The translations under genes were made by a program, and so were the position numbers. A model generated the notes under the pieces. That model was not told the origin of the DNA. It ran no database searches and saw only the letters and a list, made by a program, of their open reading frames with translations. A stretch of DNA of 51,114 nt from Gemmatimonadota bacterium. GTDB taxonomy: Bacteria > Gemmatimonadota > Gemmatimonadetes > Gemmatimonadales > GWC2-71-9. Below, one piece after another: positions 1 to 51,114 of the stretch. Position 1 is the stretch's first letter, and every line of letters starts with the position of its first letter. The stretch is taken from the NCBI GenBank assembly GCA_039591795.1, contig JBDHCY010000025.1, positions 1 through 51,114 on the forward strand, read 5' to 3'.

Positions 1-1
1 G

Positions 2-1300
2 ACCGGGACCGTGCAACCGGTCGTCACGAGTCCGGGCGGCGATGGAGGTCCGCTGTGGTCACCCGACGGCAGCGAAGTCCTCTATTCCTCGAGTATGGGG
101 ATCCCCGTCTCCAACTTGCCGCGGGAGTTGGTCGTCGTTCCAGCGACCGGCGGAGAGAGGCGAGTGTTGACACAGGAGTGGGCCACCGAGCCGACCCCTG
201 TGGCGTGGATCGGAGACGACGTCTGGTTCGTTGCCGACGAGGGCATGCCGCGCGGTCTCTACCGCATGAACGTGAAAACGCGGGCGGTGACGCAGCGGAA
301 AAACCTGCATGAGTTCGTCCGCGGCGCGAGCCTCTCCGCGGACGGAGCGCGGCTCGCGATCCTCGCCGAATCCCACAGCACGCTGCCCGAGGTGTACCTC
401 GCCGACGCGTCGGGGGGGGAAGCGCGCCGGGTCACTGATGCCACCCGACGAGTAGAGGCATGGCCGCTGGGGACGCGAGAGGTCGTCGAGTGGCAGGCGA
501 GCGACGGATTGCGAATCGAGGGTGTGCTGGCCAAGCCGGACGGCTTCGATCCGACGCGCCAGTACCCACTCCTGGTCGTCGTCCACGGCGGCCCCCGTGC
601 CCTCGACCGGCCGCGCCTCGTCTACGGTGGCGCGTATCCGATCGAACGATGGCTCGCACGGGGCGCGCTGGTCTTACTGCCCAACTACCGCGGCTCGGCG
701 GGCTACGGACCGGACTTCAGGACCGCCCATCATCGCACGGCGGGCCCCGGCGACGCGATGGATGTCGAAGCGGGGGTCGATCATCTGATTCAGCTCGGCA
801 TCGTGGATCCCGAGCGCGTCGCGGTCATGGGGTGGAGCTATGGGGGGTTCGTCGCCGCGTGGCTCACTGCCACGAGCGACCGCTTCCGCGCGATTTCGGT
901 CGGCGCCGGGATTTCCGACTGGCGCACGCACTACGCCTGGGAGGCCGCCAACATCACGACCCGCGTGTTCACCTTCGGCACGACCCCATGGGAGGACCCC
1001 GAAACCTGGGCCGCTTCCTCACCGATCACTCACATCGCGGGCGCCCGCACGCCCACGTTAATTCAGCACATCGTTGGCGACCCCGTGGTCTCGATCCTGA
1101 GCGCGTACGAGCTCTACCAGGCGCTCGTGGACTTGGGCGTGGAGACCGAGCTCGTGCAGTTTCCCGGCGCGGGGCACTACCCCGGCAACCCGAAGAGCCA
1201 GCTGGCGTTGGTGTGGCAGAACTGGGAATGGTTCGCCCGGCATCTGTGGGGGCGACAGGAGACGCGAGACGAGGTCGTCGGTGAGGTGAACAAGCCCTAG
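2..1300 (+). CDS. S9 family peptidase (dipeptidyl/acylaminoacyl peptidase), 5'-truncated by window edge
   Basis: Frame is open from base 2. WSPDG propeller repeat, VVVHGGP, PNYRGS, nucleophile GWSYGG, candidate Asp (GDPVV) and His (GHYP). Confidence 0.9.
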   Translation, partial: TGTVQPVVTSPGGDGGPLWSPDGSEVLYSSSMGIPVSNLPRELVVVPATGGERRVLTQEWATEPTPVAWIGDDVWFVADEGMPRGLYRMNVKTRAVTQRKNLHEFVRGASLSADGARLAILAESHSTLPEVYLADASGGEARRVTDATRRVEAWPLGTREVVEWQASDGLRIEGVLAKPDGFDPTRQYPLLVVVHGGPRALDRPRLVYGGAYPIERWLARGALVLLPNYRGSAGYGPDFRTAHHRTAGPGDAMDVEAGVDHLIQLGIVDPERVAVMGWSYGGFVAAWLTATSDRFRAISVGAGISDWRTHYAWEAANITTRVFTFGTTPWEDPETWAASSPITHIAGARTPTLIQHIVGDPVVSILSAYELYQALVDLGVETELVQFPGAGHYPGNPKSQLALVWQNWEWFARHLWGRQETRDEVVGEVNKP

Positions 1301-1374
1301 GATGGCAAGAGCGCGCAGGCAGCCGCCCAGTCTGCTTACCTTGTTCCGGCCTTCGACCGGAGTGTGAAACCGCA

Positions 1375-4011
1375 GTGTCCGACCAACTCGACCGCCTCAC
1401 TGCCGCCCTCGCCGACCGCTACCGGATCGAGCGCGAGCTCGGGCAGGGCGGCATGGCGACCGTCTATCTCGCCGAGGACCTCAAGCACAAACGCAAGGTC
1501 GCGCTCAAGGTCCTGCGGCCCGAGCTCGCCGCGGTGCTCGGCGCCGAACGGTTCGTCCAGGAGATCACCACCACCGCGGCCCTCCAGCACCCGCACATTC
1601 TGCCGCTGTTCGACTCGGGCGAGGCGGATGGGTTCCTCTACTACGTCATGCCGTACATCGAGGGCGAGACACTGCGGGACAAGCTCAATCGCGAGATGCA
1701 ACTCGGCATCGACGAGGCGGTGAGGATCACCACCGAGGTGGCCGACGCGCTGGACTACGCCCATCGCCAGCACGTGATCCACCGGGACATCAAGCCGGAG
1801 AACATCCTGCTGCACGACGGCCGGCCGATGGTGGCCGACTTCGGGATCGCCTTGGCGGTGAGCGCAGCGGCGGGTGGTAGGATGACGGAGACGGGGCTCT
1901 CGCTCGGCACCCCGCACTACATGAGTCCCGAGCAGGCGACGGCGGAGAAGGAGATCACGGCACGGTCGGACGTGTACTCGTTGGGGAGTGTGTTGTATGA
2001 GATGCTAGCCGGAGCGCCGCCGCATGTTGGGGGCTCTGCGCAGCAGATCATCATGAAGATCGTCACGGAGGAAGCCGCGCCGGTCACCAAGGCCCGGAAG
2101 TCGGTGTCGCCCAACGTGGCGGCCGCCGTGGCGCAGGCGCTGGAGAAGCTGCCGGCTGATCGCTTCGCCTCGGCGGCCGACTTCGCGGCGGCTCTCGAGG
2201 GCCGGTTCGCAACACGTGCGGCCGCGCGAAACGCGCGAGCCGAGGCGGCGGAGCAGACACCGTGGCGCCGGATCGCCATCGCCACCGGCGGCGCAGCGAT
2301 CCTGTTCGCGACGGTCGCGGGCTGGGCTCTGCTCGCCGGAAGAGCCCGTGCGGGGGACGGAGAGCGCGTGGAGTTCGCCTTCCGATCGACTCTCGGGGCG
2401 AACGATCGACCGTACGTGAGTATCTCCCCTGACGGCCGCAGGATCGCTCACGCGGTCGAAGACTCCAGCGGGGTCAGGCGCATCGTCATTCGCGAACTCG
2501 GATCGACGGCGCTCACCGCGGTCCCGGGGTCCGAGGGCGCTCAGAATCCGATCTTCTCGCCGGATGGCGAATGGATCGTCTTCGATGCGGCTGGCAAGCT
2601 GCGCAGGATCCCGGCCGTGGGGGGGCCATCCACCGTGCTCGCGGATTCGGTCAACGGAAGCGCGGGATGGGGAGTGGATGCGACGATCCTCTATACGAAA
2701 TCCGGAGACGGGCTGTGGCGCGTCCCCGAGGCGGGGGGCACACCGGAGCGACTCACTTCGCTCGACACGGCGCGCCAGGAGTTCGCCCATTGGTATCCGC
2801 AGGCCCTGCCCGGGGGGAAGGCCGCCATCTACAACAGCTTCTCGACCCCGCTCGCCCGCTCGAGGATCGAAGCGGTGGAGTTCGCGACGGGTCGTAAGAC
2901 AGTGCTGATCGACGGCGCCCTGTTCGCGCGCTACGTACCGAGCGGCCATCTGCTGTACGTACAGAACGAGGCGATCTTCGCCGTGCCGTTCGATCCCGCG
3001 AAGCTGAGCGTCCTCGGACCCGCGGTGCCGGTGGTGAACGACGTTGCGGTGGAGACGACCAATGGTGTCGCGGGGTACGCCGTCTCGGAGACCGGGACCC
3101 TGGTGTATCTGAAGGGATCCGAGTGGAGAGTGCCTCGACGGGTCGTGTGGACGAACCGCGCCGGGATCGAACGGCTGCTCCTGCCGGACCCCGGCCTCTG
3201 GGCGGAGCCACGGCTCTCGCCGAACGGTCGGTGGCTCGCCGTCACCCGGATGGACCCGACGAGACAGATCTGGCTGTACGATCTGAGTCGGCAGGTCTTC
3301 ACGCAGCTGACCCGCAGCGCGGGCGTCTCCTTTAATGCGATCTGGATGCCGGACGGCCGGTCCGTGATCCACACCGTTGAATCACCAGTCTACGACCTCC
3401 AGAGTGCTCCGATCGACGGTAGCGCACCCGAACGGCTCGTCGTGAGCGACTTCGACAAGATGGCGTCGTCGGTCTCTCCAGATGGGCGAACCGTGGTGTA
3501 CCACGAGACCAGCGTTCAGGACCGTTTGATGTTTGCCCCGATCGCCGGCGGCGACCCGGTGCCGCTTGAAGATCGCCCGACCTCCCAGCGGAACGCCTCG
3601 TTCTCGCCCGACGGTCGGTGGCTCGCGTATGAAGAGCTCGGCGAGAACGGCACGCCGCAGGTATACGTCCGGGCGGGGAGCGAAGAGGAGCAGAGCGGGC
3701 GCCGACAGATCTCCGCCGATGGCGGCGACCAGCCGCGCTGGACGCGCACCGGACGGGAGATCGTCTACCGAAAGGGTGATGCGGTCCTCTCGGTCTCCTT
3801 CGAGCCCGCGACAGGTGAGGTCGGTACCCCCGTCCTCCTGTTTCGGAAGAGGGAAGCAGGGCGGCTCGGGGGCGGCCGCACGATCGGATACGATGTCACG
3901 CCGGACGGGTCACAGTTTCTCCTCGTGATTCCGATCGACCGCCCGGGCGCGCAGCCCACCGTCGTGGTCCTCAACTGGCTCGAGGAGCTGAAGCGAAGGG
4001 TGAAGCGATGA
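1375..4011 (+). CDS. Hanks-type Ser/Thr kinase - TM - PD40/TolB-like beta-propeller (kinase 1)
   Basis: LGQGGMATV, VALK, HRDIKPEN, DFG and GTPHYMSPEQ; hydrophobic segment IAIATGGAAILFATVAGWALL; repeated SPDG motifs; C-terminal VVLNWLEELKRR. Confidence 0.95.
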   Translation: MSDQLDRLTAALADRYRIERELGQGGMATVYLAEDLKHKRKVALKVLRPELAAVLGAERFVQEITTTAALQHPHILPLFDSGEADGFLYYVMPYIEGETLRDKLNREMQLGIDEAVRITTEVADALDYAHRQHVIHRDIKPENILLHDGRPMVADFGIALAVSAAAGGRMTETGLSLGTPHYMSPEQATAEKEITARSDVYSLGSVLYEMLAGAPPHVGGSAQQIIMKIVTEEAAPVTKARKSVSPNVAAAVAQALEKLPADRFASAADFAAALEGRFATRAAARNARAEAAEQTPWRRIAIATGGAAILFATVAGWALLAGRARAGDGERVEFAFRSTLGANDRPYVSISPDGRRIAHAVEDSSGVRRIVIRELGSTALTAVPGSEGAQNPIFSPDGEWIVFDAAGKLRRIPAVGGPSTVLADSVNGSAGWGVDATILYTKSGDGLWRVPEAGGTPERLTSLDTARQEFAHWYPQALPGGKAAIYNSFSTPLARSRIEAVEFATGRKTVLIDGALFARYVPSGHLLYVQNEAIFAVPFDPAKLSVLGPAVPVVNDVAVETTNGVAGYAVSETGTLVYLKGSEWRVPRRVVWTNRAGIERLLLPDPGLWAEPRLSPNGRWLAVTRMDPTRQIWLYDLSRQVFTQLTRSAGVSFNAIWMPDGRSVIHTVESPVYDLQSAPIDGSAPERLVVSDFDKMASSVSPDGRTVVYHETSVQDRLMFAPIAGGDPVPLEDRPTSQRNASFSPDGRWLAYEELGENGTPQVYVRAGSEEEQSGRRQISADGGDQPRWTRTGREIVYRKGDAVLSVSFEPATGEVGTPVLLFRKREAGRLGGGRTIGYDVTPDGSQFLLVIPIDRPGAQPTVVVLNWLEELKRRVKR

Positions 4012-4053
4012 GCGTGAGCTTGGAGCGCCAGGCGGCGCCCGTTCGCGACTCAA

Positions 4054-4070
4054 GCCGCGAGCAACGCGGC
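4054..4070. terminator. Short GC hairpin between convergent genes
   Basis: gccgcg-agcaa-cgcggc; no U-tract. Confidence 0.25.
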
Positions 4071-4111
4071 AAGCCTGGTCGGCCACTTCATGACCGCGAT
4101 CGCCGAACGCC

Positions 4112-5200
4112 TCACTGCACCCGCCGCAACGTCATGCTGAACCCGGGCTGCTCGACCGTCATGCTCTCCACGGCGCCGGTGTCGCTGATAGCGAACGTCA
4201 CGACGATGCGCTCCGGCGCTTCGTCGGTCCAGAACTCCGTTTCTGAAAACGGTGTGAATGTAGCCATGTCGTCCTTGTCGTCGCGGGGGGCCGCCTTCAG
4301 CACGCCACCGTCGCGCCAGACCTCCATGATCACGCCGGGTTGGATCTCGTAGTTGCCCACGAATCGGTCCAGCGCCTCGGGAGAGAGCTCGATGGCGGTC
4401 AGTTCCTCGCCAGCACGGGGTGGCTCCTGCGCCTCGGTGGCCTCGAGCTCCAAATAGAGTAGCCGCGTGTCGTAGGTGAGGTTCTCGGGAGGTTCCCAGC
4501 CTGCAAGGGCCGATGAAGGGATGTCGAACCTCGGAGTGATCTCGATGAAGTCGCGCTCGAAGCTCTGTCTGAGTGCGTACGCCTCGTCCCCGTAGGCGAC
4601 AGAATGGACCGCCGCGATGCGCAGCATCACGTGCCCGGCATCATTCTTCTCTCTGGTGCCGGTCATCGCTGCGACGATGGACGTCGAGTCTCCAAGCGCG
4701 TCATCAAGGCCCTCGACCAACCAGTTCCACGCCTCTTCTTCGTTCCACTCCGAGAATGACTCGGCCTCCTGCGACCTGCGAACCGTAGAGGCGAGGTCCG
4801 ACGACACGGCGGCGCCAGCCGCGAGGCCGAAGCTGAATCGTCCGCTCTGAAGGTGATACGAGTTACTGGCGCGCGGACTGCCGACGTTCACGATCACGTG
4901 CACGTAGAGAGGCTCGTCGAGCGGCATCGCGGCCTCCACCATGAGGTGCTGTCGCAATGCTACCACGAGCTCGTCCGACGTGGTGACACCCTCCACCGCT
5001 GCAGGGTCAAGCCGATAGCTTGCCACGAGGGTGTTGGGCGGAAACTGTTCTGGATTTGGCTCGGAGAACTTGATGGGCTCCTGAGCGCCTCCACAGGCGG
5101 GCACGCTCGCACTCGAGATCACGACCACGACGATCATCCATGGGAAGAACCTGGCCAAGGGGGCGGTCGGGGACGGTCGGCGCGTCTCGATCTCCGTCAT
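4112..5200 (-). CDS. Exported/lipoprotein-like hypothetical protein with C-terminal DUF3471-like domain
   Basis: ATG at 5200 has an AGGAG SD; hydrophobic stretch followed by VPAC; C-terminus LSPEALDRFVGNYE...PFSETEF resembles DUF3471. Confidence 0.7.
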   Translation of the reverse strand: MTEIETRRPSPTAPLARFFPWMIVVVVISSASVPACGGAQEPIKFSEPNPEQFPPNTLVASYRLDPAAVEGVTTSDELVVALRQHLMVEAAMPLDEPLYVHVIVNVGSPRASNSYHLQSGRFSFGLAAGAAVSSDLASTVRRSQEAESFSEWNEEEAWNWLVEGLDDALGDSTSIVAAMTGTREKNDAGHVMLRIAAVHSVAYGDEAYALRQSFERDFIEITPRFDIPSSALAGWEPPENLTYDTRLLYLELEATEAQEPPRAGEELTAIELSPEALDRFVGNYEIQPGVIMEVWRDGGVLKAAPRDDKDDMATFTPFSETEFWTDEAPERIVVTFAISDTGAVESMTVEQPGFSMTLRRVQ

Positions 5201-5533
5201 GGTGACGGCTCCTATCCGGAGGGTGAAACGGTGGCGCGACGGCGCGGGGCTGGACACGCGCACCTTGCCAGCCGCCGCCGCAAGTTGGATGCTCGGAGCA
5301 GTGGCGCAAGTGCGCGGCGGCGCTGCGGGTCCAAGACCCCGAGAATAGGAACAAGACAGACGAGGGAGGGACGTTCGAGCCCGCATTCGACAATCCCTCA
5401 GACCACCCGTAACTTCTCGTCCGACGGCCGCTAGTCCTGCGAGCGCTGTGGCTGATTACGTCGCTTCCATCCACGGCGCGCCATCCGCTGGCCGCTCGGA
5501 TCAGAGCGAGCCGCGTCAGATCGGGGGCTGAGA

Positions 5534-5875
5534 ATGATCCGGATCCAGGTCGTGCCGCGCCCAGGGGTGGACGCATGGCCGCTGCTACGGGCCAAGGTGC
5601 TGCACGAAGCCGCCACGTGGTACTGGTCCAACCGCGCGAAGAGTCGCCTGCGTCACCTCCAGTCCGACGGATACATCGAGGTCCGGCACGCCGGAGGCGT
5701 GGTGATCGCCGAGGTCGTCCCGAAAGACCGCCGCGACCTGTTCTATCTCGCCGAGAAGTTCATGGGCCGCCTCGTCGCGTGGTTCGAGGAGGAGCTGGCG
5801 GCCATCAACGTGCAGCTGTTGGATACCCCAAAGCCGGCCCCGCGCAAGCGGCGCACCGTGCGCAAGAAACGGTAG
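5534..5875 (+). CDS. Hypothetical protein (113 aa, basic C-terminal tail)
   Basis: Protein-like composition, GC3-rich codons, stop 5 nt before the sulfatase ATG. Confidence 0.7.
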
Positions 5876-5880
5876 GGACC

Positions 5881-7473
5881 ATGGCGAGACGTAGCGGTTC
5901 GCGCGGGAGACCACGACCACCACTCCGCCTCTCCTACGGCGCCCTTTTGCTCGCGCTGGGGGCGGCATGCGCTCCCGAACCGCCTCCGAACATCATCTTC
6001 GTGTTCACGGACGATCACGCCACACAGGCCATCGGTGCCTACCGAGACCGACTGGCGACCCTCGACCCGACTCCGAACATCGATCGACTCGCGCGTGAAG
6101 GAATGATGTTCCACAGTGCGTTCGTGACTAACTCCATTTGCGCACCGAGTCGGGCTGTCATTCTCACCGGCCTCCACAGCCATCTGAACGGCGTGTACAC
6201 CAACGCTGAACGGTTCGATTCGTCGCAGATGACGTTTCCTCAGTTGTTGCAGCAAGCCGGGTATCAGACGGCGATCGTGGGCAAGTGGCACCTGAAGAGC
6301 GATCCCGTCGGCTTCGACTACTGGGAAGTCTTGCCCGGGCAGGGCGCCTACTACAACCCGGACTTCCGGACCGCGGGGGGGACGGCGCGCGACACGGGCT
6401 ACGTCACCGATCTCATCACGGACAAGGCGTTGGCATGGCTCGAGCGCCGCGACCGGTCACGTCCATTCATGATGATGTACCAGCACAAGGCACCGCATCG
6501 CGAGTGGTACCCTGGGCCGGACCACCTCACGAAATACGATGGCATCGCCATCCCCGAGCCGCCCACCCTGTTCGACGACTACGCCGGACGCACCTCAGCC
6601 GCCCGCCTGCAGGAGATGACGATTAGAGACCACATGCGGTTGTCGTACGATCTCAAGCTCTGGCCCAACGCCGGCGATCCGGAGGAGCCACTCATCGGCG
6701 GTGCGCAACGCTTGCGCGATCGGATGACCCCCGAACAGCTGACGGCATGGGACGGTGCCTACGGTCCCAAATCCTCGGCGTTCAATGCCAACCCGCCAAC
6801 CGGTGCCGACCTCGTTCGCTGGAAATATCAGCGCTACATGGAGGACTACCTCGGCAGTATCGCTTCCGTCGACGACAACCTCGGCCGGCTCCTGACCTAC
6901 CTGGACGAGAACGGGCTCACCGACAACACCGTGGTGGTCTACAGCTCCGACCAGGGGTTCTACCTGGGCGAGCACGGCTGGTACGACAAGCGGTGGATGT
7001 ACGAGGAGTCTCTGCGCACGCCGCTCATCGTCCGGTGGCCCAACCGAATCGCTGCAGGCTCGGAGAACACGGACCTCGTCCAAAACCTCGACTTCGCCCC
7101 CACCTTCCTGGAGCTGGCCGGCGTCGAACCACCATCGAACATGCAGGGAAGGAGCCTCGTCCCATTGCTCGGAGGGCCGCGACCGGCCGATTGGCGGGAC
7201 GCGATCTATTACCAGTACTTCGAGTTCCCGGGCGTGCACGCCGTGCAGCGTCACTACGGGGTGCGTACCGCACGGTACAAGCTCGTTCACTACTACTTGA
7301 TCGACGAGTGGGAACTGTTCGACCTCGAGCAGGACCCGAGCGAGTTGCGGTCGGTGTACGACGATCCGGAATATGGAACGATCCGAGCCGAGCTCGAGGA
7401 GCGGTTGGCTGCTCTCAGGGAGGAGGATCGGGTGCCGGACGAGGATCCGATCCCCTACGAACCTCCGTCGTGA
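5881..7473 (+). CDS. Sulfatase (Cys-type, lipoprotein; N-acetylglucosamine-6-sulfatase-like)
   Basis: [17 protein letters not shown] formylglycine motif, GKWHL, SDQG, HGWYDKR; signal ending GAAC. Real start taken as ATG 5881, not 5575. Confidence 0.92.
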
Positions 7474-8936
7474 CTCGCACCCGCCGGCTGATGCTACTGG
7501 CGGTCCTCACTTCGACCGCGCTTACGTGCACGCCACCGTCGTACGACGGTCCTCCAAACCTCGTGCTCATTCTCACCGACGATCAAGGATTCGCCGACGT
7601 CGGCGTGTACGGCGCTCAGGGGTTCGCCACGCCGAACATCGACCGTCTGGCGCGCGAGGGCATGCGCTTCACGAGCTTCTACGCGCCGAACGCCGCCTGT
7701 TCTCCGACACGCGCCGCCATCATGACAGGATCGTACGCTCCGCGGGTTGGCATCCCACATGTGTTGAATCCCCGCACGCGGCGAGGACTCAATCCTCAAG
7801 AGACGACCATCGCCGAGCTCCTTCGCGACCGCGGCTACGCCACGATTGCGGTCGGCAAGTGGCACCTCGGCGACCATCCCGAGTTCTTGCCCACGAATCA
7901 CGGATTCGACTCGTACTTCGGTATTCCCTATTCAAATGACATGAGTCCCGCGCCGGCCAACAACCCGCGGCAGGGCGCGAACCTCATGTATCCGGAGCTG
8001 CCCCTCATCCGCGACACCGTGGTGATCGAGCGCGAGCCCGATCAGCGGCAGCTGGTGCAACGGTACACCGGGGAGGTGATGGACTTTCTCGAGCGGAACG
8101 TCGATCGGCCCTTCTTCGTGTACTTGGCCCATTCATTCCCGCACGTGCCCCTGTGGGCCTCCGACCGATTCGCGGGAACCACCGAGCGCGGCCTGTATGG
8201 CGACGTCATCACGGAGATCGATTGGTCGGTAGGCGAGATCCTCGCGACGCTCGAGCGCCTCGACCTCGACGACCGAACGCTTGTGGCGTTCACCTCGGAC
8301 AACGGGCCGTGGCTGCTCTTGGGAAACCACGGTGGCTCCGCCGGTCCGTTTCGCGAAGGCAAAGCGACGACGTTCGAGGGAGGACACCGGGTGCCCGCCC
8401 TGTTCCGCTGGCCCGGGCACATCCCCGCGGGCCGCGTGACCGACCAGCTCGCAACCGGGTTGGATTTTCTGCCGACGTTTGCCCGGCTCGGGGGCGCGAC
8501 AGTTCCCGACGATCGCGTGATCGACGGATACGACATCTGGCCCATGCTGTCCGCAAGCTCCGAGGCATCCTCTCCCTACACCGAGTTCTTCTACTACCGT
8601 GGCGGACAGCTCCAGGCGGTGCGGAGCGGCAAGTGGAAGCTGCACGTGCCCCACGCCTATCCCACGCTCGACGGCGGCGAAGCGGGACATGATGGATCCG
8701 TCGGTCGCTATGCCCAAGGACGCATCGACATCGCCCTCTACGATCTCGAGGCCGACCCCGGCGAGCAGCTCGATGTCGCCCTCGATCACCGTGAGGTCGT
8801 GGAGCGCCTGATGACGCTGATCGAATGGGCCCGTAGAGACATCGGTGACGCTCTGACCGATACGGCAGGCGCCAACGCTCGTCCCGCTGGGCAGGTTGAC
8901 GCACCCTGGGAGGTGCAGGTGACGGAAGGCAACTAG
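7470..8936 (+). CDS. Sulfatase (arylsulfatase A-like, Cys-type)
   Basis: GTG overlaps the upstream TGA (GTGA); [37 protein letters not shown]. Confidence 0.92.
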
Positions 8937-11629
8937 TGCGGGGTCACGGGACGCTGCTGGCGACCGCAGTGCTCGGGGGCTTGTCTGCGTGTGCACCGAG
9001 CGCCACGAGCTTCCATTACTCCTTTCCCGATTCGACCGATCGTGTGTGGATCGGCCCCGAGTTCTACGCCAATCGCTTGCAGGACTGGCAGCTTCGTGAA
9101 GGTAGACTGGAAGCCGTGGAAGGCCGAAACGCCAAGCCCATGCGCACCGTGCATCTGCTCACGCATGTCTTGGACGAAGGCCCGGGCACGGTGTCGCTGC
9201 GCGTCAGGACCGGGCCGATCGAAGACGGGCCCGCTCACGAGGACACGTGGAGCGGGTTTCTCCTGGGTGTGGGCGGAGCACACGTCGACTTTCGCATCAG
9301 TGCGTTGAGCCACCACTGGCCGTCGACCGACGGCGGCCTGATCGTGGCCATCGATGGCATGGGCCGCATCGTCGTGCGCGACAATGCGGTCCACCAGGGG
9401 TATGCCGGCCCTGCCCCGGACATTCCCATCGATGCGTGGCCACTGCTGACGCCGAGTTCTGTCGAGTCGAGCGATGGACCCGCACCGGGAGCGCGCGGAT
9501 TGCTCGTGACGGCGACACCTCAGGGCGACGCGTATCGACTCACGGTGGAGCAATACGACGACACCGGCTCGTTGCTCGAGCGTGCGGTCTTCGATTCGAT
9601 TCCAGCGTCCCATCTCGACGGGAACGTCGCCCTGGTCTCGCACCGAAGCCCGAGCGGTGAGGGGCCCGGGTATTGGTTCGACGACATCGAGCTCTCGGGC
9701 ACGAAGCTCCGCAGCTATCCCCAGCGAGTGTTCGGTCCCATCATGGGTGCCTTCCACACGCTGAGCCGGGGCGTGCTCACCATGACCGCGCAGCTCGGCC
9801 CGCTCGGCGACGCCGACCCGCGCGCGGTGAGCCTCGAAGTGCGGCGTGACGGAGACTGGCGGGAAGTTGCGACTGCCGAGGTCCAACCCCTGAGTCACAC
9901 GGCCCATTTCCGGGTGACCGATTGGGCCAGCGATCAGCCCGTGGCGTACCGCGTCGTCTACCACATGCGGACGGGGCCGGGTTCGACCGAGCGACATGAG
10001 TATGTGGGCACGATTCGCCGGCCGCCCACCGAGAAGAACGAGCTCGTGGTCGCTGCGCTGAACTGTCATCACATCTCCGGCGGTGACGGGCAGTGGAACC
10101 ACGACCATTTCTGGTTTCCCCACAACGAGACCGTGCGGTCGATCGCCCACCACGATCCGGACATGCTCTTCTTCGCGGGCGATCAGATCTATGAGGGCGG
10201 GTTGGCCGGCGTCGTGCGAGAGCCGCTCGAGGAAGCGGTGCTCGACTACCTCTACCACTGGTATCGGTTCGTCTGGGCGTTCGGTGACCTGGCCCGTGAC
10301 GTCCCCACGGTCATGATTCCCGACGACCACGATGTCTATCACGGCAACGTCTGGGGCAACGCCGGGGTGCGAGAAGCCGGTGAGCACGCCATCCAGGACG
10401 CCGGTGGGTACCGCATGGATCCGGCGTGGGTAAATGCCGTCCATCGAACCCAGGTGGGCAACCTACCGCCACCGTTCGATCCCACCCCGATCGCGAACGA
10501 CATCTCGGTCTACTACACGCAAATCGAGTATGCGGGCTTGAGCCTCGCCGTCATCGCCGATCGGATGTTCAAGTCGCCGCCCTCGGTCGTCGTGCCGCGC
10601 GGTCGTGTGGTCAACGGATGGGCCCAGGACCCGGCCTTCGACGCGCGGCGCGAGGCGGACGTTTCAGGTGCCGTGCTCCTGGGCGAACGACAACTCGCCT
10701 TCCTCGACGCCTGGGTCGACGATTGGTCTGACGGCGCGTGGACGAAGGTGCTCCTGTCCCAGACCCTGTTTTCGAACGTCGCCACGATCCCCGACTCGGC
10801 CATGAGTGGCGCCGTCCTGCCGCGGATTCCCGTGGCGGGCTCCGAGGAGTACATCGAGGGAGACAAGCTCGCGGCCGACATGGATTCCAACGGATGGCCG
10901 CAGACCGGACGAAACCGTGCCCTGCGCACGATCCGTCGGGGATTCGTCTTTCACATCGCCGGCGATCAGCATCTCGGAAGCTTCGTGCAGTACGGAATCG
11001 ACGACTGGAACGACGCGGGCAACGCGTTTGTGGTCCCGTCGATCGCGAACATCTGGCCGCGGCGCTGGTTTCCTCCAATGTCAGGGGCGAATCGCGCGGA
11101 AGGTGCGCCGGCATACACAGGGGAGTTTCTCGATGGGTTCGGCAACAAGATGACGGTGCACGCCGTCGCCAACCCGCGCGTGTCCGGTGCGACCCCGGCC
11201 GCGTTATACGATCGGTCTCCGGGATACGGCATCGTCCGATTCAGGCGCGACGATCGAACCATCACCTCCGAAGCGTGGCCGCGTTGGGTCGACCCTGCGG
11301 CGGAAGGCGCCGGACAATTCCCCGGCTGGCCGATTACGATCTCCCTGGCCGACAACTACGGGCGGGATCCTGTCGCGTGGCTCCCGACCATCGAGGTCGA
11401 GGGGGTGGACGATCCCGTGGTCCAGGTCGGCGATGCGTCGGGTGAGACGCTGTACACGTTGCGGATCCGGGGGCACGCATTCCGGCCATGGGTCTTCGAT
11501 GCCACGGGGCGCTTCACCGTCGGCATCGGTGAGCAAAGCACGAACGCCTGGCAGCTCCTCACGAATCTAGAGCCCACCACGGAGGCGGACTCGGTCATCC
11601 GCGTGACGTTCGACAGCAACGATGAATAG
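8936..11629 (+). CDS. PhoD-like (alkaline phosphatase D family) metallophosphoesterase lipoprotein
   Basis: LSAC lipobox; metal motifs ALNC, GDQIYEG, PDDHDVYHGN and AGDQH. Confidence 0.8.
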   Translation: MRGHGTLLATAVLGGLSACAPSATSFHYSFPDSTDRVWIGPEFYANRLQDWQLREGRLEAVEGRNAKPMRTVHLLTHVLDEGPGTVSLRVRTGPIEDGPAHEDTWSGFLLGVGGAHVDFRISALSHHWPSTDGGLIVAIDGMGRIVVRDNAVHQGYAGPAPDIPIDAWPLLTPSSVESSDGPAPGARGLLVTATPQGDAYRLTVEQYDDTGSLLERAVFDSIPASHLDGNVALVSHRSPSGEGPGYWFDDIELSGTKLRSYPQRVFGPIMGAFHTLSRGVLTMTAQLGPLGDADPRAVSLEVRRDGDWREVATAEVQPLSHTAHFRVTDWASDQPVAYRVVYHMRTGPGSTERHEYVGTIRRPPTEKNELVVAALNCHHISGGDGQWNHDHFWFPHNETVRSIAHHDPDMLFFAGDQIYEGGLAGVVREPLEEAVLDYLYHWYRFVWAFGDLARDVPTVMIPDDHDVYHGNVWGNAGVREAGEHAIQDAGGYRMDPAWVNAVHRTQVGNLPPPFDPTPIANDISVYYTQIEYAGLSLAVIADRMFKSPPSVVVPRGRVVNGWAQDPAFDARREADVSGAVLLGERQLAFLDAWVDDWSDGAWTKVLLSQTLFSNVATIPDSAMSGAVLPRIPVAGSEEYIEGDKLAADMDSNGWPQTGRNRALRTIRRGFVFHIAGDQHLGSFVQYGIDDWNDAGNAFVVPSIANIWPRRWFPPMSGANRAEGAPAYTGEFLDGFGNKMTVHAVANPRVSGATPAALYDRSPGYGIVRFRRDDRTITSEAWPRWVDPAAEGAGQFPGWPITISLADNYGRDPVAWLPTIEVEGVDDPVVQVGDASGETLYTLRIRGHAFRPWVFDATGRFTVGIGEQSTNAWQLLTNLEPTTEADSVIRVTFDSNDE

Positions 11630-13058
11630 CATACGCGTGCTGATCTGCGCCGCATGTGTCGTGGTCGGGTGCGCCACCGAGCAGCGCCTCAACGTCGTCA
11701 TGATCGTCGTGGACGATCTGGGCTGGACCGATACGGGCGCGTACGGGAGCGCGTTTTACGAGACACCGAACATCGATCGGCTGGCGGCCTCTGGTGCACG
11801 CTTCACGCAATTCTACACCGCCAGCCCGGTCTGCTCGCCGACCCGAGCGGGCCTCATGACCGGCAAACACCCGGCACGCGTCAACATCACCAATTGGATC
11901 GGCGGCGAGCAGAAGGGACGACTTCTCCAAGCAGACTACGAGCGTCAGTTGGGGCTCGACGAGGTGACCCTAGGAGAGGCGTTTCACGAAGTTGGGTACG
12001 CCACGGGCTACATCGGTAAGTGGCACCTGGGAGCGGGTGGGTTTCTTCCCGACGCACAGGGATTCGACTTCATGTTTGCGGTCAATCATGCGGGGCAACC
12101 GGGCTCGTACTTCTATCCGTACGAGAATCCCAATTGGCCCATCACCAACGTGCCCGATCTCTCCGACAGCGACTCGAGTGCGTATCTCACGGATCGACTC
12201 ACCGACGAGGCCGTGGCATTTCTCGATCGCCACCGGGCTGAGCCATTCCTGTTGGTGCTGTCGCACTACGCCGTACACACGCCGCTCCAGTCGAAAGTCG
12301 GCCTCACCGCGAAGTACGAAGCAAAGGCCGAAACGCTTGGCCCTGCAGGGGACGATGCCTTCGAGCAGGAAGGACCCTCCCGCACCAAGCGGCGGCAGGA
12401 TCATCCAGTCTACGGGGGCATGATCGAAAGCACGGACGAGAGTGTCGGGCGGATCGTGGAGCGAATCGCGGCGTTGGGTCTCGACGATCGAACCGTCGTG
12501 GTGTTCGTGTCCGACAACGGCGGGTTGAGCACGCTCCCCGCAACGTCACGCAACTTCGCAACCGCCAACGTGCCCCTACGCGCTGGGAAGGGATGGTTGT
12601 ACGAAGGTGGTATTCGTGCACCGCTGATCGTGCGAGTGCCAGGGGCGCCTGAAGGTGTCGTGATCGAGGCCCCCACGATCTCGATGGATCTCTACCCCAC
12701 GCTGCTCGAACTTGCCAGAGTCGGCATGAGGCCCGAGCAGCACCGTGACGGTGTCAGCCTTGCTCCCCTCCTGACCGGACGCGGTCAGCTCGATCGTACG
12801 GATTTGTTCTGGCATTTCCCGCACTACCATGGATCGGGCAACACGCCCTCCTCCGCCGTCAGGTCGGGCAATCTCAAGTTGATCGAGTGGTTGGAGACGA
12901 GAGACGTCGAGTTATACGACCTCTCCGCCGATCTCGGCGAGCGCCGGAATCTCGCCGAGGAGATGCCCGCTCGCACGTCGGAGCTCAAAGGGAGGCTCGA
13001 TGCGTGGCGGACGGGCGTCGATGCCCGCATGCCGAGCCCAAATCCGGACTGGCAGTAG
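11622..13058 (+). CDS. Sulfatase (Cys-type, lipoprotein)
   Basis: VVGC lipobox; DDLGW, CSPTRA, GKWHLG, SDNGG, YEGGIRAP, WHFPHY. Confidence 0.92.
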   Translation: MNSIRVLICAACVVVGCATEQRLNVVMIVVDDLGWTDTGAYGSAFYETPNIDRLAASGARFTQFYTASPVCSPTRAGLMTGKHPARVNITNWIGGEQKGRLLQADYERQLGLDEVTLGEAFHEVGYATGYIGKWHLGAGGFLPDAQGFDFMFAVNHAGQPGSYFYPYENPNWPITNVPDLSDSDSSAYLTDRLTDEAVAFLDRHRAEPFLLVLSHYAVHTPLQSKVGLTAKYEAKAETLGPAGDDAFEQEGPSRTKRRQDHPVYGGMIESTDESVGRIVERIAALGLDDRTVVVFVSDNGGLSTLPATSRNFATANVPLRAGKGWLYEGGIRAPLIVRVPGAPEGVVIEAPTISMDLYPTLLELARVGMRPEQHRDGVSLAPLLTGRGQLDRTDLFWHFPHYHGSGNTPSSAVRSGNLKLIEWLETRDVELYDLSADLGERRNLAEEMPARTSELKGRLDAWRTGVDARMPSPNPDWQ

Positions 13059-13146
13059 GACCGACGGTTTCGGTCCGCGTTCCGACGAGCTACCAGCGAG
13101 ATCATCGGATTCGGAGCACCGCCTCCCCGGTGGGCGCCGCTGATCG

Positions 13147-13152
13147 TATCTT
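13147..13152 (+). promoter_or_regulatory. -10 element (TATCTT) of probable leaderless transcript
   Basis: TANNNT hexamer 7 nt before ATG 13160; no SD. Confidence 0.45.
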
Positions 13153-13159
13153 GCCGACT

Positions 13160-15883
13160 ATGTCCGAGTTGATGTCGCGTCTTGCGACCGCTCTCGCCGG
13201 CCGCTACAAGATCGAGCGTCGCCTCGGCGAGGGCGGCATGGCCACCGTCTATCTCGCCGAGGACGTGAAGCATAAACGAAGCGTCGCGCTCAAGGTCCTG
13301 CGCCCCGAGCTTGCGGCCGTGCTCGGTGCGGAGCGGTTCGTGCAAGAGATCACGACGACGGCCGGCCTCCAACACCCCCACATCCTCCCGCTCTTCGACT
13401 CGGGCAAAGCAATCGTCCCCCCGCTCCACATCGTGGAGGGCGGGACAGAGCGAGAGCCACCCGGCGGCGACGTCTTTCTTTACTACGTCATGCCGTTCAT
13501 CGACGGGGAGACGCTGCGCGAGAAGCTCAATCGCGAGACGCAACTCGGCATCGACGAGGCCGTGCGGCTCACCACCGAGGTGGCGGATGCACTCGACTAC
13601 GCGCACCGGCAGGGTGTGATCCACCGCGACATCAAGCCGGAGAACATCCTGCTGCACGACGGGCGCCCGATGGTGGCCGATTTCGGCATCGCCCTGGCGG
13701 TCAGTGCCGCCGCGGGTGGGCGCATGACCGAGACGGGTCTCTCACTTGGCACACCGCACTACATGAGCCCCGAGCAGGCGACGGCTGAGAAGGACCTGAC
13801 GAGTCGGTCCGACCTGTACTCGCTGGGCAGCGTGCTGTACGAGATGCTGACCGGAAGCCCGCCGCACGTCGGCTCCTCGGCGCAGCAGATCATCATGAAG
13901 ATCGTGACCGACGAGGCGCGACCGGTGACGGAGGTTCGGAAGTCGGTTCCGCGAAACGTCGCGGCGGCGGTCGCGAAGTCGCTCGAGAAGCTCCCAGCCG
14001 ATCGATTTGCGACGGCGAAGGACTTCGCCGACGCGCTGCGCGATCCCGGCTTCGGCATCGGCGAGCAGCCAACCGAGGCGGTGGCACCGCGAGCGAGGAG
14101 CGCTCGGCTCGCCTGGAGCGTGGCGGCGCTCGCGGGCGTCGTCGCGGTGGCGGCGATGCTCTGGCCGCGCCCACCCGCGACGGTAGCGGCGCCCGTGTTG
14201 AGCGCGACGCTGGAGCTACCGGCCGACGTCTCGATCGACTATCCGAAGCTTGCGTTCTCTCCCGACGGGACCCGCCTCTTCGTGAGCGTGCGTCGTGACG
14301 GCGTTCGTCAGCTCTTCGAGCGCCGGCTGGACGAGTTCGGCGGACGCATCATTCCCGGCACGGTCGGCGCCCACATGCATTTCTCGTCGCGCGACGGGCA
14401 GTGGGTCGCCTATCGCGCCGGCTGGGCCGGCGGGTTCTACAAGGTGCCGGTCGCCGGTGGTCCCCCGGTCATGATCGACGACGGCGCCTCTTGGGCCGAC
14501 GGTGACTGGGCCGAGGACGGGACGCTGTACTACACCCGGAACTACATGAGCGGCATCTGGCGCGTACGGTCCGACGGCGGCGCGCCCGAATCGGTCACGA
14601 CGCCGGATTCGACCACTCACGAACTGGGACACTGGTCACCGCGCCTCTTGCCGGGTGAGCAGCACGTGCTGTACACGGCGTTCCGCACGCCGATCGATAG
14701 TGCTCGCATCGAAGTGTTCAACTTGAATACGGGCGATCGGTCGGTCGTGCTACGGGGCGGAGTGTTCGCTCAGCACGTCGAGGGATACCTGCTGTACACT
14801 CGGAACGAAGTGCTTTTCGCTGCGCCGTTCGACCTCGATGGACTGACCGTCACCGGCGAGTCACGTCCCGTGGTGGACGACGTCGCGATGAAGCCCGTGG
14901 AAGGCATGGCGGCATACGCCGTCTCCTCCAACGGAGATTTGGCCTACATCTCCGCTGCACACTTCAGCGCGCCGTCGGACCTGGTCTGGGTCGATCGAAG
15001 CGGTCGAGAGACGCTGGCCGTACCCCAGCCTGGCCGATACGAAGAGCCCGCTCTGTCGCCTGACGGCCGCCGGATCGCCGTGACGATGACGCTCAAGGGC
15101 GAAGGTGGCGACGTGTGGGTGTTGGACCCCGTCCGCGGCGTTCGGACGCGCCTCACCTCTGGGGGAGGGGTCGACTTCGGTGCGGTGTGGACTCCCGATG
15201 GCCGGTCGGTTGCCTTCAACTCGGAGCAACCGGTCTTCGACCTGTTCCTTCGCTCAGCGGACGCCAGCGGTTCCGCCCGTGAGCTGCTCGCGAGCGGCTT
15301 CGACAAGTACGCGGGCGCGTTCACTCCCAACGGCAGCCAGCTCGTCTTTGCCCGCTCGCGCGAGCAGAACCGGGAGATCTGGCGCGTTGACATCGATGGG
15401 TCCGATCCCGAGCTCGTGCTCGAAGCGGACGCGGACCTCGCCGACCCGACCATTTCACCCAACGGTCGGTGGCTCGCGTTTCAGTCTGACGAGTCGGGAC
15501 GCCGCGAGATCTACCTCGTCCCCTATCCCAACGTGGAGGACCGGCGCCAAGCGGTCTCGAGCGACGGCGGGACCGAGCCGCGCTGGACCCGCGGCGGACG
15601 AGAGCTGGTGTGGCGAAATGGCGCCGAGGTCGTGTCGGCAAGCGTCGATCCCACGAGCGGGGAGGTTGGCCGCCCAGTCGTCCTCTTTTCGGGGGACTAC
15701 CAAAGCTCCTCTCGGCAGCTGCGAGGCTGGGACGTATCGGCCGATGGAGAACGCTTTCTCCTCGTCAAGCGACCGCCCGAGCGATCCCCCCGCCAGGTGA
15801 TGCTGGTAACCAACTGGGTGGAACGGCTGCGACAGACGATGGAGTCCGGCGGTTCCCCAGACTCCGAGGGCGCCAGCCGTTAG
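13160..15883 (+). CDS. Ser/Thr kinase - TM - PD40 beta-propeller (kinase 2), with 19-aa insert in the kinase N-lobe
   Basis: Start set by alignment to paralogs (MSELMSRLATAL); full Hanks motifs; TM LAWSVAALAGVVAVAAMLW; SPDG repeats. Confidence 0.95.
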   Translation: MSELMSRLATALAGRYKIERRLGEGGMATVYLAEDVKHKRSVALKVLRPELAAVLGAERFVQEITTTAGLQHPHILPLFDSGKAIVPPLHIVEGGTEREPPGGDVFLYYVMPFIDGETLREKLNRETQLGIDEAVRLTTEVADALDYAHRQGVIHRDIKPENILLHDGRPMVADFGIALAVSAAAGGRMTETGLSLGTPHYMSPEQATAEKDLTSRSDLYSLGSVLYEMLTGSPPHVGSSAQQIIMKIVTDEARPVTEVRKSVPRNVAAAVAKSLEKLPADRFATAKDFADALRDPGFGIGEQPTEAVAPRARSARLAWSVAALAGVVAVAAMLWPRPPATVAAPVLSATLELPADVSIDYPKLAFSPDGTRLFVSVRRDGVRQLFERRLDEFGGRIIPGTVGAHMHFSSRDGQWVAYRAGWAGGFYKVPVAGGPPVMIDDGASWADGDWAEDGTLYYTRNYMSGIWRVRSDGGAPESVTTPDSTTHELGHWSPRLLPGEQHVLYTAFRTPIDSARIEVFNLNTGDRSVVLRGGVFAQHVEGYLLYTRNEVLFAAPFDLDGLTVTGESRPVVDDVAMKPVEGMAAYAVSSNGDLAYISAAHFSAPSDLVWVDRSGRETLAVPQPGRYEEPALSPDGRRIAVTMTLKGEGGDVWVLDPVRGVRTRLTSGGGVDFGAVWTPDGRSVAFNSEQPVFDLFLRSADASGSARELLASGFDKYAGAFTPNGSQLVFARSREQNREIWRVDIDGSDPELVLEADADLADPTISPNGRWLAFQSDESGRREIYLVPYPNVEDRRQAVSSDGGTEPRWTRGGRELVWRNGAEVVSASVDPTSGEVGRPVVLFSGDYQSSSRQLRGWDVSADGERFLLVKRPPERSPRQVMLVTNWVERLRQTMESGGSPDSEGASR

Positions 15884-15904
15884 CCGAGCGAACCGCCTCG
15901 GCTA
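15881..15904 (+). terminator. Stem-loop at the kinase 2 stop codon
   Basis: tagccgag...ctcggcta, perfect 8-bp stem; followed by a pyrimidine-rich tract, no clean U-run. Confidence 0.35.
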
Positions 15905-15910
15905 GAACAC

Positions 15911-15961
15911 TCCTTCGTCTTCACATCCTTCATCCGTTTGACCCGTCTTCCACCGTCCTTC
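15911..15961. repeat. Degenerate ~10-bp tandem repeat (CCGTCYT family)
   Basis: CGTC-like cores at 15916, 15924, 15935, 15944 and 15954; the last two units (acccgtcttc, caccgtcctt) match the 22.3 kb and 28.3 kb arrays. Confidence 0.45.
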
Positions 15962-15996
15962 GAATCCCCCCGCTCGCCGCGCCGATTCACCCTAGG

Positions 15997-16002
15997 TATC
16001 TT
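15997..16002 (+). promoter_or_regulatory. -10 element (TATCTT) of probable leaderless transcript
   Basis: Hexamer 8 nt before ATG 16011; no SD. Confidence 0.45.
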
Positions 16003-16010
16003 CACCAGCC

Positions 16011-18662
16011 ATGACCGATTCCATCTCGCGCCTCACTGCCGCCCTAACCGACCGCTACACCATCGAGCGCGAGCTCGGTGCCGGCGGCATGGCGACCGTC
16101 TACCTCGCACAAGACCTCCGACACGATCGAAAGGTCGCCATCAAGGTGCTGCGGCCAGAATTGGCGGCCGTGATCGGCGCCGAGCGCTTTCTCGCCGAAA
16201 TCAAGACCACGGCCAATCTCCAGCATCCCCATGTCTTGCCGTTGCACGACTCGGGAGAGGCGGACGGATTCCTCTTCTACGTGATGCCGTTCGTCGAGGG
16301 TGAGTCGCTGCGAGCCCGAGTGGACCGCGACAAGCAGATACCGGTGGGCGAGGCGGTGCGGATCGCGAGCGAAGTGGCCGACGCGCTCGACTACGCCCAT
16401 CGACACGGCGTGATTCACAGGGACATCAAGCCCGAGAACGTGCTGCTGCACGATGGCCGCGCACTCGTGGCCGATTTCGGCATCGCGCTCGCGGTGACCG
16501 CGGCGGGGGGCACGCGGCTGACGGAAACCGGGATGTCGCTCGGCACGCCCCATTACATGAGTCCCGAGCAGGCGATGGGCGAGCGGGATCTCGACGCGCG
16601 CAGCGACGTATACGCTCTGGGGTGCGTGTTGTACGAGATGCTGGCAGGAGAGCCGCCGTTCACGGGCCCCACGGCGCAAGCGATCGTGGCGAAGGTGATG
16701 ACCGCTGAGCCGGAGCCCGTCACGACCTATCGCAAGACGGTGCCGCCCCACGTCGCCAGTTCCGTGCACACGGCGCTCCAGAAGCTCCCGGCAGACCGGT
16801 TTGCCACGGCCGCAGCGCTCCGCGACGCGCTTGCCGATGCGGAGGCGACGCGCAGCGTGCCAATCTCAGCAGGAGTCGCGCGGCCCGAGGGACGCTTCGT
16901 GTCCGGATGGGCGGCGTGGAGCGTCGCCGCGGTCTTGGGCCTTGCCGCACTCTGGGGCTGGCTCCGAGCCCCGGCGACGTCGGCTCCGCCAGCCCGGTTC
17001 GCGCTTGATTTCGCCGAGCGATCGGCGCTGCTTCGCGGGGCGGTCGGCGTGACCTCGGCAGTCGCGATCTCCCCGGATGGAAGAACGATTGCGTACGTCG
17101 GGCGGGGCGAGCCCGAGACACGCCTCTACCGCCGTCCACTGGATCGCCTCGACTCCGAGCCCATTCCAGGCACGGATGGCGGCGACAGCCCATTCTTCTC
17201 GACGGATGGCCGGTGGCTCGGGTTCCGGCAGGGGAATCGCCTGAGAAAAGTCGATCTCGTCACCGGGTCGGTGGTGACGCTCGCCACGCTGGACCGATCG
17301 ACCTTGATCACCGGGGCAGCCTGGAGCGAGCGAGACACGATCTACTTGGCGCTCGAGGCGATCGGTGGCCTCTTCCGCGTCTCCGCCGAGGGCGGCGCGC
17401 TCGAGCGGGTCGCCGCCGACGACAGCCTCAGCCTCTACTGGTGGCCCTCGATGCTCCCGGGTGGCGCCTGGATGCTCTTGTCGCTGCTGTCCGACGAGTC
17501 TGGCAGGGTGAACATCGTCGCTGCGGTGTCGCTCGAATCCGGCGAGATTCGTCATCTGGTGGAGGGGGGCGCCGGTGCGCAATACCTGGACGACGGCCGC
17601 ATGGTGTACTTCCTGCCCGACGGCACGGGCGTCACCGCACCGCTCGACCCGCGTGACCCGCAGCCGACGACGGTCCGCGCACCCGTCGGCGAGTCGATTG
17701 CTCGGAACGCGTCCGGTGGTCCGCACCTCGCCGTGGCCCGCAACGGCACGGCAGTGTTCTTGATGGGTGGCGAGGCCGAGAACACGATCGTCCGCGTGGG
17801 GCGCGACGGACGGGAAACTCCGATTCTGTCCGCGCCTCGTGATTACAAGGATCCTCGGTTCTCGCCAGACGGCAGAAGGCTTGCCTATGAGATCTTGGAG
17901 GGAAACGAGGGAGACATCTGGGTCTACGAGTTCGACCGCGCCACCGCGGCGCGCATCACCTTCGAGAGTGAGAATCTGTATCCGGTCTGGTCGCCCGATG
18001 GCCGGCGTGTGGCGTTCACCTCGCGACGGTCGGGCATCGCGGCGATGTGGTGGACGGCGGCCGACGGCGGCGGAGAGGCGGAGCAGATTCTCGAGGGAAC
18101 GGAACTCCGGTTCCCCGGCGCGATCACGCCTGACGGCGGCACCCTGCTCTACCGGGAGACCGCTCCCCAGAGCGGGTTCGACATCCACGCCGTCTCCCTG
18201 ACCGGTGAGCGCACGCCGCGGCCAGTCGTGGTCACGCCCTTCAACGAGAGCTCACCCATGCTGTCGCCCGATGCGGGCTGGCTGGCCTACGTCTCGGATC
18301 GCTCGGGACGCAACGAGGTGTATGTCCGTGGGTTTGCCGAGGAAACGGCGGACTACCAGATCTCCGCCGCCGGTGGAACGGAGCCCGTGTGGGCGCCGGA
18401 CGGCCAACGACTGTATTACCGGCAAGGCGGCACGCTCCTCGAAGCGGCGCTCGAGCTGACGGGTACGGTCCGTGTGCTCAGTCGGGACTCGCTCTTCTCC
18501 GGACCGTATCTCGAGAACGTGCGTTGGCCCGAGTACGACGTCCACCCCAACGGCGAGGAATTCGTCTTTGTTCGGTTGGGTCGGTCGTCGCTCCGGCCGG
18601 TGGTGGTGCTCAACTGGGTCGAGGAGCTGAAGCGGCGTGCCGAGGGACTGGAGGGAACGTGA
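16011..18662 (+). CDS. Ser/Thr kinase - TM - PD40 beta-propeller (kinase 3)
   Basis: LGAGGMATV, VAIK, HRDIKPEN, DFG, MSPEQ; TM WAAWSVAAVLGLAALWGWL; SPDG repeats; VVLNWVEELKRR. Confidence 0.95.
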   Translation: MTDSISRLTAALTDRYTIERELGAGGMATVYLAQDLRHDRKVAIKVLRPELAAVIGAERFLAEIKTTANLQHPHVLPLHDSGEADGFLFYVMPFVEGESLRARVDRDKQIPVGEAVRIASEVADALDYAHRHGVIHRDIKPENVLLHDGRALVADFGIALAVTAAGGTRLTETGMSLGTPHYMSPEQAMGERDLDARSDVYALGCVLYEMLAGEPPFTGPTAQAIVAKVMTAEPEPVTTYRKTVPPHVASSVHTALQKLPADRFATAAALRDALADAEATRSVPISAGVARPEGRFVSGWAAWSVAAVLGLAALWGWLRAPATSAPPARFALDFAERSALLRGAVGVTSAVAISPDGRTIAYVGRGEPETRLYRRPLDRLDSEPIPGTDGGDSPFFSTDGRWLGFRQGNRLRKVDLVTGSVVTLATLDRSTLITGAAWSERDTIYLALEAIGGLFRVSAEGGALERVAADDSLSLYWWPSMLPGGAWMLLSLLSDESGRVNIVAAVSLESGEIRHLVEGGAGAQYLDDGRMVYFLPDGTGVTAPLDPRDPQPTTVRAPVGESIARNASGGPHLAVARNGTAVFLMGGEAENTIVRVGRDGRETPILSAPRDYKDPRFSPDGRRLAYEILEGNEGDIWVYEFDRATAARITFESENLYPVWSPDGRRVAFTSRRSGIAAMWWTAADGGGEAEQILEGTELRFPGAITPDGGTLLYRETAPQSGFDIHAVSLTGERTPRPVVVTPFNESSPMLSPDAGWLAYVSDRSGRNEVYVRGFAEETADYQISAAGGTEPVWAPDGQRLYYRQGGTLLEAALELTGTVRVLSRDSLFSGPYLENVRWPEYDVHPNGEEFVFVRLGRSSLRPVVVLNWVEELKRRAEGLEGT

Positions 18663-18711
18663 GAAGGACGCTGCCGGACCGCGGTGACAAAGCAGCTCGG
18701 GTGCCGACTTC

Positions 18712-21402
18712 ATGAGCGACGCGTTCGAGCGTCTGCGCAGCGCGCTCGCCGACCGCTACACCATCGAGCGCGAGCTCGGCGCCGGCGGTATGGCGACCGT
18801 CTACCTCGCGCACGACGTCAAGCACAACCGCAAAGTCGCAGTGAAGGTTCTGCGGCCGGAGCTCACGGCCATCTTGGGCGGCGAGCGCTTTCTCAAAGAG
18901 ATCGAGGTCACCGCCAACTTGCAGCACCCGAACATTCTCCCGCTCTACGATTCGGGTGAGGCCGCTTCCTTCCTTTACTACGTGATGCCGTACATCGAAG
19001 GCGAGTCGCTGCGCGACCGGCTCAATCGGGAGAAGCAGCTCGCCGTCGACGAAGCCGTCGAGATCGCCCGTGCCGTGGCGGGGGCGCTGGACTTCGCGCA
19101 CCAGCGGGGCGTGATCCATCGCGACATCAAGCCGGAAAACATTCTGCTGCAAGCCGGGCAGGCGCTGGTGGCCGACTTCGGCATCGCGCTCGCGCTGAGC
19201 GCCGCGGGCGGCGGCACGCGACTCACCGAGACCGGCCTGTCGGTTGGCACACCGCACTACATGTCGCCAGAGCAGGCCTCGGCCGACCGCGAGCTCGACG
19301 GTCGCACCGATCTCTACTCGCTCGGGGCGATGCTGTACGAAATGCTGGTGGGACAGCCGCCCTTTATCGCTCCGTCAGCGCAGGCGATCGTCGCGAAGAT
19401 CCTCACTGAGGTTCCGGCACCCGTCTCCAAAGACAGGACGGCGGTGCCGCCGCATGTCGATGCCGCGATTCAGATGAGCCTCGCCAAGTTGCCGGCGGAC
19501 CGTTTCACCTCCGCCGCTGCCTTCTCGGCAGCACTGGTGAACCCCGCGTTCACGCTCGCCGACACCGCGATCGCGCCCGGGGCAGTCGGGGTCGGTGCGC
19601 CACGGAAACGGCGAGCACGTGACTGGGCCCTGGCCGTCGGGCTCGTGGCAGTCGGCCTCATCGTCGGAGTCCTCGTCCCCAAGCGCGGTGCGGAAGGGCC
19701 GCACACGGTGCGATTCCACCTGACGCTCCCCACTGGGCAGCGTCTCGACGTGCGGGCCGGCGAGGACGCTCCGTTCGCCCTCTCGCCGGACGGCACCCGC
19801 ATCGTCTACGCGGCGATCGATTCCGGCTCGGCGGTGAGCAAGCTCTACATCCGGCCGCTCGACCAGATCGCCGGCGTGGAGCTTCCGGGGACCGACGACG
19901 CGACGGCTCCCTTCTTTTCGCCAGACGGGCTGTGGGTGGGGTTCACCACCCTGGAAGACGAGAAGCTCAAGAAGGTCCCGGTGACGGGGGGGCCAGCGAT
20001 CACACTCGCGGACGACGTGCAGAATCAGTTCGCCGGCGCATCGTGGGGGGACGATGGCTACATCGTCTACATGTCGACGGGCTGGGTGCTCTCACGGGTG
20101 AGCGGTGCGGGAGGCGTCCCGCAGCGCTTGGTGGAACCCGATAGCGTCGACTTCGCCATGTTCTGGCCCTCGGTGCTCCCAGGCAGCGACGCGGTGCTGT
20201 TCGAGCGCTGCTACCAAACCTGTACTCGCGCGGACCTCGCCGTGCTGGACATCGCATCGGGCTCGATCGACGTGCTCGTGCCCGGAGCGACGCGGGGTTG
20301 GCACGCACCCTCGGGACACCTTCTGTATGCGACCGACGACGGTGCCGTGTATGGCGTCACCTTCGATGCGCAGCGCCGAGAGATCTCGGGCTCTCCCGTG
20401 CCGCTGCTCGACGTCGTTCGAGCCGGGCTCGCGAACGGGTCCCGGCTCGGCATCTCCGAGTCGGGGGCCATGGTCTACTTGCCCGGTGTGGCTCAGGCCG
20501 GATGGCAGGTGGTCCAGGTCGATCGGTCCGGACGTGAGACCGTCGTGCTTGCCCGGGAGGGCCCGTACGCCCATCCACGGTGGTCGCCAGACGGAGAGCG
20601 CATCGCGATGACGGTGCTCGGGGAGAGCGGTCAGATCTGGATCTACGACGTCCCGTCGCAAACGCTCACGCAGCTCACATCCGAGGGCAGCAATCAACGA
20701 CCGACGTGGTCGCCCGATGGAAGTCGGGTGGCATTCTTCTCGACGCGGGCCGATACGTCCGATCTGTACTGGAAGCCAGCCGATGGATCGGGACCGGCTG
20801 AGCGCATTGCAGAAGGTGAAGACACGCAGAACGTCGGCACGACGTTCTGGACTCGTGACGGAGCGTGGATCGTCTTCGACGGGCGTCAAGAACGGGACGC
20901 TACGGACGAGAACATCTACGCCGTCCGCACCGACTCGAACCGCACTCGCCAGCCGGCCGTCGCCAGCGGCGCCGAGGAAGAAACCGGCTCCGTGTCACCC
21001 AATGGTGAATGGATTGCGTACGGCTCCGACGAGTCCGGTGTGTGGCAGGTGTACGTGCGTCCGTTCATGGCCGAAGGTGGGCGCTGGCTCGTCTCGACGG
21101 GCGGCGCCGGCACGCCCCTGTGGGCGTCGGACACCGAGGTCGTCTACGTGGACTACGCGACGGGTAACTTCGTCGCGGCCATGCTGGAGCTCGGCGAGAC
21201 CGTGCGGGTGGTCGAGCGAACGCCACTCTTCGCCACCAATTCGTATGCGTACTCGGAGAACTCGCCGATGTACGACGTCTCGCGTGACGGTCAGACGTTC
21301 CTCTTTCTCAAAGGACAGCAAGCCTCGGAGGCCCAGCCGATCGTCGTGCTGAATTGGTTCGAGGAGATCAAGAGGCGGATTGAGGAGCAGGGGGGGAGGT
21401 AG
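18712..21402 (+). CDS. Ser/Thr kinase - TM - PD40 beta-propeller (kinase 4)
   Basis: Same Hanks motifs; TM WALAVGLVAVGLIVGVLV; WSPDG repeats; VVLNWFEEIKRR. Confidence 0.95.
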   Translation: MSDAFERLRSALADRYTIERELGAGGMATVYLAHDVKHNRKVAVKVLRPELTAILGGERFLKEIEVTANLQHPNILPLYDSGEAASFLYYVMPYIEGESLRDRLNREKQLAVDEAVEIARAVAGALDFAHQRGVIHRDIKPENILLQAGQALVADFGIALALSAAGGGTRLTETGLSVGTPHYMSPEQASADRELDGRTDLYSLGAMLYEMLVGQPPFIAPSAQAIVAKILTEVPAPVSKDRTAVPPHVDAAIQMSLAKLPADRFTSAAAFSAALVNPAFTLADTAIAPGAVGVGAPRKRRARDWALAVGLVAVGLIVGVLVPKRGAEGPHTVRFHLTLPTGQRLDVRAGEDAPFALSPDGTRIVYAAIDSGSAVSKLYIRPLDQIAGVELPGTDDATAPFFSPDGLWVGFTTLEDEKLKKVPVTGGPAITLADDVQNQFAGASWGDDGYIVYMSTGWVLSRVSGAGGVPQRLVEPDSVDFAMFWPSVLPGSDAVLFERCYQTCTRADLAVLDIASGSIDVLVPGATRGWHAPSGHLLYATDDGAVYGVTFDAQRREISGSPVPLLDVVRAGLANGSRLGISESGAMVYLPGVAQAGWQVVQVDRSGRETVVLAREGPYAHPRWSPDGERIAMTVLGESGQIWIYDVPSQTLTQLTSEGSNQRPTWSPDGSRVAFFSTRADTSDLYWKPADGSGPAERIAEGEDTQNVGTTFWTRDGAWIVFDGRQERDATDENIYAVRTDSNRTRQPAVASGAEEETGSVSPNGEWIAYGSDESGVWQVYVRPFMAEGGRWLVSTGGAGTPLWASDTEVVYVDYATGNFVAAMLELGETVRVVERTPLFATNSYAYSENSPMYDVSRDGQTFLFLKGQQASEAQPIVVLNWFEEIKRRIEEQGGR

Positions 21403-21483
21403 GAAAAACGAAGGCCTACCACCTCGCCAACACACGGAATCTCGCATACCATCTCTCCCTTCACCCCAATTGGAGTCGCGCCA

Positions 21484-22233
21484 ATGAAAGCCAGAATCCT
21501 TCACTCCCTCGTCGCCGGGGCGGTCCTGCTCAGCACCTCGGCTCTCGCGCAGGACAACAACCTCGCGCGGACCTACACCGTGAAACCCAAGGCCGGGATG
21601 TACCCGCAGTTCGAAGCCGCCTTGCGCGAGCACGCGCAGTGGCGGGCGGCAAACGGTGACCCCTGGATCTGGGGCGTCTACATGCCCGAAACGGGCGCCG
21701 ACTTGGCTCACGTGGTGATCCGTTCGGGGGGACATACCTGGGCCGATTTCGACGCGTACGACCAGAGCTTCAATCAGAAGGGACTCATGCATTGGAACGC
21801 GACGGTCGTTCCCCTCATCGAATCGATCAGCAGCTCAATCTCGGCCGCTGACCTGGAGAACAGCAGCATCCCAACGACCGGAGACGCGCCGGCGTTCGTC
21901 AACGTGACGACCTTCCGCCTTCGTCCCGGCCAAGAGCAGCTGTTCGAGCAGACGGTGAACCAAGCGTCGGCGATCCTCAAGCAGCACGGCTGGACGAACT
22001 TCGTCTGGGCGGCGCCGGTGAGCGGTGATGCGGGCCCCGTGAGGTACCTCGCGACCTTGCATCCGAACTGGGCCGACATGGCGGAGCCCGACCCCAGCTT
22101 TGCCGCGATCCTGATCCAGGAGCTCGGAGAGGAAGGCTTCGCCGCAATGATGAGCACCTTCGGCGAGACGATGCGAGGAGCCGAATCGGCCACGTACCGA
22201 TTCCGCCCCGATCTGTCGGTGATGGGGAATTAG
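21484..22233 (+). CDS. Secreted hypothetical protein, probably two NIPSNAP/ABM-like alpha-beta barrel repeats
   Basis: GGAG SD; signal peptide ending ALA-Q; internal repeat (VKPKAGMYPQFE...HTWADFD versus LRPGQEQLFE...PNWADMA). Confidence 0.8.
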   Translation: MKARILHSLVAGAVLLSTSALAQDNNLARTYTVKPKAGMYPQFEAALREHAQWRAANGDPWIWGVYMPETGADLAHVVIRSGGHTWADFDAYDQSFNQKGLMHWNATVVPLIESISSSISAADLENSSIPTTGDAPAFVNVTTFRLRPGQEQLFEQTVNQASAILKQHGWTNFVWAAPVSGDAGPVRYLATLHPNWADMAEPDPSFAAILIQELGEEGFAAMMSTFGETMRGAESATYRFRPDLSVMGN

Positions 22234-22234
22234 T

Positions 22235-22354
22235 GGAAGATGGTCAAGGACGGACTAGGACGGCCGAGGACGGGCCAGGACGGTGGGAGGTGACTTCCGT
22301 CTCTGACCGTCCTTCACCGTCTTGGACCGTCTTCGTCCGTCCTTGACCATCTCC
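22235..22354. repeat. Palindromic array of 10-bp repeats between convergent genes (likely bidirectional stem-loop)
   Basis: Five GAYGG-core decamers, then six CCRTC-core decamers; outer 18 bp (22238-22255 and 22335-22352) are a perfect inverted repeat. Confidence 0.9.
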
Positions 22355-22356
22355 CC

Positions 22357-23328
22357 CTACCCTCTCCTACTCGGCGCTGGCGGCAACGCATCGACGAACT
22401 CCGCCATCCGTTTACGCATCGCGTCGTCGGGCAGCCGGCCGATGCCGGCGCCAATGTTGTCGACCATGTGCCTTGCCTGACTCGTGGCCGGGGTCACGAC
22501 CGTCACCGCTGGATGGCTCAGCGCATACTTGATGAAGAATTGCGCCCAGCTCTTCGCATCGAACTCCGCCGCCCACTCCGGTAGCTCCTTCCCCTCGACG
22601 CGGGCCCAGAGACGCGACCGGCCGAATGGCACGTACACCAAGACGGCGATGCCCTGGTCGATGGCGAGCGGCAGGATGCGCTCTTCGATGTTGCGGTTGT
22701 CCACGGCGTAGTCGATGCCCATGACATCGATGGGCTCGCCGCGCATGACCTCTTCCAGGTACTCGTAGCCGCGGTCGCTGGTCGTGGTCACACCGATGTA
22801 GCGAATGCGCCCCTCTTGCTTCAATTCCTTGAGGATGCCGAGCTGCGTCGGCACGTCGGCCAGGTTGTGGACCTGGATGAGGTCGATGCTCGAATCGCGC
22901 AGCTTCTCGAACGACGACTCGATCTGTGCCCTGGCGGCTGCGGGGTCCGCCGAGCCCCCGCCGCGGCCGGCCACGTTCACCTTCGTCGCCCAGAAGATCT
23001 TGTCCGTGATGCCCAGCTCGGCCGCGATGGTGCCGGCCGCTTCTTCAGACGTGCCGCGGCCGTAGCTCGGAGCCGTGTCGAACACGCTCGCCCCACCATC
23101 CACCATGGCCTGAAAAACCTCCTTGAGCGGCTCCAAGGTCCCTTCGCGAGCGAGCCGCGAGAAGGTCGCGGAGCTGCCGAGGCCGACCACCGGGAGCATC
23201 TCGCCGCTGGATGGGATGGCGCGCTGCATGAGGCCACCCTCCTGCAACGCCTGGAGGAGGCGCGGATGAATTGCGAGCGCACCAGCAGCGCTCAAGGTGG
23301 TGCCGATCCATTCGCGACGACTGACCAT
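22357..23328 (-). CDS. Aldo/keto reductase with Tat-type signal
   Basis: GGAG SD; MVSRREWIG...ALQA signal; tetrad motifs FDTAPSYG, WATK and IQVHN. Confidence 0.9.
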   Translation of the reverse strand: MVSRREWIGTTLSAAGALAIHPRLLQALQEGGLMQRAIPSSGEMLPVVGLGSSATFSRLAREGTLEPLKEVFQAMVDGGASVFDTAPSYGRGTSEEAAGTIAAELGITDKIFWATKVNVAGRGGGSADPAAARAQIESSFEKLRDSSIDLIQVHNLADVPTQLGILKELKQEGRIRYIGVTTTSDRGYEYLEEVMRGEPIDVMGIDYAVDNRNIEERILPLAIDQGIAVLVYVPFGRSRLWARVEGKELPEWAAEFDAKSWAQFFIKYALSHPAVTVVTPATSQARHMVDNIGAGIGRLPDDAMRKRMAEFVDALPPAPSRRG

Positions 23329-23535
23329 GGTGTTTCTCCAGAAGATGGGGACAGTGGATGCTGGATTCAGGCAACATACGCGCGAGGCGCTCAACATGTT
23401 GAGGGCGTGGAAGTGGGACACTCACGGCGCTGCTTCGGGGACCCTATCTTACGCGCCGACCATCCCTCGCCCTGCGCGGTTCGACCGGTACTTGGCCGGA
23501 TGGACGGACCCAAAACCCATGATCTGGAGAACCAC

Positions 23536-24012
23536 ATGGCCGTCGTTGATTCAGCCGCACTCCATCACACCTGCTTCGTCGTTCGCGATCTCGAGGCGAC
23601 CGCGAGGACGTTGGCAGACAGCCTCGGCATTACCTGGAACGTGTGGACACTGGAGCCCGATGAAGCAACGCTGCGCGGGCGCGCCGTGCAGTTTTCGTTC
23701 AAGGTGGCACTCGGACAGGTCGGCGACTCGATCTACGAGCTGATCGAGCCCAACACCGGTGAAAGCGCCTACGTCGAGCATCTGGCAACGAAGGGAGAAG
23801 GGTTTCATCACACGTGCTTGATCTACTCGACCCGTGAGGCGATGCGCCAAGCCAAAGACGAGTTGGAGCGCCAAGGACGCGAGATGATCCAGCTTGGCAG
23901 CGGTGGGGACCTCTACGAGTTCTGCTACTTCGCGATGCCTGAGATGGGCGGGGCGCTCGAGCTGTTGTTCTTGGGTGGAGAGCTCCCACCTCCCGAGCAG
24001 ACGATCGGGTAG
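23536..24012 (+). CDS. VOC/glyoxalase family protein (methylmalonyl-CoA epimerase-like)
   Basis: GGAG SD; LHHTCFVVRDLE, ELIEP, GEGFHHTC and LEL metal-binding motifs. Confidence 0.88.
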   Translation: MAVVDSAALHHTCFVVRDLEATARTLADSLGITWNVWTLEPDEATLRGRAVQFSFKVALGQVGDSIYELIEPNTGESAYVEHLATKGEGFHHTCLIYSTREAMRQAKDELERQGREMIQLGSGGDLYEFCYFAMPEMGGALELLFLGGELPPPEQTIG

Positions 24013-24156
24013 CGTCATAACGCGTTGTGGGGCGTGCCGCCGAACGCCAAGCGGCACGTCGTGGCACGAGGTGGCCACGACGTGCCGTTCTACACGCTCG
24101 CGCAGGAGAGCTTCGACTGGCTCGACCGCTACCTGGGTCCTCCAATGGCGGCTTGA
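24013..24156 (+). pseudogene. Remnant C-terminus of an alpha/beta-hydrolase
   Basis: Translates GVPPNAKRHVVARGGHDVP...ESFDWLDRYLGP*; no SD-supported start or upstream domain. Confidence 0.55.
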
Positions 24157-24180
24157 CGGTAACGGCAGTCCTTACGGCTG

Positions 24181-26094
24181 CTACGTCGCCTGCCTCCGGA
24201 TCTTGACATACGTGCCGAACCACTCGAGGATCCGCCCCATGAAGTCCAACTCGTGCGCGCGCTCGGTGAGCCCGTGGGGCTCGCGTGGATAGAGCACCAA
24301 CCCTGTCGGCACTCCCAGCACCTTGAGCGTCGTATGAAGCTCCAGCGACTGCTCGGGGTGCACGCGGGTGTCCGACATCCCGTGACCGATCAACGTGGCC
24401 GTCTTCGAGCCTTTGACGTGGGCCAGGGGTGACCGGTCCCACGCGAATCCAGGATCGTCGTGCGGCCAGAGGTCCCAGTGAACGAGCGACATCTCGTAGG
24501 GAATCTCGGTCGTGCCCGTGAACGACGCCCAGTTCGAGATGCCGGCAAAGGTGATCGCTGCTTGGAACCGATCGGTGTGCCTGGTGGCCGCCCACGCCGA
24601 GAAATAGCCACCGTACGACGTACCGCTGATACCGACTCGATTGGGGTCGACGAGCCCCTGCTCCGCCAGATGGTCGATACCCGCGATCACGTCGTCGAAC
24701 TCTTTGCCACCGAGATCGCGATGGTCGCCCTTGGAGAACGCCACGCCGCGGCCGCCGCTTCCGCGGTAGTTGGGCAGCAACACGGCGTAGCCCTCCGCCG
24801 CCAGCAGCTGGGGCTCGCCAAGTGGACGGACGAGCACCCCCTCGATGCGCCAGCCGTCGACGCTGGTCCACGAGATCGTCTCCTGCCTCGCGAGCTCCAC
24901 GCCGGCGAGGTAGGGATTGTGCTCCGTCACGCGTCGGAGTCCGTCGCTTCCGGCACCGACGAAGACCTCTCCGGGATGCTGCGAGGTGTTCCCAGACGCG
25001 GCGAAGGTCCGACTCCGGGCGTCGAAGCTCACGCTCGTGAAGATCTCGGGGCCGCCACCCGCCACTCGCGTGATGGTGCCGCCTCGCGCCGGCACGCGGT
25101 TGAGCACCGTGCGCGTGCCTTCCCCGGCCACGAATGCCACGGTCTCCCGGTCGAGCCAGCGAATCGACAACGCGCTTCCCTGATAGTCCGGTGTCACATT
25201 CGTGGCGGTCCCACCCGTGGCAGCGACCACGAAGACGCTCTGTGCCAACGGATCATTCCGCGACGTGGCGCTCGCAAAGGCCAGATGGGCGACATCGGGC
25301 GACCAAGCCATCCCACCGAGCTTCCCCCATGTCTCGGTCAAGGGCTCGAGCGCTCCGCCCGTTGCTGCGACGGTGTACAGCTTGCGATCCATGTACCCCT
25401 CGTCGACCGAGGTGCCCGCCGTGACCTGCAGGGCAAAGCGCTCGCCGTCGGGTGCCCATGCAAACGACCGCACGGTGCGCCCGTCGGGCGTGATCGCGCG
25501 GGCATTGCCTCCGCTCAGCGGCTGCACCCATAGGCGGACATGTCGCTCACCCTCGCCTGCGACCACCGCGTCGAATCCGCGCTTCCGCCGCTCGAGCACC
25601 TCCGGTGGCACGGGCATCCGAGTCGTGTACGCGACGGCACTCCCGTCGGGAGCCCAGGCGTAGGCGAACACGCCCGTCGGCGACTGGGTCATCAGCCGCC
25701 GATCGCCACCTTCCGCGGGCACCCCATAGACCTGTGTCTGTTGGTGGTCCTCCAATCGAGCGGTGAACGTCAGGAGCCGCCCGTCGGGCGACCACCGAGG
25801 TGAGAACGCGCTCAACGGACGCCGAATGACCGCCCTCGGCTCTCCGCCCGCTGCCGGCACGACCCACAGCTCCGTGTATCGGCGTCCGACGGGATCATCG
25901 GCGGTGCGCGGCTTCGAAAGGCTAAAGGCCACCAGGTCGCCGTCGGGGCTCAACGCCACCGAGGTCACCTGTTCCAGCGCCACCACCTGCTCCGGTGTGA
26001 TGCTTTGCCCGACTGCGGCAGTTGTCGGGAGCGCTGCGGCAACGAGCACCGCCACCACTGCCGTCCACCGCTGAGATCTATGCGTGACGTGCAT
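24181..26094 (-). CDS. S9 family peptidase, secreted; apparent ~31-aa in-frame deletion removing HGGP
   Basis: AGGAGG SD; signal peptide; WSPDG repeats; PNYRGS, GTSYGG, DTRV and EPHG present; HGGP segment absent. Confidence 0.88.
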   Translation of the reverse strand: MHVTHRSQRWTAVVAVLVAAALPTTAAVGQSITPEQVVALEQVTSVALSPDGDLVAFSLSKPRTADDPVGRRYTELWVVPAAGGEPRAVIRRPLSAFSPRWSPDGRLLTFTARLEDHQQTQVYGVPAEGGDRRLMTQSPTGVFAYAWAPDGSAVAYTTRMPVPPEVLERRKRGFDAVVAGEGERHVRLWVQPLSGGNARAITPDGRTVRSFAWAPDGERFALQVTAGTSVDEGYMDRKLYTVAATGGALEPLTETWGKLGGMAWSPDVAHLAFASATSRNDPLAQSVFVVAATGGTATNVTPDYQGSALSIRWLDRETVAFVAGEGTRTVLNRVPARGGTITRVAGGGPEIFTSVSFDARSRTFAASGNTSQHPGEVFVGAGSDGLRRVTEHNPYLAGVELARQETISWTSVDGWRIEGVLVRPLGEPQLLAAEGYAVLLPNYRGSGGRGVAFSKGDHRDLGGKEFDDVIAGIDHLAEQGLVDPNRVGISGTSYGGYFSAWAATRHTDRFQAAITFAGISNWASFTGTTEIPYEMSLVHWDLWPHDDPGFAWDRSPLAHVKGSKTATLIGHGMSDTRVHPEQSLELHTTLKVLGVPTGLVLYPREPHGLTERAHELDFMGRILEWFGTYVKIRRQAT

Positions 26095-26159
26095 GAGAAT
26101 TCCTCCTTGTATGCGACCAAAACTGACACCAATGGCACTGCACGACAAGCCGACGGTTG

Positions 26160-26238
26160 GGCGATTTGCGATTGACCGTTCTGGATTAGTCGGGACGCGG
26201 ATTAGCGATTGTCGGCCTGCGATCGCAGATTGGTGATC
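26160..26238. repeat. Degenerate 7-bp periodic tract (GCGATT-like)
   Basis: GATY at 26163, 26170, 26184, 26200, 26207, 26221, 26228 and 26235. Confidence 0.4.
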
Positions 26239-26293
26239 GGGTGGTGAGGGACCACGCCAACCGCCCGTTGCCCGTCATCCGAGGAGCGTTGTC

Positions 26294-28327
26294 ATGTCGG
26301 CCCGTTTTGCCCTGTTCTTCCTGCTCAGTGCCACCGTCAGCACCTCGAGGCTCCCGGCCCAGGCCAGCGCGATTCCCGGACCCTCGTTTGAAGACATGCT
26401 CGACCTGCAGGACATCGGGAGTGCCGTCGTCTCGCCCGACGGCCGTGCCATCGCCTACACCGTGCGCTCGACCGAATGGGACGACAACCGCTTCGACACC
26501 GAGATCTGGCTCGTCCGCCCTGGGGAGGAGCCGATCCAGCTCACACGTACCGCCAAGGGAAGCAGCACGAGTCCGGCCTGGTCGCCTGACGGGCGCTGGC
26601 TTGCCTTTGCCGCCGACCGGGGCGACAAACGACAGATCTACCTGATCAATCCACGGGGCGGCGAGGCCTGGGCGCTCACGGAGAGTGAAGGAGTCGGGAG
26701 CTTCGCCTGGGCGCCCGACGGACGGCGGATCGCCTTCACCCAGACTGAACCGGAGAACGACGCCGACAAGAAACGGAAAGAGCGCTTCGGGGCATATGCC
26801 GTCGAGGACGAAGAATACCGTCTGAGCCATCTATGGCTGGTCGCCGTCCCCGACAGGCCCGAGCTCGCCGAAGCCGAACGGCTGACCGAGGGCGACACGT
26901 TCACCGTGTCGGGGCTCGAGTGGTCTCCCGATGGAAGTCGCATCGCGTTCGGTCACCGCCCCGATCCGCTCATCAACTCGTGGATGAGCGCCGACATTTC
27001 GATCCTCAATGTCGAGACGCAGGAAATCACCCCGCTCGTGACGGCGCCCGGCCCGCAGAGCAATCCGACCTGGTCACCAGACGGGGAGTGGATCGCCTAC
27101 CAGGCCTCAACGACCGACTCGACTGCGGTGTTCTACACCAATGGCTTGTTCTTCAAGATCCCTGCAGGTGGTGGGTCCGCTACTCGCCTGGCCGCCAACC
27201 TCGACGAGGATCCGTTCATCACGGCGTGGACGCCGAGCGGGCTCTATCTCGTGGGCTGGGAGCGGACTACGCGTCGGGTGTACCGCGTAGACCCGAGCTC
27301 CGGGGAGGCGCGGGTAGTGGAGAACCTGCCCGACCAGACCTGGGGAATCCACTTCACGCCGGATGGCAGGACGGCCGCATTCGTCGGGCGTACGCCAATC
27401 ACGCTGGACGAGGTGTATCTGACCTCCGTCGACCCGGTGCGGCCCGAGCGGCTCACGAACATGACCGCACAGATCGACGGCTGGGAGCTCGGGGCCAGCG
27501 AGGTCGTGTCGTGGGAGAGTCAGGATGGCACGCGTATCGAAGGGGTGCTACACAAGCCCGATGGCTTCGACCCGAGCCAGCAGTATCCACTGTTCGTCGT
27601 CATCCACGGTGGTCCGACGGGGATCGACTACCCAACCGCGGTAACAGGCTACGTCTACCCGGTGCACCAATGGCTGGCCAAGGGCGCACTTATCCTGCGG
27701 CCCAATTACCGCGGTTCCGCCGGATACGGCGAGGCGTTCCGCTCGCTCAACGTGCGCAACCTCGGTGTCGGCGACGCGTGGGACGTGCTGTCGGGAGTCA
27801 GTCATCTCGTGGGGCAAGGGATCGTCGATACGACACGGATGGCGGCGATGGGCTGGAGCCAGGGCGGCTACATCTCGGCATTTCTCACGACGACGTCAGA
27901 TCGTTTCGCAGCGATTTCCGTGGGCGCCGGGATCTCGAACTGGATGACATACTACGTGAACACGGACATCCATCCGTTTACGCGCCAGTACCTGAAGGCC
28001 ACGCCGTGGTCGGATCAGGAGATCTACGCTCGTACGTCGCCGATGACGTTCATCACCCAGGCCTCCACGCCGACCCTGATCCAGCATGGCGAATTCGACC
28101 GCCGCGTGCCCATTCCCAATGCGTACGAGTTGTATCAGGGGCTCCAAGACGTCGGTGTCGAGACACGGCTGATCGTGTACAAGGGGTTCGGGCACGGCAT
28201 CACGAAGCCGAAGGAGCGACTGGCCGCCATGTGGCACAACTGGCAGTGGTTCGGGAAGTATCTGTGGGGCGAGGAGATCGAGTTGCCGGTCGAGGTGGAC
28301 GTCGTGGCGACGGGAGGCACTAGGTGA
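26294..28327 (+). CDS. S9 family peptidase, secreted
   Basis: GAGGAG SD; signal peptide; WSPDG repeats; IHGGP, PNYRGS, GWSQGG, DRRV and GFGH. Confidence 0.95.
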   Translation: MSARFALFFLLSATVSTSRLPAQASAIPGPSFEDMLDLQDIGSAVVSPDGRAIAYTVRSTEWDDNRFDTEIWLVRPGEEPIQLTRTAKGSSTSPAWSPDGRWLAFAADRGDKRQIYLINPRGGEAWALTESEGVGSFAWAPDGRRIAFTQTEPENDADKKRKERFGAYAVEDEEYRLSHLWLVAVPDRPELAEAERLTEGDTFTVSGLEWSPDGSRIAFGHRPDPLINSWMSADISILNVETQEITPLVTAPGPQSNPTWSPDGEWIAYQASTTDSTAVFYTNGLFFKIPAGGGSATRLAANLDEDPFITAWTPSGLYLVGWERTTRRVYRVDPSSGEARVVENLPDQTWGIHFTPDGRTAAFVGRTPITLDEVYLTSVDPVRPERLTNMTAQIDGWELGASEVVSWESQDGTRIEGVLHKPDGFDPSQQYPLFVVIHGGPTGIDYPTAVTGYVYPVHQWLAKGALILRPNYRGSAGYGEAFRSLNVRNLGVGDAWDVLSGVSHLVGQGIVDTTRMAAMGWSQGGYISAFLTTTSDRFAAISVGAGISNWMTYYVNTDIHPFTRQYLKATPWSDQEIYARTSPMTFITQASTPTLIQHGEFDRRVPIPNAYELYQGLQDVGVETRLIVYKGFGHGITKPKERLAAMWHNWQWFGKYLWGEEIELPVEVDVVATGGTR

Positions 28328-28330
28328 GGA

Positions 28331-28380
28331 GACCGTCTTCGTCCGTCCTCGACCGTCCTGGTCCGTCTTAGACCGTCTTC
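28331..28380. repeat. Five tandem 10-bp repeats (GWCCGTCYTN)
   Basis: gaccgtcttc gtccgtcctc gaccgtcctg gtccgtctta gaccgtcttc; first 19 nt identical to 22325-22343. Confidence 0.9.
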
Positions 28381-28384
28381 GACA

Positions 28385-29050
28385 ATGCCCCCCCACCCCC
28401 CCACCAACTCCGACCTCCGCGACGTCATGGAGCGCGTGCGGACCTACGTGCTCTTTGGGCTCCTGCTCTTCTATTTCTTCGCGCTTACCGGCGGCGCGCT
28501 CATGATGATAGGGGCCATCCCGAACGGGCTGGTCGGTTGGCTCTTGTTGCTCCTCATCGTGGTGGTGCTGACGCTGGTGCTGGGCGCGCTGACCCTGTGG
28601 ATCGCGGACGGCACGGGTGGGCTCGTCGCCCGGATCCTCCTGGCCGGTGGGGAGACCTCGGCAGAGCCATCGTTCTCCTATGAGGAATCGCTGATCGTGC
28701 GCGGGAGGCTGGACGACGCCGAGCGCGCTTTCGAAAGACGCTGCCTCGACAATCCGAAAGACGGCGAAGCCCGCATCCGCCGGGCGGACTTCTACGAGCG
28801 TGTCAAGAAGGACACCACGCGGGCAGAGCGCTTCTATCGGGAGGCCCGCCACCTCGGCCTGCCGCCGTCTCGTGAGCTCTACGTCTCGCTCTGCCTGGCG
28901 GACCTGTGTCGGCACGCGGGTCGCACCGAGGCGTTGAAGCGCGAGTTGCAAGCCATCGTCGACCGGCACGGCGGCTCCGCTTCCGGGCAGTCGGCTCAGG
29001 CGGAGCTGGACGACCTGAACGGAGCGCCCAGAGACGCCGAGTCCGGCTAG
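28385..29050 (+). CDS. Membrane protein, two N-terminal TM helices plus TPR-like helical domain (start may be 28427)
   Basis: Two long hydrophobic segments; GRLDDAERAFE...PKDGEARIRRADFY is a TPR-like pattern. Confidence 0.75.
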   Translation: MPPHPPTNSDLRDVMERVRTYVLFGLLLFYFFALTGGALMMIGAIPNGLVGWLLLLLIVVVLTLVLGALTLWIADGTGGLVARILLAGGETSAEPSFSYEESLIVRGRLDDAERAFERRCLDNPKDGEARIRRADFYERVKKDTTRAERFYREARHLGLPPSRELYVSLCLADLCRHAGRTEALKRELQAIVDRHGGSASGQSAQAELDDLNGAPRDAESG

Positions 29051-29145
29051 CGCGGTTCAGCTCGAAACAGGGCCCTGACTCCGGAACTTGGCGAAGCGGC
29101 AACTCCTGGCGATCTTCCAGTGCGCCTCTTGCCTCGGATGACACA

Positions 29146-30795
29146 ATGACGGTGCGGTCGATGGGGATTCGGTCGGTTTCGGTTTTCGTCCTGCTGGTGG
29201 CCACCGCCGCGTGGGTGAGCAACGCTCCGCAGGCCCCGCCTCCCAAGCTCGTCGTCGTGGTGACGGTCGATCAGATGCGGGCCGAGATGCTCGAGCGCTT
29301 CGCTCCGCATTTCTCCGGCGGCTTCGCGCGCCTCCTTCGGGGTGCGATCTTCACCGATGGACACCACGATCACGCTGCCACCGTGACGGCGACCGGCCAT
29401 GCCACGATCGGCACGGGGGTGTTCCCGAGTAAGCACGGCATCGTGGGCAACGAGTACTACGACCGCATCGCGCAGCAGCCGATGTACTGCGCCGGCGACT
29501 CCACTGCATCGATCTTGGGATATGAGGGTGCGCCCGGGCGGTCACCACGCAACCTGCTCCGCCCGACTCTTGGCGACTGGCTGAAGAGTGCCTCACCGGA
29601 GAGCAAGGTGTACGGCCTCGCGATCAAAGACCGCTCCGCCATCCTCACCGCCGGGCTCCACGCCGACGGCGCCTACTGGTATCACTATCCGGTTGGTCGA
29701 TTCGTCACGTCTTCGTTCTACGCGGACAGCTATCCCGAGTGGGTTCAAGCGTTCAACGAGAGCGGCCTGGTTGATCAGTACCACGGCCGGGAGTGGCACA
29801 AGCTGCTGAGCGACGAGAGTTACGTAGCCTCCCGCGAGGACTCGTTCCCCGCTGAGGCGGACGGGGAACACACGACGTTCCCGCACGTCGCCGGTCAAGA
29901 CAGCGAGAGCCCCGACCGAGATTTCTACAACGAGCTGCCTTACACGCCGTTCGGTGACGAGGTCACCCTCACCTTCGCCCGCGAGCTCGTCACCAACGAA
30001 GCGCTCGGCACGGACGACGTGCCGGACATCCTGTTCTTGGGCCTGTCATCGGCCGACTTCATCGGGCACCGCTTCGGCCCCTATTCGCAAGAAGTCCAGG
30101 ATCACTTCGTGCACGTGGACCGCGCTCTCGAAGAGTTCTTCGCGTTTCTGGACGAGCACGTTGGACCAGACCAATACGTCGTAGCGCTCAGCGCCGACCA
30201 TGGCGTGCTCGCGATGCCGGAGGAGCTCACGCGTCGAGGAGTCGATGCCGGTCGTCTCGACTCGCGGACGATCTTCGGCGGTCTGCGCGAGTCCGTGGTG
30301 GCAGCGATGGAAGATTCGTTGATTATCGCGACGCCCCGACTCCGGTACATGAACGGCATCGTGATCTCGTTTGCCGATAGCGCGCCCGAGGCGGACGCCC
30401 TCACCGAGCTGCGCGAGCGCGTCGCCCGGGGGCTCGAAGCGAACGAGATGATCGTGAATGCGTTCACGCTCGAGGCGTTGGCGGCCGCTGACGTCGAGGC
30501 GGCCGAGCCTGTCGGGCGATTCCGGCGGAGCTTCCACCCCGACCGCTCGGCCGACGTCGCGGTGCACCTGAGGGAGAACTACATGTTGGGCTCCCGAGGA
30601 GCGACCCACGGATCGGCACACGACTACGACACGCACGTGCCGATCGTGTTCATGGGGCCGGGCATCGCAGCCGGGAGCTTCAACGACCGAGTGCGCACTG
30701 TGGACATGGCACCCACATTGGCATCGCTACTCGGTCTGGCGCCCCCGGCCGATCTCGACGGGCGGGTGCTGAGCAGTGCGTTGACTGGCCAGTAG
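29146..30795 (+). CDS. Alkaline phosphatase family (PafA/nucleotide pyrophosphatase-like); start 29146 or 29161
   Basis: VTVDQMR, Thr nucleophile VTATGHATIGTG, AIKDRSA, DFIGH, SADHG, THGS. Confidence 0.9.
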   Translation: MTVRSMGIRSVSVFVLLVATAAWVSNAPQAPPPKLVVVVTVDQMRAEMLERFAPHFSGGFARLLRGAIFTDGHHDHAATVTATGHATIGTGVFPSKHGIVGNEYYDRIAQQPMYCAGDSTASILGYEGAPGRSPRNLLRPTLGDWLKSASPESKVYGLAIKDRSAILTAGLHADGAYWYHYPVGRFVTSSFYADSYPEWVQAFNESGLVDQYHGREWHKLLSDESYVASREDSFPAEADGEHTTFPHVAGQDSESPDRDFYNELPYTPFGDEVTLTFARELVTNEALGTDDVPDILFLGLSSADFIGHRFGPYSQEVQDHFVHVDRALEEFFAFLDEHVGPDQYVVALSADHGVLAMPEELTRRGVDAGRLDSRTIFGGLRESVVAAMEDSLIIATPRLRYMNGIVISFADSAPEADALTELRERVARGLEANEMIVNAFTLEALAAADVEAAEPVGRFRRSFHPDRSADVAVHLRENYMLGSRGATHGSAHDYDTHVPIVFMGPGIAAGSFNDRVRTVDMAPTLASLLGLAPPADLDGRVLSSALTGQ

Positions 30796-30823
30796 TCGGC
30801 GCGGGAGGACGAGCTCGGGACCC

Positions 30824-32383
30824 TTGATCCCACCGACCACCAAGCGCCGCTCCCGTCTCCGCCGCCTGCCAATCATCGTCGGTGCCGCGGTGCTGCTGCT
30901 CACCGTGGCGCTCTTCCGCCCCGAACGGTCGCCACAGGCGACTCCGACAGCTGCCGCGCCGTTCGCGTGGGACGCCGCTCAGGTCTTCGCGGCGCTCGAG
31001 CGAGATTTCTTGACCGCCCGAGCGGCCTCGGTGAACCACGTGGCAACCGAAGTCCGTGATCTACTGGCGTCGGGGACCTCGCTGTTGGAGCGAGTGGCCT
31101 CGCACGATTCGACTGCTCCGCTCGAAGCGCTTGCGCAACTCGAGCGGCTACAGTTCGATCTCGCGGCGCGCGCCGCGGCGCACCCCGAGCTCCTCGACGA
31201 AGTCGCCCGATTTCTTGCCCGCTCACGCATTGCCGTGATGCGGGCGGCTCGCGAGTGGTCCGTGCATCAAGACGATGCACGTGCGGCGGTCTATCGCGCG
31301 ATCTACGGAGGGCGAACGGCGCTCGAGGAGGCGCTCGTGCAGGCGGGAACCGATCGCCTACCCTCCTTGGTGCTCCTCGAAGACATCCCGTCGAGCACGC
31401 CGTCGATCGAGGTGGCGGGCGTGCGGATTCACAGCGGCGACATGGTGCTCTCGCGTGGCGGAGCCCCGACGTCGGCGCTGATCGCGCGCGGCAACGACTT
31501 TCCCGGCAACTTCTCCCACGTCGCACTCGTCCACGTCGATTCCACGACCGGAGTGGCCACGGTCATGGAATCGCTCATCGAGCGTGGAGCCGTGTTGACG
31601 ACCCCCGAGCGGTACCTGGAAGACAAGAAGCACCGCATTCTGGTGCTCCGTCTCCGTGCCGACCATCCGACGCTTCAGCACGATCCGCTGGCTCCCCATC
31701 GTGCAGCCTCGGCGATGCTCGAACGGGTGCGTGCACGTGGAGCGCGGTACGATTTCGCCATGGACTGGCGGGACCCGGATCGCATGTTCTGCTCAGAGGT
31801 CGTCTATCACGCCTATCAGACAGTGGGACTGGATCTCTGGGCAGTGGGATCGACCATGTCGGCACCGGGGGTCGTGGCCTGGCTCGCGTCACTGGGTGTG
31901 CGGCACTTCAGCACGATCATTCCCTCAGACCTGGAGTACGACCCGCGGCTCGGCGCCGTCGCGGAGTGGCGGAACGTCGCCGGGCTGCGGGACTACCGGC
32001 GGGACAACGCGCTCCTGGATGCGCTGCTCGAAGGGGCGGACCGGGGTGACCGACTCGGCTATCCCATCTGGTCGCTGGGCGCGGCTCGCCTTGTGAAGAC
32101 GTGGTCGACAGCCCAGGCGCTGGTGGGTGGACAACCCGTCATTCCTACCGGGATGAGCGCAGGTGCGGCGCTCCGAGTGCAGGCGCTAGTGGAACGGGTC
32201 CATCCGGTGCTCCTGGCAGCGCTCGAGCGATCGGAGTCTGAGTTCCAGCGCGCGCAAGGCTACGAGCCGCCCTACTGGACGCTGGTCGAGCTGGCCCGGT
32301 CCGCACTGGCCGAGCACCGCGCGGCACTGGCCCCGGCGCTGCGGATGGTCCCGGTTGAGCCTAGTGGACTAGAGATGCACTGA
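30824..32383 (+). CDS. YiiX/YebB-like permuted NlpC/P60 (papain-like) hydrolase with N-terminal TM
   Basis: SGDMVLSRG, NFSHVAL and YDFAMD...FCSEVV (His before Cys, i.e. permuted order). Confidence 0.85.
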   Translation: MIPPTTKRRSRLRRLPIIVGAAVLLLTVALFRPERSPQATPTAAAPFAWDAAQVFAALERDFLTARAASVNHVATEVRDLLASGTSLLERVASHDSTAPLEALAQLERLQFDLAARAAAHPELLDEVARFLARSRIAVMRAAREWSVHQDDARAAVYRAIYGGRTALEEALVQAGTDRLPSLVLLEDIPSSTPSIEVAGVRIHSGDMVLSRGGAPTSALIARGNDFPGNFSHVALVHVDSTTGVATVMESLIERGAVLTTPERYLEDKKHRILVLRLRADHPTLQHDPLAPHRAASAMLERVRARGARYDFAMDWRDPDRMFCSEVVYHAYQTVGLDLWAVGSTMSAPGVVAWLASLGVRHFSTIIPSDLEYDPRLGAVAEWRNVAGLRDYRRDNALLDALLEGADRGDRLGYPIWSLGAARLVKTWSTAQALVGGQPVIPTGMSAGAALRVQALVERVHPVLLAALERSESEFQRAQGYEPPYWTLVELARSALAEHRAALAPALRMVPVEPSGLEMH

Positions 32384-32583
32384 AGCATCACGATCTTTGT
32401 GTGACCGGGCGCAACGTTTTATCTTCGTTCCTTGGCAGTCGGCATTCCTATCCGCATGTGATGCATTGAGTCGCTGAGCAGTACGACATCCTCGAGGATC
32501 CGTCCGTCTCGCCCGTGCAGCGCAGCCTCGGGTTGAGGCGGCTGAGAATTGATGAGCGACAAACCTGCCCGAAGGAGGAAGGC

Positions 32584-33276
32584 ATGTATCGTGTGAAAAC
32601 GGGAGCCGTTGGACTAGTGGCCGGAGTGGGACTGATCATCGCTGTCGATGCCTGCAGCAGCGACGACCCCGCGCCCGCACCCCTTCCCGTCGGCGACCTC
32701 TCCGATCCAGCCGTGTTCGAAGCCGCCATGCGGCAGACGTTCCTCGCCGGTGCGCAGGGCGTCATCGACGCAGTCGGACGAGTTGTGGTAGCAGTTGGTG
32801 GCGGTGCCGCCGACGGGGTCGTGCTCACACCGATCGCGAACGGTGTGGCGGCAGCGGTCAGCGTCGATTTCAACGGTGATGGAACTCGTGAGAGTACGAT
32901 CAATGCCTCCCTCACAGGCGATATCAATGTCGCAGCGCAGCTGACGATCGCGTCGATCTCAGCACCTCAGGTTCCGAGCCTTTCCGCGAGCGGGGGCACG
33001 GCGGTCACGCAAACGTCGCCCGGCGTGATCCTGGCCGACGGCCTCTTTGGGAGCGGCAGCGCAGATCCACCAGGCTCCGGCAATGCTGCTGACGTCGCTA
33101 TCAGTGACGGCTCCATTTCCCTCGACCTCGTGACGGGCAACCCCTCTGGCTTCGTGGACTTCTCCATCAGTGGCGAGGGTGGCAGTCTGTCTGCGACGGC
33201 CACGTTCGTGCCCGACGGAGTCGGAGGCTTCGCCGTGGTGTTCAGCGGACCCGGTATCGACTTCACCATCCCGTAG
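32584..33276 (+). CDS. Lipoprotein of unknown function (Gly/Ser/Asp-rich, beta-rich)
   Basis: AGGAGG SD; signal ending VDAC-SSDD; DFNGDG Ca-binding-type motif. Confidence 0.8.
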   Translation: MYRVKTGAVGLVAGVGLIIAVDACSSDDPAPAPLPVGDLSDPAVFEAAMRQTFLAGAQGVIDAVGRVVVAVGGGAADGVVLTPIANGVAAAVSVDFNGDGTRESTINASLTGDINVAAQLTIASISAPQVPSLSASGGTAVTQTSPGVILADGLFGSGSADPPGSGNAADVAISDGSISLDLVTGNPSGFVDFSISGEGGSLSATATFVPDGVGGFAVVFSGPGIDFTIP

Positions 33277-33366
33277 CGACCGCCGCTGTCTCTGATCACG
33301 ACGCTCCTCGCCGCCCTCACCAGGATCCTCGTCAGGCGGCGGGGAGCGTGGCTCATCGGCGCCGGT

Positions 33367-35829
33367 TTGCTGTGCCTCGCCCTGCTCTGGGTGAGCTCGC
33401 ACCTGACCTTTCGGCTCGACATCAGCGACTTCCTGCCTGAGGAGCCGGCCCGCGAGGGTCGGCTGCCAACGCACCTCTTGCGTGAGCTGTCGGGTAGTGG
33501 ACGCCTCGCGGTCCTTCTCGAAGCCGACGAAGAGATCACCACCAGCGACGTGGAGCTGGTGTTCGGCTATCTCGTCCCGAAGCTCGCCGCGCTGAACGGG
33601 GTGGGTGGCGTGAACGCCAGGCTCACGACCGGGCAAACCCAATTCATCGAGCAGCATCTGCCGCAGCGCATCGTGCTCTATATGGAGCCCGGCGCGCTCG
33701 CCGCCGTAGGCCCCCGGCTGTCACACGAGGGAATCGAAGCGGCCATCGCGTCGATCGACGAGCCGGCCGAGATCCCGCTCCCGGGTGACAGCACGCGCCG
33801 GGCGCGAGATCCGCTCGGCCTCATGCGGCTGGCAGCGCGCGCCGTGCGCGATTGGATCGGGGTCTCGCGCGTTCGCCTGATCGACGGCTTCTACGCCCTC
33901 CCTGGTGCTCGAGCGTTCTTCCTCACGATCGAAACCGAAAACACCCTCGACGACTACGAGCCGACTCGGGCGTTCGTGGAGTCGGTCGAGGGCATCTTGA
34001 GCGAAGCCCGCGCCGATCCGGAGGTCAGCCCGCTTCTCCGGAATCGTCGGTTGTATGCCGTAGGACGGCCGGTCAGCTACGCGTCGGCCGTCGAGATCCT
34101 CTCAGCCGATGGCACTCGGGTCGCACTTGCAGCCACCGTCACGGCCATCCTCTTGATGGCGCTGCTGTTCCGCCGACCGACCGCACCGCTCGTGATCGTG
34201 CTGACGGTCGCCTGCGGACTGCTGATCACCGCCGCCATGGCAGTCGTGATCTACGGATCGCTCAGTCTCGTCGCCTGGGTCTTCATCGGTCTCCTCGTGG
34301 GGCTGGGAGTCGACTTCGGAATCCACATTGCCGTCCACTTCTGGGTGTACGGCTCCACCCGATCCGAACCGGCGCAAGCGCTCGCGTCCGCACTGGCCCG
34401 GCCCGGCTTGAGTATCGCGACCGGCGCCCTGACGAGTGCCGCCGCGTTCTTGACCCTCCTGACCATTCCTTACCCATGGATTCGCCAGCTGGCGACGCTG
34501 ACGGCACTCGGACTGCTCGCGATCCTGGTGTGCAGCTTCACCGTACTGCCCTTGCTGCTCTCACTTTCCAGGCCCGCCACGCGCGACGAGGTGATCTGGT
34601 CGCGTTGGGGAAGACTCTTCGAACGCGCGAGCCGTGCCCAGCCTGCGCTCGCCGTCACGCCGTGGATCGTCCTGGTTGGCGCCAGCCTTGCCGTCGCGGG
34701 TGGGCTGCGGTTCGAGCCGCACCCGTGGAAGCTGGCAGTGCGTGGGAACCCCGAGTCAGCGCGGCTCGACCGGTTGAGCCGCGAAGCGGGTTCGGCGTTT
34801 ACTCCGGTGCTCCTCGTGTCGAGGGGATCAACGGCGGAGCAAGCACTCGACCGCGACCGCGAGGCCGTGCGTCGCCTGAGGCCGGTCGCACTGCGTGCGG
34901 GGGTCGCAACGATTCAATCGCTTGCCCGGTGGCTTCCGGCGCCGGAGGACCAGCGCGCCAACATCCGCTTCGTTCAAGAGCGCCCAGAGCTGTTTTCACC
35001 GCAGCGCTTCCGGCAGGATTTCGAGGACGTCGTCGCCCGAATGGACCGCCCGGATCCCTATCTCACAGAAGAGTACCTGCCCCAAATCACCCGATCGCTC
35101 AATCCCGACATCGACGAGCTGGCCCTGAGCGATCTGCGCGACCTGGGGCTGGGGAGCGAAGTGGATCGACACCTGACGCAGCACGCCGGTGAGCATTTAG
35201 CCGTTTCGTATGTCTTCCTACGGCGGTTCCCCTGGGCAGAGGGGGTCGTGTCCAGATTCTTGAGCGTGGTTCGCGATGCTGGGATCGAAGACTTGCCAGG
35301 AGTGACGCTCGCCGGCGATCCCCTCCGATCGGCCAACCACGCTCAGGTGATTCGACGCACCGTAGCGCTCGCCACCGTCCTCGCCGTGCTGCTCGTGAGC
35401 AGTGTCCTATGGCTCCGCTTCCGCCACGTGTCCCTCGTCGTCTTGTGCTTGATGCCGCTGGCGTGCGGCCTCAGTGCAGCGGTTCTCGTGATGCGATTGG
35501 CCGGAATCGAGCTCAATCTGCTGTCGATCGCGATCGCTCCGATCGTGGTGGGGATCGGAGTCGACGACGGGATTCACGTCGTGGGGCGGCTCCGCGAAGG
35601 GCACGAGCTGGGAGCCGTGTTGCGGGAAGCGGGATCGAGCATCACGATGACGACGCTCACGACGGTGGGTGCCTTCGCATGCCTGGGTCTTGCGACGTTC
35701 ACGGGGGTGCGCGAGGTGGGGCTCGTCGGAGCCGTGGCCCTCCTGGTGTGCCTGCTTGCCTCACTCCACATCATCCCCGTCGGGTGGCGACTCATCGAAA
35801 CAAGGCGCGCCAGACCCGATGGTCCCTAG
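33367..35829 (+). CDS. MMPL/RND family membrane transporter (true start probably upstream, ~33286-33292)
   Basis: Two TM bundles with GLGVDFGIH and GIGVDDGIH motifs, separated by periplasmic domains. Confidence 0.9.
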   Translation: MLCLALLWVSSHLTFRLDISDFLPEEPAREGRLPTHLLRELSGSGRLAVLLEADEEITTSDVELVFGYLVPKLAALNGVGGVNARLTTGQTQFIEQHLPQRIVLYMEPGALAAVGPRLSHEGIEAAIASIDEPAEIPLPGDSTRRARDPLGLMRLAARAVRDWIGVSRVRLIDGFYALPGARAFFLTIETENTLDDYEPTRAFVESVEGILSEARADPEVSPLLRNRRLYAVGRPVSYASAVEILSADGTRVALAATVTAILLMALLFRRPTAPLVIVLTVACGLLITAAMAVVIYGSLSLVAWVFIGLLVGLGVDFGIHIAVHFWVYGSTRSEPAQALASALARPGLSIATGALTSAAAFLTLLTIPYPWIRQLATLTALGLLAILVCSFTVLPLLLSLSRPATRDEVIWSRWGRLFERASRAQPALAVTPWIVLVGASLAVAGGLRFEPHPWKLAVRGNPESARLDRLSREAGSAFTPVLLVSRGSTAEQALDRDREAVRRLRPVALRAGVATIQSLARWLPAPEDQRANIRFVQERPELFSPQRFRQDFEDVVARMDRPDPYLTEEYLPQITRSLNPDIDELALSDLRDLGLGSEVDRHLTQHAGEHLAVSYVFLRRFPWAEGVVSRFLSVVRDAGIEDLPGVTLAGDPLRSANHAQVIRRTVALATVLAVLLVSSVLWLRFRHVSLVVLCLMPLACGLSAAVLVMRLAGIELNLLSIAIAPIVVGIGVDDGIHVVGRLREGHELGAVLREAGSSITMTTLTTVGAFACLGLATFTGVREVGLVGAVALLVCLLASLHIIPVGWRLIETRRARPDGP

Positions 35830-35970
35830 CGCTCCGCTGGCTTGCAACCGCAGCCGCAGGCGTTCGAGAACGGCTCCTGGCCTTCGCCGCACCGGAAGCG
35901 CAGTCGGGCGCAGGCAGCCGCATCTTCACTCACGTAGCGGACGCCGGGGGCGCCGACGTCGGCAGTCCAT
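35826..35970 (-). pseudogene. Cys-rich micro-domain remnant or small protein (C-x6-C-x10-CGCGC), one-base frameshift near the 5' end
   Basis: Reads MDC, extra base at 35961, then DVGAPGVRYVSEDAAACARLRFRCGEGQEPFSNACGCGCKPAER*; not in the ORF track. Confidence 0.5.
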
Positions 35971-36109
35971 CCCGATCAGAGTTCCACTCGGTCGAATCGC
36001 CGCAGAAGTAGTAGCACCCCGGGTCGCCAGCGCCGGTCGGCAGGTGGACTCCCCTGCACGAAGTGGCTTCCCACATCATAGCTCAGACGTGCTGCTGTTG
36101 CCGCTCTGC

Positions 36110-36628
36110 TTATGGGCCACTCGAAGCAGCAGGCGCTGTTTCTCCGGCGCTGCCGACGGCTGCCGGAGGGAGCCCTCCCGTGTGGGCGAGGAGCCACCGC
36201 ATGCACCGGTGCCCCACGTCCACGTGATCGAGGAACATCATCGGGCAGGCACCGGGAATCACCGAGATCCCTTGTTCTTTGCAGAGCCGGATCGCTTCGT
36301 CGGACACGCTGCCGGCACCGAATGACCGGTGCATCCACACTCGATGGATCCCGAGTGCGGCGCAGTCGCTCACGATCTGGGTCGTGACGCTGGGATGCGT
36401 GGCGATGACCACCGCGTCGACACCATCCGTGATTGCCGACAGTCCGGCATAGCAATGATCTCCTTCGACCCGCTCGGCGTTCGGATTGACTGGGTACACC
36501 TGATAGCCTGCGTCGCGGAGCCTCTTGTAGACGATGTTCGCCGCCTGCCCGTGCTTCCGTGACACACCCACCACCGCAATCCGTTTCTGCGCGAGGAAAT
36601 CCTCAGCTGCGTCTTTCAGCGTGCTCAT
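36110..36628 (-). CDS. CoA-binding protein (YccU-like)
   Basis: GAGGAGG SD; KRIAVVGVSR, VYPVNP, VWMH and GACPMM. Confidence 0.92.
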   Translation of the reverse strand: MSTLKDAAEDFLAQKRIAVVGVSRKHGQAANIVYKRLRDAGYQVYPVNPNAERVEGDHCYAGLSAITDGVDAVVIATHPSVTTQIVSDCAALGIHRVWMHRSFGAGSVSDEAIRLCKEQGISVIPGACPMMFLDHVDVGHRCMRWLLAHTGGLPPAAVGSAGETAPAASSGP

Positions 36629-36971
36629 CGTCCCTCCTCGACATCCGAGAATTGCTCGCAGTACCGCTCAAAGTCAGTTTTCGTCATCAGACGTGAAGGC
36701 AGAGTGATACCCGCGTGAGCATCCGGAGCAGCGTCCTTCATGAAAATCTCACAGTTTCATTCACAACTTGAGGCCAGCTTGCTCAGCTGGAGTTCGCTGG
36801 CCGATCCAACTACTCGCTGACAAACCGCCCGCCTTCGGGATGAGCACCCCGACCGCCGCGTCCACAGGAATCGTGGGCGATGGACGACCAGATCAGGGCT
36901 CGGTCTCGCGGTGGCACGCTCCGCCAGCCTGCCCGCTGGCATCACCCCTGACGGAGGGATATTCTAGCGCC

Positions 36972-38066
36972 ATGCACGACCCCAACCCCGACCCGCCCAC
37001 GGTGCCGGCTCGAGGCGCCCGCGTCCGGTCAGCTCCAGACGACGTCGAGCGGAGGCTCTCCGAGCTGGGGCTCGAGCGGGTGGACGGCCCAGCCATTACC
37101 TCCGAGGCCATACCTGTCGAAAGTGGCCGCTGGAAGGTCTCGATTAGCCGCCCCGCCATGGGGACGCTGGTTTCCATCTCTGCCATCGTCGACTCTCCGG
37201 AACGCGCAGACCATGCGGCCGGTTGCGCATTCGAAGAGATGGACCGGCTCATCGCGCTCTTCAGCTTGTACGACCACACTTCGGCGCTCACCCGCCTGAA
37301 CGAGTCGGGCAGGCTCGATGGCGCACCGCCGGAGTTGACGCGGGTCGCCCGCGCCGCGCTCGACTACCACCGGATCTCGGGTGGCGCGTTCGAGATGACG
37401 GTCGGGCCAGTCGTCGACCTCTTCCGCGACCGCTCGAACGGCGGACCGAGCCACCTTCCGACACGCGCCGAAGTTGGCGAGGCCATGGAACGGGTCGGGT
37501 CACAGCACGTGCGGGTCTCGCGGCGCAGGATCCGGTTCGAGCGCGACGGCATGGCTGCCACGTTCGACGGGATCGCGAAGGGCGACATCGTCGACGCCAT
37601 CGCGCGCATACTCGACAGGCACGGGCTCCGCCGATACCTCGTCAATGGGGGCGGCGACATCCGAGTGCGTGGGACGGGCGAAGGCGGACTCCCCTGGACC
37701 GTCGCCGTTCGTGACCCCGCCAGCCCCGGATTGCTGCGCGACACGATTCAGCTGACCGACGGGTCTGTGGCGACGTCGGGGGGCTATGAGAATCACTTCG
37801 ACAATGAAATGATCAATCACCACATCGTCGATGCGCGCACCGGCCAGTCGCCCGTCGCGGCCGCAAGCGTGTCGGTCGTGGCCCCGACGGCGGTGGATGC
37901 GGATGCGCTCGCCACGACCGTCTTCGTATTGGGTCCGGCACAAGGGGTGGCCTTCGTAGACCGTATTCGAGCGGCCGCCTGTCTCGTGATCGACCGCCAA
38001 GACCGGCGCTGGACATCCCGGCGCTGGCGGAGTGAATCCACGCCGGGAGGAGAACACCAACCATGA
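36972..38066 (+). CDS. apbE: FAD:protein FMN transferase
   Basis: AMGT, SALTRLN, GAFEMTVGP, GIAKG, NGGGDIR, VATSGGYE, HIVDARTG and ADALAT. Confidence 0.92.
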   Translation: MHDPNPDPPTVPARGARVRSAPDDVERRLSELGLERVDGPAITSEAIPVESGRWKVSISRPAMGTLVSISAIVDSPERADHAAGCAFEEMDRLIALFSLYDHTSALTRLNESGRLDGAPPELTRVARAALDYHRISGGAFEMTVGPVVDLFRDRSNGGPSHLPTRAEVGEAMERVGSQHVRVSRRRIRFERDGMAATFDGIAKGDIVDAIARILDRHGLRRYLVNGGGDIRVRGTGEGGLPWTVAVRDPASPGLLRDTIQLTDGSVATSGGYENHFDNEMINHHIVDARTGQSPVAAASVSVVAPTAVDADALATTVFVLGPAQGVAFVDRIRAAACLVIDRQDRRWTSRRWRSESTPGGEHQP

Positions 38067-38587
38067 CGCTCGGCATGAGTCCCGAACACCCGTACTCCCG
38101 ATTGCAGACCACGACGCTCGTCGCCCTCCGGATGCTCATTGGGTGGCACTTCCTGTACGAAGGCCTCGCCAAGATCGGGAACCCCTACTGGTCGTCCGCG
38201 GGGTATCTCGACGGCGCCCAATGGTGGCTCGGAGGACTGTTCCGCAACCTCGCGGCGAGCGCCACGGCCGTGACGATCATCGACTACGTCAACATGTGGG
38301 GGCTCACCCTGATCGGACTCGGCCTGATGTTGGGGCTGCTGACTCGAACCGCGACGATCGCGGGCATCGTGTTGCTCGCGCTCTACTATCTCGCCGCGCC
38401 GCCTTTCGTCGGACTCGAGTACTCGATTCCGACCGAGGGAAGCTACATCGTCGTCAATAAAGTCCTGATCGAAGCAGTCGCACTGATCGTCCTGTTCGCA
38501 TTCCCGACGGGGCGCATCTTCGGCCTCGACCGTTTCGTCACCTTGAAGCGTGGCACGGCTCACCGTGCGGCGCCGGCACAGGCGTGA
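38063..38587 (+). CDS. DoxX/DoxD-family membrane protein
   Basis: ATGA overlap with apbE; LRMLIGWHFLYEGLAK, IGLGLMLGLLTR, FGLDR; four TM segments. Confidence 0.9.
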   Translation: MTLGMSPEHPYSRLQTTTLVALRMLIGWHFLYEGLAKIGNPYWSSAGYLDGAQWWLGGLFRNLAASATAVTIIDYVNMWGLTLIGLGLMLGLLTRTATIAGIVLLALYYLAAPPFVGLEYSIPTEGSYIVVNKVLIEAVALIVLFAFPTGRIFGLDRFVTLKRGTAHRAAPAQA

Positions 38588-38597
38588 GGGGAAGATC

Positions 38598-40175
38598 ATG
38601 AACGACGAACAGAAGACACCCGAAGGCTGGACCACGATGAGCCGCCGTAGCCTGCTCAAGGCGCTCGTCTCCCTCCCCGTGATCGGCGTCTTCGTCTACA
38701 ACTACCTGCGCAAGCGGGCCGTCGACGACGCCAAGAAGCAGGCCGTCCTGGCCGAGCTCGGCGTGAGCGAGGGCGGGCCGGCCATCATTCCGAACGCGAT
38801 CTCCAAGCCGCCGGGGGAACGAGTCCGGGTCGGAATCGTCGGGTTCGGGGGCGAGGGCGAGGCCCTCGTTCGCCACGCCGGTTTCGCCCACCCCGACTGG
38901 ATCGAGAGCGCGCGCGAGCGCGTCGCAGAGGACCCACGCGACAAGCAGCTCGAGACGTACATCAAACAGGAAGATCTGAACGTCGAGATCACGGCCGTGT
39001 GCGACGTGTTCGACGTCCGTACGGAGCGTGGGATTGCGGCGTCCGCCGTCGATGTGCGGCCGCAGGGACACCCGGCCAACCAGCCCGCGAAACGGTATCG
39101 TCGTTACACCGACATGCTGGAGAGCGGCGAGATCGACGCCCTGATCATCGGGACACCCGACCACTGGCACTCTCGCATTTCCATCGATGCAGCCGCAGCC
39201 GGCATCCACGTCTATTGCGAAAAGTGCATGACGCGCACCGAGGACGAGGCGCTCGCGATGTACGACGCGGTGAAGAACTCCGACATCGTCTTCCAACTCG
39301 GACACCAGAATCGGCAGTCGGAGGCACACAACAAAGCCCGCGAAGTCATCGGCGCGAACATCCTGGGTCCCATCACCTTGGTCGAGTCCACCACCAACCG
39401 CAACACGCCGTGGGGTGCGTGGGTGTGGGACATTCACGAGAAAGGAAACCCGCAGACGATCGACTGGGAGCATTTCCAGGAGCCGGCGGCCAATCGTGTG
39501 CCGTTCAACCTGGAGCGGTTTTTCCGGTGGCGGTGCTGGATGGACTACGGCACCGGGCTTTCCGGTGACCTGCTCTCACACGAATACGACGCGGTGAACC
39601 AGATCCTCGGCATCGGGATTCCGGCGTCCTGTGTCGCGTCGGGTGGGGTCTACTACTTCAAAGACGGGCGCGACGCACCAGACGTGTTCCAGGCCGTCTA
39701 CGAGTATCCCGACCGTGACCTCACCTTCGTCTACAGCGCGACGCTCGCCAACTCGCGGGACCGCGGCTTGGTATTCATGGGTCACGACGCGTCGATGAAG
39801 GTGGGAGGGAGCCTCACCGTGCAGGCGGAGGGCGACTCCACGCGCTACAAAGAGAAGATCGAACAAGGCGTCATCGATCCGTCCGAGGTGATGTTCACCT
39901 ATCGCCCGGGGTTCAAGGGCATCGATGCGGTGACGTCGGCCACGGAACGTTACTTCGCGAGCCGTGGGCTGCTCTATACGTATCGTGGTGGCCGCCGAGT
40001 CTCGGCCTACCACCTGCTGATCGGCGAGTGGCTCGACGTGATCCGAAATGGTGGAGAAACGAGCTGCAACATCGATCGCGGACTCGAGGAGGCCATCACC
40101 TGCCACATGGCGACCCGTTCCTGGCAGGAGGGTCGCAAGGTGGAGTGGGATCCCGTCCGGAGGCGTATCGTCTAG
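38598..40175 (+). CDS. Gfo/Idh/MocA oxidoreductase with Tat-type N-terminus and internal DAVTSAT motif
   Basis: SRRSLLK followed by a hydrophobic helix; VGIVGFGGEG, TPDHWH, HVYCEK, WR...DYGTG...DLLSH. Confidence 0.92.
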   Translation: MNDEQKTPEGWTTMSRRSLLKALVSLPVIGVFVYNYLRKRAVDDAKKQAVLAELGVSEGGPAIIPNAISKPPGERVRVGIVGFGGEGEALVRHAGFAHPDWIESARERVAEDPRDKQLETYIKQEDLNVEITAVCDVFDVRTERGIAASAVDVRPQGHPANQPAKRYRRYTDMLESGEIDALIIGTPDHWHSRISIDAAAAGIHVYCEKCMTRTEDEALAMYDAVKNSDIVFQLGHQNRQSEAHNKAREVIGANILGPITLVESTTNRNTPWGAWVWDIHEKGNPQTIDWEHFQEPAANRVPFNLERFFRWRCWMDYGTGLSGDLLSHEYDAVNQILGIGIPASCVASGGVYYFKDGRDAPDVFQAVYEYPDRDLTFVYSATLANSRDRGLVFMGHDASMKVGGSLTVQAEGDSTRYKEKIEQGVIDPSEVMFTYRPGFKGIDAVTSATERYFASRGLLYTYRGGRRVSAYHLLIGEWLDVIRNGGETSCNIDRGLEEAITCHMATRSWQEGRKVEWDPVRRRIV

Positions 40176-40194
40176 GCGTGCTCACTCAAGACCG

Positions 40195-41319
40195 TCAGCG
40201 ACCGTAGCTGATCTCGGTCGGTTTCTCGAAGAACCGCCCTAGACGGGCGGCTTCCGCCTCGATCTTGCCACGGATCGCCTTGGCGATCTTGCCGAACGGC
40301 TCGACCGTGATTGCGATCTTCTTGCCGACCCGCTTGTACGACCACGTCGCGACGGCACGGCCGTTGTGCAGCACCACAGGATAAATCCACCCGGCCTTGC
40401 GGTACACCTCTTTGTAGTGCGCAGCGTCGATCAGGTGATCCTTGTCCGCATGCCCCAGGAGATAGGGATCGAAATGCGGGAGGAGATTGACGACGTTCGG
40501 GCTCGCGGGTCGGCGCGCGAGCTGCTGCCGGTCACTCCGGAGCAGCCACCGGCGCTCCCCCCGCACCGAGACCTCGACGAGCTCGTCCTCTAGTGTTTCG
40601 AACGCCGCCTGGGCCTCCTTGACCGACATGCCCGTCCACTTGGCGAAGTCACGGAGCGTCACTGGGCCGTAGCCCTGCACGTAGCGACGAAGCAGGTGCG
40701 CGGCAGCCTCGCGCGCGGGAACCGACGGCAGTTCCGGGAGCCATTGGTCGACCAAGATCAACGTGGACTCCGGACCTCGCTCGGGACCGTAGCACACTTG
40801 GCCGGCAATGACTGCCTGTCGCACTACCCCCCACCAGCTCAGCTCGAACCATGCTCGCGCCTTCTTGCTCACTTTCACGCGACCGAGGACGTGCTGGCTC
40901 AGCTCGCGCCGCACCATCGGACCGTCGGCGAGTGCCTGGAGCACGGACTCCGTCACGAGGGCAACATCTCTGGCGGTCACGCCGTATCGCGCGAGGATTC
41001 GACGATCGGCCTGGACTCGGGTCGCCTTCAGGGCACTGATGTAGAAGGGATAGTCGTCTGTCGTGATGAGATGGAGGGTGCCCCGCATCGCGTACGTCTT
41101 GACGAGCGTGCGGTCGCGCCACAACGCGCGGTGGATGTCGTCACGTGTGATCCCGGGCACTCTGGCCCAGAGCTGGAGCGCCGCGGCGGACGTCACCTGT
41201 GCGTGAATGGCGCACACGTCGCGCGCGACGGCGGTGATCGACGAGCCGCGGCGCCGCGCCAGATGATGCCGGCGCAATCGGAAGACGGCGACCTGTGATG
41301 GAGTCACTGAGTGTTTCAT
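40195..41319 (-). CDS. AlkZ/YcaQ-like winged-helix DNA glycosylase family protein (HTH_42)
   Basis: AGGAG SD; AIHAQ, LWARV, MRGTLHL, YGPVTLRDFAKWTG, LLPHFDPYLLG. Confidence 0.88.
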   Translation of the reverse strand: MKHSVTPSQVAVFRLRRHHLARRRGSSITAVARDVCAIHAQVTSAAALQLWARVPGITRDDIHRALWRDRTLVKTYAMRGTLHLITTDDYPFYISALKATRVQADRRILARYGVTARDVALVTESVLQALADGPMVRRELSQHVLGRVKVSKKARAWFELSWWGVVRQAVIAGQVCYGPERGPESTLILVDQWLPELPSVPAREAAAHLLRRYVQGYGPVTLRDFAKWTGMSVKEAQAAFETLEDELVEVSVRGERRWLLRSDRQQLARRPASPNVVNLLPHFDPYLLGHADKDHLIDAAHYKEVYRKAGWIYPVVLHNGRAVATWSYKRVGKKIAITVEPFGKIAKAIRGKIEAEAARLGRFFEKPTEISYGR

Positions 41320-41463
41320 AGCCGGTCTCCTCTCACGTGCGGCGAACTAACCTAGCTGTGCTCATCCACGCTAGGGCTGCGCCCTCGTCCGGCAACAGTG
41401 TCGTTGACTCCAGTCGAGGCGGCCGTTTGGGTTTTGTCACCCTGCGGAGATCACACGTTCGAG

Positions 41464-41964
41464 TCAACTGATCACCGCAAACAGCGTCACGACCCCGATC
41501 ACGAGCCCCAGGGCGACCTTGAGGGCGGCTGCGGCGGCGCGGCCCAGCACCGCACCCCAACCGGCACCCACGACTTGGCCGAGCGAGCGTGATGCGGTGA
41601 ACTCGAAGAGGGCCGCACCGACGAAGGCACCGAGAAACGCACCGATGACACTTCCTACGAGAGGCACAGGGACTCCGAGCGCAGCACCCACGAGCCCGCC
41701 CACCAGAGCACCCCACCCCGCCCGGCTCGACGCACCGTACCGGCGGGCCAACCGGAATCCGAGCCATGCCTCCAGAACTTCGCCCACGAACGCCAAGCCA
41801 ATCGCTACCGAGATCGTCGCAACGCCCACCGTGCGGAACTCTGTCAGCCAACCGTAGCCGACCACCCCGAGCGCCATGAGCCACAGCCCCGGCAGCCCGA
41901 ATGGGACGAGTGCCAGGCCAGCAAGGAACGCCGTGATCAGCAGGCCGATTGCGACGATGTCCAC
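41464..41964 (-). CDS. DUF456 family membrane protein (start GTG 41964 or TTG 41970)
   Basis: PFGLPGLWL, ARRYGASSRAGWGALVGG, IGAFLGAFVGA; Gly-rich TM helices. Confidence 0.85.
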   Translation of the reverse strand: MDIVAIGLLITAFLAGLALVPFGLPGLWLMALGVVGYGWLTEFRTVGVATISVAIGLAFVGEVLEAWLGFRLARRYGASSRAGWGALVGGLVGAALGVPVPLVGSVIGAFLGAFVGAALFEFTASRSLGQVVGAGWGAVLGRAAAAALKVALGLVIGVVTLFAVIS

Positions 41965-42129
41965 GATCAAGGAGACGCTAACCCTCCGTTGATTCCATGT
42001 GCTCAGAATCGTGGCCAAGATGTGATCTGACACCGCGCCATGCCAGCGCGCGGCGCCAGCGCGCCTCCATGGACACGCTCGTACCTGCATGCCACCTTTG
42101 CCGACGTCAATCTACGCCAGAGTCACCCC

Positions 42130-43374
42130 ATGACACCTGACGACGTGCCCTCCGACCGAAGGCCGTTCGACGCCGGTGTGCTCTCTCGCCGAAGCCTGCT
42201 GAAGGCCGCCATGGCGGTGCCCGTTCTGCCCCGTGTTCGCTTCCGGCAGCAAGGAACGCATGTCGCCGTGATCGGCGCCGGCGCGTTCGGAGGCTGGACC
42301 GCCCTGCAGCTCCTGCGGCGGGGCGCCCGGGTGACGCTGGTCGACGCCTGGGGGCCGGGGAACGCGCGCGCCAGCTCCGGCGGCGAGACCCGAGTGATCC
42401 GAGGCATCTACGGCAACAATCGCATCTACGTGGAGATGGTCGTCCGCGCATTGCAGCTCTGGCGGGAGGCCGAGGCGCGGTGGGGCGGGACGCTGTATCG
42501 GCGACTGGGCGCACTGTGGATGACCTCGCGGAACGACCCGTACGTCGACAATGCGCTCCCACTGCTGCGCCAGACCGGGATGCGTGTCGACGACCTCTCG
42601 CTGGCCGACGCCAGCGCCCGGTTCCCGCAGGTGAACTTCGAGGGCGTGGAACGCATCGTGTACGAGCGGGAGGCAGGATACCTCCGCGCGCGCCTCGCCT
42701 GCGAGTTGGTGCTGCGTTGGTTCATCGGAGAGGGAGGCGAGTACCGGCAGCGACGGGCCACACCGGGACAACTCGTGGGCGATGGCATGGATGCCATGCA
42801 GCTCTCGGATGGCTCCACCCTGACGGCCGATCAGTACGTCTTTGCGTGCGGGCCGTGGCTCGGGACCCTATTCCCCGACGTCATCGGAGAACGCATCGCC
42901 CCGACTCGACAAGAGGTGTTCTACTTCGGAGCGCCGGCTGGCGACCCGCGGTTCGTCGAAGAGCAGATGCCTGTCTGGATCGACAACGGGGCACGGCTCT
43001 ACTATGGCATCCCCGGAAACCAGTGGCGCGGCTTCAAGCTGGCCGACGACACGCGCGGCGGGTCGTTCGACCCAACCGACGGAGACCGCACTGCGAGTGC
43101 CGAGGCGCTCGAGTCGGCCCGCGAGTACCTCAGCTTCAGGTTCCCGGCGCTGGTGGACGCACCTCTCGTCGAGGCCAGAGTGTGCCAGTACGAGGACAGC
43201 CCCGACGGTCACTTCATCGTCGACCGGCACCCGTGGGCCGAGAACGTGTGGCTCGTCGGAGGGGGCTCTGGACACGGCTTCAAGCATGGCCCGGCGCTCG
43301 GCGAATACGTAGCGCAACTCGTCTTGAGCCAGCGGGACGTGAACCCGTTCTTCGGATTGTCGCGGCTCGGATGA
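42130..43374 (+). CDS. FAD-dependent oxidoreductase, monomeric sarcosine oxidase/SolA-like, Tat-like N-terminus
   Basis: VIGAGAFG, SSGGETRVIR, VCQYEDSPDGHFIVD, GSGHGFKHGPALG; SRRSLLK. Confidence 0.9.
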   Translation: MTPDDVPSDRRPFDAGVLSRRSLLKAAMAVPVLPRVRFRQQGTHVAVIGAGAFGGWTALQLLRRGARVTLVDAWGPGNARASSGGETRVIRGIYGNNRIYVEMVVRALQLWREAEARWGGTLYRRLGALWMTSRNDPYVDNALPLLRQTGMRVDDLSLADASARFPQVNFEGVERIVYEREAGYLRARLACELVLRWFIGEGGEYRQRRATPGQLVGDGMDAMQLSDGSTLTADQYVFACGPWLGTLFPDVIGERIAPTRQEVFYFGAPAGDPRFVEEQMPVWIDNGARLYYGIPGNQWRGFKLADDTRGGSFDPTDGDRTASAEALESAREYLSFRFPALVDAPLVEARVCQYEDSPDGHFIVDRHPWAENVWLVGGGSGHGFKHGPALGEYVAQLVLSQRDVNPFFGLSRLG

Positions 43375-44846
43375 GTCCCGCCCGAGGGCTCTGCTGCGTG
43401 GTGGCCGCGACGCTTGTCGGCGCGTGCCAAGGCCCGCCCAACGACATCCCCCCCAACGACGTCGTCCCCACGGCCTTGCAGGTCGAGTACCAGCGGATGG
43501 AATTCATCGGCTTCGTGCACTTCACCGTCAACACGTTCACGGACAGGGAGTGGGGGTACGGCGACGAGTCTCCCGACGTGTTTCAACCCACACAATTCGA
43601 CGCCGGCCAGTGGGCATCGGTGGCCGCAGAGGTCGGCATGAGGGAGCTGATTCTCACGGCCAAGCATCACGACGGGTTCACCCTCTGGCCTTCGGCCCAT
43701 ACTGAACACTCCGTCGAGCACAGCTCGTGGAAGAACGGCGCGGGCGACGTTGTTGGAGCATTCGCCGCCGCTGCCCGCGACCACGGCGTCCGAGTCGGGT
43801 TCTATCTCTCTCCCTGGGACCGCAACCACGCGGACTACGGTCGGCCCGAGTACCTCGTGTATTTCCGCAACCAGCTCCGCGAGCTGCTGACCCAGTACGG
43901 ACCGGTCACGGAGATCTGGCTCGACGGGGCCAACGGCGGAACGGGGTACTACGGCGGTGCCGACGAGGAGCGACGCATCGACCGAGAGACGTATTACGAA
44001 TGGCGGGAGACCTGGGAGCTCATCAAGTCGCTGCAGCCAAGGACGCTGCTCTTCTCCGATGCCGGGCCGGATATCCGATGGATCGGCAACGAGCACGGGT
44101 TCGCGGGAGAAACCAACTGGTCGACGATCGACGCTGAGGGGATCGTCGTGGGGGCCGCCGACGGAGCGTACCTCAACACTGGAGACCCAGAGGGACGTCA
44201 GTGGCTCGTCCCGCTGTGCAACACGTCGATCCGACCCGGCTGGTTCTACCACGCGGCAGAGGACGATCGAGTCAAGACGCCCCAGGAGCTGCTGGAGGTG
44301 TACTACCGCTCGGTGGGGCGAAACTGCGTGCTGCTGCTCAACGTTCCCCCCGACGAGCGCGGACTATTTCACGAGAACGACGTTGCCGTGCTGCAGGAAT
44401 TCCGACGCATTCTCGATGAGACGTTCGACGTCAGCCTGGCCAGACACAAGGCGGTCGAGGCTGACAACGTCCGCGGTGGACACGCGATGTTCAGTCCCTC
44501 GAACATCGTGGACGATGACCTGGATTCCTACTGGGCCGCCGAGGATGGCATCCGCCGGGCAACGCTGGAGATCGATCTCGGCGAGCCCACGTACTTCGAC
44601 CGTGTCATGCTCCAGGAGCCGATTCGTTTCGGGCAACGCATCTCGGCGTTCACCGTCGCCGTCCGCACGGGCGGGGAGTGGACGTCTGTCGCGTCGGGAA
44701 CGACCATCGGATACAAGCGGTTGCTTCGGATCGACGGCGTCGAGGCCGATCGTGTCCGCCTCCAAATCGAGCGGGCCAACAACGTGCCGGCACTGTCCAA
44801 CTTCGGACTGTTTAGATCCTCGCCCGGGGAGCGTGTCGGCTCATGA
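43371..44846 (+). CDS. Alpha-L-fucosidase (GH29) lipoprotein with C-terminal F5/8 type C (CBM32-like) domain
   Basis: ATGA overlap; VGAC lipobox; FVHF, TAKHHDGF, YLSPWD, IWLDGA, IRPGWFYH, LLNVPP, TIGYKR. Confidence 0.93.
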   Translation: MSPARGLCCVVAATLVGACQGPPNDIPPNDVVPTALQVEYQRMEFIGFVHFTVNTFTDREWGYGDESPDVFQPTQFDAGQWASVAAEVGMRELILTAKHHDGFTLWPSAHTEHSVEHSSWKNGAGDVVGAFAAAARDHGVRVGFYLSPWDRNHADYGRPEYLVYFRNQLRELLTQYGPVTEIWLDGANGGTGYYGGADEERRIDRETYYEWRETWELIKSLQPRTLLFSDAGPDIRWIGNEHGFAGETNWSTIDAEGIVVGAADGAYLNTGDPEGRQWLVPLCNTSIRPGWFYHAAEDDRVKTPQELLEVYYRSVGRNCVLLLNVPPDERGLFHENDVAVLQEFRRILDETFDVSLARHKAVEADNVRGGHAMFSPSNIVDDDLDSYWAAEDGIRRATLEIDLGEPTYFDRVMLQEPIRFGQRISAFTVAVRTGGEWTSVASGTTIGYKRLLRIDGVEADRVRLQIERANNVPALSNFGLFRSSPGERVGS

Positions 44847-45077
44847 TTCCCTGTTCCGGAGATGTGCGAAGCCTGACTCGTCCCCCAGCATCTGCTCGTC
44901 CACCCACTGATCGATGATACTCCGACGAAAGCGCCACTCTTTTCCCAGCTTGGCAGCTGGGATGCGCTTTTCCTGCGCCCACTTGTAGATCGTCTGCGGC
45001 TTGAGACGAAGGTAGGCGGCGACTTCTTCGAGCGTGAGGATCTCGTTGTCCCCCACCCGACCGCGGCGGTCGGTCAT
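44841..45077 (-). CDS. Small HTH_17 (excisionase/BldC-like) DNA-binding protein
   Basis: LTLEEVAAYLRL...TIYKWA...IPAAKLGKEWRF; ATGA-coupled to the upstream gene. Confidence 0.9.
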   Translation of the reverse strand: MTDRRGRVGDNEILTLEEVAAYLRLKPQTIYKWAQEKRIPAAKLGKEWRFRRSIIDQWVDEQMLGDESGFAHLRNRES

Positions 45078-45898
45078 CGTCTCGCCGGCGGGGTGTCTGG
45101 TGCGCTGTCAGGCACGTCCTGTAGCAGGCCCTCGATCGACGACCCACGGTCTGTCGGCGGGGCTACCGGCTCCTCGGCGCCGCGCGCAAGCTCGTTCAGG
45201 GAGTAGATGATCGCTGCGTAGAAATTCCCCTCGTAGTCGCGCGTGATCGTAAACGGTGCGTCCCGCTCTCCCAGGAAGGGCCGAAGATTCCACGCGACTT
45301 GAATCCCGACGAAGGCGAAGAGCACCGTCCACACGCGCATGATGGTAATCGCCTTCTTGGGGTAGACCCCCCGCTTCTCGCACACGAGCGTGAGGCCGTC
45401 GTGCAGCGCGTACATTCCCAGCAGTCCCGCGGTCAACACGACGATGACGTGCAGCAACTGCAGAAAATGGTAGTTGGCCCCGGTAATGAGAAAGAACACG
45501 CTGATGGGCACGAAGGCGGCGAGCAGAATCGCCGTGAGCGCAAGCGACGCGAGGACGAGAACGAGCACTTGAAGCAGGCGTAAGCGCGAGCCGACGAGTA
45601 TCTGCACGACATAGAACGCGGGGAAGCAGATCCCCAAGGTGACCAGAAGGAGCAGTGGGAGCTTCACCCCGGCCGACACTGCCTGAAGACTCCCCGAGTA
45701 CGCCCCGGCTGCCGCACCGTAGAACGCCGACAGCAAGAGGAGCGTCAGCAGGGAGTGCCGAAGCTTTCCGCCCAGGTCGACCTCCTCGACGACGGCTGTG
45801 AAGAACCGCTCGCGGTCGCTGAGAATCGACGACAGGAAATCCTGGTAGTCGGACGCAGGGGCTGGGGACTGGCTGGGATCCGCCGCTGGGGAGCTCAT
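45074..45898 (-). CDS. Five-TM membrane protein (Yip1-like)
   Basis: Five hydrophobic segments; KLPLL...ICFPAFY and FVGIQVAWNLRPFLG motifs. Confidence 0.8.
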   Translation of the reverse strand: MSSPAADPSQSPAPASDYQDFLSSILSDRERFFTAVVEEVDLGGKLRHSLLTLLLLSAFYGAAAGAYSGSLQAVSAGVKLPLLLLVTLGICFPAFYVVQILVGSRLRLLQVLVLVLASLALTAILLAAFVPISVFFLITGANYHFLQLLHVIVVLTAGLLGMYALHDGLTLVCEKRGVYPKKAITIMRVWTVLFAFVGIQVAWNLRPFLGERDAPFTITRDYEGNFYAAIIYSLNELARGAEEPVAPPTDRGSSIEGLLQDVPDSAPDTPPARR

Positions 45899-45904
45899 GG
45901 GGCC

Positions 45905-46030
45905 GCCAGTGATGTTATTTGATATGATATACTACTGTTTGTTATTGTTTTCTGCAACGCTGCCTTTGAAAAATGCGCCACATACCCTCTGATCAAAGAA
46001 GCCTGCAACCCGTTAACGACATAGGTTGTT
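45905..46030. promoter_or_regulatory. AT-rich divergent promoter region
   Basis: Most AT-rich stretch seen; TGTTATT at 45913 and 45940; several TANNNT candidates. Confidence 0.55.
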
Positions 46031-46069
46031 ACGCCTGCGACACGAGAGGCATCCCCTCGGAGGAGCGGC

Positions 46070-48601
46070 ATGGCCGATAAGGACCCAGACGCCCGACCGT
46101 CCATTGAACCCAAGGAGAACGGCCCGTTTCTCGTCCGCGGGCTCGAGACCTTCTCCAATTCGCGCGGCGATCCGATCCCAACCAAGCGCGTCATGGCGCT
46201 GTGCCGGTGCGGCCAGTCCGGGAACAAGCCGTTCTGCGATGGGACGCACGCCAAGGTCGGGTTCAAGAGCGCCAAGCTCGAGGGCCGGGTCCCCGACCAG
46301 CGGGACGACTACGTCGGCAAGCAGATCACCATCCACGACAACCGGGGCATCTGCTCTCACGCCGGCTTCTGCACCGATTGCCTGGCGTCAGTCTGGCGCA
46401 TGCGCACGGAGCCGTGGATCGACCCCGATGGCGCCTCGGTTGAGCACATCGTCGAGACGATCAAGAAGTGTCCGTCCGGCGCGCTCAGCTATTCGATCGA
46501 TGGCGTCGAGTATCGCGATCAGGACCGCGAGCCGGAAGTCCAAGTATCGAAAGACGGGCCGTATCGGGTGCGGGGGTTCGTCGAGCTCAAAAACACCGAA
46601 CGGCTCGAGGGGACCTCGGAAGAGCACTACGCCCTCTGCCGCTGTGGCTGCTCCAAGAACAAACCGTTCTGTGACGGGACGCACTGGTACGTGAAGTTCG
46701 CCGACGACGAGCGTGGCACGATGGCCGGGGCCGACGTCGCCACGACCCAATCCAAGTGGTATCGCGTCGCCGATGTCGACGAGTTGCAGGACGGGCAGGT
46801 CAAAGCTGTCACGGCCGGCGCCAGAGTCGTCGCGCTGACCCGCGCAGATGGAAAGTACGGTGCGCTGGACGGCAAATGCCCCCACCAAGGCGGCCCACTC
46901 GGCGAGGGTGCCATCGAACAGGGGACGCTGCGTTGCCCGTGGCACGGGTGGGACTTCGACCCACTGACCGGCGCGTCGGCCGACGAGAGCCATCAAGGGG
47001 TCGATACCTTCGACGTCGAGGTGCGCGACGATGGGGTGTACGTCGCCATCGACGAGCCGGTCAGCCAACGCCGCACCGTCAGCGACCTGATGGCCGAGAC
47101 GATGGTCAACTGGGGCGTCGAGCATGTCTTCGGCATGGTGGGCCACTCGAACTTGGGCCTGGCAGATGCCATCCGGGTGCAGGAACAGAAGGGGAAACTC
47201 ACCTACTTCGGCATTCGGCACGAGGGAGCGGCTGCGTTCGCCTGCTCCGCCTACGCCAAACTGAGCGGGAAGCCCGCGGCGTGCCTCACGATTGCTGGGC
47301 CCGGTGCCACCAACCTTCTTACCGGCCTCTGGGACGCACACGTCGATCGGGCACCCGTGCTGGCGTTGACCGGCCAGGTGAACACGCAGGTGCTCGGCCC
47401 GGGCGCGTTCCAGGAGATCGACCAAGCGTCCGCGTTCGAGGCCGTGTCCACGTGGAGCCAGACGGTGCTGCACACCAGCAGCCATGCCGAGCTGATGAGC
47501 CTGGCGCTCAAGCATGCGCTGGTGGAGCGCGGCGTGGCGCATCTCATCTTCCCGGACGAGGTCCAGGTGCTCCCCGCCCCGGATGACGCCAAGCCGTCCG
47601 GCCCCGACGGGCGCCTCGGCAATCCCGGCATCACTCCGGCCCAAGACTCGCTCGACCGCGTGCTGGAGCTGGTCGGCGACGCCAAGCGTCCGACGATCAT
47701 CGCCGGATACGGCGCGCGCACGGCGATGGACGAGGTCACGGCACTCGCCGACGCCCTGAACGCTCCCGTACTTACCACGTTCAAGGGCAAAGGGCAGATT
47801 CCGGACGACCATCCGCTGGCCGCCGGGGTGCTGGGCCGGAGCGGCACACCGATCGCGAGCTGGTTCATGAACGAGGCCGATCTCCTGCTGGTCTTCGGCG
47901 CCTCGTTCTCACATCACACCGGAATCGACGAGCACAAGCCGATCGTGCAAGTCGACCTGGATCAAATGACGCTGGGCAAGTTCCACCCGGTGACCGTTCC
48001 CGTGTGGGGAGAGATCGCCATCACCGCGTCACTCCTGCGAGGGCATTTGCCAGCCCAGCTCCAGGCCGTCGACAGCCGGCCCGACGTGGCCGAGCGCTGG
48101 GCACTATGGCGTGCCGAAAAGGAGCGACGGATGGCGAAGGATCGTGGTGAGGGTCTCAACTCCGCGATCATCTTCGCGGCGCTCACCCGGCAAGCGCCCG
48201 AGAACGCGGTGATCGCCGTGGACGTGGGCAACAATACCTACTCGTTCGGACGATACTTCGAGTGCAAGCGACAGTCGGTCTTGATGTCGGGATATCTCGG
48301 CTCGATCGGGTTTGCCTTGCCGGCGGCGATCGGCGCCTGGGCCGCGTACGACATGAACATCACCCACATCCTGCTCAACAACTCCGAGCTCGGCAAGATT
48401 TCCAAGGAGCAACGCGACGGCGAGTGGCCGGTCTGGCAGACCTCGTTGCACAATCCGAACTTCGCCGAGTTCGCGAACCTGTGTGGAGGCTACGGGGCGC
48501 GGGTCACGAATGCCGAGCAGCTCGACGAGGCGATGGCCGCGGCCATCGCGTACGAGGGTCCGGCACTGGTCGAGATCATGGCGGACCCCGAGCTCATCTG
48601 A
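46070..48601 (+). CDS. CDGSH - 4Fe-4S(Fer4_19-like) - CDGSH - Rieske - ThDP-dependent enzyme (pyruvate oxidase/ALS family) fusion; GDG motif missing
   Basis: GGAGGAG SD; CRCG..NKPFCDGTH twice; CSHAGFC...CPSGAL; CPHQ...CPWH; RHEGAAAF, GPGATN, FQEID, LLNN. Confidence 0.9.
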   Translation: MADKDPDARPSIEPKENGPFLVRGLETFSNSRGDPIPTKRVMALCRCGQSGNKPFCDGTHAKVGFKSAKLEGRVPDQRDDYVGKQITIHDNRGICSHAGFCTDCLASVWRMRTEPWIDPDGASVEHIVETIKKCPSGALSYSIDGVEYRDQDREPEVQVSKDGPYRVRGFVELKNTERLEGTSEEHYALCRCGCSKNKPFCDGTHWYVKFADDERGTMAGADVATTQSKWYRVADVDELQDGQVKAVTAGARVVALTRADGKYGALDGKCPHQGGPLGEGAIEQGTLRCPWHGWDFDPLTGASADESHQGVDTFDVEVRDDGVYVAIDEPVSQRRTVSDLMAETMVNWGVEHVFGMVGHSNLGLADAIRVQEQKGKLTYFGIRHEGAAAFACSAYAKLSGKPAACLTIAGPGATNLLTGLWDAHVDRAPVLALTGQVNTQVLGPGAFQEIDQASAFEAVSTWSQTVLHTSSHAELMSLALKHALVERGVAHLIFPDEVQVLPAPDDAKPSGPDGRLGNPGITPAQDSLDRVLELVGDAKRPTIIAGYGARTAMDEVTALADALNAPVLTTFKGKGQIPDDHPLAAGVLGRSGTPIASWFMNEADLLLVFGASFSHHTGIDEHKPIVQVDLDQMTLGKFHPVTVPVWGEIAITASLLRGHLPAQLQAVDSRPDVAERWALWRAEKERRMAKDRGEGLNSAIIFAALTRQAPENAVIAVDVGNNTYSFGRYFECKRQSVLMSGYLGSIGFALPAAIGAWAAYDMNITHILLNNSELGKISKEQRDGEWPVWQTSLHNPNFAEFANLCGGYGARVTNAEQLDEAMAAAIAYEGPALVEIMADPELI

Positions 48602-50174
48602 CCTGCTCCAGCGCGTCCGCGAACGCGCCGGCGCTCGCGAACCGGTCGTCGGGCGCCTTGGCCAGCGCGCGCTCGACGACGTCTTGCAACGTCTGTGGCA
48701 CCTCGGGTCGAGCAATGCGGATCGCCGGGACCGGCTGGCCTTTGTGCTTTGCGATGATGGCCTGCGGTGTGGGCCCGCTGAACAGATGCTCGCCCACGAG
48801 CATCTCGTAGAGGACGCACCCCAACGCGTACACGTCGCTTCGCCCGTCGAGCGGACCGCCAACCCCGGCTTGCTCGGGACTCATGTATGCGGGCGACCCG
48901 ACCCAGACCCCTGAATCGGTGAACCGCTTCCCGCCACCCGCGACGGCCATCGCCAGGCCGAAGTCGGTTATGAGCGCGATCTGCTCGTGGAGCAGCACGT
49001 TGCTGGGCTGCACGTCGCGGTGCAGCACGTCGTGCTCGTGCGAGTATTCGAGCCCTCGACCAACATTGGCAGCGATCTTGATGGCGTCGTCGATCGGCAC
49101 GTACCCCTCGCGCCGGATCCGCGCGTCGAGCGGCTCGCCGGGAATGTGTCGCATGGTGTAGTAGAGAAAGCCGCCGATCTCGTCCGCCTCGAACAGGGTG
49201 ACGATGTTCGGATGGTTGAACTGCGCGACGATCGAGATCTCTTGCAGGAACCGCTCCCCGCCCACGGCCTGGCGCAGCTCCGGCCGAAGCACTTTGACGG
49301 CCACGTGCCGCTTGAGCTTTTGGTCCCAGCCGAGGAAGACCTTTCCCAACACCCCCCTTTTCAATTCCTCGAGAATGTCGTACCGAATCTGAAGCGCCTC
49401 CCGGACCATCTCGATCTCCAACCGCAGCGGCTTCGCCACGGCGAGCTTCGGCGTGTCCGACAGCGCCGGTGCGTTGCGCAGCCGATCGAGCAGGTCTCGC
49501 ACCCGTGGATCCGGCTCCGCGTCCAACTCGCGTTTCAGGTTCGCGACGTACTCGTCGCCCACCCTGATCGCCTCCTCACGCACTCCACCCGCTTCCAGTT
49601 CTTCCATGAGGAGGGTCACGACGCGACCTTGGAGGAGGTCGACCTGCAAGAGCCGCCCCAGCCAATCGGCGGCGCGCCGGTGGTCGCCGCCCGAACGCGC
49701 CGTGTCGGCGAGCTGTTCGATCGTTTCCTCGTATGACCGCTGAAACGGGCCGCGCTGTCCGTCGAGCCAGTGCTCGAACTCGGGACAGCCCTTGAGATAC
49801 AACCCGCTCGCAACGGGACCGCCGTACAACTCGGCGGCGGTGCGCAGTTGCCCGTCGCCGATCGCCTGTTCGAAGGCAGTCGCATCACACTGCACGAGTT
49901 CATGATTCAACGCGACGTCGTCGTCGCCCTCGGTGAGGACGACCTCGGCACCGAGCGCATGGCGGAGGCTGAGCAGCGCCTGGCGCAACGAGCCGCGCGC
50001 GCGTGACTGGTCGAGATCCGGCCAGAAGACACCCAGCAGCGTGTCGCGCTTGACGAACCGGCCAGGCTTCGTCAGGGCCAGGTACGTCAGGACGGCCAGA
50101 GGCTTTCGCGGCACGGCCACACTGGCCCCGTCCCGCGTCACCTGCGGATTCCCCAGTACGCGTAACTCGATCAT
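48594..50174 (-). CDS. SARP-type (wHTH + BTAD) regulator fused to a Ser/Thr kinase domain (alternative start 50222)
   Basis: MIELRVLG, RDTLLGVFWPD...ARGSLRQAL, FEHWLDGQR; then VAVK, HRDVQPSN, DFG, YMSPEQ; no TM. Confidence 0.9.
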   Translation of the reverse strand: MIELRVLGNPQVTRDGASVAVPRKPLAVLTYLALTKPGRFVKRDTLLGVFWPDLDQSRARGSLRQALLSLRHALGAEVVLTEGDDDVALNHELVQCDATAFEQAIGDGQLRTAAELYGGPVASGLYLKGCPEFEHWLDGQRGPFQRSYEETIEQLADTARSGGDHRRAADWLGRLLQVDLLQGRVVTLLMEELEAGGVREEAIRVGDEYVANLKRELDAEPDPRVRDLLDRLRNAPALSDTPKLAVAKPLRLEIEMVREALQIRYDILEELKRGVLGKVFLGWDQKLKRHVAVKVLRPELRQAVGGERFLQEISIVAQFNHPNIVTLFEADEIGGFLYYTMRHIPGEPLDARIRREGYVPIDDAIKIAANVGRGLEYSHEHDVLHRDVQPSNVLLHEQIALITDFGLAMAVAGGGKRFTDSGVWVGSPAYMSPEQAGVGGPLDGRSDVYALGCVLYEMLVGEHLFSGPTPQAIIAKHKGQPVPAIRIARPEVPQTLQDVVERALAKAPDDRFASAGAFADALEQVR

Positions 50175-50229
50175 TGTCGTCGACCCAGGCGGTCGACTGT
50201 AACGATACGCCACGGCAGTCATGGTGGCT

Positions 50230-50312
50230 ATGCTGCCGCGTTGCCGTCATCGAATCGTCAAGTCGCGGCGTCGGGCCTCCCTGACGGTTGCCTCACGGGC
50301 GCTCCGTAGACT
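50230..50312. promoter_or_regulatory. Divergent SARP-type direct-repeat operators with -10 boxes
   Basis: Plus strand: TGACGG (50282) and TCACGG (50293), 8 nt, then TAGACT (50307). Minus strand: TGACGA and TGACGG (50260, 50249), 8 nt, then CAGCAT. Confidence 0.55.
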
Positions 50313-50377
50313 GCCACTGCAGCCGGGGACAGAGCGTGCCCGGTGAAGTGGACCGGATACGGAAAGGGTGAACGACG

Positions 50378-50845
50378 ATGAAGACCTTGGCTCTACTTCT
50401 CGTAGCGGGTGCACTGGCCGGCCTCGCGCGGACTGGTTCGTGGTCGCACGACGTGACTCCGCTCGACCGCGCTGAGGCCGGATCCGCCGAAGGAATGGCG
50501 TTCGTGGCCTACGGGCCTATCGAGTCGCCCCTGCCCCTGCCCCGAGTGCGGGTCACGAACAGCCGCCTGGATCAGGTGGACATCCTGTACGTAGCCCCGG
50601 GCGTCGAAGGCATCCACGAGCTGGGGTGGGTTCCGGCTGGCGCGACACGGACCTTTCAGGTGCCGGACATCGTGAGCTCGCTGCGCATCGTGGCGCAGTC
50701 CTGGGCCGGTGACGAACAGTTCGTGAGCGGTGACATCGAGATCGACGGATTCACCGATGTCGCGCTCGAAGTCGTCGATACGATGGACTCGTCGGTGGTC
50801 GCGGTGACCGAGGTGCACCTGGTCAGCGTGCCGCCTGGTTGGTAA
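50378..50845 (+). CDS. Secreted hypothetical protein (beta-rich)
   Basis: Signal peptide MKTLALLLVAGALAGLA; VRVTN...LGWVPAGATRTFQVP beta-sandwich-like pattern. Confidence 0.75.
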   Translation: MKTLALLLVAGALAGLARTGSWSHDVTPLDRAEAGSAEGMAFVAYGPIESPLPLPRVRVTNSRLDQVDILYVAPGVEGIHELGWVPAGATRTFQVPDIVSSLRIVAQSWAGDEQFVSGDIEIDGFTDVALEVVDTMDSSVVAVTEVHLVSVPPGW

Positions 50846-50877
50846 TGGCGCTGGTGGCCGCATCGCGTCCCGCTCCA

Positions 50878-50908
50878 GGGGAGGGTCGGCGCAGGGCCGG
50901 CCCTCTCC
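50878..50908 (+). terminator. GC-rich stem-loop downstream of the secreted protein gene
   Basis: gagggtcggc-gcagg-gccggccctc, extendable by G-U/G-C pairs; no U-tract. Confidence 0.3.
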
Positions 50909-51021
50909 GAGCGTTGGGGAACACCGAGTGAGGCAGGCCACTCGTCGCCAGAGCATCAGCGGCTGCTGCCCACGACCACCAGGGGCTTGCCTGACCATCT
51001 GGCGGCGGTTAGCCCTGTAGT

Positions 51022-51114
51022 ATGTCGCGAGCTTTCGTCAACGAAGACGCCGACGGCCCCGCACCGCGGTTCGCTCTCCCCAAGCGCGACCACCCCGACT
51101 ACGACTCGGCGGCC
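51022..51114 (+). CDS. Hypothetical protein, 3'-truncated by window edge
   Basis: Open frame MSRAFVNEDADGPAPRFALPKRDHPDYDSAA, GC3-rich codons. Confidence 0.6.
   Translation, partial: MSRAFVNEDADGPAPRFALPKRDHPDYDSAA

Follow-up and report, generated by a model that had tools for sequence, protein, structure and literature searches.

An operon in the window (the whole 51,114-nucleotide stretch of Gemmatimonadota DNA that was analysed) encodes a dehydrogenase of the Gfo/Idh/MocA family together with an ApbE-type flavin transferase and a small DoxX protein. We see about an even chance that this dehydrogenase is exported by the Tat pathway with a captive NAD(P), receives a covalent FMN at Thr449 and relays electrons through it to DoxX and quinone. 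Comparative evidence gives good support to the dehydrogenase itself being what ApbE modifies, because motif and doxX coincide, a particular apbE is co-distributed with the enzyme and a sister subfamily is almost always preceded by apbE. We infer that the FMN would lie between bound NAD(P)H and DoxX or quinone. The features concerned are these:

36972-38066, + strand: apbE, FAD:protein FMN transferase paralogue, 364 aa (Pfam ApbE, E 8e-68)
38063-38066, + strand: translationally coupled junction ATGA, in which apbE stop and doxX start overlap (read directly)
38063-38587, + strand: doxX, small DoxX-family membrane protein, 174 aa, four hydrophobic segments (Pfam DoxX)
38586-38594, + strand: GAGGGGAAG, a Shine-Dalgarno-like run in the 10-nt gap that precedes the dehydrogenase ATG (read directly)
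38598-40175, + strand: Gfo/Idh/MocA NAD(P)-dependent dehydrogenase, 525 aa (Pfam PF01408, PF22725, PF02894)
38640-38660, + strand: twin-arginine motif SRRSLLK, residues 15-21 (sequence reading)
38661-38708, + strand: hydrophobic h-region ALVSLPVIGVFVYNYL, then RKR (sequence)
38841-38858, + strand: Rossmann glycine motif GFGGEG, residues 82-87 (alignment A2)
39924-39944, + strand: DAVTSAT, residues 443-449, candidate ApbE flavinylation site with putative acceptor Thr449 (heptad comparison)

The open reading frames form one tight co-directional operon, the doxX stop ending at 38587 and the dehydrogenase ATG following at 38598. A first-pass annotation of the DNA had described three tightly coupled genes at 36972-40175 with an ATGA overlap and a 10-nt gap, a twin-arginine N-terminus on the dehydrogenase and DAVTSAT near its end, and all of these are found where it placed them.

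The family of the dehydrogenase is clear. It scores 43.9, 31.3 and 30.6 bits with PF01408, PF22725 and PF02894, in each case above the cut-off, and its AlphaFold2 model (mean pLDDT 87.6) has the N-terminal Rossmann and C-terminal alpha/beta domains of the family fold. Foldseek matches the model to many Gfo/Idh/MocA members with probability 1.00, the best matches being sugar C3-type dehydrogenases, levoglucosan dehydrogenase (6a3j) and the glucoside-3-dehydrogenase of Alistipes (8tdf); the latter also matches in a profile search of the PDB (E 2e-42). In an alignment of 84 sequences (A2) the GxGxxG motif, E208 and K209 are conserved, G82 and G84 being invariant and G87 nearly so. The protein has no Pfam FMN_bind match, and no flavin-binding pocket was identified in it.

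The DAVTSAT loop resembles the sites that ApbE is known to modify. The published motif is D-x-x-[S/T]-G-A-[S/T], with Gly at -2 (available sections of PMC12052999), and in the window protein D443 lies at -6, T446 at -3 and A448 immediately before T449, with Ser447 at -2. D..[ST][GS]A[ST] matches at a single place in the three operon proteins, and 107 out of 20000 shuffled versions of the dehydrogenase contained it, so that chance alone would yield it in about 0.5%. Model confidence falls below pLDDT 50 over residues 440-444, and Thr449 comes second in a helix spanning 448-455; a candidate acceptor at a helix start recalls NqrC, as described in part of PMC4348036. An AASAT stretch in the window DoxX is not conserved.

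A heptad [DE]-x-x-[STA]-[SGTA]-[AP]-[TS] is kept throughout the subfamily, across at least five phyla, and is missing from more distant homologues. All 119 close homologues (72-82% identity) have DA[VIM][TS]SAT, and the 15 full-length representatives of 50% clusters (37-59% identity) all have [DE]xx[ST][GST][AP][ST] at the site, two of them as the canonical DAVSGAT. Over 196 heptads, position 0 is Thr in 191 and Ser in 5; -1 is Ala in 188 and Pro in 8; -2 is Ser in 180, Thr in 8, Gly in 4 and Ala in 4; -3 is Thr in 175, Ser in 17 and Ala in 4; and -6 is Asp in 182 and Glu in 14. The Ser at -2 and the occasional Pro at -1 thus depart from the published form, and in a model protein a G-to-A or A-to-V change cut flavinylation to ~50% (same source, PMC12052999, in part). 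Two of the loci with Pro, L006 and L092, still have an operonic apbE.

Gene neighbourhoods were compared at 80 genome loci, 45 from the subfamily (Gemmatimonadota, Aminicenantes, Neomarinimicrobiota, many Bacteroidota and one gammaproteobacterial MAG) and 35 from more distant homologues. The first-pass annotation had proposed looking for co-occurrence of the motif with its neighbours, and for doxX this is borne out. The motif is present in 44/45 subfamily loci, the remaining one being cut by a contig end, and doxX adjoins the dehydrogenase in 45/45, whereas motif, doxX and apbE are each found in 0/35 of the distant loci. Among further Gemmatimonadota loci doxX is adjacent in 19/20, and the exception begins at a contig edge.

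The linkage to apbE, part of the same proposed check, holds at the Gemmatimonadota orthologue loci and is seen in three other lineages; most loci beyond Gemmatimonadota have no apbE nearby. Every Gemmatimonadota orthologue locus with upstream DNA (11/11: the window, L006, L007 and 8/8 further loci) has an operonic apbE in the order apbE-doxX-gfo; a ninth further locus is split over two contigs, apbE-doxX ending one of them. Outside the phylum, apbE lies directly upstream in the Bacteroidota MAG locus L045, stands in convergent orientation where the L022 cluster ends, and occurs in Prevotella sp. 10(H) (L017) within a co-directional cluster of Gfo, DoxX, Gfo with the motif, Gfo, 3-keto-disaccharide hydrolase, TIM-barrel isomerase, ApbE without a signal peptide, and TatC. 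At 40/45 subfamily loci no apbE was seen within at most 10 kb on each side, often with less DNA available, and none was seen at 11 loci of a second Gemmatimonadota family. Module genomes without an adjacent copy encoded an ApbE elsewhere in 10/10 tested; over all module genomes tested beyond the Gemmatimonadota orthologues, ApbE was present in 15/15.

The operonic ApbE is a dedicated paralogue. It scores 229 bits with PF02424 (cut-off 25.6) and 123 bits with PRK10461 of NCBIfam, under the equivalog cut-off of 498. Across 151 Gemmatimonadota genomes, an ApbE at least 47% identical to it is found in 10/10 that hold the dehydrogenase orthologue and in 0/141 that do not, a distribution that partly reflects inheritance of a single operon rather than ten independent events. 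By eye, its N-terminus is polar, with no signal peptide or lipobox, and no hydrophobic N-terminal segment was seen in ten other operonic Gemmatimonadota ApbEs (L006, L007 and eight more). The usual form of ApbE is periplasmic and membrane-anchored, with a signal peptide or lipobox (sections of PMC12052999), and a large survey of flavinylation systems left out signal-less ApbEs by design, according to the part of PMC8238504 available.

A sister Tat-type subfamily, P0273, points the same way. Its loop aligns on AVTSAT in a profile-profile alignment, and its core at 80 metagenomic loci is TGAS (21), TGAT (15), TGPT (15), TSAS (13) or TSAT (4), with 9 others and 3 cut off; Gly is at -2 in 54/80. 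Where at least 300 bp of upstream DNA was available, apbE lies directly upstream at 61/65 loci (59 by script criterion, with L147 and L186 added by inspection), and it is the only conserved neighbour, doxX being found at 0/80. FMN would therefore evidently work without DoxX in these relatives. A wider proposal, which we would place just short of an even bet, is that the whole Tat-exported Gfo/Idh/MocA clade are direct ApbE substrates in which an FMN bound covalently to a conserved loop at the surface reoxidizes captive NAD(P)H, the window branch being flavinylated in the cytoplasm ahead of export and passing electrons via DoxX to quinone, and the sister, nearly always paired with apbE, using another acceptor.

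It is unlikely, in our judgement, that the loop is instead an unflavinylated structural, substrate-binding or DoxX-docking element, with ApbE serving another substrate or acting in FAD hydrolysis or flavin trafficking and DoxX a mere anchor or partner. The departures at -2 and -1, the many loci without a nearby apbE and the failure to find an FMN pocket would all fit such an account. So would the distant Tat-type homologues without doxX and apbE, whose loop is degenerate (xxPS, xxPT) yet retains Ser or Thr at position 0; the part this residue plays may therefore be structural and of older date. Against it, the substitutions in the heptad keep within the flavinylation consensus, and canonical SGAT and TGAT variants exist. 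Genome by genome, the ApbE paralogue strictly follows the dehydrogenase, and in P0273, where T-G-A-[TS] predominates in the loop, apbE is almost always the gene upstream. Furthermore, every known substrate type in the genome of the window is accounted for: the window has no FMN_bind gene, as the first-pass annotation had stated, the sole PF04205 match of the 91%-complete genome lies on another contig (C101) in an Rnf/Nqr cluster with its own apbE, and DUF2271 was not found in that genome.

The role of DoxX is less firmly drawn. The protein scores 28.6 bits with PF07681 (gathering score 23.6). It was also compared with DoxD, the large subunit of thiosulphate:quinone oxidoreductase (TQO), and rejected as such, the likeness being distant (NF041179 of NCBIfam, 25.7 bits against an equivalog cut-off of 300). 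The first-pass annotation had read the dehydrogenase as an ApbE substrate delivering electrons to DoxX/quinone and had suggested modelling the pair. The first part of that reading has good comparative evidence behind it, while the modelling returned a weak score and no interface. The predicted dehydrogenase-DoxX complex scored 0.48 (best of three controls 0.00), which is weak support, scores of at most 0.60 that reached the mark having come from only 7 of 80 solved complexes and from both of the mismatched pairs that passed (the mark was reached by 58/80 solved complexes and 2/110 mismatched pairs overall). At least 48% of contacts agreed between runs, with partner pLDDT of at least 76; this prediction used its own alignments and two riding ligands, unlike the calibration set. 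Fused ApbE or DoxX forms were not found among longer proteins, a search result graded as weak evidence.

These observations bear on a further alternative, that the dehydrogenase is flavinylated but DoxX is an anchor or assembly factor, the FMN reducing a soluble carrier or O2, or electrons flowing in reverse from quinol to a keto-sugar. The absence of doxX beside apbE-linked P0273, the remoteness of the window DoxX from the quinone-reducing DoxD and the weak complex score speak for it. We nevertheless regard it as distinctly unlikely, given the constant adjacency of doxX in the motif-bearing subfamily and at nearly all of the further loci, and given that the operons of the window and of L045 consist of three genes only, none of them a further candidate electron acceptor. 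Transfer from NAD(P)H to FMN to quinone would also be downhill by the usual midpoint potentials.

Export by the Tat pathway is suggested by R16 and R17, whose conservation in alignment A2 is 90% or higher, although a Pfam TAT_signal match was not reported at E<=0.01. The model places helices at residues 16-24 and 27-54. No Ala-x-Ala or other signal-peptidase site was seen after the hydrophobic stretch, and the h-region therefore probably stays in place as an uncleaved Tat signal anchor. In more distant relatives the Tat signals are of the ordinary kind and look cleavable. The signal-less operonic ApbE, the missing peptidase site and the unreported TAT_signal match could also suggest a plain membrane anchor, with a catalytic domain modified in place in the cytoplasm as a cytoplasm-facing substrate:quinone oxidoreductase, but this is very improbable in view of the arginines conserved inside an S/T-R-R-x-[FL]-L-K-type motif, the signals of the distant relatives, the tatC of the Prevotella sp. 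10(H) cluster, the linked ApbEs of L045 and L022, which act outside the cytoplasm because of their lipoprotein signals, and the description of the closest characterized relatives as Tat-exported (sections of PMC8121099).

Under the favoured reading, of a Tat-exported and flavinylated dehydrogenase, the operon would be a self-contained periplasmic oxidation module, its substrate most likely a sugar or glycoside. The Gfo/Idh/MocA protein would fold in the cytoplasm round a tightly bound NAD(P), and the signal-less ApbE encoded upstream would move the FMN part of FAD to Thr449 in the exposed DAVTSAT loop. The loaded enzyme would then leave by the Tat pathway and be held at the membrane by its uncleaved signal anchor, beside the four-helix DoxX. 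Substrate would reduce the captive NAD(P)+, the tethered FMN would take the hydride from NAD(P)H, and its electrons would pass to quinone at or through a quinone site of DoxX. The nicotinamide cofactor would thereby be regenerated in place, since it is not exchangeable in the periplasm.

Parts of this scheme have precedents. A short loop with an acceptor Thr or Ser after Ala and an Asp at -6 is shared with the FMN_bind domains of NqrC and RnfG, with NqrB/RnfD, and with DUF2271 and DUF3570 proteins, and an apbE in the same cluster and an extracytosolic location are typical of ApbE-flavinylated proteins (PMC12052999 and PMC8238504, in the sections available). Unlike the known examples, the window system has Ser rather than Gly at -2 and a signal-less linked ApbE, and the proposed carrier is not a small FMN-binding domain but an entire Rossmann-fold dehydrogenase that depends on NAD(P). 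The proposed path from NAD(P)H through covalent FMN to quinone is that of Na+-NQR and other NADH:quinone oxidoreductases, but here a periplasmic substrate would reduce an NAD(P) kept captive as a prosthetic group, in a module of two subunits with no evident Fe-S centres or ion pump. TQO (DoxDA) likewise pairs a small multi-helix DoxX-fold membrane protein with a redox enzyme, the partner in the window being instead a Gfo/Idh/MocA dehydrogenase. No publication connecting ApbE with Gfo/Idh/MocA enzymes came to light in our search, nor did any DoxX/MocA pairing in print.

Within the family, the glucose-fructose oxidoreductase (GFOR) of Zymomonas mobilis is also Tat-exported with tightly bound NADP (PMC8121099, in part). 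Its PDB entries 1ofg and 1h6a match the dehydrogenase profile at E 2e-19. Unlike the window system, GFOR regenerates its cofactor on a second sugar, which it reduces, and it is not known to have a DoxX partner, apbE linkage or a DAVTSAT-type loop. The best relatives in sequence and fold are the glycoside 3-dehydrogenases BT2158 and Alistipes AL3 (BT_2158_fam of NCBIfam, E 1.5e-31). The window protein is not itself assigned to the BT_2158 type (NF058561), as it scores 109.5 bits against an equivalog cut-off of 750, with the HMM match confined to part of the protein (residues 153-339 or 162-374). Bacteroidota homologue loci resemble the BT2158/AL3 type in having 3-keto-disaccharide hydrolase and xylose-isomerase-like TIM barrels, whereas by Pfam the window operon has no 3-keto-sugar companion genes. 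For BT2158, the available sections of PMC8121099 propose reoxidation of NAD(P)H via 'another as yet unidentified sugar', not via flavin or quinone.

If the favoured reading is true, FMN and DoxX would be a concrete answer, for one large subfamily, to how NAD(P)H is reoxidized outside the cytoplasm. Gfo/Idh/MocA dehydrogenases of the periplasm abound in soil, marine and gut bacteria of the Bacteroidota, Gemmatimonadota, Acidobacteriota and related groups, where they start the 3-keto-sugar routes of glycan breakdown. Glycan oxidation would be tied directly to the quinone pool and hence to energy conservation. ApbE would gain a new class of substrate, a complete NAD enzyme instead of a small flavin domain, with an added case of cytoplasmic flavinylation ahead of Tat export, and a defined partner could be assigned to DoxX proteins, few of which have an established role. 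On the wider proposal, a family of 'soluble-cofactor' enzymes would have been turned into periplasmic respiratory dehydrogenases.

The candidate flavinylation system is a unit of three co-directional genes, apbE, doxX and a gene for a dehydrogenase of the Gfo/Idh/MocA family, and lies among the following features.

33367-35829, plus strand, flanking gene for an MMPL/RND-type transporter
36110-36628, minus strand (opposite to the operon), upstream flanking gene for a CoA-binding protein
36972-38066, plus strand, apbE (Pfam ApbE, 229 bits)
38063-38587, plus strand, doxX (Pfam DoxX, 28.6 bits, cut-off 23.6)
38598-40175, plus strand, Gfo/Idh/MocA oxidoreductase of 525 aa (three Pfam domains above their cut-offs)
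40195-41319, minus strand (opposite to the operon), downstream flanking gene for an AlkZ-like DNA glycosylase
42040-43374, plus strand, DAO-type FAD-dependent oxidoreductase (Pfam DAO, E 5e-45)

As the flanking genes run on the other strand, the operon comprises exactly three genes. The stop of apbE overlaps the start of doxX in the tetranucleotide ATGA, and a 10-base gap holding a GAGGGGAAG run separates doxX from the dehydrogenase gene. This is the layout described in the first-pass annotation, whose other observations also stand: the dehydrogenase begins with a twin-arginine N-terminus (SRRSLLK, then a hydrophobic stretch, then RKR), DAVTSAT occupies its residues 443-449 (39924-39944), and the window has no FMN_bind gene, the single FMN_bind match of the genome lying in an Rnf/Nqr cluster on another contig (C101). 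Scans of 36500-40400 for sigma-70 promoter and intrinsic-terminator consensus sequences gave nothing exceeding shuffles. The CoA-binding, AlkZ-like and MMPL/RND-type genes have no evident tie to the operon. The DAO-type oxidoreductase, 2 kb downstream, carries near its N-terminus SRRSLLKAAMAVPVL, a twin-arginine heptad identical to that of the dehydrogenase, and might thus likewise be a redox enzyme exported by Tat.

The AlphaFold2 model of the dehydrogenase, made with an 84-sequence alignment, has the family fold (mean pLDDT 87.6), and that alignment shows little or no variation at the Rossmann glycines, at E208-K209 and at other family residues. By Foldseek and a PDB profile search its nearest neighbours are the family's C3-acting sugar dehydrogenases, namely levoglucosan dehydrogenase, the Alistipes glucoside-3-dehydrogenase AL3 (8tdf, E 2e-42), glucuronide-3-dehydrogenase and DgpA. 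The NCBIfam model that fits it best, BT_2158 (glycoside 3-dehydrogenase), scores 109.5 bits where the cut-off is 750, so that the protein ranks as a relative rather than a member. DAVTSAT sits within a stretch of about 45 residues with no counterpart in ordinary family members; the model gives residues 440-444 a pLDDT <50 and places Thr449, the candidate FMN acceptor, at position 2 of a helix (448-455).

The DAVTSAT heptad is a real feature and not a chance motif. The motif pattern cited in the first-pass annotation is contained in 107 of 20000 shuffles of the dehydrogenase, DA[VIM][TS]SAT is found in 119 of 119 close homologues among the matches listed (72-82% identity; mostly Gemmatimonadota, judged by source names), and a heptad matching [DE]xx[ST][GST][AP][ST] is found in 15 of 15 full-length representatives of 50%-identity clusters (37-59% identity). 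Eleven of these representatives match D-x-x-[ST]-[GS]-A-[ST], with the canonical DAVSGAT in two; counting Thr449 as position 0, Pro stands at -1 in three (DAVTTPT twice, DAISSPT) and Glu at -6 in one. In the full set of 196 heptads, many from sequences closely related to each other, position 0 is Thr in 191 and Ser in 5, position -1 Ala in 188 and Pro in 8, position -2 Ser in 180, Thr in 8, Gly in 4 and Ala in 4, position -3 Thr in 175, Ser in 17 and Ala in 4, and position -6 Asp in 182 and Glu in 14. The flavinylation motif given in PMC12052999, D-x-x-[S/T]-G-A-[S/T], has Gly at -2, so the Ser of the window protein is a deviation; among the motif mutants reported there, Asp-to-Ala had a minor effect and Gly-to-Ala or Ala-to-Val kept ~50% flavinylation. 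Distant Tat-type relatives retain the loop in degenerate form (AQPS, AEPS, TSPT, AAPS, GDAS), and the hydroxyl residue at position 0 thus predates the full consensus.

Gene neighbourhoods were scanned in one genome per species, at 80 loci, 45 of them encoding dehydrogenases of the window's subfamily and 35 encoding more distant homologues. The subfamily loci come from Gemmatimonadota, one Aminicenantes MAG, Neomarinimicrobiota, a single Gammaproteobacteria MAG and many Bacteroidota, among them the cultured strains Odoribacter laneus YIT 12061, Prevotella sp. 10(H), Carboxylicivirga sediminis JR1 and Algoriphagus alkaliphilus DSM 22703. The association of the motif with doxX that had been proposed from the window is very regular. 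Window-type doxX adjoins the dehydrogenase gene at all 45 loci (upstream at 41, downstream at 4) and the heptad is present at 44, the remaining locus being cut by a contig end, whereas doxX, heptad and apbE were each found at 0 of the 35 distant loci. Since the heptad consensus and DoxX occur together, the loop is tied to the membrane partner. In Bacteroidota the pair is often accompanied by genes for a large 3-keto-disaccharide-hydrolase/HEAT protein (19 loci), for xylose-isomerase-like TIM barrels, for more Gfo/Idh/MocA proteins and for a GH3, and this gene content points to a putative periplasmic 3-keto-glycoside metabolism.

DoxX has four hydrophobic segments and the conserved loops NPxWSSxGYL and EGSY, which by the positive-inside rule would face the periplasm, the presumed side of the exported dehydrogenase. 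It is only remotely like the quinone-reducing DoxD in the NCBIfam comparison; from its invariable adjacency, and because the three-gene units contain no other acceptor gene, it would be the quinone site. Co-folding of DoxX and dehydrogenase with FMN and NAD weakly supports a complex, with a score of 0.48 (best of three controls 0.00), contact agreement between runs of at least 48% and partner pLDDT of at least 76. In the calibration, from which this run differed by its own alignments and by the ligands, 58 of 80 solved complexes attained the mark, as did 2 of 110 mismatched pairs; only 7 of the 80 attained it with a score of 0.60 or under, and so did both passing mismatches. DoxX itself was rejected as the ApbE target, its AASAT in the window not being conserved (ASNPS, AANPE etc. 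in orthologues).

The proposed correlation with apbE neighbours held in part. In Gemmatimonadota the dehydrogenase shares operon and distribution with a dedicated apbE paralogue, but across the subfamily apbE was detected (HMM, up to 10 kb on either side of a locus and often less) at only 5 of the 45 loci, against 0 of the 35 distant ones. It lies directly upstream at two Gemmatimonadota loci (L006, L007) and at a Bacteroidota locus (L045) with an isolated apbE-doxX-gfo unit resembling the window's, and is convergent, at the cluster end, at a locus from outside Gemmatimonadota (L022). In Prevotella sp. 10(H) a single co-directional cluster (L017:8070-17320) encodes a Gfo, DoxX, the motif-bearing Gfo, a further Gfo, a 3-keto-disaccharide hydrolase, a TIM-barrel protein, ApbE and TatC; the TIM-barrel protein is of isomerase type, this ApbE is signal-less, and additional ApbE copies are encoded outside the cluster.

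Among 151 sampled Gemmatimonadota genomes, 10, the window's included, have an orthologue of the dehydrogenase (at least 65% identity), and exactly these ten have an ApbE at least 47% identical to the window's, the next best elsewhere reaching at most 42%. The tallies count one unpublished genome (G057) among those without orthologues, and no positive claim depends on it. The order apbE-doxX-gfo recurs in 8 of 8 further Gemmatimonadota loci with upstream DNA; in the ninth further orthologue the dehydrogenase gene opens one contig and apbE-doxX close another. The co-occurrence in ten genomes is not ten independent events, but across four phylum families the three genes are gained and lost together. 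One orthologue (L093, genome G023) is split into two overlapping frames and one operonic ApbE match (L088, genome G046) contains an in-frame TGA, either of which could be decay or an assembly error. A second Gemmatimonadota family (L094-L104) has a paralogue group of 45% identity, with the heptad E-A-[IVL]-T-[SA]-A-T in 13 of 13 copies, doxX adjacent at 11 of 11 loci and apbE nearby at 0 of 11; the dehydrogenase genes are duplicated in tandem at L098 and L099. ApbE is encoded elsewhere in all 13 genomes of this family, and in 10 of 10 other module genomes tested that have no adjacent apbE. No fused ApbE-Gfo or DoxX-Gfo protein turned up in the 920-2625 aa size range (E<=1e-30), which is weak evidence.

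Polar N-termini without a hydrophobic segment are found in the window's ApbE, in the ApbEs of ten more Gemmatimonadota operons (L006, L007 and eight others) and in that of the Prevotella sp. 10(H) cluster, and the L045 and L022 ApbEs have lipoprotein-type signals. By its sequence the operonic ApbE is predicted to be cytoplasmic. Tat substrates are exported folded, with their cofactors, and for this reason a cytoplasmic flavin transferase would suit such a substrate. A Zymomonas enzyme of the Gfo/Idh/MocA family is exported with NADP bound, as summarised in PMC8121099. An N-terminal L-x-x-L-G-[FL]-E-R is common to the operonic ApbEs (RLSELGLERVD in the window, 36972-37100) and resembles a conserved L-x-E-L-G-[VLIF] in the dehydrogenase (AVLAELGVSEGG; residues ~48-57, 38740-38770), just past the membrane helix. 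This likeness could be a common docking element or a coincidence.

Three ApbE genes were found in the window's genome, one in the operon, one in the Rnf/Nqr cluster on C101, adjoining the FMN_bind gene, and one on contig C26; DUF2271 was not found in this genome. The C26 ApbE, whose N-terminus is lipoprotein-like, adjoins another Tat-signal Gfo/Idh/MocA gene (Pfam TAT_signal, E 1.3e-4) in divergent orientation.

L105:8604-9974, minus strand, one gene of the C26 pair
L105:10528-11844, plus strand, other gene of the C26 pair

This pair was set aside as support, as its Gfo/Idh/MocA protein is without any [ST][GSA][AP][ST] stretch.

A sister subfamily was found in a related genome, where apbE lies directly upstream of the gene for a 414-aa Tat-signal Gfo/Idh/MocA protein (P0273) with the loop GVHTSATLS; further metagenome loci are L117-L196.

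L116:6699-7943, minus strand, P0273 gene
L116:7977-9008, minus strand, apbE

When the profiles of the two subfamilies are aligned (probability 100, 28% identity), HTSAT falls on VTSAT, and in the AlphaFold2 model of P0273 the loop residues 330-343 have a pLDDT <50. The loop is kept in 120 homologues among the matches listed (59-100% identity), as TSAT, TTAT, TGAT, TSAS, TTAS, TSPT, TTPT, TKSS or TKPS. In the metagenomic set of 80 loci (47-86% identity) its core is TGAS in 21, TGAT in 15, TGPT in 15, TSAS in 13, TSAT in 4, AGAS in 3, TTAT in 2, TTAS in 2 and TAAS in 1, with 1 frameshifted and 3 cut off, so that the canonical [ST]-G-A-[ST] is the commonest form. Where at least 300 bp of upstream DNA is present, apbE is directly upstream at 61 of 65 loci (59 by script, L147 and L186 by inspection; exceptions L135, L166, L191 and L195). 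Among the neighbours only apbE is widely conserved (62 of 80 loci); the others, at 17 loci or fewer each, are a Tat-signal TIM-barrel protein, TonB-type receptors and an esterase, and doxX occurs at 0 of 80. The forms with Pro at -1 also have apbE upstream, which weakens the objection that such forms raise to the window's subfamily. P0273 orthologues (at least 40% identity) occur in only 2 of the 151 phylum genomes; relatives of 32-37% identity in 7 others are not on ApbE-bearing contigs and were discounted. DUF2271 and DUF3570 were proposed as substrates by this kind of apbE-neighbour reasoning and later confirmed, according to PMC8238504. The sister subfamily probably adds another group of flavinylated dehydrogenases, larger than the window's.

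The literature search found nothing linking either ApbE or DoxX with Gfo/Idh/MocA enzymes. The main text of PMC8238504, a flavinylation survey in which 'orphan' apbE remained in 4% of genomes, has no Gfo, MocA, DoxX or PF01408, and its supplementary apbE-neighbour tables, outside the search, could contain PF01408; a 2025 ApbE review and a 2024 preprint on flavinylation contexts mention none of the four terms. Taken alone, flavinylation of the loop seems rather likely, the chief grounds being the sister subfamily and the dedicated ApbE paralogue. For the full system, a Tat-exported dehydrogenase with captive NAD(P), flavinylated on Thr449, whose FMN relays electrons to DoxX and quinone, we put the chances at about even. 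In such a system the captive NAD(P), reduced by the substrate, would pass electrons to the FMN on Thr449, from there to DoxX and finally to quinone.
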